NCBI GenBank assembly: GCA_963843795.1
Contig: CAWJLW010000004.1
Location: forward strand, 62,001 to 100,350
Origin: an uncultured bacterium
Lineage (GTDB): Bacteria; Armatimonadota; Abditibacteriia; Abditibacteriales; Abditibacteriaceae
Length of the DNA stretch: 38,350 bases
Direction: 5' to 3'
Shown here: positions 1-38,350 of the stretch, one piece after another
How the letters are laid out: every line of letters starts with the position of its first letter
Numbering within the stretch: the stretch's first letter is position 1
The notes under the pieces: model-generated
Told to the model about the DNA's origin: nothing
The model's database searches: none
What the model saw: the letters and a program-made list of their open reading frames with translations, nothing else
Position numbers and translations under genes: made by a program

Positions 1-3000
1 CAGCAAAGATCGAACGCTTGAGCTTGTTCTGGGCTTTGAGATGCGAATGGCACGCCAGACCGATACTCGTTTTGCCGCTTCCGGTGCCGAGCGTGAACAT
101 CATGCGGCCCACAGCTTCGAGCTGTTTGATCGCGCGCTGACGCTTGATGTTATCGCCCGTGCTCATGTCGATATCACCCGCCGCCGCAGTGCCTTTGGTG
201 AGGTGGACATTGGGAATCAAACCTTTGACCATCGCTTCGGCAGCCGTTCCGAGGGTCACACGCTGGGTCGCCAGCTGTTGCCCCTGGGTTTGGGTCGCTT
301 CCTGCCCAAAGAGCGCGGCACCGCGATCCCGCTCGGCGCGCTGGTCGTCCAGTCGATCTTTGACGCCGCCTTCGGCGAACTTGCCGCCCGCGCGGTTCAT
401 GGCTTTGGCCTGCTCCGAGCGCGCCTGGGCTTCGACTTCGCGCCGTTTCTCAGGTGGTAGGGACGCCAAAAAATGTTTTTCGGCGTGCGCGACCGGCGTG
501 TGCACGGTTTTCCAATCGCGACCGGTCTGCTGCCGGAAGCCTTTGGCAAAGCGCGTGGCAAAGTCACCCTTCATGGTGTCGCAAATCGCCGCATAAGCGC
601 GCTTTTCGCCACCCATATCGCCCACATATTGCGCCCAGCGCCCGCTCGCGGTCGCCACGTTGCCCGCGTTGAAATCACCGCCAACGCCCGGTGTGCCAAA
701 CATCGTCGTATACGCCCGTGCGCGCAATTGCGCCTGAATGCGCGACCGCGCCTCGCGCGCGACAACGTTTTCGGGCCTGTCGTTTCCGGGCCTGCCGTCT
801 CCGGACCTATCGTCTCCGGGCCTATCGTCATTCGTTTCAAGTTCGGGCACCACATCCTGATATTGACCGCTGCGGGCATCCGTTACGCGCCGTTCGGGCG
901 TGTAACCGAGCGTTTGGGCATGGGCGCGCGCGGCTTCAATCACGGCACGGTCATCACTTAGATCCACGCTGGCAAAAGCGTGAGGCTCGGGCGCATCGCC
1001 GAACAAGCCGCCGCCGCTTTCCTCATCGCTTTGCTTCCACTGCGCTTGAATCGCGCGATAAGGGTCGCCCTCGGGCGCGCTGCGGGCCAAGTCGCGCCAC
1101 TGCTCCCACGCGCGGCGCTCATCGGGGGAAAGCGGCGAGATCGGCTCTTCACCGTTTTTGGGGTCGAGTCCAAAAACGTGCTCATAGGCGTAATCGCGCA
1201 CCGCACGCCGTCCGGCATGACCCAAATCGCCCACGCCGCCAAAGGCATGGCGAAGGCGCGGGTCCTGGATCGACACCTGGTGCAATAAGTCGCGCGTGGC
1301 ATCGGTCTGGGGCAGCGTTTGACGATGGACAGAAACCGCTTCGGAGGCGAGGCGACCGGCTTTGACTTCATTTTGCAACCAGCCCGCGTGATAGCCGCGC
1401 AAACGCTCATCCGTCAAACGCTTGTGATCGACCTGATCTTGTGTGGTGACACGGCGCGCTTGCCCGTCCAAACCGACCGGCGCTTTCATTGCGGGCACGA
1501 CGACATCGAGAGCTTGACGCCACGCATCATGCAAAGCGGGATCGACCTGGGTTTGGCGCAGCAGCTCCGAACGCAGCTCCGAGACCATCAGCGTCGGGTC
1601 TTGCCCGTGTTCAAAGCGCTGGGCCAGATTGTCGCGCATGATTTGTGCGATCTGCGGCACGCTGGCATGAGGAGGCAAATTGAACTGCAAGGCCAGCGGC
1701 GGCGGTGGTTTGATTTCGTCGCGCGATACGTCGATTTTCGGGCGACGACTAAAGCCCGCGGGCAGCCAGTTGGCTTCGTCGTGTTCACCAGCTTTAATCG
1801 CTGCGACACGCTGCAAACGTTCGAGATGCGCGGGATCCTCGTGCAGGGTTTGCGCGAGCTGATCCAAGCCCGAGGGATGCACAATCAGAATCTGGTTGTG
1901 GCCATCGGAATGCAGATGAAACTGCCCGGACTGAGACAGATTGCCGATGCTATCGAATGAATCCGGCTGTGTCAAACCACACGCCGCCGCGCGTTTGAGC
2001 GCGTCCGAAGTCGAGAGCGCGCCCAAAGCGATCTGCACATTGTCGTCGGAGCCGGCCGTTGGAGCCGTTGCCGTTGGAGTCGTTGCCGTTGGAAGCGCTG
2101 TTGGATTGTCCCAGCGCCCAGTTCATCGCCGCTGCGCCTTCCAAACGGCCCAGCGCCACACCCAACTGTTCACGTCCCTGGCGCAGCGCGTCCAAACGTT
2201 GCTGGTTTTGTTCGACAGCGGCCATACGAGACTCCATCGAGTCGAGAGGAATCTCTTCCATCTTTTCGGCTTTATCGAAATGTGCGCGCGCCTGTGTGGT
2301 CGCATCGTCGGCGATTTTGACCTGAGTTTCGACATGATGCTGTCCCAAAGCCTCGCGCAGACCATCGAGAGCCGCAGCATCGCCCGCCACTTGCGAAGCA
2401 ACTTGAGTTAAAGCGCGGTGCATCACGGCAGCCGTGCCCGCCGCGCCCAGAATATCGGCGACTAAGGGATCGGGCGCGCGCACGCCCAGACCGTTTTCGC
2501 ACGCGACTTGTCCCAGATGCGAAAAATACGCGTTGTGGCCACTCAATAGATGCGAGCGCAAGGGCGCGGCTTCGTCCTGGACATTGTACAGGTCGAGCAA
2601 ATCGCCCATCGCGCGTTGGCGGTTGCGTTCGCTGAGATCCTGGTGCACTTGTTCGCGCGCAGCTTCGGGCGAGAGTTCGGCACCGGTGCGCACGACGGCA
2701 GCGGTCGGCAGGGTGTCGAGTGACTTGGCGTCTTTGACGGCTTTGACAGCTTTGGCGTGTTCGCGCGTGGCAGAGATTTTGGCTTCGAGCTGCTTGGCCT
2801 GTGCCAGTACTTGGACGCGCTCGTGCGCGGTCATTTCTCCTGGTGTGGTATCGAGAGTTTTCAGGTTCTCCAGCGCGCCGCCACTTTCTCCGAGCTTTTC
2901 CTGGACGCGAGCGATGCGTTCGCGCGCGGCTTGTTGGGCCTGGGCGCGCTGTTGGGCTGCCCAGCGTTTGCTGCCCGCGCGGTCGCTGAGTTCGCTTTCG

Positions 3001-4157
3001 CGCTCGTGTTCGCTTTGGCGGTCAACGGCCTCGGCTTGAGCGGGCAAAGCGTCCAAATCCATCCCGCGCGCGCGCGCTTGTTCGGTCAAATTGGCGACAT
3101 AACCTTTGCCGCTATCGCCGAAGGTGTCGCGCACGATGTCACCGATAGCCAGATCGCCCAAGGCATCGTGGCATAGCGTTTCGTGATCGGCGAGTAGGGC
3201 ATCGCCATGATTGTTCAAGACTTCGCGCGCCCGTGCCAGGGCGTGCGCGTGGTGAGCGTCCTGCAAGCGCTCCACATCGCGCGCGACGGCGGCTTCGAGC
3301 TGATCATGTGCCGTTTCGCGCGCCTTTTCGCTGCCGTGTTGCAGCGCTTGCGACCAGTCGGCGTGATCGTCCAGATGTGAAGCGCGCAGATTTTCGCGCG
3401 CGCTTTTGAGATCATCCTCGCTCAGTTGAGTTTGCGCGCCGTCCCAACCCTGAGTTTTGGCGGCCAGGTCGATCATCGCGCGCTCATCAGTGCGACGGGC
3501 TTGGGTCGCGCGTTCGAGTTCGGCTTGCTGGGCTTGGGTTTTGGCGTCGAGATCGGCTTTGACGCGGTGGGTCGCTTCGGTCGTAATCGCCGCGTCCGAA
3601 ACTTCGCGCCCCGCCGCGCGATGTTCGGCGGCGACGGCGGCGCGATGGGTCTCGAGCTGTTGGGCGCGCTCGGAGGCTTCGGTTTCTTTTTGCTTTTGGA
3701 CTTTGGCTTTGGCCTTATCGCGCGCCAGATGTTTGTATTCGCCAGGGTCTTTCACGCCGGTCAAACGCAAACCATTGAGCTTGCCACCGGCGCCGCCTTT
3801 AATCGTGTGCGAACCGTCGCGATTCTCGTGGAGGAGAACCGCGTGCCCTTTGGTATCTTCGCCATGCGGATGCACGGTGATCCAGCGGTCGCCCGGAGAA
3901 AGCGGCGGATGATGCGACTTACGAATTTGGCTGCGGCCTTGACTGCGTTGCTGGATTCGTGCGTGCAGCCCATCGGCCAGACGCAGGCTTTTTTCCAGAC
4001 TGAATTCGTGCAAACGATGGTGGCGCCAGCAGTCGGGGCACAGGTGAACGCGGTCGGGCAGACCATCGCCATCGAGATCGACGGACAATGCGTGCGCGTG
4101 GTGCGCGTGATGGCCGCAAGTTTTGGCGGGCAGACTTTTGGAGAGAAAAAATTGCAT
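1..4157 (-). CDS. Giant phage protein with SF2 (SNF2/DarB-like) helicase domain; about 1385 aa in the window, one frameshift at ~2054, runs off the left edge
   Basis: The ORF 1950..4157 continues after a frameshift in the SNGN repeat at 2054. The new minus frame is stop-free down to base 2 and is missing from the ORF track because it has no stop. It ends ...IKRQRAIKQLEAVGRMMFTLGTGSGKTSIGLACHSHLKAQNKLKRSIFA, with a Q-motif and a Walker A (GTGSGKT, 68-88). Confidence 0.75.
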
Positions 4158-4231
4158 GGTGCAAGGACTTGTGGGGTGACTTGTGGGGTGACTTAGGGGG
4201 TGACTTGTACGCTACCGTCGCGGTCAACGTC

Positions 4232-4519
4232 CTAGTCGTAATTATCGAAGGCGGCAGGAGATGCGGACGCGATCATCGCGCGCATTTCAATCACCTCGCG
4301 CATTTCAGCGATGCGATCCGGCGCATGGTCCAGCCACTCTTGCCATTCGTTTTCGTCATCCATCCAGAAGGCAAAGAATAGGTTGCCGAGGAAAAGATTG
4401 AGTTCCAGGCGCCCGTTTTCCTTCGGATTCAAACTGAACGAATGGCGTCCTTTTTCCAAAGGAAACGCTTCGGTCACAGCGGCTAAAATAGCGCTCATCA
4501 TCAACATGGTGAGATTCAT
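4232..4519 (-). CDS. Hypothetical protein
   Basis: 95-aa ORF co-oriented with its neighbours and filling the gap between them. Confidence 0.55.
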   Translation of the reverse strand: MNLTMLMMSAILAAVTEAFPLEKGRHSFSLNPKENGRLELNLFLGNLFFAFWMDDENEWQEWLDHAPDRIAEMREVIEMRAMIASASPAAFDNYD

Positions 4520-4552
4520 CCTTCTGCAAGTACTTGCAGTGCTTAAAAGATC

Positions 4553-5215
4553 TTATTGCGGCAGCAATTGCAACAGCCGTGGCGCGCGTGGCGGAAACAC
4601 CATGCCCAGACCGCTTTGAGTGTCCTGGCCCGGGGAGTCAGCATCGCGCAGCGCCACCATCGACTTCTCGCCGTTGCGATCCGAAAAGGTCAGCGTGTCA
4701 AACGTCATCGACAGCGACTCGAACGGCTTTTGCCCGATCCGGTGCGCGCATGAACCTTTGGCCACATACGCCAGCGTGAGGTGAGGCGCGTAAGAAGAAA
4801 AGGTTTCGCGATAAGGCAAATCTTGTGAGAGCAGAGCGTGCGCGGCGTGGAGTTTGGCCCCGTGCACGCGCACGACCAGCACATCATAGTCGGGATGAGT
4901 GTGAAACAGGTGCAGCGCGCCCAGTCGCACCCGAATTGCCCCGAAATGGCCCATCACCCGCGCGACACTCGCACTGTCATCGACCAGCAGACCATATTTG
5001 ACCGTGATGTGCGGATCGGTTTCGATGCCGTTATCGCGCAAGTACTGGGCGGCCACATGATTGCGCGTCCAATCGAGCACGGTTTGCGCCGCTTGCGCGG
5101 GCAAGTCGAGCTGTGTGGAGCACGATTCGTATTGGTAAGCTGTGAGCGCTTTGGCAATGCCTGTCGATACAACCACTTTCAATTGTTTCATGGTCCCCGC
5201 CCCTTCCAGTTCCAT
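4553..5215 (-). CDS. 2H phosphoesterase (2'-5' RNA ligase / Acb1-like superfamily)
   Basis: Two HxT motifs about 75 aa apart: PHITVKYG and YAPHLTLAYV. Confidence 0.8.
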   Translation of the reverse strand: MELEGAGTMKQLKVVVSTGIAKALTAYQYESCSTQLDLPAQAAQTVLDWTRNHVAAQYLRDNGIETDPHITVKYGLLVDDSASVARVMGHFGAIRVRLGALHLFHTHPDYDVLVVRVHGAKLHAAHALLSQDLPYRETFSSYAPHLTLAYVAKGSCAHRIGQKPFESLSMTFDTLTFSDRNGEKSMVALRDADSPGQDTQSGLGMVFPPRAPRLLQLLPQ

Positions 5216-5399
5216 TTCAAAGCCTGCGAGCGCTTTGTGAGCTTGTCGCGCTTGGTGCGTCCCAAACCCTCAAACGCTTCGCGACCTGCTGCTGTCAGAC
5301 CCGAGGCCGCCAGACCCGAGCCTTCCAACACCAGACATTCCAACACCATACGTTCCAACGGTTCGGAAGTCGCTTTGCCGGTTGGTCGGTTGGTGGATT

Positions 5400-5879
5400 T
5401 CAAGAAGCCTCATCGGGCCAGGTTTCCCAATTGTCGTCAGCATCCGTAGCGCTGTCGTCGGAGGGCGCGCGGCTCCAATCGCGTTCATGATTCCAATCGC
5501 GTTCACGATTCCAGTCACATTCGTGCGTGCGCGGCTGGAATTTGTGGCTGAAGTCGATAATGTAGCTGGTCGGTTCGGTTTCGGCCAGCGGCTCCTCGAT
5601 GCCCATCGGATACGGGCCACAGTGAACGTAATTGCGCGGCGCCCGCCCAAAGAACGCCGCGAACCAGTCCTCCCGTTCCTGATGAGCGGCACGCCGCGCT
5701 TCGGCGCGCAGCGTGAAGTCCGCGACATGAGGATTGCAAGACATCTGAGGCTTGCGCGATACGCCTTTGGCTTCGGCTTTGGTCTGGAGCTTGGCTTTGG
5801 TCTGGGCCTTGGATTTGGTGAGAGTGGGACGTTTCTCCTTACCCATCGCGCTCACCATTGCCATGGGTGCCGCGCGCAC
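5400..5879 (-). CDS. Hypothetical protein
   Basis: 159-aa ORF in the operon direction, with short peptide repeats and an acidic C-terminus. Confidence 0.45.
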   Translation of the reverse strand: MRAAPMAMVSAMGKEKRPTLTKSKAQTKAKLQTKAEAKGVSRKPQMSCNPHVADFTLRAEARRAAHQEREDWFAAFFGRAPRNYVHCGPYPMGIEEPLAETEPTSYIIDFSHKFQPRTHECDWNRERDWNHERDWSRAPSDDSATDADDNWETWPDEAS

Positions 5880-7989
5880 TCACACGCACCATGCGCACCG
5901 ATTTTTCGGGTCTTTTTGGGCGATTATACAGCGCGCTATTGATCGACTTATTCAACATCAAACGCGCACCGCCATTCCCTTGCGGTTGCGAAGATGCCTG
6001 CTGGGCCTGACGTTGGGCGAGGCTCAGTTTGAAAGCGCGCTTATAGCGCTCCAATTGGTCGTCTTCGCTTTCCTCTTCGTTGGGGTCAGAGCCAGGACTT
6101 GGAGTATCCGAACCATCCTGCAAAAAATGATGCGGCTGCAAATCCGCATTCGGATCCGCGTTGGGATCCGCGCCGTTGGGATCAGTACCCGGAGGCAGTT
6201 GTCCTGGTGGCATCTGCCCTGGTGGCATCTGCCCTGGTGGCAACGGTTGACCATCGGGGCCGAGGGCGCCCTGACCATCGCCACCCATTGCGGCTTGTTG
6301 GGCCGCTTGCAGGGCTTGCTGATTGACACTTTGTTCGGCTTGCACGAGTTGCATCATCTGGTCACTGCCGACCGGCAAGTAAGGCGTGCCCGACCAGAAT
6401 TTCGGGACACCGCGTTTTTTGGCTTCGCGCTCGTAGACCTTGTGAATTTTGGCCAAGTGTTCCTCGGAGGTATCGAACTCGTCTTCGCTATAGCGTTGTT
6501 CGATTTCATCATACAAATCGGTTTCCAGCGGGATGCGCAGGCGCGGCTCATCGCTGTCATCGGCGATCTGGTTGGGCGTCCAACCGCGCGCCATGCGCTT
6601 GGAGTTGATCTCTTCTTTGGCCGTTTCGTTTTCGCTTTCGACATTGAGAAAACGAAACTCGAAGTCGCTATCGGTGCGCCAGATAATATCGTGGTTGCGG
6701 CGGGCCGCGTGCGCTTCGAGCAAAGGCTTCACGCCCTTGTCGTCCGAGTGGTCGAGCATCGAAGCCGGGTCGCTGTCGCTGAGCGTGTTCTGTTGGGTCG
6801 AGAAGCCCTCGAAGCCGATTTCTTGCGGGTTCATCTGAAACACGCCGCACAGAATATTGAGAAGCAAGTTCCAATACTGCAACACGAATTGCAGTTCGGC
6901 TGTGCTTTCGCCGCGAAACGGTGTCCATTCGGCTTTGCCGCTTTGACCGTTTGGCCCCATCGGGAACAGCATGGTGATGATGTTCCACCAGTCGGCGCCA
7001 CCGCCCGCGCGCAACAATTCCTGACGCACCGCAGACAGATAATTTTCACCGGCCACGCTTGGCATGCCCAGGAACTGCAACAGGCCATAGGGAATGTGCG
7101 CGGTCGAGTAAAAGTCGGACTGAAACTTCAATCCGTTGATCATCGAGAGCAAAATTTCCAGAGCGATCTCGATTTCGGCCAGACCGTAGCCACGACCCAG
7201 CCAGTCGGTGCGCGGGTTGCGCACCATCGCCGACATCGTATTCCAACCATACTCGCGAAACACTTCGCGGTCATTGACCGGCGAAAGTTCGACGAAGCTC
7301 ACGCGATCCAATCGCCAGTCGATGCGCGGCGAGCCGTAACGCGTCGGTTCGGTGCGCCGCACTTGGGCGGAATCGACCGGATTGAAGAACATCACCGGCC
7401 AGCGCTCAGGATTGGAGGCCGAAGGCTCACTGCGACAGCACGACCAGTCCATCGCCATGCTATCGCGGGTTTCGACAGCCAGACTTTGGCGCAGGCCGAA
7501 GGCTTTTTCTTCGCCCAGTCCGTCCCACACGCCCGGCTCCGAAGTTTCGGGATGGGTTTGCAGCTTGCCGTTGGGCAGGCGCAGCGGGCCGTTGCACAGA
7601 ATCAAATCTTGCAATTGTTCCTGGCGCTTGCGCGCGGCGCGCGTCATCGGAGCGCGCGTATCGCGCAGACCGACTTCAAAGCCGGTATCGCGTGGCCCGC
7701 GTGCGAGACGGGCAAAGCGCGTGACCTGGGAGCAGCGCGTGTTGATAATCGCGTGCACGATGGGATGGCGCGCCATGCGCTGCAAAAACGCGAAGGTTTT
7801 ATTGGTCGCTTCGGACGGTTCGCGAATGCCGTCATAAGCGCCCAGAGCCAAGAGCGTCCCATTGATACGATAGGGCGTTTTTTGCGGGCGAAGCTGGGTG
7901 CGCGCCAGGGCTTTTTCCAATCCGCCGTCGAGATTAAACGCGCTGCCGGTGAACTGCATGTTGCCAGCTGCTCCCGTCAGGTGCTCCAC
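5839..7989 (-). CDS. Phage portal protein
   Basis: Motifs AIINTRCSQV, RNPRTDWLGRGYGLAEIE, ILCGVFQMNPQEIGF and SDDKGVKPLL resemble SPO1/Twort-type and phage-plasmid portals. It has a Q/P/G-rich tail and lies downstream of the terminase. Confidence 0.85.
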   Translation of the reverse strand: MEHLTGAAGNMQFTGSAFNLDGGLEKALARTQLRPQKTPYRINGTLLALGAYDGIREPSEATNKTFAFLQRMARHPIVHAIINTRCSQVTRFARLARGPRDTGFEVGLRDTRAPMTRAARKRQEQLQDLILCNGPLRLPNGKLQTHPETSEPGVWDGLGEEKAFGLRQSLAVETRDSMAMDWSCCRSEPSASNPERWPVMFFNPVDSAQVRRTEPTRYGSPRIDWRLDRVSFVELSPVNDREVFREYGWNTMSAMVRNPRTDWLGRGYGLAEIEIALEILLSMINGLKFQSDFYSTAHIPYGLLQFLGMPSVAGENYLSAVRQELLRAGGGADWWNIITMLFPMGPNGQSGKAEWTPFRGESTAELQFVLQYWNLLLNILCGVFQMNPQEIGFEGFSTQQNTLSDSDPASMLDHSDDKGVKPLLEAHAARRNHDIIWRTDSDFEFRFLNVESENETAKEEINSKRMARGWTPNQIADDSDEPRLRIPLETDLYDEIEQRYSEDEFDTSEEHLAKIHKVYEREAKKRGVPKFWSGTPYLPVGSDQMMQLVQAEQSVNQQALQAAQQAAMGGDGQGALGPDGQPLPPGQMPPGQMPPGQLPPGTDPNGADPNADPNADLQPHHFLQDGSDTPSPGSDPNEEESEDDQLERYKRAFKLSLAQRQAQQASSQPQGNGGARLMLNKSINSALYNRPKRPEKSVRMVRVSARGTHGNGERDG

Positions 7990-8535
7990 CCATCGGGTTG
8001 CCCATCGGGTTGCCCACAGAATGACCCATCGCCGCTTGAGCGCCCATTGCGCCCATCATTTGGGGATTGAGCGAAGCGTTGAGTGGAGGGTTGGATGGCA
8101 GCGAAAGTCCGGGATTAACGGCAGTAGCGAAGTTGAAGTTGACGGGCGCACGCCGTTTCGGCTTGCATCGCCAGGTGCAGCAGCACTTGCGCGGCTTCGT
8201 GGTTGCCGCCGCGATCCGCTTCATAGGCGAGCTGTTCCAGCGAGAGCGCGCTGGCGACCACATTGTTCAAAGGTGCGGGCGCAGAGGTAGGCCCAGTGAC
8301 CGGCGCAGAGGGGGGAGAAGATTGAACGCTCATAAGGAATCAGGAAGCGGTGTGAGTGCGCGGGCGCGTTGTTCGGCTTCGTGTTCGTGCTCCCTGCGCT
8401 CGGCGCGCCGTTGGGCGACGACATGCGCGGGGAGTAAAAGCGCGGGGAGTAAAAGCGCTGGCGTTAAAAGCGAATGTTTTGGCCCGACGAGAATTTTCGG
8501 TTTCATAAGATTGGCAAGTACTTGCGGCAGCACTT

Positions 8536-8952
8536 TTAAGCAATCGTGCGTTCGCGCACCAGGGCAAATTCGATTTCGGCCAAAACCGGATCGGGAGCGG
8601 TTCCGGTCAAGGAGGTGATTTTGAGCCACACCGGTAGACCGCGCGTTTTGATTTCAAAGAGGTAATGGCCCGGGGCGTCGTAGCTTACGGCCTGGGCGTC
8701 ATCGGCGTAGAAGCGCTTTCGAATCGCATCGTAGAACATCGGCAGTACGGTAATCGTGCTCCCAGTTCCACCCAGGCGCAGCGCGAACAGCGTATAAGAC
8801 GCGCCCTTGGTATCAACCGGCATGCTGCCATCGGCGGCTTCGGGCACAGTGCCCAGCGGATTGTCGGCATCAGCCGCGCGAATCGCGGGATCGCTGGCAT
8901 CGACAGTAGACGTAAAACGATGCGACAAGAAAGACCCGAGGATAGCACCCAT
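8536..8952 (-). CDS. Hypothetical protein (beta-rich)
   Basis: 138-aa ORF with an upstream GGAG, in the operon direction. Confidence 0.6.
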   Translation of the reverse strand: MGAILGSFLSHRFTSTVDASDPAIRAADADNPLGTVPEAADGSMPVDTKGASYTLFALRLGGTGSTITVLPMFYDAIRKRFYADDAQAVSYDAPGHYLFEIKTRGLPVWLKITSLTGTAPDPVLAEIEFALVRERTIA

Positions 8953-8982
8953 AAAAACTCCAAAACCAAAAACGAAAGGACC

Positions 8983-9017
8983 AAAAAAAACGCCGCTGCA
9001 AGTACTTGCAGCGGCGT
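8983..9017 (-). terminator. Intrinsic terminator built on the CTGCAAGTACTTGCAG palindrome
   Basis: Perfect palindrome ACGCCGCTGCAAGTACTTGCAGCGGCGT (8990-9017) followed by a T-run on the minus strand, downstream of the endolysin. Confidence 0.7.
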
Positions 9018-9087
9018 AATGCCAAAACCAGAGAGGAAAAACAGACGACAGCGACGAAATACGACGGGATCAAACGGGTTGGACGGA

Positions 9088-9864
9088 TCAAACGGCTTTG
9101 GACGGTTCGGGCGGCTTGGGCGTCACGACCACACGATGACGAATGCCGTCGTATGCTTGATTGAGCTTAGCCGCTGTGGTCAGCGCGGTGATATGAATGA
9201 AGGCGCGCCCGTTACGGTTGAACTGGGGCACATCCGCGGGCAGCGGCTTTCCATCGAACAGCACGCGACGCTCTTCTTCGTCCCACGCCAACTCAAAGCC
9301 CAGGGCTTTGGCCCAGGTTTCGGCTTTGCAATACGATTTGCCTTCGATCAGCGGCATGATCGCGATTTGCTTGTCATTGAGAAACAGGCGCACAGTTTGT
9401 TCTTCGACTTCGAGCGGCGGCAGACGGCAGACGAGCACACCGCGCGTCCCGAATTGTTCGAGGGTGCGGTAGCCTTTGCCACCGCTCACACGCCCGACCG
9501 AAGTCGAAGAGTTTTCGGCCATCAAACCACCTTGCGAGTGACCGGGCACGCGATCCACATACGAGCCGATGTGACCGTAACCGCCCGAGCCGGTCATCTT
9601 GACCAGAAAATCACCGACTTGAAGATCATTGAGGGAAACCACCATTCCGGCATCGCGAAAGTTTTCGCCGGTTTCAATCGCCGAGCCACCAAATAAACTC
9701 TGATACTTGTTCTTATACGCCTTGCGCGTGCCGCAGCGGTTGAAGCGTGAGCACATGCCTTTCACTTTCACGCCGGGGTCGTTGGGATAGTTGGGATTGC
9801 CACGGTCGAGGTCATCATCGGTGATGGCCGCGATCTGGGCCTGAGCGAGCTTTGTGTTTGCCAT
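9088..9864 (-). CDS. Endolysin-like CHAP/NlpC-P60 peptidase with a C-terminal copper-amine-oxidase-N-like domain
   Basis: Catalytic Cys (GMCSRF), LQVGD and GYGHIG motifs. The C-terminal AKALGFELAWDEEERRV...NGRAFI resembles the Cu_amine_oxidN1 stalk domain. Confidence 0.75.
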   Translation of the reverse strand: MANTKLAQAQIAAITDDDLDRGNPNYPNDPGVKVKGMCSRFNRCGTRKAYKNKYQSLFGGSAIETGENFRDAGMVVSLNDLQVGDFLVKMTGSGGYGHIGSYVDRVPGHSQGGLMAENSSTSVGRVSGGKGYRTLEQFGTRGVLVCRLPPLEVEEQTVRLFLNDKQIAIMPLIEGKSYCKAETWAKALGFELAWDEEERRVLFDGKPLPADVPQFNRNGRAFIHITALTTAAKLNQAYDGIRHRVVVTPKPPEPSKAV

Positions 9865-9988
9865 TGTTACCTGCTTTCAATTTGAAGTGTTCGAAGTTTT
9901 TGAAGTTCTTGAAGTTCGGGACATTCGCCCTTGTGCCAGGGATTGACTGATAGTGTTGGCCTAAGGAGGCCGCACTAAAAAGGCTGCA

Positions 9989-10063
9989 CTGAGAAGGCTG
10001 GATTCGAACCAGCATAAATTCGACTTTTGCCGTCGAAGGCTTTACCAATTAAGCTACCTCCCA
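9989..10063 (-). tRNA. tRNA-like element with an abnormal anticodon loop (possible pseudo-tRNA, Cys-like GCA)
   Basis: Cloverleaf read by eye: acceptor TGGGAGG/CTTCTCA, D arm GCTT-AATTGGTA-AAGC, anticodon arm TTCGA-CGGCAAAAG-TCGAA, T arm GCTGG-TTCGAAT-CCAGC. It lacks U33 and has no encoded CCA. Confidence 0.6.
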
Positions 10064-10357
10064 AACTGAAATCTCAAACCCAACATCCGCGCAGGCACTC
10101 TCGGTGATCAGCCGGACGTGTTCTCACTCTCATCCAACGTCGGCGTCCCCGGCGAGGCGGTTCTTCTTTGGTGCGCGCATTCTCTGCACTGATGGTGAAT
10201 TCATGGGTGCGACGGGTCTCATCTCTGGGTCATCTCTTCGTAAAAGGGTTTGCAAACCCGACCTCTTTTGTTTACCACTTCTCGATTAAAAGTGCACCGC
10301 GGTTCACTTTTGTCTAGCTCGCCTGAACTTACCAACCGTGTATTTACCAACCGTTAT

Positions 10358-11455
10358 TTACCAACCGTGATGCGGTTCTTTTTTGGCCGTGCCCAGTGGC
10401 ACATAGCGAATATCGGGCACGGCGCCGCAGGGACGCTTGGGCAACATCCTATCCATGATCAGATCGGTGGCCGCTGCGCCGCTGAGAAACTCAGTGGCGC
10501 CCAGATGGCTGATCGGACTGAAACCGTCCAAACTTTGGGGCTGTTCCATCGAGGCGGTTTGGGCCGCGAAATAGATCGCGCACGCGCGCGCATCGGCCAG
10601 ATAACGTGCGACACCTTCTGGTGCCTGCACGCGTTTATCGTTGGCCCACTGCGCGCCGAGCCGCAGCTGGGCATTGGCCGCGGGGTGTTTGCTCAGCGAC
10701 AAACAGCCCGCATCGCCCAGCGCGCGCAGATTGCGATAAGCCGCGCTGACTTGCCCCTCGGCGAGGTCGCCGGAGAACGCATGGACACCACGACGCGACA
10801 GCGCGGAGATCATATCGGGTTTGCAAAACGCTTTGTCGAAGGTGATGTAGCGAAAGCTGGCCAATCGCGACACATCGGTGATGGTTTGTTCGACATCGTT
10901 CCACTCAAACATCTCACCGTTATCGCGCTCGTTCCAGTCGCACACCAAATCTTCATAGACCTGACCGATTTCGCGCGAAAACGCCGCGCTTTGCCCGTTT
11001 TGGTCCACGGTTTCCCAGCTCACCAGGCGTCCCGCAAGTACTTGCACGGTCTGTAATTCACTGGCCAGCCCGGTCGGACCGATGAACTGGTACTGATAGG
11101 TGCCCGGTTCGAGCCATAGCGCGTGGCGACCGTTGTCATCGGTTGTGGTTTCGGCGATCAGCTTGCGACGCGGCGCTTTACGTCCCGCGTGCGCGCCAGA
11201 ATTCTGGTTATCGGCGCACTGCATTTGAAAATACTGCACCGGCACACCGGCCAGCGCCAATCCGTTGTGGTCGCGGCACACATCGCCCGCGTAACCATCA
11301 TCGGGTATCGAGTCGAGGCCCAGGCAGGGATAGCGCCCGTTTTCGACGTGCACGACGACCAGACCCACGGCATCGCCGGTTGGAGAAGCGGAGACGTGCC
11401 CGAAATACGCCGCATGCGGGCGATTCACAAACGCTGAAAGATCAACATCACGCAT
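10358..11455 (-). CDS. Terminase C-terminal nuclease (RNase H-like)-related protein, apparently catalytically degenerate, with an inserted beta-sandwich segment
   Basis: YFGHVSASPTGDAVGLVVVH...RYITFD...AYRNLRAL...HP...ARYLADARACA follows the TerL-C pattern (HxDla..gD..g; vtfD; skDiaDA), but two of the Asp positions are substituted. Confidence 0.5.
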   Translation of the reverse strand: MRDVDLSAFVNRPHAAYFGHVSASPTGDAVGLVVVHVENGRYPCLGLDSIPDDGYAGDVCRDHNGLALAGVPVQYFQMQCADNQNSGAHAGRKAPRRKLIAETTTDDNGRHALWLEPGTYQYQFIGPTGLASELQTVQVLAGRLVSWETVDQNGQSAAFSREIGQVYEDLVCDWNERDNGEMFEWNDVEQTITDVSRLASFRYITFDKAFCKPDMISALSRRGVHAFSGDLAEGQVSAAYRNLRALGDAGCLSLSKHPAANAQLRLGAQWANDKRVQAPEGVARYLADARACAIYFAAQTASMEQPQSLDGFSPISHLGATEFLSGAAATDLIMDRMLPKRPCGAVPDIRYVPLGTAKKEPHHGW

Positions 11456-11547
11456 AATTTTGTTTGCAAAACGCTGTGTGGCAAGTACTTGTCCGCAAGT
11501 CTTTAGTCGGCAAGTCTTAGTCCGGCAAGTCCTAGTCCGGCAAGTCC

Positions 11548-14500
11548 TTAGTCCGGGCGCACGACTTTACTCATCCAGTCATCATCGACCACCGAACTCG
11601 CCGTCATCACACCCGCAAAGCGCTTGATTCCCGTCACCGAAGCGTCCACCGCGTCATCTTTATTCGACAGGGGAAACGTCAGCAATTGCCCGAGCCACTG
11701 GCGCGTTAGATAGTCATCAATTGATACCAGTCGCACCGAGCGTCCTTTACAAAAACTCAGCACGCTTTTGGCGTTTGCTTCTTTTTTCAAACCGACTGGT
11801 GCAAAGGGCAGCGGATGAAAGGGCGGTGCCTGCACAACAGTTTGCCACTCGTCCTCGGTCCAGCCGACCGGCGTTTTCCAGTCGAAAGCTTCGGGCTGAT
11901 GACCAGCGCCGAGATGCTTTTGATATTCGATTTCGCGCGCGCGCCGATGCGCGCCCAGACGACGCGAGTATTGCACAACCGCGGTGGCATTTGAAGCGCC
12001 CTCTTCGATGGGCGAACCCTGCAACGCCGCGCCCACGCGCACGCGCCACTCCGCCCAGGTCAGGAGCACTTTTTTCTCGACTTCGGGCACTTCCATCTTC
12101 TCCAGGACCAGCGGCACCAAGTAGACGTAACCGTCCTCGGCCATCGCCACCAGACAGCCCGCCGAGTTGTCGTTTTTGGCTCCGGCTTTGGCGGCTGTAT
12201 CCCAGCACAAATAGGCTTCGATCAAGTTCTGGCCAAAAACGAGGGACTTGTCCCAGAAGGTTTTGCCTTCGGGATCGGGACAGAACATTTCGGCCTTGAA
12301 CATATTGCCCTGCATCGGCGTGGGCCGTTGCTGGTGCTGTCCCACAAAGTCTTCCTGCAACTGTTCTTCGGCTTCATCGAGGGCTTCTTGATTGAAGAAC
12401 TGCGGAAACAACAGCTCGCGCTCGGTCGTGCGCGGATCACGACCATACTGGGCGTATTTTGGATAGTTGACCAGACAGGTTTGAAAGGCGTGCTCCGGCT
12501 CAAAATACGAGGGCAAGCACACATGCTCGTAAGGAATGACCTTGTTTTTTAGAGACGTGCGCCGCTGGATCGTCACAGTTGTGCGCAGTGATCAGATTGC
12601 ACACGAAATCATGGCAGGGTGTTTCGATGTCATATACCGACCCCTCGTAAAAATCGACTTCGATACTCTTGATCTTGACCAGAAGCCGGTTGCCGTCGAT
12701 CTGATTTTGCTGCGCTCGTTTGAAAACAGGGGTTTTCGCTGTTGTTGGATCAATCCAAGGAGCTTCAAATGAGCGCAAACGAAGCTCCCATGAAACGCGT
12801 CCTTTCACATATTGTCCGGCGTTTACACCTGATTGAATCACCGACACGCACGGCTTTTTGCGAACAGCCATCACGGACGCCACGATTCCCAAGCGCAAAA
12901 GCGCGCGCTGAACCCCCGACAGCAAATCCAGAGAAGAAGATGCGATGCGCCAATTACCTTTGGTATCCAAGCAGCCATCGCCGCGCCAATAGCCGATAAT
13001 GAGTTGCTGCAAAAATTCTTTGGGTAGACAAATCGCCCACTCAGGCAGCGACTTATGGTTTGCGCCAACCCCAAACTGCTCCAAGAATTGTGCAATTTGC
13101 CAGGAAGCAAAAGAAACTTGTAATGCTCCCGGGGCCTTGGAGATGCACAAAGGAATTTCGTATTGAGCAAGAATTGATTTCAAGTCCTCGACGAAATCGG
13201 TTTCTTTGTCGGAAAAAGTCAGGCGCACTCGGTCATGCACGCCGCGCCGCCCCTTGCCTAAACACCCTTCAGCCAACCAATAGCCGACCAATCGCCAAAA
13301 ATTGGGATTCGTGACAGCAGAAGCTGTCACGAAGCGCGCGGTGCGACGCGACAAACCATAAGCCGCGACATAATTATCAATCGACTGGCGGTTTTTGAAA
13401 CCGTAAATTTCAGCGATTTCACGACTGCTTTTTCCTTGTCCCAGCCACCGAACTAACTCGTCTTTGGGCACACGTCCCCGAGAGCCGGAAACCCGATGAA
13501 TTTTCTTAGGTGGAGACGAATCTGGCAGAGCGGGCCACAATCGAAGCAACTCAGCGCACGAAGTTTCGCCTTGGGGTAACGGATACACCAATGTATCTCC
13601 GACTTTTAAATCTTTGCCTTCTTTCCAACCCTCTGTGGTCAGCAGACGATGCTCTGGAGTAATACCTAAACTTTCGGAATGTCCAAAAGTTTTGATGTGA
13701 AGCACATCGCCAGAATGATCATGTACCCAGCGATTACGAACCGTTTGCACTCCCGCTGAAGTCAAGACATCATCGCCAACGCAAATTTCATCTGCCCTTA
13801 TCGTTCCCATTGCAGTATTTATTTTACTGCTGGGAAGCAGACAATGCAAGCGCTGCATGATCATCACAATCGCGCCAGTTTGGGGATTGGCCAGACGCGA
13901 AGCAGCGGCTTTACTCACCCAGCGGTTGGCCTCTTCGCGCTTGAGTTCGCTGGTGGCATCCATCACTTGTAAAGCGTCATCGATGGCGACGACATTCCCA
14001 CGAAAGCCAGTCGTCGCGGCCCCAACCGAAACCGCGCGCCGCATCCCGGTTGCCGAATTGGTGTAGAACTGCTTGGCGTTGGTGTCGGTGCGAATCTTCC
14101 AATCGGGCTTGAAGGTGTCCTGATACCACTGGCTCATCACCAGGTCTTTACATTTGCCCGAGTCGCGGATCGCCAGACCCAAACCCGAACTGGCGCACAG
14201 CATGCGCCAGTTCGGCAGATGCAGCCAGACCCACGCGGGCCACATCACCGACACCAGCATCGACTTGGCATGACCAGGCGGGACGTTTATCAAAAGCCGA
14301 CGAATCAAACCTTCGCTAACCGCTTCGAGATGCGCGCAAATGCAGTCGATGTGCCAGTTCCAGGTGAGCGGTGTGCCCGGTTCAAGCTCCTCCCACGCCC
14401 CGCGCACGAAGTCTGTCAGCGAGATGATCGGGTTTTCAAAGGGATTGAATTCGGGCAGGATGCCAGCAGCGGCATCGGCGGCGGCTTTTTCCAGGCGGGC

Positions 14501-14698
14501 TTGCTCAATGCGCTCTTCAGCGCGCATTTGCTCTTCGGCTTCAATTTGCAACAATTTCGATCTGAGGGCACGCGACGATACCACGATGCGGCGCGGCCTC
14601 TGACGCATCTCTAGAGATGTTTCCGGTTTCGTAATGCCGATTTCAGCTTCAGTCGGAGATGAATTGTTCGAGGAGGATTTCAAACCACTCTTTACCAT
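11548..14698 (-). CDS. terL: Terminase large subunit with intein; +1 frameshift at ~12553
   Basis: Walker A INVPPGHAKS, Walker B VAIDD and the IMQRLH motif. The nuclease domain (CWDTAAK...KDDAVDA) is in ORF 11548..12576. Removing one base gives ...AHVLKNKVIPYEHVCLP. Confidence 0.9.
12578..13843 (-). mobile_element. Intein (422 aa) with LAGLIDADG homing endonuclease in terL
   Basis: N-terminal CLLPSS, block B ITPEHRLL, LAGLIDADG motifs LVGYWLAEG and IIGYWRGDG, C-terminal VYDIET...AHN followed by Cys+1. It interrupts QRLH|CDD and is visibly more AT-rich than its flanks. Confidence 0.93.
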
Positions 14699-14736
14699 TG
14701 GGATTTCTCAAGGCGTCCATTTGCTTCGGGGGACAA

Positions 14737-15519
14737 TTTATTTCAGATCCAATTTGGAGTAGAGTGTTTGCAGTTTGCGTTCGGACAAGCTGCCGCGCTG
14801 GCGGTCGCCGACTTCTTTGGCCAGGTCATCGAGGCTGCTGCGATATTCGGAGATCAACGCGGAGTTAAAACGTTCAATATCGACGCGCTGCATCGTTTCG
14901 CCATCTGCCGACTTGCTTCACATCTTGCAGCCAGACATTATGATACGGCCGCACCAGATCATCGGTGGTGCACCGTCACGTTGCATATCACATTCGGGAC
15001 ACAGCACATCGATCTTGCGCCCGCGCTCGATGCCTTGCTCAAAGACCTGATCGTGCAAAAAGTGGCTCAGTTGCTTGAGACTATCGATGCGCTCGTAATC
15101 CTGGGCCACGCCATCATTATAGACCTGCGTGCGTTGGGCGCTTTTGAGTTCATCTTCGTCAGTGTCGAATTCAGCGCGCGCACGGCCAATGGGCCGACCA
15201 GTCGTGAACTTTTCCGACCAGCGACGCAGGGTGTCATGACTCTGCGTGGGTGTGGCGTTCTGTGGCGTTTTGAGGTATTTGTGGCCAAACCTCGCACGCT
15301 ACGACCGGCGCCCATGCGCAAATAATCATTGCACGCCAGAATCGCCGTCGGCGGATTCGCTGCTTTGTACTGAACCGGCCGAACGAGCAAGGCAGGTCTC
15401 GACGTCTTGGTTGTGCGGGTAGGCCTTTGCTGCGCCGTTTTGGTTTTGGTCGGGGCTTTGTTGCGCTTGGTTTGGCTGGTGTTGGAGTCGGAGTTGGAAA
15501 TTTTGGGTTTCATCATCAA
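14737..15519 (-). pseudogene. Terminase small subunit candidate, multiply frameshifted
   Basis: Lies directly upstream of terL. Fragments across frames read ACNDYLRMGAGRSVRGLA, TLRRWSEKF, YHNVWLQDVKQ and RVDIERFNSALISEYRSSLDDLAKEVG. Confidence 0.55.
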
Positions 15520-15932
15520 GGAGTGAAATCTGTCACTTTAAGCTGTTTGCGGGCATACAATTGAATTTCGAGAGCGTTGGGCACCTGGGTTTCTGGCACT
15601 TGCACTTTGACCTGCATCCCGTTTTCCGCGCCATCGCGCATCACGCCATCGCGCCCTTTGGCCAGTGAACCCTCGAAAGTGAACCGTGGTGCACTTTGTC
15701 TCGCTTTGCGCTTTGGGACGCCCGCTTCATTCGCCCGTGCGGTTTCAACCACTGCGATCTCAAAGCGTAGCGGACGCAGAATCCACATTTGAAGGCGAAT
15801 CGCGTTGCCCATCTCGCTTTCGGGAATTTCCAGCTTGATCACCATTCCGCTGCCGTCAGTCGCGCGCATCACTGCCGACTTGAGCGGTGGCAAAGCAGCC
15901 AGGAAAGTAAGTGAATTCACAGAATCAGACAT
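15516..15932 (-). CDS. Hypothetical protein with an internal two-fold repeat
   Basis: From MSDSVN. GMVIKLEIPESEMGNAIRLQ resembles GMQVKVQVPETQVPNALEIQ. The stop overlaps the next start. Confidence 0.6.
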   Translation of the reverse strand: MSDSVNSLTFLAALPPLKSAVMRATDGSGMVIKLEIPESEMGNAIRLQMWILRPLRFEIAVVETARANEAGVPKRKARQSAPRFTFEGSLAKGRDGVMRDGAENGMQVKVQVPETQVPNALEIQLYARKQLKVTDFTP

Positions 15933-16252
15933 AAAGCAAAAGGGCAAAACAGAAACACAAAACGCCGCTGCAAGTACTTGCAGCCAAAGGGCTAAAAATA
16001 CTTTTTGCAGCGGCGTAATGCCAATCAAATGGTCGTAATTCAATTATACCCTGCCACGCTCACCAGGCGCAGACGGGTTCCATACGCGCACGCACGCTAC
16101 ACACTCACGCGCCCACAGCACCCACACCCGCGCAGCTTGTTGAGATTGAGAACCATAAGTGAAAACCATAACCTGAGAACCATAAGTGGAAGCACCAAAG
16201 CGCGCTGCAACTGCAGCGCGCTTCTCTTATATAAGGATGGAAACCCAAAAAC

Positions 16253-16558
16253 TTAACCCAGATTGGGCGTATGGGCGAGCGTGCCATCGGGCTTGACCAT
16301 CGTGTAATGTGCCTGGTCACAAAAGCGGCCCAGGCACACTGACCATTCGATGCGTCCTTTGCCGCGATGGGTCGGATACAATCCGACGCGGCCATAGCGC
16401 AGAAACAGGAACACACCGCGCTCGTCATTGCGATCTCGACACGACGCGCAAAACACCGCTTCGGGTTTCAGATGCCCAATGCGCAACAATTGCAGAACGC
16501 GCGCGGAAGGTCGTTTCTCAAAGGGAAGTTCCTGTGAAGGCAATTGCTGTGAAGGCAA
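16253..16558 (-). CDS. Hypothetical protein (Cys-containing, possible Zn-binding)
   Basis: CASC and CLGRFC motifs; operon direction. Confidence 0.45.
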   Translation of the reverse strand: MPSQQLPSQELPFEKRPSARVLQLLRIGHLKPEAVFCASCRDRNDERGVFLFLRYGRVGLYPTHRGKGRIEWSVCLGRFCDQAHYTMVKPDGTLAHTPNLG

Positions 16559-17285
16559 TTGCTGTGAAGGTAGTTGTTGTGAAGGTCGTTGTTGCGGAGC
16601 CGAAGTGGGTGACGAAGTGGGTGATAGTGGACGCGGGTAAAATAGTGGACACGATTCATTCCTTCAATTGCAGGATGAATCTCATTTTGTTGAATGCTGT
16701 GGCAGCTGGCAAACTCAATTGCGGATCGTGAGCAGTTCAAAAGCGAAACGTTAGCGTTGCAGAGCGATTTTTTTTTGCTGGCGCAATTGGCTCACCGAGG
16801 GGCGCAAAACGTGGCGCGCGATCAGGCGCGCGGCCAGAGGCGAAAAATGCTGGGGTTCCACATCGTCCAGAGGCGTGACCAGCTTTTGCGTCGAAGGCTC
16901 GACAGCGCAACGCCAACTGCGCACGACGCACCGCATCATAGGAAACAGAAAGGGCTTGAGCGATCTCACACAAAGTGAACACGCTCTCGCTATCGGGAAA
17001 GCATTTTTGCAACGCGCCCAACTGATCGGCATTGACCGGCATTGGCATTGGTCATGGCGTTGTAGTTTAACAATTGAAAGGCGCACGATTATGCCACATT
17101 CGATCAAAAGCTACCACCCGATTTATCGACGAACCCGTCAAACCACTAAGACATAAAGGCCAATGTTCACCTTGAGATTAAGCTGCACAGAATAAGGATA
17201 CTCTGTAGCATAGACCGGAAAAGTTTACAAAGAACCGCCAAATACCTTGACGGATGACCTCACTTGTACGGATGACCTCAGTTGT

Positions 17286-17300
17286 CTTGTTGTGCCGGTG
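17286..17300 (-). repeat. Truncated attC (R'' only) ending the TA cassette
   Basis: Minus-strand CACCGGCACAACAAG. Its reverse complement GTTGTGCCGGTG matches the cassette start GTTCTGCCGGTG (17914-17925) at 11 of 12 positions. Confidence 0.65.
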
Positions 17301-17317
17301 TAGGTATTTCGCGCTGC

Positions 17318-17662
17318 TCATATCGGAATGTGCGACTGTAAAAGATGAATGACCGCATTGGCAACTTTACGAAACGAATCGTCTTTAAGCTTGCCGATTT
17401 GAGTGACCATCAGACTCTGATTTGCCGTGAAGATTTTGCCTGGACGTGCGTAGCTAGTGAGGTGCAAAGAACCGCTGACAAAATCCTCGTCCTCAATCTG
17501 AACGGCACTTATATCCGAATAGGATTTGCTCGTTAGCTGACACAATATCCAATCGCCGCGACCGGAATCCGCTAGGACGATGGCCGGACGCAATTTAGAA
17601 CTCGATAAATCCGAGAAGGGAAACAAAACAGTGACGACTACGCCTGCTGAAGGTGTGACCAC
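17318..17662 (-). CDS. PemK/MazF family toxin
   Basis: VLFPFSDLSSSKLRPAIVL...ILCQLTS signature. Confidence 0.9.
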   Translation of the reverse strand: MVTPSAGVVVTVLFPFSDLSSSKLRPAIVLADSGRGDWILCQLTSKSYSDISAVQIEDEDFVSGSLHLTSYARPGKIFTANQSLMVTQIGKLKDDSFRKVANAVIHLLQSHIPI

Positions 17663-17853
17663 GCTTCATCCTCCTCAGGCCGATTCCAATCTGCGGCGAG
17701 GGCCACTTCACTCAGTAAGGCTGTTTCCGTTTTGTCTGTTGCCGGTTGCTCCAATATCGTCACAAGAGCGCGACGCGCAGAAGGAAGGTGTACTTCCTCC
17801 AATAGGCTGACACTGCCGTTTTCGTCAATCAAGGCTTCAATTGTTTGTATCAT
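17638..17853 (-). CDS. Antitoxin partner of the PemK/MazF toxin
   Basis: 71 aa, MIQTIEALIDENGSV...LLSEVALAADWNRPEEDEAWSHL. AGGAGG RBS and an extended -10 (TGgTAAAAT) upstream; overlaps the toxin start. Confidence 0.8.
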   Translation of the reverse strand: MIQTIEALIDENGSVSLLEEVHLPSARRALVTILEQPATDKTETALLSEVALAADWNRPEEDEAWSHLQQA

Positions 17854-17918
17854 CGGTGGCCTCCTGCACCATATTTTACCATTTCGGCGTTTTGGTGACA
17901 CGAAAGCCACGCGCACCG

Positions 17919-18014
17919 GCAGAACACAGTATCTCACCCGCCGCCGGAAGCGGAATGAGTGAAGTGAGGAACGAACGAAACGAATGGAGCTGTAGGCGGT
18001 CGGGTGCAGCGCCT
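17919..18014 (-). repeat. attC site (main part), interrupted by IS110; its R'' end lies at 19318-19326
   Basis: With the IS removed, the minus strand reads GCAGTAACAAGGCGCTGCACCCGACCGCC...GGCGGCGGGTGAGATACTGTGTTCTGC, a typical attC fold with extrahelical bases. Confidence 0.8.
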
Positions 18015-18029
18015 CATAGGTTAACTATG

Positions 18030-18200
18030 GCTTGGCATCAGCAACGGGAGAGAGCACGATGCAGCGCCAGAAGCGATCGACCTTCGATTGACTTCGCGAA
18101 CAAGAGGATGCGCCCGTTGCCGGTGACTATTTATCTCGAACAGTCTCTGGAAACCAGCTCTAATCGAAGAACACGCTGAGATTTCGACTGAGTGAGGGAG
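18030..18200 (+). ncRNA. Bridge RNA of the IS110 element (boundaries approximate)
   Basis: Target loop: TGCAGCGCC (18060-68) and AACAAG (18099-104) flank an inner hairpin and are closed by GCAACGGG/CCCGTTGC. Donor loop: ACAGTCTCT (18140-48), identical to the right end at 19309-17, and TGAG (18189-92). Confidence 0.8.
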
Positions 18201-18206
18201 CAGAAT

Positions 18207-19253
18207 ATGGACACCACGTCGCCTCAATTAAGCACCTGCTATTGTCGCACCCGTCGTTACCGCACCTGCCTCTATCTCCGCTGTTCCCATCGGACTTGAT
18301 GTCAGCAAAGACACGCTCGATGTCTGTTTGCTGGTAAGCGGCAAGCGCCATGAAAAACAGTTTGCCAACGAGGCTGCTGGTCATCGCCAGCTTCTGCGTT
18401 GGTCACAAGGCCTGGCCAAGAACCAACCCTGCCACTTTTGTCTCGAAGCCACCGGCCCGTATTCGCAAGAGGTCGCGTTGTTTTTGGTCGAGAAAGAGCA
18501 AAAGGTGAGTGTGATCAATCCGGCTCGCATCCGCTTCTTTGGACTGGCGCAGAATCAGGGCAACAAGACCGACAAAGCCGATGCACGATTGATCGCTCAT
18601 TATTGCCAGATGCAAAGCCCACCGCCGTGGCGTGTTGCTGCACCCGAAGTGCGCTTGTTGCAGGAGATGGTGCGTCGGCTTCATGCACTGAGTGACTTAG
18701 CGGCACAGGAGAAGAATCGTTCTCAAGTGCCCGGGCAAAGCAAAGCTGTTGCGGCCAGCAGCAAACGGGTGGTGGCAGCCTTGGAAAAGGAACTGTTGCG
18801 TTTGAAGCGCGAAGTGCGCGCTCATGTCAAAGCTCACGCGGAGTTAGGGCGCGATGCCAAGCTGTTGCAAAGCATTCCGGGCATCGGCGAGATCACCTCA
18901 TGGGACGTTCTGGCCGAGATGCCGGATGTGACGGAGTTTGACAGCGCCCAAAGTGCAGCGGCTTATGCGGATTGGCTCCACGCGAGCAAAGATCGGGCAG
19001 CAGTGTGAGAAAAGCGACCACGCTATCGAAGCGTGGCAATCGTCGTTTGCGCAAAGCGTTTTACTTCCCTGCGGTGACTGCGATGCAATGGAATCCCCTG
19101 GTCAAAGCGCACTACGAACGAATGAGGGAAAAGGGCAAGCCCAAGATGGTGGCTTTGGCGGCGTGTATGCGAAAGATGTTGATGATCTGCTACGGAGTGC
19201 TCAAACACCAGAAACCTTTCGATCCATCTTGGTCGAACGTAGCCGAAACTTAG
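18207..19253 (+). CDS. IS110 DEDD recombinase/transposase; frameshifts at ~18231 and ~18970
   Basis: IGLDVSK, CLEATG, KTDKADA, SIPGIG, AAYAGLAPREQRSGSS and KRGNRRLRKA; GAGGGAG RBS. Confidence 0.92.
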
Positions 19254-19338
19254 TATAAGAGACAAAATAACAGGCACAAAAAAACGCCAAGGGACACCCC
19301 TTGACGACACAGTCTCTTGTTACTGCGGTTGTTAGAGT

Positions 19339-19617
19339 TTAATGCCGTGTATTGGTCGGCATCGGCTCGATTCCACTCATAATCGCCCTATTGCTAATAC
19401 ATTTCATTAATACCCAATGTTTCGGGAGTAAAACTGCCGGACGCAAATAAAAGAATAAGCAATGGCGAAGAGAGCATAACTGAATCGTTCCACTTATCAG
19501 AGGACTTTGCAAAGAGGTAAATAGAAGCCGTTGCGAATCCAGCCATAAGGCAGATGCAAAAGGATGTTGGAGATCGTATGAAACATTTGTGTGAGTATAC
19601 ACTCTGCGTTTTTTCAT
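19339..19617 (-). CDS. Cassette ORF, hypothetical
   Basis: 92-aa ORF that fills the cassette between two attC sites; its stop is ~12 nt before R''. Confidence 0.4.
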   Translation of the reverse strand: MKKRRVYTHTNVSYDLQHPFASALWLDSQRLLFTSLQSPLISGTIQLCSLRHCLFFYLRPAVLLPKHWVLMKCISNRAIMSGIEPMPTNTRH

Positions 19618-19635
19618 CGCTAACGGACCAAGCCG

Positions 19636-19743
19636 CGCAGCATCGGCCTACTCAACTTTAGCTGCCGCCAACAGCGGCCAGAAATTGAATGGAGCAAGCG
19701 AAGTGAGATATCGCTGTTGGCGGTCAGATAAACGCTTTTTTGC
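19636..19743 (-). repeat. Degenerate attC site
   Basis: Hairpin CTGACCGCCAACAGCG...CGCTGTTGGCGGCAG; a direct-repeat homolog of 19865-19964. Confidence 0.6.
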
Positions 19744-19864
19744 TCTATATTTTTTTGAAGCGTAAGATACATCAGTGTCTAACAAGAGTTGAAGAAGGTG
19801 TAATTGTTTCAAGTTATCGTCGTGGCCAGGTGTGAATTTGACGAATATTAAAGAAAGTATCTGA

Positions 19865-19964
19865 CGCACATCGCTAACTCTACTGTGAAACAGGGCCAGA
19901 AAGTGAATGGAACAAGTGAAGTGAATACCGCTGTTGGCGGTCAGATACAACGCTTTGTTGTGCG
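19865..19964 (-). repeat. attC site (degenerate 3' arm)
   Basis: CGCACAAC-AAAGCGTTGTATCTGACCGCC... The R'' CGCACAAC is the exact complement of the cassette start GTTGTGCG at 20088-20095. Confidence 0.65.
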
Positions 19965-20088
19965 CTGATTAACGTTTGCGGTGAGAATCCGATCGAACTA
20001 TTTGAACGGTGAGTGCGAGCAAGCTTGGCAGTGTGCAAGTACCTGCGCCGCGCAATTTGAACAGAATTACCAAACGAAATTATAGGAC

Positions 20089-20195
20089 GCACAACGCTAA
20101 GTCCCGCCGCTGGAAGCGCCGAGACCGAGAAGGCGAGTGAACGAGCGAAACGGCGGCGCTGTTAGGCGGTCGGGTGCAGCGCCTTGTTCGTGTGG
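20089..20195 (-). repeat. attC site (empty copy of the IS110 target)
   Basis: CCACACGAAC-AAGGCGCTGCACCCGACCGCC...GCGGCGGGACTTAGCGTTGTGC; shares AGGCGGTCGGGTGCAGCGCCT with 17994-18014. Confidence 0.75.
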
Positions 20196-20585
20196 CTGTT
20201 GGAGAGTCGACTTCTGCTCTCGGTTGAGTGCCAAATACAGCAAATGAGCGAACACTACGCTTGTGCCTTCTTGCCGCTAGACTATGAAATGAATTACTAC
20301 GACCTTCAGGCGTAATCTCTCTTATCGGTGTATGTCGACGCCACAATGCAGATGAAATGCTCTAAACTGAGAACCTACCAAGAATAGCAGGCTTTTGATA
20401 GTAATTGAGTTCCTTCACGCGAGTGAATATGCGATGAACATAGCTGACTCTATAAGAACGCGTGACCCAGAACATATGCTCGTATGCACCAATGAAATTG
20501 TCCATACTGCTCGCATTTTACATCAGCTTTCAACTTGTAGGTCTGGTTGTCCGAACTGTTGCGCTCTGAGCCAAGCCGCGAGCCG

Positions 20586-20612
20586 CCACACAACTACTTA
20601 TTATACGTGTTT
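20586..20612 (-). promoter_or_regulatory. attI-like entry site of the array, with an overlapping TATAAT
   Basis: Minus strand AAACACGTATAATAAGTA-GTTGTGTGG. GTTGTGTGG complements the R'' of the first attC apart from one extra base, and no attC hairpin precedes it. Confidence 0.5.
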
Positions 20613-20773
20613 TGCGGCATTTAATATCAAGCCGAAGCGCGAGCAAAAGAACATACATATTATCAGGAAAAATTTTCCTCATAACTCGATAATTAACGTA
20701 TTATTTCAAGACTATAATAGCCTGCGCATGGCTCGCAAAACCTTGAATTTGGCGTCGATGGACGCCTTATTTA

Positions 20774-21776
20774 TCAAATTTCCACATCAATAAAGTTGGC
20801 CGGATTGTTCTTGGCGCGCGAGACGGCTTTGACATACACACCGGTGGTTTCGATGCTCGCGTGCCCCATCGCATCGCGCAAGTGCTCGACTTTGGCTCCA
20901 CCGGCGACCGCTAAGCGTGCCAAAGGTATGGCGCAGCGCATGGCAGCTCACACCAGCCCGCTTCAAGGCGCTTTCGTTGAGATAGCGGTCGATGACCCAG
21001 TTCAAACCGCGACGACTCAAACGCTGTCCCAGCGTTTCGCGGCTGTGCGATAAAAACAAAGCCCCCGACAGCGGCAGACCCGTTTCGAGCTTGGTCGCGC
21101 TGTAATTCTGGATCGCCGCGTAGGTGTCGGGCCGCAGATAAACGCGCCGCATGCGATTGCCTTTGCCGTGCACCGTCAGAAACGCCGCTTCGCCTTCTTC
21201 GTGCGACAAGCTTTCATGATCCAAACGATGGACTTCGATGCGGCGCAGACCGTGCACCGCCATCAAAGCGATCATCGCGCGGTCGCGCGCGCCGCTGGGC
21301 GTGCCCACAGGCACCGCAGCGACCAGCGCGGTCAAACCATGTGTGGTGAGCGCTTTGATTTTCTCTTCGGGCGGCGTCAAGTCTTTGCCACCGCGCACGC
21401 GTTGGGCGGGATTGACTTCGATCAGACCGTGTTTGACTGCCGCTTCGTAAAAGCGGCGCACGATGCTCAAACGCTTGGCGCGTGTGGAAACGCTCTGCCC
21501 GCGCGCTTTCATTTCTTCGCGATAAGCTTCGATATCGCGCCGCTTGGCGAGCTGCGGGTTCACACCGCGCGCCTCGCACCAGCTGCTAAAGGTCGTGACT
21601 TCTTGCAGGTAACTTTGCACCGTGTCATCGGTCGCATCACCATTGGCCACGTCGATCTCCAAGAACTGCGCGAAGGCTTCTTGAATTGTCGTCACCGGCA
21701 CATCCAACCAGTCAAGCGATTCCAACAGCTCCTCTTCGGCAAGTAACTTGCAGCGCCGTTTCGTCAGGTTTTTCAC
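20774..21776 (-). CDS. XerC/D-like tyrosine recombinase; +1 frameshift at ~20914
   Basis: SAM-like N-domain, GLRRIE, GKG and HALRH. After frame correction it continues AMGHASIETTGVY...IDVEI*. There is no IntI-specific insertion between GKG and HxxR. The start overlaps the repA stop. Confidence 0.9.
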
Positions 21777-23203
21777 TGAACATCTTTGGCTTCCTCATGG
21801 CTGGCTCCTTCATGGCTGGCTCCCTCTTCGCTTTGGCTGACTGACTGGCTTTCCAGACTCGCCAGAACTTCTTGCACTTGATCTTCGTATTCGCGCTCAA
21901 CGATCTCCCATAATGTCATTGAAATCGGGCTATCGAGATGATCCAAGCGCTCCCAAAAAATCGACGCCACATCGCGTCGTGCTTCAGTGACCATAACTTC
22001 GCGATCTTCTTCTTCCAACCCCAGATAAACCGCGTGACACGCGCGCGCGATTTGCGCGCGCTCCGACTGAGTTGAAGCGGGTTGATTGGCTACCCCGCTG
22101 GCTAAAACGCTCGTGCTAACGCTGGTATCGGGGCGAATCGTCGATTTTTCGGGAGTGGCTTCTGTGGGCAGTGCGAACTTCTCCGCAGGCGAGGGGAAAA
22201 TGTAAATCACATTTTCGCCACCGGTCCGTGCGGTCTCATATTCGACCGCGCGCAGATAACCGCCTTCGATCAGCTCGGTGTGAGCCGCCGCCAACCGATG
22301 TTTGTAAGTGGACAGATGCGGCTTGGCAGTGAGGGCGAGATACTCCTCGCAGAGCTTGCGAAGGCCAATGCGATAGCGCGGTTTGCCATCGTAGCGCACC
22401 AAATCCAAAAAGCGAAACAAGCGGCGCGCAATCGGCAATTTCAACGAAAAATAAAAGCTCAGCGAGATCGGCTTCAAATTGCCTTCGCGAAAACTTTTCC
22501 ACAGGGTTTCGCTCCACACGAAGCGCGACAAGGGCAGTTCGTTATCGGCACTTTTGCGGCGTCCGGGCTTGGAAACAATTTCAAAAGACTCAATCAAGTG
22601 AAAGCCGGTGTTGATGAATGCACCCGCCGTCGCATCCCAGAACACATTTTTGGACTGAATCGTGATCGCATGCAAGCGATTGAACACTTCTTCCAATCGG
22701 CGATAATCGGCCCGACTGCTCGACCAGCCCAAACGCTTCAAAATATCCAACTGCGTAAAATAAACCTCTTGAGGAAAACCCAGCTCGCGCGACAATTCCA
22801 ACAACACCAAAACCACCGCATCATCGGTTGGTGTCGGCAAGCCCCACTCTTCACTGCCCAGCACCTTCCACGTCGCGACGATAGTTTTTTTGCTGATCGG
22901 ATGACGGCGCTCGCGGGTCTGCGAGATAGTTTTGCCGTGCTGAACCTGATGCGAAAGCAGGGCAATGGGATAGACCGCTAAATTGCGCTCATCACGACTG
23001 ATGCGCTCGATTTCAGCGGCTTCGCCCGTTGCAGTGCTCTCGGGAGAAGCGCCCTCGGGAGAAGTGCTCTCGGTTGCAGTCTCCTCGTGAGCAGCAGCTT
23101 CGGGAGCAGCAGCTTTGGGAGCAGCAGCTTTGGGAGCAGCAGCCTCAGTTGCAGTCCTTTGGGGAGACGTGCCATCGGTAGAAGTTTCTGTTGTCAAATT
23201 CAT
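21773..23203 (-). CDS. repA: Plasmid replication initiator protein (RepA/RPA family)
   Basis: RDERNLAVYPIALL, WGLPTPTDDAV and FYFSLKLPIARRLFRFLD; adjacent to iterons and parAB. Confidence 0.85.
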   Translation of the reverse strand: MNLTTETSTDGTSPQRTATEAAAPKAAAPKAAAPEAAAHEETATESTSPEGASPESTATGEAAEIERISRDERNLAVYPIALLSHQVQHGKTISQTRERRHPISKKTIVATWKVLGSEEWGLPTPTDDAVVLVLLELSRELGFPQEVYFTQLDILKRLGWSSSRADYRRLEEVFNRLHAITIQSKNVFWDATAGAFINTGFHLIESFEIVSKPGRRKSADNELPLSRFVWSETLWKSFREGNLKPISLSFYFSLKLPIARRLFRFLDLVRYDGKPRYRIGLRKLCEEYLALTAKPHLSTYKHRLAAAHTELIEGGYLRAVEYETARTGGENVIYIFPSPAEKFALPTEATPEKSTIRPDTSVSTSVLASGVANQPASTQSERAQIARACHAVYLGLEEEDREVMVTEARRDVASIFWERLDHLDSPISMTLWEIVEREYEDQVQEVLASLESQSVSQSEEGASHEGASHEEAKDVQ

Positions 23204-23249
23204 AAAAAAAGAACCTGGGCCGTGTCGTGATTTTTTTGGGCGCCGCAAG

Positions 23250-23641
23250 TAGTTAAAGTACTTTTTATATAGTTAGTTACAGTACTGTTACCGAAGCCGA
23301 AAAAGGCCGATAGCGCTAAGCGGGCGTGAAAATTTGACGCGGGTATTTTCGTAACTCCCCGAATTGTTTTTCGTAACTCCCCGAATTTCCCCTTGAATTT
23401 TTTCGTAACTCCCCGAATTGTTTTTCGTAACTCCCCGAATTTCGTGCTCAAAAATTTTCGTAACTCCCCGAATTTCGTGCTCACGATTTTCGTAACTCCC
23501 CGAATTTCGCGGAAATTTGAGCGTGCCTGAGGGTCTTTGTCGAGTGAAATCCATAAAATTGTGCGAGAATTCAGATCATCGTCAGTGCATTGCGCAGTCG
23601 TCACAGCCCAAAAATCATGGAAATTCGGGGAGTTACGAAAA
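23250..23641. repeat. Iteron-type replication origin
   Basis: Six direct copies of TTTTCGTAACTCCCCGAATT start at 23346, 23368, 23400, 23422, 23455 and 23487 (spacings 22/32/22/33/32, helically phased). One inverted copy at 23622-23641; AT-rich tract at ~23250-23290. Confidence 0.9.
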
Positions 23642-23754
23642 TCAGGCTCTTCCATCGAAATCCTCGTTCAGGGCGCTTTCGATTGTCATTTTCTTCCGCA
23701 ATTGTACGGGTTTCTTTTCAGACATCCAACGAAACCCATACAATTGCGGAAGTT

Positions 23755-24036
23755 TCATTCACTCTCCAAAGCAGTCTCGATACTGTGTTCGATGCGTATC
23801 AACAGTTCGCTTTCGGTCGCGCGCGCACGGCGAATGCGCTCGATTTCGGTTGCGACGGCTTTGGCATAAGCGGGTGTGATCTGGACATCGTTTTCCAGGG
23901 TTTGGGCGATTTCACTCAGCGCTTCACTGGTATTGTGGCGTTCGATCTCGCGCACCAGGGTTTGCAACGCCGCTGTGGGAAAGACTTCGCTCACTGCGTT
24001 GCTCTCTGCATTTTGGTCTGGTCGCACTGCTTTCAC
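23755..24036 (-). CDS. Hypothetical helical protein downstream of parB
   Basis: 93-aa ORF at the end of the par operon. Confidence 0.5.
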   Translation of the reverse strand: MKAVRPDQNAESNAVSEVFPTAALQTLVREIERHNTSEALSEIAQTLENDVQITPAYAKAVATEIERIRRARATESELLIRIEHSIETALESE

Positions 24037-24057
24037 TGGGCCCGTTAGGGTTTCCCG

Positions 24058-25208
24058 TTAGGAAGCTTTCCCCTTTTTGGCTTCGCCATTTTGCTGGCTT
24101 TGTTGATTCTGCTGTTCCAGACGGCGCGCGTATTCGGTGATCTGATCGCCCGACCAGTTCTTCTCCAACGCGCGTTTGGCCAGAGCGCGCTGATCTTTGG
24201 CGCCGCTCACGCTGGCAATCGCGCGCGCCTGACGCGCGCTGAGCTTGTCCCGGCTGTCCGCGCCAGCGGGCGCGATCTGTTCGATCACATCGGAGGGCAG
24301 CTTGGCGATGTCGATGTAATACATCAGCGTGCGCTTGGACAAGTGCAGACGCTCGCTCACATCCTCCCAGCGCACGCGCGGCTTGCGGCCTGAGGCGTGC
24401 GCGTGCGCGAAAATCGCGGCCATCCACGGCGTGAGCTTGGGAGGATCCTTGAAGTAGCCACTGGACAGCGCGCCCGATTTCTGGCAAGCCTTCGCCACGC
24501 ACCGCGCGCTCGTTTTGCGCATCGACTTGATCGATGGCTTTTTGCATCTGCTCTTTGAGGTTGACCAGAGCCAGACCCACGTCCCCGGGATGGGGATTCT
24601 GGCGTTGCAGGTTTTCGGTGACGGAGATTTCGGCGGCTTCAACATCACTCATGCGACGCTCGATAGCGGGCACGATCTCGTGTCCGGCGTTTTGGGCAGC
24701 GCGCAAGCGGCGATAACCGGCGACCAGCTCGTGAGTTTGAATGCCTTTGGTCTGGGCCAGTGGTCGCACCAGGAGCGGCTCTAAAATGCCGTGCTCTTGC
24801 ACACTGGCGTTGATCTCTTGCTGGGCGCTTTCGTCAAAGATGCTGCGCCCATAAATCTGGTTCAGTTGCAATTGCTCGATATGGAGCCAGATGGCATTTA
24901 AATTCGCCTGCGCGCCATCGCTGCGCACGCGCGCTCCCGAAGCAGTACGCGGTCTGACCCGAAGTCGGGTGACCCGAAGTGGGATGACCCGAAGTGGAGT
25001 GATCTGAAACTGAGTTGCTCGTTACCTCGAATAGGGGAGATGGTGAGGGCGCAGGTGCATCTGCGCCTGCAGTTGATTTCAAACCGACGACTTCTTGAGC
25101 ACGTTGCAGGGCTTGGGCTTGTTCGCCAGTGTTTTGGACGCGGGCACGGCGCGCGCTGATACCATCTTTGATGCGCTGGCTGCGCGATTGGGCGGCTTTA
25201 AGTGTCAT
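24058..25208 (-). CDS. parB: ParB partition protein; frameshifts at ~24935 and ~24470
   Basis: SVQEHGILEPLLVRP, LVAGYRRLRAA, ENLQR and an HTH (WEDVSERLHLSKRTL). The ATG overlaps the parA stop. Confidence 0.85.
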
Positions 25209-25951
25209 GAGAAAATTTCCTCTGCTAAGTTTTGAAAGTCGTCGCGCGCGCCCGCGCACGCGCGCTCCACAACAGTTTTTTGATCCAGTGCCAGTTCGCG
25301 CAGCCTTTCGGTAAAGCGAATTTGCGTGGTCAGCACATCGCTGCCCCAGGTTTGGCGACAAAGCTCGGCGATCTCACGTCCGTGATTGGTATCGCGGTAA
25401 GCGGTCAGCAAGATGCGCACGCGCGGGGCTTCGACTTCGTAAGCATCGCACAACTGAGCGATCCGCTCAGTTGTATCCAGCGCCGTATCAAACGCCATCT
25501 TCTCGCCATTAATGGGAATGATGACCAGCTGCGACGCCAAGACAGAGTTATGGGCCACTGCACCCCAGCCACTGGGCACATCCACAATAGTCGTCGTCTT
25601 TTTTGAGGGTGGCCACATCTTCATGGCACGCCGCAAACGCAGATCGGCACCCACTACAGAAGGCAACAAATGATCGGCATCGACCATGCGCGGATCGCTG
25701 GCGACCAAATGCAGCTGCGGGCGCACCGGTATTGCCGCATCGGTGAGCGAGCAGCCAGCAAACAACACGTCGTGAATAGTGGGCGCACCCGAAAATTCTC
25801 CTTCGACCAGAAAAAAATTGGTCGCCGAATACTGGCCATCAGCATCAATCAACAGCACCTCGCGCTCAGTGCTCGCCAGCGTGGCGGCCAGGTTGACCGC
25901 GCTGATCGTTTTACCAACGCCGCCCTTGGAATTGAGAAAAGAAATCACCAT
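25205..25951 (-). CDS. parA: ParA partition ATPase
   Basis: KGGVGKT deviant Walker A, LLIDADGQ and IVDVP. Confidence 0.93.
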   Translation of the reverse strand: MVISFLNSKGGVGKTISAVNLAATLASTEREVLLIDADGQYSATNFFLVEGEFSGAPTIHDVLFAGCSLTDAAIPVRPQLHLVASDPRMVDADHLLPSVVGADLRLRRAMKMWPPSKKTTTIVDVPSGWGAVAHNSVLASQLVIIPINGEKMAFDTALDTTERIAQLCDAYEVEAPRVRILLTAYRDTNHGREIAELCRQTWGSDVLTTQIRFTERLRELALDQKTVVERACAGARDDFQNLAEEIFS

Positions 25952-26028
25952 AGGTCACATACAATTACGCCCAGCCGTTTACCCGCAGCCATTTATGCAC
26001 AGTCATTTACCTGCAGTTGTTCAAAGGT

Positions 26029-26598
26029 TCAACTGGTTTTGGGTGACCACTTGCGCACAAATATGCCACGCACCGCGATTTCGTCTTTCTTCTTGAAAAT
26101 TGGCTCGTAGTCGGGATTGGCGGGCCTCAGGGTCACCATGTCGGTTTCATCGCAGCAGTAACGCTTTAAGGTGCACTGGTGGGTGCCCGATTCATCACTC
26201 CACTCGACGTGAGCAATTTTGCTGCAAGGATCCAAACCAGGACGGAACAGCGCATATTCGCCGCTTTCAATGGAATCGCTTTTATCGGAACACATCGAGT
26301 GACCATCGACGATCAAAAAATACTCGTTTCCGTTTAAGCCCTTCATGAACTCTTCATCAACGTTGACATAGCATTCTTCCAGGGGACGCACCTCATACGA
26401 TGGCCCGCCCGGAATGTAACCCCAAACCCGAATCTGGTAGCTGGGCAAGCGACCGCCCTGCTTTTCCCACAGGTGAAGGCCACGCAAAGCCGCATCCTTC
26501 ATGTGGACTTCCGATTGAGCGGAGAGAATCTTGAAACGACGGTGCTCTTCGATGGGAACATCGACGGGCAATCTTTTAATGTTAGGGTCAAGCGGCAT
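26029..26598 (-). CDS. Repressor: ribbon-helix-helix-like N-terminus fused to a LexA/CI S24 peptidase domain
   Basis: VDGHSM (Ser), CTLKR (Lys) and LRPANPDYEPI. The N-terminal KRLPVDVPIEEHRRFKILSA...MKDAALRGL has a ParG-like RHH pattern. Confidence 0.8.
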   Translation of the reverse strand: MPLDPNIKRLPVDVPIEEHRRFKILSAQSEVHMKDAALRGLHLWEKQGGRLPSYQIRVWGYIPGGPSYEVRPLEECYVNVDEEFMKGLNGNEYFLIVDGHSMCSDKSDSIESGEYALFRPGLDPCSKIAHVEWSDESGTHQCTLKRYCCDETDMVTLRPANPDYEPIFKKKDEIAVRGIFVRKWSPKTS

Positions 26599-26643
26599 AA
26601 TGTTCCCTTCCGGAGATGGTAGCAGCAATTGAAAGCAATGAAC

Positions 26644-26830
26644 CTTTACGTGTATGCGTTTATACGTCCGTACTCTTATTATAGGCAATCCCACCGCAAA
26701 TTGCACGCGAGTTGATGGCTAATGGAAGTCAACTGACCGAAATCTCCCCCAACGCCGGTGTTGACATCGAAGGAAGTTGGGCTTATAATTGCTCGTAAGT
26801 GTATACGTATAGGCGTCAAGACGTATAGAA
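26644..26830. promoter_or_regulatory. Divergent promoter/operator switch
   Basis: Rightward consensus promoter TTGACA(26761)-17 nt-TATAAT(26784); leftward TATAAT at 26678-83. An 8-bp-period ACGTATAN array lies just downstream of each -10. Confidence 0.75.
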
Positions 26831-26841
26831 TGAGGGTGATT

Positions 26842-27318
26842 ATGCAAAAAATCATAGAAGCGGTCGATAAACGTGCTGCGCTCGATAAACGTGCTGCGCT
26901 CGATAAGCGTGTTGCAATCGATAAACGTGTTGCGGTCGATAAGCGTGTTGATGGTGAAGGCCACAAGGTGCAGGAGAACAAGTCGATCAGCGGCAAGGTG
27001 GGGCAGCAGATCCGGGGGATGTGGGATGAGATGGAGAACAGGGCACTGGGTGTGTCGTCGCAGCGCGAATTTCTGTCTCAGTTAGTGGTTGCCATCTATT
27101 TGTCGTGGAAAAAGCAGGGCAAACCAGAATTTTTGCCTTCCCAATTTGGGTTTAACGCCGATGCTACGGAAAAAGAAAACCTGCGTGCCGAGAAAGCACG
27201 GCTCCAGGCCGAGAATGCACGGCTCCATACGGAAAACGCGCACTTGAAGCGCCAAACCGAAACGCTTTCCGCCCTGGTGGAAAGCCAGCGCATCCAAGTT
27301 AAAGGGGGCAAGGGATGA
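26842..27318 (+). CDS. Putative regulator in the Cro position, with N-terminal DKRxAx repeats and a C-terminal coiled coil
   Basis: First gene after the consensus promoter; GAGG RBS. Confidence 0.6.
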   Translation: MQKIIEAVDKRAALDKRAALDKRVAIDKRVAVDKRVDGEGHKVQENKSISGKVGQQIRGMWDEMENRALGVSSQREFLSQLVVAIYLSWKKQGKPEFLPSQFGFNADATEKENLRAEKARLQAENARLHTENAHLKRQTETLSALVESQRIQVKGGKG

Positions 27319-27563
27319 ATGAGCTGTTATTAAATGGGGTGTTCTTGAATGGGGTGTTCTGGTCGGATGCCGCTACCATCAGCGGCGCGATTTTTTTAGG
27401 CGCCAGCGGCGTGAAATGGTGCCAGCAACGTCGGGCAGCCAAGCGGGCAATGGGACTTTGGCCACAGCGCTTTGAAGATCTCAAGGCTCAAGAAGTCAAA
27501 AGAAAAGTCAAAAGAAAAGCAGTTTTCGGGAGTGTGCCCAAAAGCGGGAGTGTGCCCAAATGA
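27315..27563 (+). CDS. Hypothetical protein
   Basis: ATGA overlaps with both neighbours. Confidence 0.5.
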   Translation: MNELLLNGVFLNGVFWSDAATISGAIFLGASGVKWCQQRRAAKRAMGLWPQRFEDLKAQEVKRKVKRKAVFGSVPKSGSVPK

Positions 27564-27988
27564 AAAAGAATTTGCGTCAGTTCTTGGCTCGGCTTTGGGC
27601 CAAACAGGGTTTGATCTTCAACGACTGGTATCAGGAGATTCGCGAAAGCGTGTTCGATGCGATGGATGAAAGCACGGGCGCAGGAGAAAACATTCGTTTC
27701 CTGCAAGCCGAAAACGAATCCCTCACTCGCGCCTACATCGAAGTCACCCGCCAGCATACCGACCTGTGCCGCGAAAATGAAGCGCTTAAAACCCTGCTGG
27801 CCGAACAAATGCGCGAAACCATCAGGTTCGCCGAACTCGCCGAGCGCTATCGCAGCGGCTCTCAAAAGTTGCACACCGATGCGGCACGTTACCGTCGCCA
27901 ACAGCGCTGTGATGCGCTGGCCAAGGCGCTTTATGCTCAGAACGTGCCCACCAGACACGGAACGCTCCCATCGACTGCTTTGAATTAA
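27560..27988 (+). CDS. Hypothetical coiled-coil protein
   Basis: Translationally coupled 142-aa ORF. Confidence 0.6.
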   Translation: MKKNLRQFLARLWAKQGLIFNDWYQEIRESVFDAMDESTGAGENIRFLQAENESLTRAYIEVTRQHTDLCRENEALKTLLAEQMRETIRFAELAERYRSGSQKLHTDAARYRRQQRCDALAKALYAQNVPTRHGTLPSTALN

Positions 27989-28002
27989 GAAGGTGAAACC
28001 CG

Positions 28003-28242
28003 ATGGGGATGACTCCGCTTCAATCCGCAATCGCCACAGCCATTGATACGCTGTGGCGCACAATTGTCGTCTTGGAACTGCAATTCTCGTTCAACCTGAC
28101 CGATGACACAACGGTTGAGCAGATCACTCAGCACCAAGAACAGGTGGAGCATTTGATGCGCTCGATTGAACTGTTGCACGAACTGTTGCACGAACTTCCA
28201 TCCCGCCTCAACGCCTGCGACCTGAGAACGCCTGCGATCTGA
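28003..28242 (+). CDS. Hypothetical protein
   Basis: 79 aa; AAGGTG RBS. Confidence 0.5.
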   Translation: MGMTPLQSAIATAIDTLWRTIVVLELQFSFNLTDDTTVEQITQHQEQVEHLMRSIELLHELLHELPSRLNACDLRTPAI

Positions 28243-28394
28243 GAACGCCTGCGACCTGAGTCAGATGCGACTGGCCATTGCCAAAAGGTGAACCGCGGTT
28301 CACTTTGTTTCAAGCGCTAAATAGGTGCTGCAAGTTACTTGCTGCAAGTAACTTGCAGCGCACCTTCTCACCCGAACTTCACAAGGACATTCTC

Positions 28395-29621
28395 ATGAAT
28401 GACGCAGTTTTTCCCTTTGCCGAGCAAGGCAACTTCACCCAGGTTCACAATCACGTTTTCGATGTGATCATGCCCATCGTCTCACCCAGTGCCTTCAAGG
28501 TGCTTTGTTTCGTGATTCGCAAAACGCGCGGTTATCACAAAAAAAGCGATGAACTGTCGTATTCACAAATTTTAGAAGGCACTGGCATCGCCTCTCCAAC
28601 GACAATCAGTAAGGCGATCTGCGAGCTGGTCGATGAGGGCTACATCCTGCAAAAGAAGGGGAATCAGTTCGATACCGCTTCTTATGCGCTCAATCCCGGC
28701 TACCAGTCCATTACTCCAGAAAATGGAGTGACTCCAAAAAATGATGCAGACCCCTGGGCTCCAGAAAATGGAGCAGCGACTACTCCAAAAAGTGTAGCAG
28801 CGCCTTCGGCAGCGCTTACTCCAGAAAATGGAGACACCATAAGAAAGTACTTAAAGAAAGAAAAAGAAAGTACAACGAGCGAGCCGCGCGTGCGCACGAG
28901 CGGCTCAGTTTCCTCAGCTGATAAATCTTTGTTGGAAACAACAATGACAGCAGAAACGCCGCCCCTCTCACCGGCTTCCAAATCCATCTCCAAACTGGTG
29001 AGTTTGCAGCCCACGCCACAAAACGAAACCGAGTTAGCGCTTTGTGAAATCAGCGGCGTAACCAACCCGAATCAGACCGCAGCCCGCAATGGCGAAGAGT
29101 GGCCAATTGCCTTGGACGTTGTACAACGCATCGGAGCCAGCGCCGAGGACTTGCATGCATTCCGCATGGAATGGTTCGCCACCCCCGATGGCTACGGTCA
29201 GCGCAAGCGCGCGCTATTTTTGTCCAATATCGCCATCCATTTGCCGCAGTGGATGCAAATGCAGCGCGCCGCCCAGCACAACGCGACCTGGCAGCAGGTC
29301 GACGCCCCGCTAACCGTCAATTCCCAATCCAACGCCGATTCCCGGTTCACCGTCGATTCCCAATCCAACGCCGATTTTTCAGGAGGTTCCGATGAATTCA
29401 CTCAGTCAAGTCATGCAATTCCAAACCGCGCACCCACAAACCCATCCACAAACGTCGGCTTTGCCCCAATGGGCGCGCCGCGACCATTCTCAACGCAATC
29501 CTCGTCCCAATGCGGCGCACAACGCGTCGGCTTACGCGAACAGCGGCGCAACAGCCGCCAGCGCTTCTACCGCGAGTATGCTGAACGCTTCGGCCCTGAA
29601 GTGGGCTGTCGTGCTGAATAA
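28395..29621 (+). CDS. Phage replication initiator (lambda O-like wHTH)
   Basis: NFTQVHNHVFD...KVLCFVIRKTRGYHKKSDELSYSQILEGTG...ISKAICELVDEGYI; internal iterons. The 3' end is uncertain because it overlaps the next ORF. Confidence 0.8.
   Translation: MNDAVFPFAEQGNFTQVHNHVFDVIMPIVSPSAFKVLCFVIRKTRGYHKKSDELSYSQILEGTGIASPTTISKAICELVDEGYILQKKGNQFDTASYALNPGYQSITPENGVTPKNDADPWAPENGAATTPKSVAAPSAALTPENGDTIRKYLKKEKESTTSEPRVRTSGSVSSADKSLLETTMTAETPPLSPASKSISKLVSLQPTPQNETELALCEISGVTNPNQTAARNGEEWPIALDVVQRIGASAEDLHAFRMEWFATPDGYGQRKRALFLSNIAIHLPQWMQMQRAAQHNATWQQVDAPLTVNSQSNADSRFTVDSQSNADFSGGSDEFTQSSHAIPNRAPTNPSTNVGFAPMGAPRPFSTQSSSQCGAQRVGLREQRRNSRQRFYREYAERFGPEVGCRAE
28712..28870. repeat. Lambda-type origin inside the initiator gene
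   Basis: CTCCAGAAAATGGAG at 28714, 28759 and 28819, with variants at 28732 and 28783, followed by an A-rich tract at 28841-28870. Confidence 0.75.
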
Positions 29622-30429
29622 TCTCGCAGCGGCGTATCCAACCGGCAAATACGCCGAGATGGATGACGTAGATGTCGAGCAAAGCGCGTGGGTATGGGCC
29701 GAAGCGCTGCATGAGGTGCCCCTTGAGGCCATCGAAGAACTCTTCCGCCGCGTGATCCGCAGTCGCACCGACAGCTTTGCGCCCAACGTCGGCGATTTTC
29801 AGGTGACGTGGCGCGCCTGGAATTACTGGTACGAACAAAATACCGATGCCCAAGACAAAGCGCCCGTGCTGGGCTTGCCCGCGCCTTCGGGCGATATGAC
29901 TGGCCCTTGTGCCACCGCATCGAGACAGCAAATTCCGCGCATAAAAGGTCAAGGCATGGTCACTTGTCATTGCGTGAACCAGTATGGGAATTACGATGCG
30001 GCGACCCTTTCGCGCGACCGCACGCACTGGGTTTGCGGCAATGATCTCATCGGCCTTGAACCCTGCCATTTCGAGTGGCCAGTCGAACGACCGTTCACCG
30101 CGCCGCCTGCACCCAAAGCTTCGGGATCAGGCCGCAATCGCACGTCCACCGTAATCACGTCCACCGTGATCGCGTCGACCGTGAACACGTCGACCGTGAT
30201 TCCGACTGTGAGCGCGCCCTCGCCGATTGAAAACGCCGCCAAGCTGTGCGCAGTCGATCTCGATACGCTCGATAGTCCCGAGCTGGCGCGCTTTTCGGCG
30301 TTCGTGCGCGACTGGCAGGACAAATACGACTGCGCGCTTGCACCCGAACTGTACGAGGAGCACTACCCGATCTGGCTCAATCAACGGTTCGATGAAGAAG
30401 AACGGGCGCGGTTGGTCGTGAACGCCTAA
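29392..30429 (+). CDS. Putative helicase loader/inhibitor (P/G39P-like)
   Basis: Follows the initiator; AGGAGG RBS; LAAAYP...WAEALHEVP...FAPNVGDF pattern. Confidence 0.55.
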   Translation: MNSLSQVMQFQTAHPQTHPQTSALPQWARRDHSQRNPRPNAAHNASAYANSGATAASASTASMLNASALKWAVVLNNLAAAYPTGKYAEMDDVDVEQSAWVWAEALHEVPLEAIEELFRRVIRSRTDSFAPNVGDFQVTWRAWNYWYEQNTDAQDKAPVLGLPAPSGDMTGPCATASRQQIPRIKGQGMVTCHCVNQYGNYDAATLSRDRTHWVCGNDLIGLEPCHFEWPVERPFTAPPAPKASGSGRNRTSTVITSTVIASTVNTSTVIPTVSAPSPIENAAKLCAVDLDTLDSPELARFSAFVRDWQDKYDCALAPELYEEHYPIWLNQRFDEEERARLVVNA

Positions 30430-30747
30430 GCATAAGCATAAAAGCAGCTTCAAGAAGCAACTTCAAAAGGAAACCCAACTCACGAAACCCACCCAACCCC
30501 AAACTCTGAACGCGAGCTGGCACTCCTACGCGAAGAGATCACCCTACGCATTAAAACCGGCGCACCCGTCGGGCGCGCCCAAACGCCAGACCAAAAGTTC
30601 GCCGCGCACACCAGCGGCATCAAGCGAAGCCTACGCGAGCGCGAGTGACAATGCGATTGCAAGTGACAGCGCGAGCACACAAAAATCGTTGTTTTGAATT
30701 GTTGTTTTGAATTGTTAAATCACCGCTGCAAGTACTTGCAGGGCGCC

Positions 30748-31410
30748 TTAATCGTCCTTCACTTTTTCTTCGACGCTGCGCCAGAACGCATCGACACGCT
30801 GGGCCGCCTCGACGGCAGTTTTCCATTCGCGCGCGACCACGATGTGCTTCTCGTGCGCCAGCTTGGCCTGCTCATGGGACGAAAAAGGCGTTTTACTGCC
30901 CTTGAGTTCGACACCCAGCCACAGCGACACGCCCAGACTGGGATGCGTCCACTGGGGCGAATACAAAAGTCGGTCGGGAATGCCTTTGTCCTGGCCGGTG
31001 CCGCCATTGTAGCGCGCGCGATGGCTGCACTGGCAGCGCGGGCACGTCGTCGAAAAATACGGATAACGCACCGTCGTATTCAAAAACTTGTAGCCCTCGC
31101 GCGCCAGGTGCTGATCGACTTCGCGCTCGACGACTTCTTCTTTCACTGCGACCGCACGCGGTCTGCTTTGAGGGCAGAACGGTAGCGTGCCCTGTTTGGC
31201 GACCGCGCGCGCCCTGCCGTGACCTTTCGACGACAAAGGGCCTGTTTTCACGGGTTCCGTGGCAACGGAAGCCGTGAAAACGGAAGCCGTGGCGGTCGCG
31301 GTCCGCGCTTGGGGAGTGCCCACGGGTTTGCAAGCGTAACAACGCATGCGCTGGGTGCGCGCATCGTAGGTCATCGGTTCGCCACAACTGCAAAACAGGG
31401 TCAAAGTCAT
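30748..31410 (-). CDS. VRR-NUC / PD-(D/E)xK nuclease with Zn-ribbon segments
   Basis: EEVVEREV...KGIPDRL...GVELK...SHEQ; CSC...CYAC and CPRC motifs. Confidence 0.75.
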   Translation of the reverse strand: MTLTLFCSCGEPMTYDARTQRMRCYACKPVGTPQARTATATASVFTASVATEPVKTGPLSSKGHGRARAVAKQGTLPFCPQSRPRAVAVKEEVVEREVDQHLAREGYKFLNTTVRYPYFSTTCPRCQCSHRARYNGGTGQDKGIPDRLLYSPQWTHPSLGVSLWLGVELKGSKTPFSSHEQAKLAHEKHIVVAREWKTAVEAAQRVDAFWRSVEEKVKDD

Positions 31411-31426
31411 GAGCTTTCAAAACCGA

Positions 31427-31988
31427 TTACTGCCACAAACGCTGCCCGGGGCCGGATATTTTGGGTTGGTGGGTTCGGCCTGCGACGAGATCATCGAGCC
31501 AGTCCGCAATATCGCAGATGACATCGGTTTTCTTGAAAACCTCTTCGATCCCAAACTCTCGAATCTCCGCCTGTGACACCACATCGAAAAACGCCGTGAA
31601 CAGCACGATGCGAGTGGTCTTGTCGCCGTCGGCGCGGATGTGACGCGCGACATCCAAGCCGCTCAGACCTGGCATTTGATAATCCAGCAACAGCAAATCG
31701 TAGGAAGCGCTTTGCTGGAGCGCTTTGCTGGGCGCTTTGCAGGGCACTTTGAACGGCGCTTTGCTGGGCGCTTTGCTGGGCGCTTTGATAACGCGCCAAC
31801 GCGTCCGATCCATTGCACTCGTAATCGACGCAGGCGTAATCGAGGTGCCAGTTCGAGCCGCGCGGCGTGGGCTGTTTGTTCTCGATGCGCAGCGCCGCCG
31901 CGATGAGCTGCAAAATGCTCTCGTTGTCATCGGCCACCAGGATGCGAAACGGGTCCTTCACGGCGAGGGGAGTGTCATTTGGCGACAT
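31427..31988 (-). CDS. Stand-alone response regulator receiver protein; frameshift at ~31715
   Basis: RILVADDN in one frame, then YDLLLLDYQMPGLSGLDV...VLFTA...FKK in the next; an (SAQQ)n repeat is inserted. Confidence 0.8.
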
Positions 31989-32808
31989 TGTACAAAGCCT
32001 CCAGGATGTTGGAAAAGTGCGGTGCGGCCACCACCAAAAACTTCACTACCACGGCGATAAAAATCAAAACTGCGCTGCCCGCTGCGGCGGTCACGCCCCA
32101 GCCCTGCACGCGCTTAATGAGCTTCGAATCGCTGATCTGTTGCTGTAAGAGCAGGTTTTTGGCGCGTTCGGCATCGAGTTGTTGCTGATGACGTTCGATT
32201 TCCTGGCGCTGTAACTCTTCCTCGCGTTTGATTTTCATTCCCGAGAGTTCGGCATCGCGCTTGTCTTGACCTTCGACCACGCGCTCGATAAGGTCGAAGG
32301 CTTCGCTGACTTTGCTGGTCAACGAACTCACCGATTCGGTCTGTGCGCGCTGCGAGCGTTGCATTTCAGCGACGCAGTTGCCGGTCTGATCCTGAGAAAC
32401 GCGCACCGCTTGAACGATGTTTTCCAAACGTTTGAACAGCTCATCGACCCACACGACCGGAGCGTAATGCTCCAAGCGGTGGTCGATTTTGGTTTCCACG
32501 CGCTCGATGCGCTGGGCCAGCAGACTGATCTCGTTCGCCGACACCAACGAAGACGACGACACCGACGGCGACACCGATGACGATACCGATGTTTGTGCGC
32601 TCACCACATTCACGGTCGAACTGTGATCTTCGGTGCCATGCGCCGTTTCGGTGCCATGTGCCGTGTTGATAAGAGATTGCGAAACCGGCGCATCGGTGGG
32701 AATCGGGCGCGGACGCGGCGGCGGAAGCAGCGGTGAGGGCTGAGGCGAAGGCTGAGGTGAGGACTGACGGGAGGGCTGATTGTCACTGGAATTGGACAGT
32801 GGGTTCAT
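31975..32808 (-). CDS. Coiled-coil protein with a C-terminal transmembrane segment
   Basis: From MNPLSN, with an ATGA overlap with the upstream gene; the C-terminal hydrophobic helix is AAAGSAVLIFIAVVV. Confidence 0.6.
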   Translation of the reverse strand: MNPLSNSSDNQPSRQSSPQPSPQPSPLLPPPRPRPIPTDAPVSQSLINTAHGTETAHGTEDHSSTVNVVSAQTSVSSSVSPSVSSSSLVSANEISLLAQRIERVETKIDHRLEHYAPVVWVDELFKRLENIVQAVRVSQDQTGNCVAEMQRSQRAQTESVSSLTSKVSEAFDLIERVVEGQDKRDAELSGMKIKREEELQRQEIERHQQQLDAERAKNLLLQQQISDSKLIKRVQGWGVTAAAGSAVLIFIAVVVKFLVVAAPHFSNILEALYNVAK

Positions 32809-33173
32809 ACTCCACCCGCCCGCGTTTTCTGGGAGCGATTTTCTTTGGCGCGAAAATACTGAGTGACGGCCTTGGCTTCGCGCTTTTTGCCCAGTGTTCC
32901 CGGCCCGCGCTTGATTTCGTTGAGACCAATCGCCGCGATGGTTGCGCCCAGAAACACGCTCAATGTTTGCACAATCGGCGAATTGGCACTGGTGGCGATG
33001 ACGGCCACAACTGATGCTAAGGCCGTGACGCCGCCCGTTAAAATATGCACCCAGCGCCCATCGACTTTGGGCGCAAAGAGGCGGATCACATCGACCACAT
33101 AGGTCATGATGGCACCGGCCACCAGCACTTGCACTTGTGGTGGCAAGCCCACCCACATCAACCAGAAAGACAT
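32805..33173 (-). CDS. Holin-like membrane protein
   Basis: 122 aa, three hydrophobic segments and a basic C-terminal tail. Confidence 0.55.
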   Translation of the reverse strand: MSFWLMWVGLPPQVQVLVAGAIMTYVVDVIRLFAPKVDGRWVHILTGGVTALASVVAVIATSANSPIVQTLSVFLGATIAAIGLNEIKRGPGTLGKKREAKAVTQYFRAKENRSQKTRAGGV

Positions 33174-33339
33174 TCTTACCCCGCTTACTATTGGATTGGT
33201 CGAATGGGTTGCAGTCGGGGTGGGGAGTGGGATGAAGCGAGAACGGGGCCGCATCAGATATTCTACAAAAAAACGTCTGCCAAAAACCATAAAAGCCGCT
33301 GCAATTACTTTGCAAGGACTCGGCAAGTACTTGCAGCGG

Positions 33340-33470
33340 GTTCTTCTGTGCTTTCGATACTGCGAAATTCAGCGCCAGCAAACTCGTCAAGATTTCGTCA
33401 ATGGTGATAGTTTCGGGCCAGCCAGAAGCTGTGCACACCGCCGCATCGGGTTTGCGGTGCGCGTTATCGA
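33340..33470 (-). pseudogene. C-terminal remnant of an MmeI-like (type IIL/IIG) DNA methyltransferase
   Basis: DNAHRKPDAAVCTASGWPETITIDEILTSLLALN resembles the family ending (aH..LDaaV.aaYGWp..l.deeiL.rLlaLN). Confidence 0.6.
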
Positions 33471-33671
33471 AGCAACTTCAACAAAAGCGCGTTGACGTTC
33501 GGTGCGCAAAGCAGCGACGGTTTCATCGCCCTACGTCAACCACAATCCAGTCTGCCAACAATTGGGCTTTTCGCTGTCGACTGCATGATCGCACGATTGC
33601 ACAATCGCACCATTCCACAATCGCAGCGCGGACAATCGGAGGTGATGCGCTCTAACACTTACAGGGTCACT

Positions 33672-33866
33672 TTACTGGTTTTCATAGGTTGGCTCCTTGA
33701 TTTCGATGCCAGCTAGTTTGGCCAGCTTCTCAAACGGCGCTTTTAAACGGCCTTGTGTGGGCATCGTTTGGGACGCCTCAAATTTAGAAATCGAGGAAAG
33801 CGAACAGCCCATCTCAATCGCCATCTGAAGTTGAGTCAGCTTCAGTGCTTCGCGCACCTGCTTCAC
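33672..33866 (-). CDS. XRE-family HTH regulator (probably extends to ~33940 across a frameshift)
   Basis: VKQVREALKLTQLQMAIEMGCSLSSISKFE; the frame upstream reads PRRGRPP. Confidence 0.8.
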   Translation of the reverse strand: MKQVREALKLTQLQMAIEMGCSLSSISKFEASQTMPTQGRLKAPFEKLAKLAGIEIKEPTYENQ

Positions 33867-34105
33867 GATCTCAGTTTGCGGACTCGCTTTGCCCGGCGGG
33901 CGTCCCCGCCGTGGCTTTTCCTCACTGTCTTGTATTTCATGCCACTTATTTTAGTAGCAAAAAAATTTAAGCAAGGGATTAAAAAGCCTTGTTGCGTATT
34001 TATTTAAGTAGTAAAATAAATAGCGAGTTACGAAAAAGCCGATTGCAGTTCCCGCAAAGAAGCCTGCAATCGGCTCCAACCAAATCCCGCAAAAGGAAAT
34101 TGATT

Positions 34106-34504
34106 ATGTCCAAGTCTATCACGCCCCGCCCCAACTACCTTTCTACCCCTGGTGCCGACCGCGCCGCTTACCTGCAAACGCAACGCGACCTTTTTGGTGC
34201 TTGTCGCGACAATGGCTTGCCAGTTGAAGGCGAAGCCCGCGACAAAATGATTCTGGCCATCGCGCGCTATTTCGGCGACATATACATCACCAGCCGCAAA
34301 CAATTGACGCCCGCCGAAAATCGCCTCATCACCGAAGCCGTCAATCGCAAGTTTTTCAATGCCGAATGGTTATTGAATCCCTACACGCAGACGGCGACGA
34401 TGCTGCGCTCGATTTTGGAAGGCAACGAACGTCGCGCCCACGCCGCTTATGTGCGCGCAGCCACTGCCTTGCGCGATTTTGATTTCGATTCGATCATCGA
34501 CTAA
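34106..34504 (+). CDS. Hypothetical protein
   Basis: AAGGA RBS; divergent from the XRE gene and followed by a 21-bp-stem hairpin. Confidence 0.65.
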   Translation: MSKSITPRPNYLSTPGADRAAYLQTQRDLFGACRDNGLPVEGEARDKMILAIARYFGDIYITSRKQLTPAENRLITEAVNRKFFNAEWLLNPYTQTATMLRSILEGNERRAHAAYVRAATALRDFDFDSIID

Positions 34505-34509
34505 AAACA

Positions 34510-34556
34510 AGTGCCGCGCTGCAAGTTCTTCGTTTAAGAACTTGCAGCGCGGCACT
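34510..34556. terminator. 21-bp-stem hairpin
   Basis: AGTGCCGCGCTGCAAGTTCTT-cgttt-AAGAACTTGCAGCGCGGCACT. Confidence 0.6.
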
Positions 34557-34566
34557 CGGAGGCACC

Positions 34567-34755
34567 ATGAATGCTTACGCCCTTGAATTATTGGCTCACG
34601 AACGCGAGCAAAACGCCAGTGACTACGAAGCCGACGCGCTTTCGGAAGACGAGCTGGAGGAAATCGAATACGACAACGAGCGCCTGCGCATCGAGGAAAT
34701 GTTGCGCAACGAGCGTGGGCAAATCATCGAAATGAACGCCGCGCGCGGCTGGTAA
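34567..34755 (+). CDS. Small acidic hypothetical protein
   Basis: GGAGG RBS; 62 aa. Confidence 0.6.
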   Translation: MNAYALELLAHEREQNASDYEADALSEDELEEIEYDNERLRIEEMLRNERGQIIEMNAARGW

Positions 34756-35432
34756 AACCGACCTGCAAGTTTACTTCGCAAAAACCACCGGCATCGAACT
34801 CAAAAATGGAACTCCAAGGCGGTGATAAATGAGTCAGCCGGGAAAAATATGCACCTTAGCGGTAGGCATGCAAGCCGAAGTCGGCAAAATCATGGGCCTT
34901 TTCGCCGGTCGTGTGTTTCAGATTGAAAAAGAAGCGCTGGCCAAGCTGCGCGAGGTACTTGCAGGCGCAAAACGGCGTAAAAGGCGAAGGTGCCCATGAA
35001 CAAGCCGAAAATAAGGTAAACGTTGGCAGTGAGGTGACATACGATGGGAAAAGTGAATTTGAGCCTGACGTTGAACTGTGAAGCTTGTAGTGATGAAGAA
35101 ATTGAAGCGCTGCACAAAGCGATGAATGCGGGCCGTGATGCAATCGTTCAAGCCGCAGAACAAAACGGCACCAAAATCGTGGTGCAGAAAACCCTGGTCG
35201 AAAGCTCTGAAACCACACCTGGCAAAGTTGCAGCAGAGCCGGAAAGCGAAAAGATGATCCTGCAACAATTGTTGCTCGATGCCGACGAAGTGGCACGACG
35301 GCGCTGGAATAAGGGGCTGTGCGATGCTTTTGAAATAGGGGGTCAGGCTTATCAAAGCCAGACCTGTTACAAAAGTTCTCGAAGACTTGAAGCGACAAGG
35401 ACGCAAAGCCAAAATCTCGTTGAGCGATTTCA

Positions 35433-35486
35433 AATGAGACAAAGAGCGCCTCTGCAAGTACTTGCAGAGGCGCTCTTTGTCTCATT
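35433..35486. repeat. Perfect 54-bp palindrome
   Basis: AATGAGACAAAGAGCGCCTCTGCAAGT|ACTTGCAGAGGCGCTCTTTGTCTCATT. Confidence 0.9.
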
Positions 35487-36045
35487 GGATTGTGTTTGGA
35501 AGAATGTATTCACAACAATTTGACGAAGAAGGGCTGTATATTACCGGTATGGCATTGTTTTATTACACAACGAAGGTCAATCATGAATAATAGTCAAAAT
35601 CCAAAAATTAACCATCATTCTTTGCCAACTATACTTGAAAGGATTTGCAGATAAGTAAGAAGCCGCGTATATATGGCAATTCTGAGCGTGGCGCCAATTT
35701 TTATGACTGCAAAGGAAATAAGCCCCGCAATCCGCAAAACTCCCATATCTAAAGCAGCGATGATTCCAGGTTTGTATTCATACAGAGATAAGAGACGAAT
35801 TATTATAGCCAGCTAATGAAAAGCTCATTGGGCGGTGAATAGTTATTTCACTCACTCTTTTGTTGTTTCCGATCATAGCGTAACGAATAAGAAAAATATT
35901 CATAGAAAATACGGCCTATTGAGAATAAAAAAATAATTTTCAAAGTTGCTCGATGGGCACCCATTTTAGAATTTTGTTCGGTTATAATAGCGTCAAGTCG
36001 GCGTTTGAGAATTACAAAGGAGTCATATGGTAAATTTGAAAAAAG

Positions 36046-36693
36046 TTGTTTTTCAGACTGTTCTTGCTTGTCTTTCCACCCTTTCTTGCGCTCAATTGGT
36101 GCAAGCCCAAACGGTCTACTTTCCTGTCCCCGCAAACAGCAGACCGCATGCGATCACTGTTTGCAGACCCGATAGTTATCTGTTACATCGCAAACTACGC
36201 AGGTAGTTCTGTGATGAGAATGTCTTCAACGGGTACCATTCTCTGGAAGTCTTTGATTTCCATTTCAGCAGGGCCGGGACATGGTGGGCAATTCAATCCA
36301 ACCGGAATCACCACGGCCAAAGATGGAAATATCTGGGTGATTGGCAATTACTCGGTTTCGGGGAGCTACCTGATCAAGCTATCACCCAGCGGTAAAATCC
36401 TTCTTCGAAAGCCGCTGGATAGCAAAGGGCTGACATCGTTAATTTCAGGGTCAGACGATTCCCTTTGGTATTACTCGAACGCCGGTTCTACAGTTTATCG
36501 GCGAAGCAGTAGTGGGGTTGTCACTCAGTTTCGGATTCCGCCGGATGAGGATCCAGCAACTCTGCCAAATCGCTACCCAACGGGCGGAAATACCACGGGA
36601 TCGGGTAATTACTTGTGGTTTGTAGACCGGGACAATGATCGCATTGGACGGGTCACAAGTGAATTTCGTCAAATCAAGAATTCCGATAAGTAG
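36046..36693 (+). CDS. Vgb-lyase-like beta-propeller fragment
   Basis: Blade repeats PTGITTAKDGNIWV, LISGSDDSLWY and GSGNYLWFVDRDNDRIGRVT; the start is uncertain. Confidence 0.6.
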   Translation: MFFRLFLLVFPPFLALNWCKPKRSTFLSPQTADRMRSLFADPIVICYIANYAGSSVMRMSSTGTILWKSLISISAGPGHGGQFNPTGITTAKDGNIWVIGNYSVSGSYLIKLSPSGKILLRKPLDSKGLTSLISGSDDSLWYYSNAGSTVYRRSSSGVVTQFRIPPDEDPATLPNRYPTGGNTTGSGNYLWFVDRDNDRIGRVTSEFRQIKNSDK

Positions 36694-36825
36694 GATTCTG
36701 CACGATGATTTCAAGAGTGCGTCAACAGGACTTTACTACACGCCCTGTTTTCAGATGAAAAAGTTTCGATGTAGATCATTCTGCAGAGAAGCGTTACAAC
36801 GCAAACGCTGACCAACGACTTAAAA

Positions 36826-36894
36826 AGCATCCGAGACATAGAAAAGTGCCCCTGCAGAGTTCTTGCAGGGGCACTTTTCTATGTCTCGGATGCT
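36826..36894. terminator. 31-bp inverted repeat with a 7-nt loop between convergent genes
   Basis: AGCATCCGAGACATAGAAAAGTGCCCCTGCA-gagttct-TGCAGGGGCACTTTTCTATGTCTCGGATGCT. Confidence 0.7.
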
Positions 36895-37986
36895 GCGAGA
36901 TTCAGCGCCAGCAAACCCGTCAGGATTCCATTATCGGGCGTTTCGATGTCGCGGCGTTCGATGGACAGCGCATACGACTCAATGAGCGGCGTTTTGCTGG
37001 CGCTGTTGGTGTTGAAACCCAGAATCGGCAGACCTTCTTGCTGCAAAACTTCGATGTTGGGGTTTCCAATCGAGTTCTCTTCGGCGAGCACGATCTGGCC
37101 GGCCAGCGGTCGTGCATCGCCCGCAAGCGCCCGCGTTGCAAGCTCCAACCCACTGTATTGTAGCGATCCCAATCCACAACACGGCGGGTGTGGATGTCCA
37201 TCACTTTGAGGCTGGTGAAGTCGTTGCTTTTGCCCCAGTCCGCGCTCATTACGAACGTGCCGATGTAAGGCTCGCGCTTTTGGGCTTTGGAAACCAGCGC
37301 CACACCGCGAAAGACTTCGCCGCCATCTTCCAAAAACTCCGCGCACCACTCTTGACGATAGGTGCGCTCGGAAACCTTTTCTTTGACGCGATCAAAGGCG
37401 GCTTGGATGTTGGGATTGGGATTGCTGCGACTGGTGGCCGTCCAGCAGTGATAGCGCAGACCACCTTCGGCAGCGTGTTTCTTGGCACTTTGAAACTCTT
37501 TCCAAAACCAGTTGCGGCCTTTGGGTGTGGAAATCAGGACGCAATCGCCGTCGTTGTCTGCGAGAGTGGGCTGAATACAATCCGTCCACGCCTCTTCGGA
37601 GATCATCGCCGCTTCATCGACGATGATGAGATGGAAGTTTTCACCGCGAATCGAGTCCGGGTTGTCCATCGAATACATCGCCAGAAAGCCACCGTTGGGA
37701 AATTCAACGGTGCGTTCCGAGCGATTGATACGACACAGACCGGCTTTGCGCAGCGGGCCTAAAACGCGTTCGATCAAGCGCCACAGCGGGCGCCCGTTTG
37801 TAGGTGGGAACTACCCACGCGACGCGCAGGCCGTTGTAGGCGCTGGGAATCGCGACGCATTGGCCCAGAACGGATTTGCCCCATCGACGGCCCATCGCCA
37901 GTACCTTGATCTTGGTGGCGTATGCTAATCACTTCCCATATCGGGTCGCGCCGGAGCTGGGGCAATTCGAGCGCTATTTTTGGCAA
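36879..37986 (-). pseudogene. terL: Second terminase large subunit (Terminase_6 type), frameshifted and C-terminally truncated
   Basis: GRRWGKS, IRGENFHLIIVDEAA, LISTPKGRNWFW and SADWGKSNDFT are spread over several frames. Confidence 0.85.
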
Positions 37987-38034
37987 AGTTCGGTTATCCT
38001 ATGGCGTGAACGGGGGCGTCAAGGAGAGAAGAAA

Positions 38035-38350
38035 TTGGAAGACGAAAAGAAGAAAGAAGACGAGATCGGAAAAGAAAGGGAGAGCTGGCTCGACAGATTG
38101 AATAAAAAATCGTGGCTGGGTGTTTCGGGCTGGATATTGGCAGTTTTAGGATTTATTCTGTCGATTTACTTCTATGTCGCTTCAATTCGCGAACCAAACC
38201 TGACTTACGCCATCAACCCAACAAAAGCCATCGTTGTGCAAACAGGCCAAGCTTCGCAACTCACAACGCTTTACAAAGGCAAACCCGTAAATTCGGATAT
38301 TACAGCAGTTCAGATCGTTGTTTGGAATGCGGGCAAGCAGGCCATCAAAC
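38035..38350 (+). CDS. Membrane-anchored hypothetical protein (partial, runs off the right edge)
   Basis: AGGAG RBS, TTG start, TM segment WLGVSGWILAVLGFILSIYFYV; the frame is open to the window end. Confidence 0.6.
   Translation, partial: MEDEKKKEDEIGKERESWLDRLNKKSWLGVSGWILAVLGFILSIYFYVASIREPNLTYAINPTKAIVVQTGQASQLTTLYKGKPVNSDITAVQIVVWNAGKQAIK

Follow-up and report, generated by a model that had tools for sequence, protein, structure and literature searches.

A cassette array on a phage-plasmid-like contig of an Abditibacteriaceae bacterium is probably the attI end of an ordinary integron that lost its integrase gene

We analyzed a 38,350-nt stretch of DNA (the window) on contig C4 of an uncultured Abditibacteriaceae bacterium and found in it a minus-strand cassette array that very probably (roughly 0.87) derives from an ordinary Abditibacteriaceae integron, of which it is the attI end, with intI cut to a stub of 14 codons. 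The cassettes were likely moved by canonical IntI, at first the integron's own and later one that likely acted in trans. The array is a CALIN that has kept its attI, and it is likely served in trans. That a CALIN lies here on a phage-plasmid-like element and needs IntI in trans was one of two models in an earlier, sequence-only reading of this DNA. This much stands, but the site appears to be an inherited attI platform and not the plasmid's resolution region, and the host assembly yielded no IntI.

To delimit the array we used a covariance model, R1, built from 18 attC sites taken solely from the canonical integrons of relatives. R1 found four attC in the window, all on one strand, at 17924-18021 (64.4 bits), 20089-20192 (45.2), 19646-19743 (23.5) and 19846-19963 (21.1), while the next-best match scored 11.4 bits. 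These two strong and two weak sites span 2.3 kb, a CALIN being defined by at least two attC within a few kb. That a model trained on canonical integrons alone still detects the window sites argues for an ordinary integron origin. Five attC sites had been claimed; the fifth (attC5) is an R'' half site without an R1 match, and its complementarity of 11/12 is to the start of cassette 5. An Rfam scan gave no match in the array region, and the bottom strands of the attC did not fold clearly better than shuffled sequences (z of -0.39, -0.99, -1.97 and +0.14, n = 4). We dropped a strict structure scan of our own making, which recovered none of the window array sites and just 8 attC-like sites in canonical arrays, because family attC have bulged bases and 6-nt spacers.

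All five cassettes read on the minus strand. Cassette 1 (20089-20593) is 499 bp long, has no long ORF on the array strand and carries attC1, the 45.2-bit site. Cassettes 2 (19865-20094, 222 bp) and 3 (19636-19871, 227 bp) are apparently geneless, and their degenerate sites, attC2 (21.1 bits) and attC3 (23.5 bits), are 89% alike over 74 nt. Cassette 4 holds an ORF of 92 aa (19339-19617) of no known family, with no Pfam or PHROG match and no homolog at E≤0.001. What remains of attC4 (17919-18012) is the 64.4-bit site; the spacer on its R' side (17932-17926) consists of an IS110 end of a second type that breaks off at G|TT 17925. Cassette 5 (17318-17924) has a small ORF that overlaps a PemK/MazF-type toxin gene (PF02452, E 4.8e-8) and, judging from that position, likely encodes the antitoxin. 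This cassette is 87% identical over 373 nt to one in another array of the family (L088), and a search of PLSDB for the toxin-antitoxin cassette found nothing. The array ends with the attC5 half (17250-17300, R'' half at about 17289-17295), followed by a stretch that by eye resembles an IS110 end. Out of the five attC sites, three are degenerate or halved.

The cassette boundaries had been said to agree with one another. This held for cassette 5, in which 11 of 12 positions are complementary between start and end, and was uneven elsewhere: without gaps, 8 positions agreed in cassette 2, 7 in cassette 4 and 4 in each of cassettes 1 and 3. Because mismatched start/end pairs score up to 8, the agreement is partly generic. 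With one bulged base, the boundary of cassette 1 reaches 9/9 (by eye).

An IS110-family element (18013-19315, plus strand; PF01548, PF02371) sits in attC4, where it separates R'' from L'' at an AG/CT core; as assembled, its DEDD transposase gene is frameshifted near 18968. The left end of the element recurs in an attC of a canonical integron (L057) and its right end in a second array on C4, and all three share a fixed insertion junction within the attC. On the R' side of attC4, the letters after GGTGAG, identical or with a one-base variant, continue as an IS end in seven other loci. The G|TT at which cassette 5 begins lies within an IS end, so IntI-type crossover would have gone on after IS110 had inserted. 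The IS1111-attC group (PMC11187229) likewise consists of IS110-family elements at a fixed attC position. The elements here differ in that they use two positions in the family attC (R''/L'' side and L'/R' side), one IS end was apparently reused as an R' crossover, and the non-coding region precedes the transposase gene.

The first crossover of the array, G|TT 20594, lies 180 nt past the stop codon (20774) of a co-oriented tyrosine recombinase gene, which bears out the earlier estimate of about 180 nt. It belongs to an attI region (20592-20712, minus strand) with an inverted repeat upstream (20660-20684), an L box GTATAAT (20606-20600) and a 5-nt spacer. The layout of L box, spacer and GTT at 20606-20592 is that of canonical attI in the family, and similar inverted repeats were found upstream of canonical attI too, for example in L035. 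The 19-nt attI core alone is not distinctive, scoring 7.3 bits with a weight matrix and being outranked by at least 6 of the 1182 GTT sites in the window.

The ATG of the intI stub lies 134 nt from this layout. The stub (20728-20769, plus strand) has about 14 codons, translates to MARKTLNLASMDAL and ends at the recombinase stop codon. It begins MARKTLNLASMDA, as against MALKNLDFASMDAFL at the start of a full IntI, and has the normal divergent orientation. Its best protein match starts at residue 1 of the full IntI P0133, with a score of 40; the maximum for shuffled sequences was 28 (0/300 as good), and the best score against 119 Xer-like proteins was 25. At the DNA level the stub was clear of shuffles for just one of 13 canonical intI 5' ends (L038, 0/500; for L042, 27/500). 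From these alignments we read the stub as the remnant of a deleted canonical integron integrase gene, all else of which would have been lost. A TATAAT box (20713-20718, plus strand) lies 9 nt ahead of the stub ATG, similar to its distance before intI in L042 and L038, and is likely the -10 box of the integrase promoter. A sigma-70 scan of the head gave one site against 0.9 expected. Used as a DNA query, the head found no relative in 26 family genomes, and a viral scan with the head motif returned nothing. The sequence-only reading did not include the stub, the IS110 element inside attC4 or a frameshift near 20914 in the recombinase gene.

The second array, at 47-51.6 kb of C4, has the same kind of head. 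Its head, with intI stub and promoter box at 51.5 kb, is 71% identical over 198 nt to that of the window, and the array has five R1 matches of 51-97 bits. Against IntI its stub scored 57, with a shuffle maximum of 34 (0/300) and a best score of 34 against the 119 Xer-like proteins. Upstream of this array is a 515-aa non-recombinase ORF, and no recombinase.

We also surveyed 26 genomes of the family. Canonical IntI occurs in 13 of them and attC matches in 24. The host assembly (92% complete) had no IntI over the cut-off, which counts against our reading in that the genome shows no trans-acting enzyme; tblastn of the host genome with four family IntI gave only Xer-type genes and the stub of the second array, with no remnant of an IntI insertion. 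Among the attC matches listed, the median was 19 for the 13 genomes with IntI and 2 for the 13 without, while it was 6 for the 18 genomes with a relative of the Xer-like recombinase gene and 16 for the 8 without, kin not being independent in either comparison. Across the family, attC numbers track IntI and not the Xer-like gene.

Heads that have attI and no intI recur in Abditibacteriaceae. Nine others were found, each 80-337 nt past the stop of a different co-oriented gene (nine genes). No intact intI lay directly after the neighbor gene of an orphan head in any of 45 loci (within 1.5 kb). In genome G025, however, the gene that orphan head L119 follows is itself followed, at 2.3 kb, by a complete integron in the same orientation. 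The members of one orthologous pair (L219 and L220) are 89% identical up to G|TT and then continue with different first cassettes. For the window itself the sequence-only reading had looked to related elements for variable cassette content at 20594, and our searches turned up no related element in which another first cassette follows that site.

These heads bear on an alternative in which IntI excised a promoter-attI-cassette unit from a complete integron, through a secondary GWT within the intI 5' end, and planted the unit anew as satellite arrays. It differs from the preferred reading solely in how the head arrived, and we consider it possible but unlikely. Both C4 stubs and the stub of L080 end within a few codons of one another, and in all three a GAT or GTT was seen by eye at the junction or close to it. 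In addition, heads follow many unrelated genes at which most relatives have no integron. The junction match carries little weight, however, given how common GWT is. The stub of head L105 is longer and decayed, and little or none is left in L119, L142 and L113, as expected of progressive deletion, and the complete integron beside the L119 gene in G025 likewise argues against planting anew.

The recombinase gene beside the window array (20774-21776, minus strand; PF00589 and PF02899) encodes a Xer-like enzyme. Its lack of an IntI insertion, noted earlier, was confirmed: the distance from the KG loop to just past HxxRH is 82 residues, against 115-119 in 12 of 12 IntI, and TIGR02249 scored 28.8 bits against a cut-off of 265. 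The phylogeny that had been proposed put it in a clade of its own, with support of 100/100, apart from IntI. As assembled, the gene is frameshifted near 20914, which moves its last catalytic residues to another frame. An assembly error is plausible, since splits across frames were also seen in 3 of the 25 genes tested on the chromosome and in both on C4; the single public run (share 0.05) spans neither the frameshift nor the head. The tyrosine recombinase by the canonical intI in L038 was considered as a member of the clade and rejected at about 30% identity.

The sequence-only reading had proposed a reverse-type integron run by this enzyme. As a working integrase, or one that took over after intI was lost, the enzyme is adjacent and co-oriented, with its stop 180 nt from the crossover; its clade keeps the catalytic motifs, and no IntI is detectable in the host. 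We nevertheless regard this role as very improbable. The enzyme has no IntI insertion, the head beside it is a canonical intI platform with a divergent stub, and the twin array on C4 has no Xer-like gene. Forty stretches (272 kb) around relatives other than the closest, P0002 and P0003 (70-76% identical), held no attC and no R1 match better than E 0.16. Five family genomes with 10-79 attC matches have no match to the Xer-like gene, and G010, with two copies of it, has no attC matches. Scanning metagenomes with the single recombinase returned one locus of 3.3 kb; a scan with an alignment gave 10 loci, one above 50% identity and none with attC. Viral scans that used the recombinase, the attC motif or IntI P0133 found nothing. 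In Cury et al. 2016 (PMC4889954), tyrosine recombinases without the IntI domain beside attC were judged not to be IntI.

The neighboring genes suggest another role. RepA, a replication initiator (21773-23248, minus strand; PF10134, E 3.9e-13), is part of a parA-parB-repA-recombinase module with profile matches for ParB_N (23924-24928) and a ParA-type ATPase (25205-25951). Among the longer recombinase loci, 4 of 6 have RepA directly upstream, and their downstream cargo is varied and non-cassette. The recombinase likely belongs to this module as a plasmid-maintenance gene, a bystander unrelated to the array. The phage-plasmid setting claimed before was borne out, in that C4 also carries major head, portal, terminase and tail matches, and by these genes, for virion and for plasmid replication and partition on one contig, it is phage-plasmid-like; it had no exact terminal overlap.

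Another account has a host IntI build the array at the plasmid resolution region, which would have acted de novo as attG or as an attI-like site. It fits the inverted repeats, the position just past the Xer-like gene and the established insertion at GWT sites (attG; 10.1101/2022.09.11.507474), but we consider it the least credible account, since such repeats also lie upstream of canonical attI, the head follows the recombinase stop in 0 of 24 relatives' loci and is foreign to the replicon module, and an intI stub with promoter box, recurring at 51.5 kb, contradicts a plain GWT site unrelated to attI.

In the preferred reading, an integron platform would have arrived tail-to-tail with the Xer-like gene. 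Its intI would then have been deleted back to that gene's stop codon with the promoter-attI head retained, and this deletion by itself leaves a gene in the same orientation some 180 nt upstream. The cassettes would have been inserted and removed by canonical IntI, first that of the integron and afterwards probably one that a host supplied in trans, while the Xer-like enzyme would serve the parA-parB-repA replicon, in dimer resolution or integration, and leave attC hairpins alone. In its present host the array has probably become dormant or begun to decay, given that the search for IntI came up empty and that three of the five attC are degenerate or halved.

Comparable arrays have been described. 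Shewanella prophage M16-3 (Qi et al. 2023, PMC9892861) likewise has an integrase-less, attI-headed cassette array in a phage genome, and other phage CALINs are reported there too. M16-3 also has a complete integron, whereas C4 has two stub-bearing heads with no IntI found in the contig or host assembly, belongs to an Armatimonadota host and has RepA/ParAB as well. For CALINs (PMC4889954) and Xanthomonas integrons (10.1101/2025.06.18.660453), loss of intI by deletion and mobilization in trans have been described, with about half of CALINs in genomes without IntI. The search for intI pseudogenes in CALIN surveys used intI_Cterm and PF00589 profiles (finding them near 15 of 279 CALINs), which an N-terminal stub of 14 codons would escape. 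Treponema inverted integrons, as PMC4889954 describes them, have a true IntI, unlike the window with its co-oriented enzyme without the IntI domain and its divergent intI remnant. Our literature search for orphan or multiple attI found no relevant paper.

A novel integron enzyme that lacks the IntI domain would have been an important find, but the evidence removes it. Armatimonadota can be added as a phylum rich in integrons; we found no description of these in the literature searched. From a very short intI stub together with attI, one can tell where a CALIN came from even if profile searches would class it as integrase-free. We think the chances about even that integrons in this family are distributed, with one IntI per Abditibacteriaceae genome serving several satellite attI platforms behind the stops of unrelated genes, chromosomal and phage-plasmid; these platforms would be live, and the phage-plasmid with its two docks would gain cassettes from each IntI-bearing host with no enzyme of its own. 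Orthologous heads that lack intI but differ in their first cassette give natural evidence of cassette traffic in trans, and phage-plasmids are possible carriers.

The array in the window is real. Our attC covariance model R1, trained on 18 well-trimmed sites picked from 32 in relatives' complete integrons and excluding window sequence, matched four sites there, all on one strand: the remainder of attC4 (17924-18021, 64.4 bits), attC1 (20089-20192, 45.2 bits), attC3 (19646-19743, 23.5 bits), and attC2 (19846-19963, 21.1 bits), with the next-best window match at 11.4 bits. The fifth site consists of an R'' half only. The five attC-type sites of the sequence-only reading thus become two good, two degenerate, and one half site, and the folding energies of the window sites showed no clear advantage over shuffles. 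Cassettes 1 to 5 measured 499, 222, 227, 1717 (IS included), and about 636 bp. The mutual agreement of their boundaries, also claimed in that reading, held in part: over 12 positions, end complementarity was 11 for cassette 5, 8 for cassette 2, and a moderate 7 for cassette 4, while cassette 1 required a bulge, cassette 3 failed, and mismatched start/end pairs reached up to 8. Cassette 5 carries a PemK/MazF-type toxin gene plus a likely antitoxin, and shares 87% identity with one from a different array of the family.

Two IS110 types mark attC4. An element of one lies within it at an AG/CT core, and its junctions recur in a second array on the same contig and in the canonical integron L057; that IS elements target attC is established (PMC11187229). 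At the opposite side of attC4, the end of a second IS110 type supplies the spacer preceding GTT; this IS end runs on in 7 other loci and halts in the window at G|TT, where cassette 5 starts. This halt suggests that an IntI-type crossover took the IS110 end as its R' box. In locus L057 (1749-4325), six attC sites are nearly identical, most of them belonging to a 342-bp cassette repeated in tandem, and 89 nt downstream of intI sits a second tyrosine recombinase.

Between the stop of the tyrosine recombinase (20774..21776, minus strand) and cassette 1 lies a head of about 180 nt. On its plus strand, at 20713-20769, a TATAAT box is followed by 9 nt, an ATG, and then MARKTLNLASMDAL. The same-genus IntI begins MAIEERTFGSMLEFLE and is preceded by the same box, and P0133, one of 120 IntI proteins, begins MALKNLDFASMDAFLDACQR. 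Aligned from residue 1 of P0133, the window stub scored 40, against a maximum of 28 in 300 shuffles and 25 over 119 Xer-like proteins; at the DNA level the evidence was thinner, and clear support came from 1 of 13 canonical intI 5' ends and marginal support from one more. The stub terminates at the stop codon of the recombinase. Its codons at 20751-20766 also make a perfect 6-bp inverted repeat, terminator-like in a plus-strand scan. Between stub and cassette 1 lie an inverted repeat and GTATAAT-N5-GTT, laid out as in canonical attI sites of the family; the attI core taken alone is not distinctive. Because of the stub, the inverted repeat, and the attI layout, the head is, on its sequence, a canonical integron platform with the usual divergent intI trimmed to a stub.

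The second array, L061 (contig C4, about 46900-51620, outside the window), served as a control. It gave 5 R1 matches of 51-97 bits, its head is 71% identical to that of the window across 198 nt, and its stub MASKTLDFASMDAF scored 57 against a shuffle maximum of 34. Upstream of it stands a 515-aa ORF that is no recombinase, and therefore the head occurs without the Xer-like gene. Two attI-like sites are arranged in tandem in L061, where one attC holds an IS110 that looks intact and the last attC holds a truncated IS110 end.

The sequence-only reading had proposed either a novel Xer-like integrase or a host IntI acting in trans at the plasmid resolution region. It was right that the recombinase lacks the IntI insertion: 82 residues separate the KG loop from HxxRH, against 115-119 in 12 of 12 IntI, TIGR02249 gave 28.8 bits against a cut-off of 265, and the protein falls in its own clade (100/100), separate from IntI. 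PF00589 and XerC/D models matched below their cut-offs. The reading frame is shifted near 20914, which may be an assembly error. Those of its relatives that bear a name are from Abditibacteriaceae, and the host therefore probably belongs to this family within Armatimonadota. Relatives turned up in 18 of the 26 genomes of the family, and neither attC nor a head was found downstream at 24 loci (of 31 matches) over up to about 1.4 kb, three loci being shorter. Across 40 stretches around relatives, 272 kb altogether, no R1 match improved on E 0.16; 5 of the stretches are loci taken at greater length, and 10 are viral loci, all but one of them distant. RepA lies immediately upstream of the relative in 4 of 6 longer loci, the downstream genes of which differ (DnaB, TPR-PIN, DUF4365, HNH), and by eye a conserved ABC transporter gene follows in 9 of 24. 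Replicon maintenance or integration is the most plausible role of the recombinase, which is likely a bystander to the array.

Nor does its position single it out. Nine intI-less heads, taken from 112 attC-motif loci by attI motif or likeness to canonical heads (three of them from records that bear other phylum labels), each lie 80-337 nt after the stop of a different co-oriented Pfam-matched gene, ORFs having been sought on that strand; this geometry is generic. L080 and L105 retain recognisable intI stubs. Orthologous heads (L219/L220, L196/L197/L198, L231) stand behind phosphomannomutase-type and NAD(P)H-hydrate dehydratase genes; none of 45 loci of these genes had intI within 1.5 kb. In one genome, the dehydratase gene is followed 2.3 kb downstream by a complete integron of the same orientation. 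L219 and L220, at the phosphomannomutase locus, share 88.8% identity from gene through head to G|TT, beyond which their first cassettes differ; L196 and L197 are a looser case. Such a pairing of one intI-less head with unlike first cassettes implies that IntI acted in trans.

IntI exceeded the cut-off in 13 of 26 family genomes, the same genus among them, and none was found in the host assembly (11 contigs, 92% complete). R1 matched attC in 24 of 26 relatives. Across the 26 genomes, kin that are not independent, the median number of attC matches listed was 19 where IntI is present and 2 where it is absent; for presence and absence of the Xer-like gene, the medians were 6 and 16. In the single-contig family genome G009, at least 22 attC matches group into several clusters, and no IntI and no Xer-like gene was found there. 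On the host chromosome (contig C6), a co-oriented gene is followed by an attI-like site and a single decayed cassette (2099000-2099510), and a lone attC of 42 bits lies elsewhere (1239074-1239183). One 27-nt attC motif recurs, mostly as single sites, in records labelled as many cyanobacteria, Chloroflexota, and others (L077-L188), a spread that suggests either misbinning or the sharing of cassettes between phyla of soil crusts.

Contig C4 (100,350 bp), whose final 38 kb make up the window, is, by its gene content, phage-plasmid-like, with matches to virion genes (major head, portal, terminase, tail) and to RepA, ParA, and ParB; its two ends show no exact overlap. Two different terminase large subunit genes are present (window 11548-14698 and 36920-37777), the first broken over more than one ORF and carrying an intein with a LAGLIDADG domain. 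A tRNA gene lies inside the phage region (9989-10063, minus strand), a 2H-phosphodiesterase/RNA ligase-family protein (4553-5215, minus strand) weakly matches Acb1 (anti-CBASS; E 0.0005, below cut-off), and several direct repeats upstream of repA (23290-23560), noticed as repeated peptides, are likely iterons.

The window array is a partly decayed CALIN, with attI and an intI stub kept, on this contig. Phage CALINs have been reported, and phage attC sites recombine with IntI1; the CALIN of Shewanella prophage M16-3 has its own attI, as the window CALIN does (Qi et al., PMC9892861). Deleted intI genes are described in a Xanthomonas survey, where CALINs are said to be mobilisable in trans (10.1101/2025.06.18.660453), and attG sites were defined by Loot et al. 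(10.1101/2022.09.11.507474). Cury et al. (PMC4889954) concluded that a tyrosine recombinase adjacent to attC sites is not an IntI if it lacks the IntI domain. Among the papers listed in literature searches on integrons of Armatimonadota or Abditibacterium and on orphan attI sites, none was relevant. We put at roughly one in two the probability that satellite attI platforms stay live throughout the family, with IntI reaching them in trans.

Follow-up and report, generated by a model that had tools for sequence, protein, structure and literature searches.

An IS110-group insertion sequence with a predicted left-end bridge RNA matching the R''-L'' spacer of integron attC sites in an Abditibacteriaceae genome

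The window, a 38,350-nucleotide stretch forming the end of the 100-kb contig G000:C4, contains an IS110-group (IS621-like) insertion sequence, here named IS-A (18015..19315, plus strand), which interrupts the R''-L'' spacer of an integron attC site. Comparison of guides, targets and donors among its relatives makes it very probable that IS-A represents an IS110-group bridge recombinase with a left-end RNA directed at the R''-L'' spacer in an attC family that is common in the host family.

IS-A is present as a single copy in the genome, and its boundaries are identical in its relatives. The CT cores that the earlier note placed at its two ends were found there (18013..18014 on the left and 19316..19317 on the right, plus strand), and most relatives likewise carry CT at both ends. 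The right donor CATAG (18015..18019) and the left donor ACAGTCT (19309..19315), both on the plus strand, were identified by string search and guide comparison. The non-coding ends differ in length, with 192 nt on the left, up to an ATG at 18207, and 62 nt on the right. The DEDD/Tnp recombinase gene (18207..19253, plus strand) is frameshifted, but the D-E-D-D codons (18298, 18445, 18571 and 18580) and the serine codon at 18993 are present, and its product scored over the cut-off for PF01548, PF02371 and NF033542 in a profile search. The closest solved structures are those of IS621 and ISCro4, which matched equally well (E 3e-60). The putative halves of a circle-junction promoter lie at opposite ends of the element: a -35 box TTGACG (19301..19306, plus strand), found as TTGACA or TTGACG in 37 of 42 elements, and a -10 region (18021..18027, plus strand) that reads TTAACT at 17 nt or TAACTA at 18 nt. 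A TAnnnT box at the 18-nt spacing occurs in 32 of the 42 elements, and the window copy is without its last T. Sub-terminal inverted repeats of 11-13 bp were not found in IS-A, the best candidate, of 8 nt including one mismatch, lying 16 nt from one end and 24 nt from the other. By the criteria given in the available portions of PMC11187229 and PMC11208160, the left-hand position of the long non-coding end, together with the absence of these repeats, places IS-A in the IS110 group; membership of IS1111 was rejected, with the guides lying upstream of the gene.

Two short cassette arrays map to G000:C4, both on the minus strand and each headed by an attI-like site. In the window array, the left part of the attC split by IS-A (17919..18014, minus strand), recognized from a fold of the restored site, includes the R' box AAC (17923-25 on the plus strand), L', the loop and L''. 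The left target TGCAGCGC (18005..18012, plus strand) corresponds to the L'' box plus spacer, and the right target TGTT (19318..19321, plus strand) contains the R'' box (GTT on the plus strand); the box names follow the usual nomenclature. The fold of the restored site pairs AAC with GTT and leaves a T and a C unpaired, although its folding energy is not in excess of that of shuffled sequences (z -0.25). The AAC/GTT definition of attC boxes and the T-N6-C type are described in the part of PMC3053210 that was available. An unoccupied attC of the same family was found at 20088..20192 (minus strand) by string search and fold, and it contains the restored target at 20175-88, as the earlier note had observed. 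Two more attC-like sites, partly decayed, were recognized by sequence and fold between them (about 19652-19740 and 19872-19964; 19652..19964, minus strand). The empty 14-nt target has four exact copies in the 4.3-Mb genome, every one of them in an attC on G000:C4.

A 20-nt piece of this attC is present in 19 of 27 genomes of the host family, and the reversed control in none of the 27. IntI was detected over the cut-off in all five of the chosen genomes with IS-A relatives. In contig G266:C29, intI is followed by attI, two empty attC sites and a third attC that an IS-A relative occupies, again at the same base; this orientation to intI confirms the reading of the occupied arm as R''-L'', the target that the earlier note had named.

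Four guide segments were assigned in the left end. The left target guide TGCAGCGCC (18060..18068, plus strand) is identical to the left target, as originally noted, and is supported by string search, relatives and shuffles. For the right target, the string CGAACAAG (18097-104) is present as described, but an 8-nt guide did not hold up: its last two bases do not follow the target across relatives (11/38 matches vs 9.2 shuffled), and the right target guide is therefore limited to AACAAG, 6 nt including the core (18099..18104, plus strand). The string ACAGTCTCT at 18140-48, identical to the right end of the element itself, was confirmed, and within it the left donor guide is ACAGTCTC (18140..18147, plus strand). 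The TGAG at 18189-92, previously taken as the right donor guide, is present, yet the guide uses a second TGAG (18193-96) within CT-(GA bulge)-GTGAG (18188..18196, plus strand), which pairs discontiguously with CT-CATAG through one G:T wobble. Dinucleotide shuffling of the left end, repeated 20,000 times, produced the left-target 9-mer in 20 cases, the left-donor 9-mer in 12, AACAAG in 1,038 and TGAG in 16,896, so that the two 9-mers are far beyond chance and TGAG alone is not; all four together never arose.

Site preference was examined in 28 close relatives (at least 62% identity to P0002, window copy included). The left junction is in the same attC arm in 21 of the 23 with a readable left flank, and the right junction is TGTT in 22 of 24; the exceptions are L048 and two elements, L055 and L058, whose left guides changed together with their targets. 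The earlier note had proposed that homologous copies in unrelated targets with the same guides would speak against programming; instead, close relatives keep both the site and the guides. A sister clade with about 50% identity, whose named members are from Planctomycetota, inserts at GCAGCGN-CT-GGTT, and there AACCAG replaces AACAAG.

Guide/target covariation in homologues, another expectation of the earlier note, was borne out. A total of 47 elements went into the parsing, which failed for L121; the duplicates L057 and L086 were removed. Each comparison used 40-44 elements and was set against shuffles that ignore kinship among elements. The left target guide matched the DNA at 298 of 344 positions (277.6 shuffled), the right target guide at 156 of 160 (136 shuffled), and the left donor guide at 266 of 280 (182 shuffled), with the mis-parsed L113 included in the last count. 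The covariation of the right target reflects one change between the two clades, with no signal within either clade. For the right donor, the 5-mer count (202/220 vs 193 shuffled) is partly circular, because the search pattern contains TGA. The right donor dinucleotide, however, fits donor positions 4-5 at all 88 bases compared (58.5 shuffled) through four states, CT, AG, AT and AC, each matching its own donor, which places the right donor guide at 18188-18196. A further 38 more distant elements carry other guides and other targets that match them, with run sums of 250 and 210 against 123 and 135. A strict test for a whole attC was passed at 16 of 34 loci; the failures include several attC sites that have decayed or been interrupted by other elements, as well as about six guide-matching sites that, judged by eye, have no attC arms. 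In L055, L075, L130 and L131 the left target pairs in a register that falls short of the guide by one base, which may point to tolerance of a bulge beside the core. Viral contigs contained six distant relatives and no more.

The bridge RNA is predicted at 18030..18209 (plus strand, both ends predicted), with a target loop followed by a donor loop; the target loop is closed by 18036-48/18113-25, and the predicted 3' end overlaps the ribosome-binding site and start codon. The left-end RNA and its IS621-like layout, as first proposed, are both upheld in homologues: on 17 left ends, 96.5% of the cells of the two-loop structure are paired and 18 of 37 pairs show changes on both sides, with 0 of 500 shuffles as high and slid controls at no more than 43% paired. 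The structure was drawn by hand from the same 17 left ends, and the controls consequently lean in its favour. Support for it rests on covariation, since the single-sequence fold of the left end is no more stable than its shuffles (z -0.89). Unconstrained RNAalifold recovered the same outer target stem and the donor stems, missed the inner target stem and drew parts of the guides into invariant helices, so that the placement of the four segments in internal loops agrees with the covariation structure and not with that fold. Single-sequence and RNAalifold folds alone were rejected as proof of this placement, as not all guides lie in loops. A separate 5' stem-loop before the target loop, of the IS621 type, was not seen in the folds, in which the 5' end of the RNA is a predicted one. 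At the gathering score, Rfam detected a tRNA alone over the window, without a match to a bridge-RNA model.

These features are compatible with the following sequence of events. IS-A would excise as a circle whose joined ends form a sigma-70-type promoter, as expected from IS621 and from the conserved promoter halves. The left-end RNA would fold into its target and donor loops, as the covariation indicates, the former reading TGCAGCGC-CT-TGTT and the latter ACAGTCT-CT-CATAG according to comparative pairing, and the DEDD/Ser recombinase would presumably join target and donor at CT. Because the guides fix the orientation, IS-A lands antisense to the cassette genes. Insertion parts R'' from L'' by 1.3 kb, and the split attC should consequently no longer fold for IntI; a GTT in the left end of the IS is 4 nt too far out to serve as a replacement, suggesting that attC function is lost.

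The right end contains an intrinsic-terminator-like hairpin with a T tail (19277..19306, minus strand), whose stem includes the -35 box. Among close relatives, 23 of 24 have it, with changes on both sides of the stem, compared with 0 of 28 elements of the Planctomycetota clade, 0 of 7 of the IS-B lineage described below and 5 of 63 other elements, as called by a loose ad hoc rule that 41 of 480 shuffles also pass. As the hairpin faces the array transcript, it should stop transcription and silence the cassettes beyond IS-A, and it could also shield the element's own RNA from antisense transcription. Beyond IS-A in the array direction is a cassette (17289..17925, minus strand) with a small ORF and a PemK/MazF-like gene, identified by profile matches; it is probably a toxin-antitoxin cassette, the antitoxin role being suggested by position. 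The conservation of the hairpin counts in favour of the proposal that IS-A disables cassettes.

Alternatively, insertion could be a benign and reversible hitch-hike, ending in clean excision or in composite cassettes without cassette loss. According to the available part of PMC13626964, IS621 excises in E. coli and restores its target, and the flanking attC sites could still excise two cassettes and the IS as one unit. The same text, however, reports that IS621 excises less efficiently than it inserts and that excision requires transcription to run through the element, and here the array promoter faces the opposite way. Moreover, a dead 52-nt right-end remnant of an IS-A relative persists at the same base, at CT-TGTT on the far boundary of the IS-B-bearing array (G000:C4:47002-47052). 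A harmless passage through the array is thus considered somewhat unlikely, and disabled cassettes are the preferred outcome.

Recognition of the folded attC hairpin itself, with RNA pairing providing part of the specificity, is an unlikely explanation, slightly more so than reversible insertion. Most copies do sit in attC hairpins, and a target stem-loop is an extra determinant for ISPpu10 in the part of 10.64898/2026.03.19.712850 that was available. Of the one-mismatch target sites in the genome, 17 of 23 are a palindromic repeat, GCTGCAAGTACTTGCAGC, that matches the left guide and is unoccupied; these repeats nevertheless mismatch the right guide. In addition, L058, L072, L075, L076, L088 and L130 occupy guide-matching sites that by eye are without attC arms, and L130 and L131, two copies of a single element, differ in that just one of them lies in an attC. 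The programmed RNA consequently remains the preferred determinant of the site. The palindromic repeat is abundant, at 8985, 15957, 30715 and 35441 in the window and at many sites on contig C6, many copies fully matching the left target guide but not the right one, and none carrying IS-A.

In the window copy, the first frameshift lies between the ATG and about 18232 and the second in a G run near 18967-68, with the ATG, the DEDD domain and the C-terminal part in different frames. These two frameshifts indicate that this copy is probably non-autonomous. Intact relatives exist: stop-free frames of at least 340 aa were found in 13 of the 13 relatives checked, others, such as L121, being broken. 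In L041, L045, L053 and L084, for instance, these frames span 342-391 aa. The breaks could also be assembly errors in an element that is intact in the cell. One of them is in a short G run in which a relative's contig has one more G, and all motifs, ends and guides are kept; yet the first break is outside any obvious run, the -10 box likewise deviates from what is usual in the clade, and a rough check revealed no widespread frame errors, with breaks in 4 of 34 proteins, two of them IS-A and one a tandem pair. Assembly error is therefore a doubtful account, and a decayed copy is preferred. That the matches between the left end and the flanks arose by chance or as remnants of target duplication is barely credible: the unremarkable single-sequence fold and the frequency of TGAG would allow it, but none of the 20,000 shuffles held all four segments and the guides change with targets and donors across clades, a covariation that refutes this reading.

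A second lineage, IS-B, is represented on the same contig by an intact IS110 element (G000:C4:47686-48946; L001, L031) with about 42% identity to IS-A. It occupies the L' box of the same attC family in the other array, its guides match, and its donor, ACAGTAT-CT-TGTAT, is of the IS621 type. Six relatives of IS-B were found at the same L' position, and L044 has IS-A-type and IS-B-type elements in one attC. In quick trees (42 rows, LG+G4), a single clade for IS-A, the Planctomycetota clade and IS-B was rejected (p-AU 6e-4), also when non-attC rows nested in IS-B were included (p-AU 3e-5); one origin for the IS-A and Planctomycetota clades was compatible with the data without being demonstrated (p-AU 0.234). 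L015, L020 and L023 fall inside the IS-B clade and have changed guides and non-attC targets, suggesting that they were retargeted away from attC.

The right end of IS-B carries AAC 7 nt before the core, which is a native spacing (AAC-ACAGTAT-CT), and rebuilds the R' box of attC. Mimicry of R' as an evolved trait was rejected; 63 of 126 right ends have AAC there, with non-attC targeters among them, and it is thus regarded as a pre-adaptation. The attC split by IS-A in the window contains what looks like an IS-B donor-end scar, ACAGTAT-CT (17926..17934, plus strand), a 7-nt ACAGTAT spacer without IS-B that replaces the native spacer and is joined to the cassette end between AA and C. In a comparison of 36 attC bodies, the nearest to it was the one occupied by IS-B, and two 12-mers are common to these two alone; their identity stops between AA and C, where a typical cassette end follows. 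This point is the IntI crossover. The ACAGTAT string occurs at 11 sites, eight with an IS-B tail and three without (the window, the ambiguous L223 and the variant L059); with one clear case, the evidence is thin, and a chance deletion instead of IntI reuse is a tenable origin of the scar.

With a little less than even confidence, we propose that one attC family was colonized independently by IS-A, acting as lock and silencer, and by IS-B, which would keep cassettes mobile and leave a 7-nt scar through IntI reuse. Opposite effects of the two elements are predicted on the same attC site and, if this is true, bridge recombinases would restrain integrons as well as write new attC sequence. At three other loci, attC sites of the same family are interrupted deeper inside: in L046 (1-137) and L054 (1-183) the ends resemble IS1111-type right ends with guide-like segments, and in L051 (2700-2983) another IS110-family gene lies upstream. 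This attC family thus appears to be used at different bases by at least three or four lineages.

The original papers on IS1111 elements at attC are reportedly those of Tetu and Holmes in 2008 and of Post and Hall in 2009. As described in the available part of PMC11187229, IS-A resembles that group (ISKpn4, ISPst6, ISPa21 and ISPa25) in being an RNA-guided DEDD element at a fixed position in one attC end; according to the same description, it is set apart by lacking both the sub-terminal repeats and the long non-coding region with guide RNA downstream. With IS621 and ISCro4 (PMC11208160; PDB 8wt6, 9t56) it shares the DEDD and Tnp domains, a long left end, the CT core, the order of target loop and donor loop, a putative junction promoter and a similar left donor, and with IS621 also the discontiguous right donor pairing, as described in the accessible portion of PMC11208160. 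Differences from IS621 and ISCro4 are the natural target, an attC spacer, the donor ACAGTCT-CT-CATAG, the conserved antisense-facing terminator-like hairpin in the right end and the hosts, which are Abditibacteriaceae-like, with a sister clade in Planctomycetota. ISPpu10 is likewise an IS110 element aimed at a repeated intergenic hairpin in the available text of 10.64898/2026.03.19.712850, but its target is not attC, and some IS-A relatives are without a hairpin target.

Bridge-RNA chemistry and attC insertion (by IS1111) were already known, and attC is reached here from a different branch. Targets reading ...CTTGTTA... presumably represent the attC R'' end. Many unlabelled 31-nt targets in Supplementary Data 2 of PMC11208160 (Extended Data Fig. 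5d), as far as that source was available, contain this motif; one 8-mer has 38 matches in the list, and two targets contain GCAGCGCCTTGTT. Their centre is the GT of GTT, which places them 3 nt away from the CT core of IS-A, and the main text, in its available portion, names neither attC nor integrons outside the references. These unlabelled attC-like targets lower the novelty of left-end-bridge IS110 elements at attC. In the literature searched, with subscription papers mostly outside it and the following sources covered in part, attC targeting is described for IS1111 members only (PMC11187229, PMC11208160, PMC9229058, PMC11089894, 10.64898/2026.10.21.760802); integron, attC and cassette had no match in 10.64898/2026.08.14.744561. 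Added here are the corrected right donor guide, the clade-specific terminator-like hairpin and the contrast with IS-B. The findings imply that not IS1111 alone but also the IS110 (left-end RNA) branch acquired attC targeting, the latter on more than one occasion. The naturally occurring guide, target and donor variants, some of them in intact elements, also offer material for working out bridge-RNA rules, including those of the discontiguous right donor guide. According to the part of 10.1101/2024.02.09.579496 that was available, there is limited experimental evidence for what attC-targeting insertion sequences do to integron function and to the expression of cassettes, and IS-A and IS-B make this effect directly testable.

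The contig is probably a plasmid or phage-plasmid, given its profile matches to ParA/ParB, RepA, an XerC/D-like recombinase and terminase. IntI was not detected over the cut-off in the whole genome (4.3 Mb, 92% complete; profile search), and cassette locking would consequently be without a current partner here. The tyrosine recombinase at 20787-21776 was rejected as IntI (28.8 bits vs a cut-off of 265), as was the open frame beyond the attI-like site as intI, with no match to the intI loci of relatives. The attI-like site heading the window array (20588..20625, minus strand) resembles the intI-adjoining sites in L206-L210 and is itself without an adjoining intI. The attI-like heads at window 20588-20790 and G000:C4:51350-51590 are 71% alike, neither adjoining intI, and a third possible head was seen on C6 near 2099110-2099146. 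At the end of the window array (17240-17290), CCTTGACG and a short duplication precede a CT-TGTT-like point; this is possibly a decayed IS end, and comparison with the IS ends of relatives gave no significant match.

Window 20787-25951 encodes an XerC/D-like recombinase, ParA, ParB and RepA, the last with iteron-like repeats (23346-23508), and terminase and Rep O matches lie elsewhere, as in a phage-plasmid-like replicon that carries cassette arrays. On the minus strand of the window are a 732-aa ORF with an intein and a LAGLIDADG domain (12500-14698), a tRNA gene (9989-10063) and a 2H-phosphoesterase weakly matching the anti-CBASS protein Acb1 (4553-5215). A third, distant IS110 element interrupts another transposase gene at G000:C6:72200-73300.
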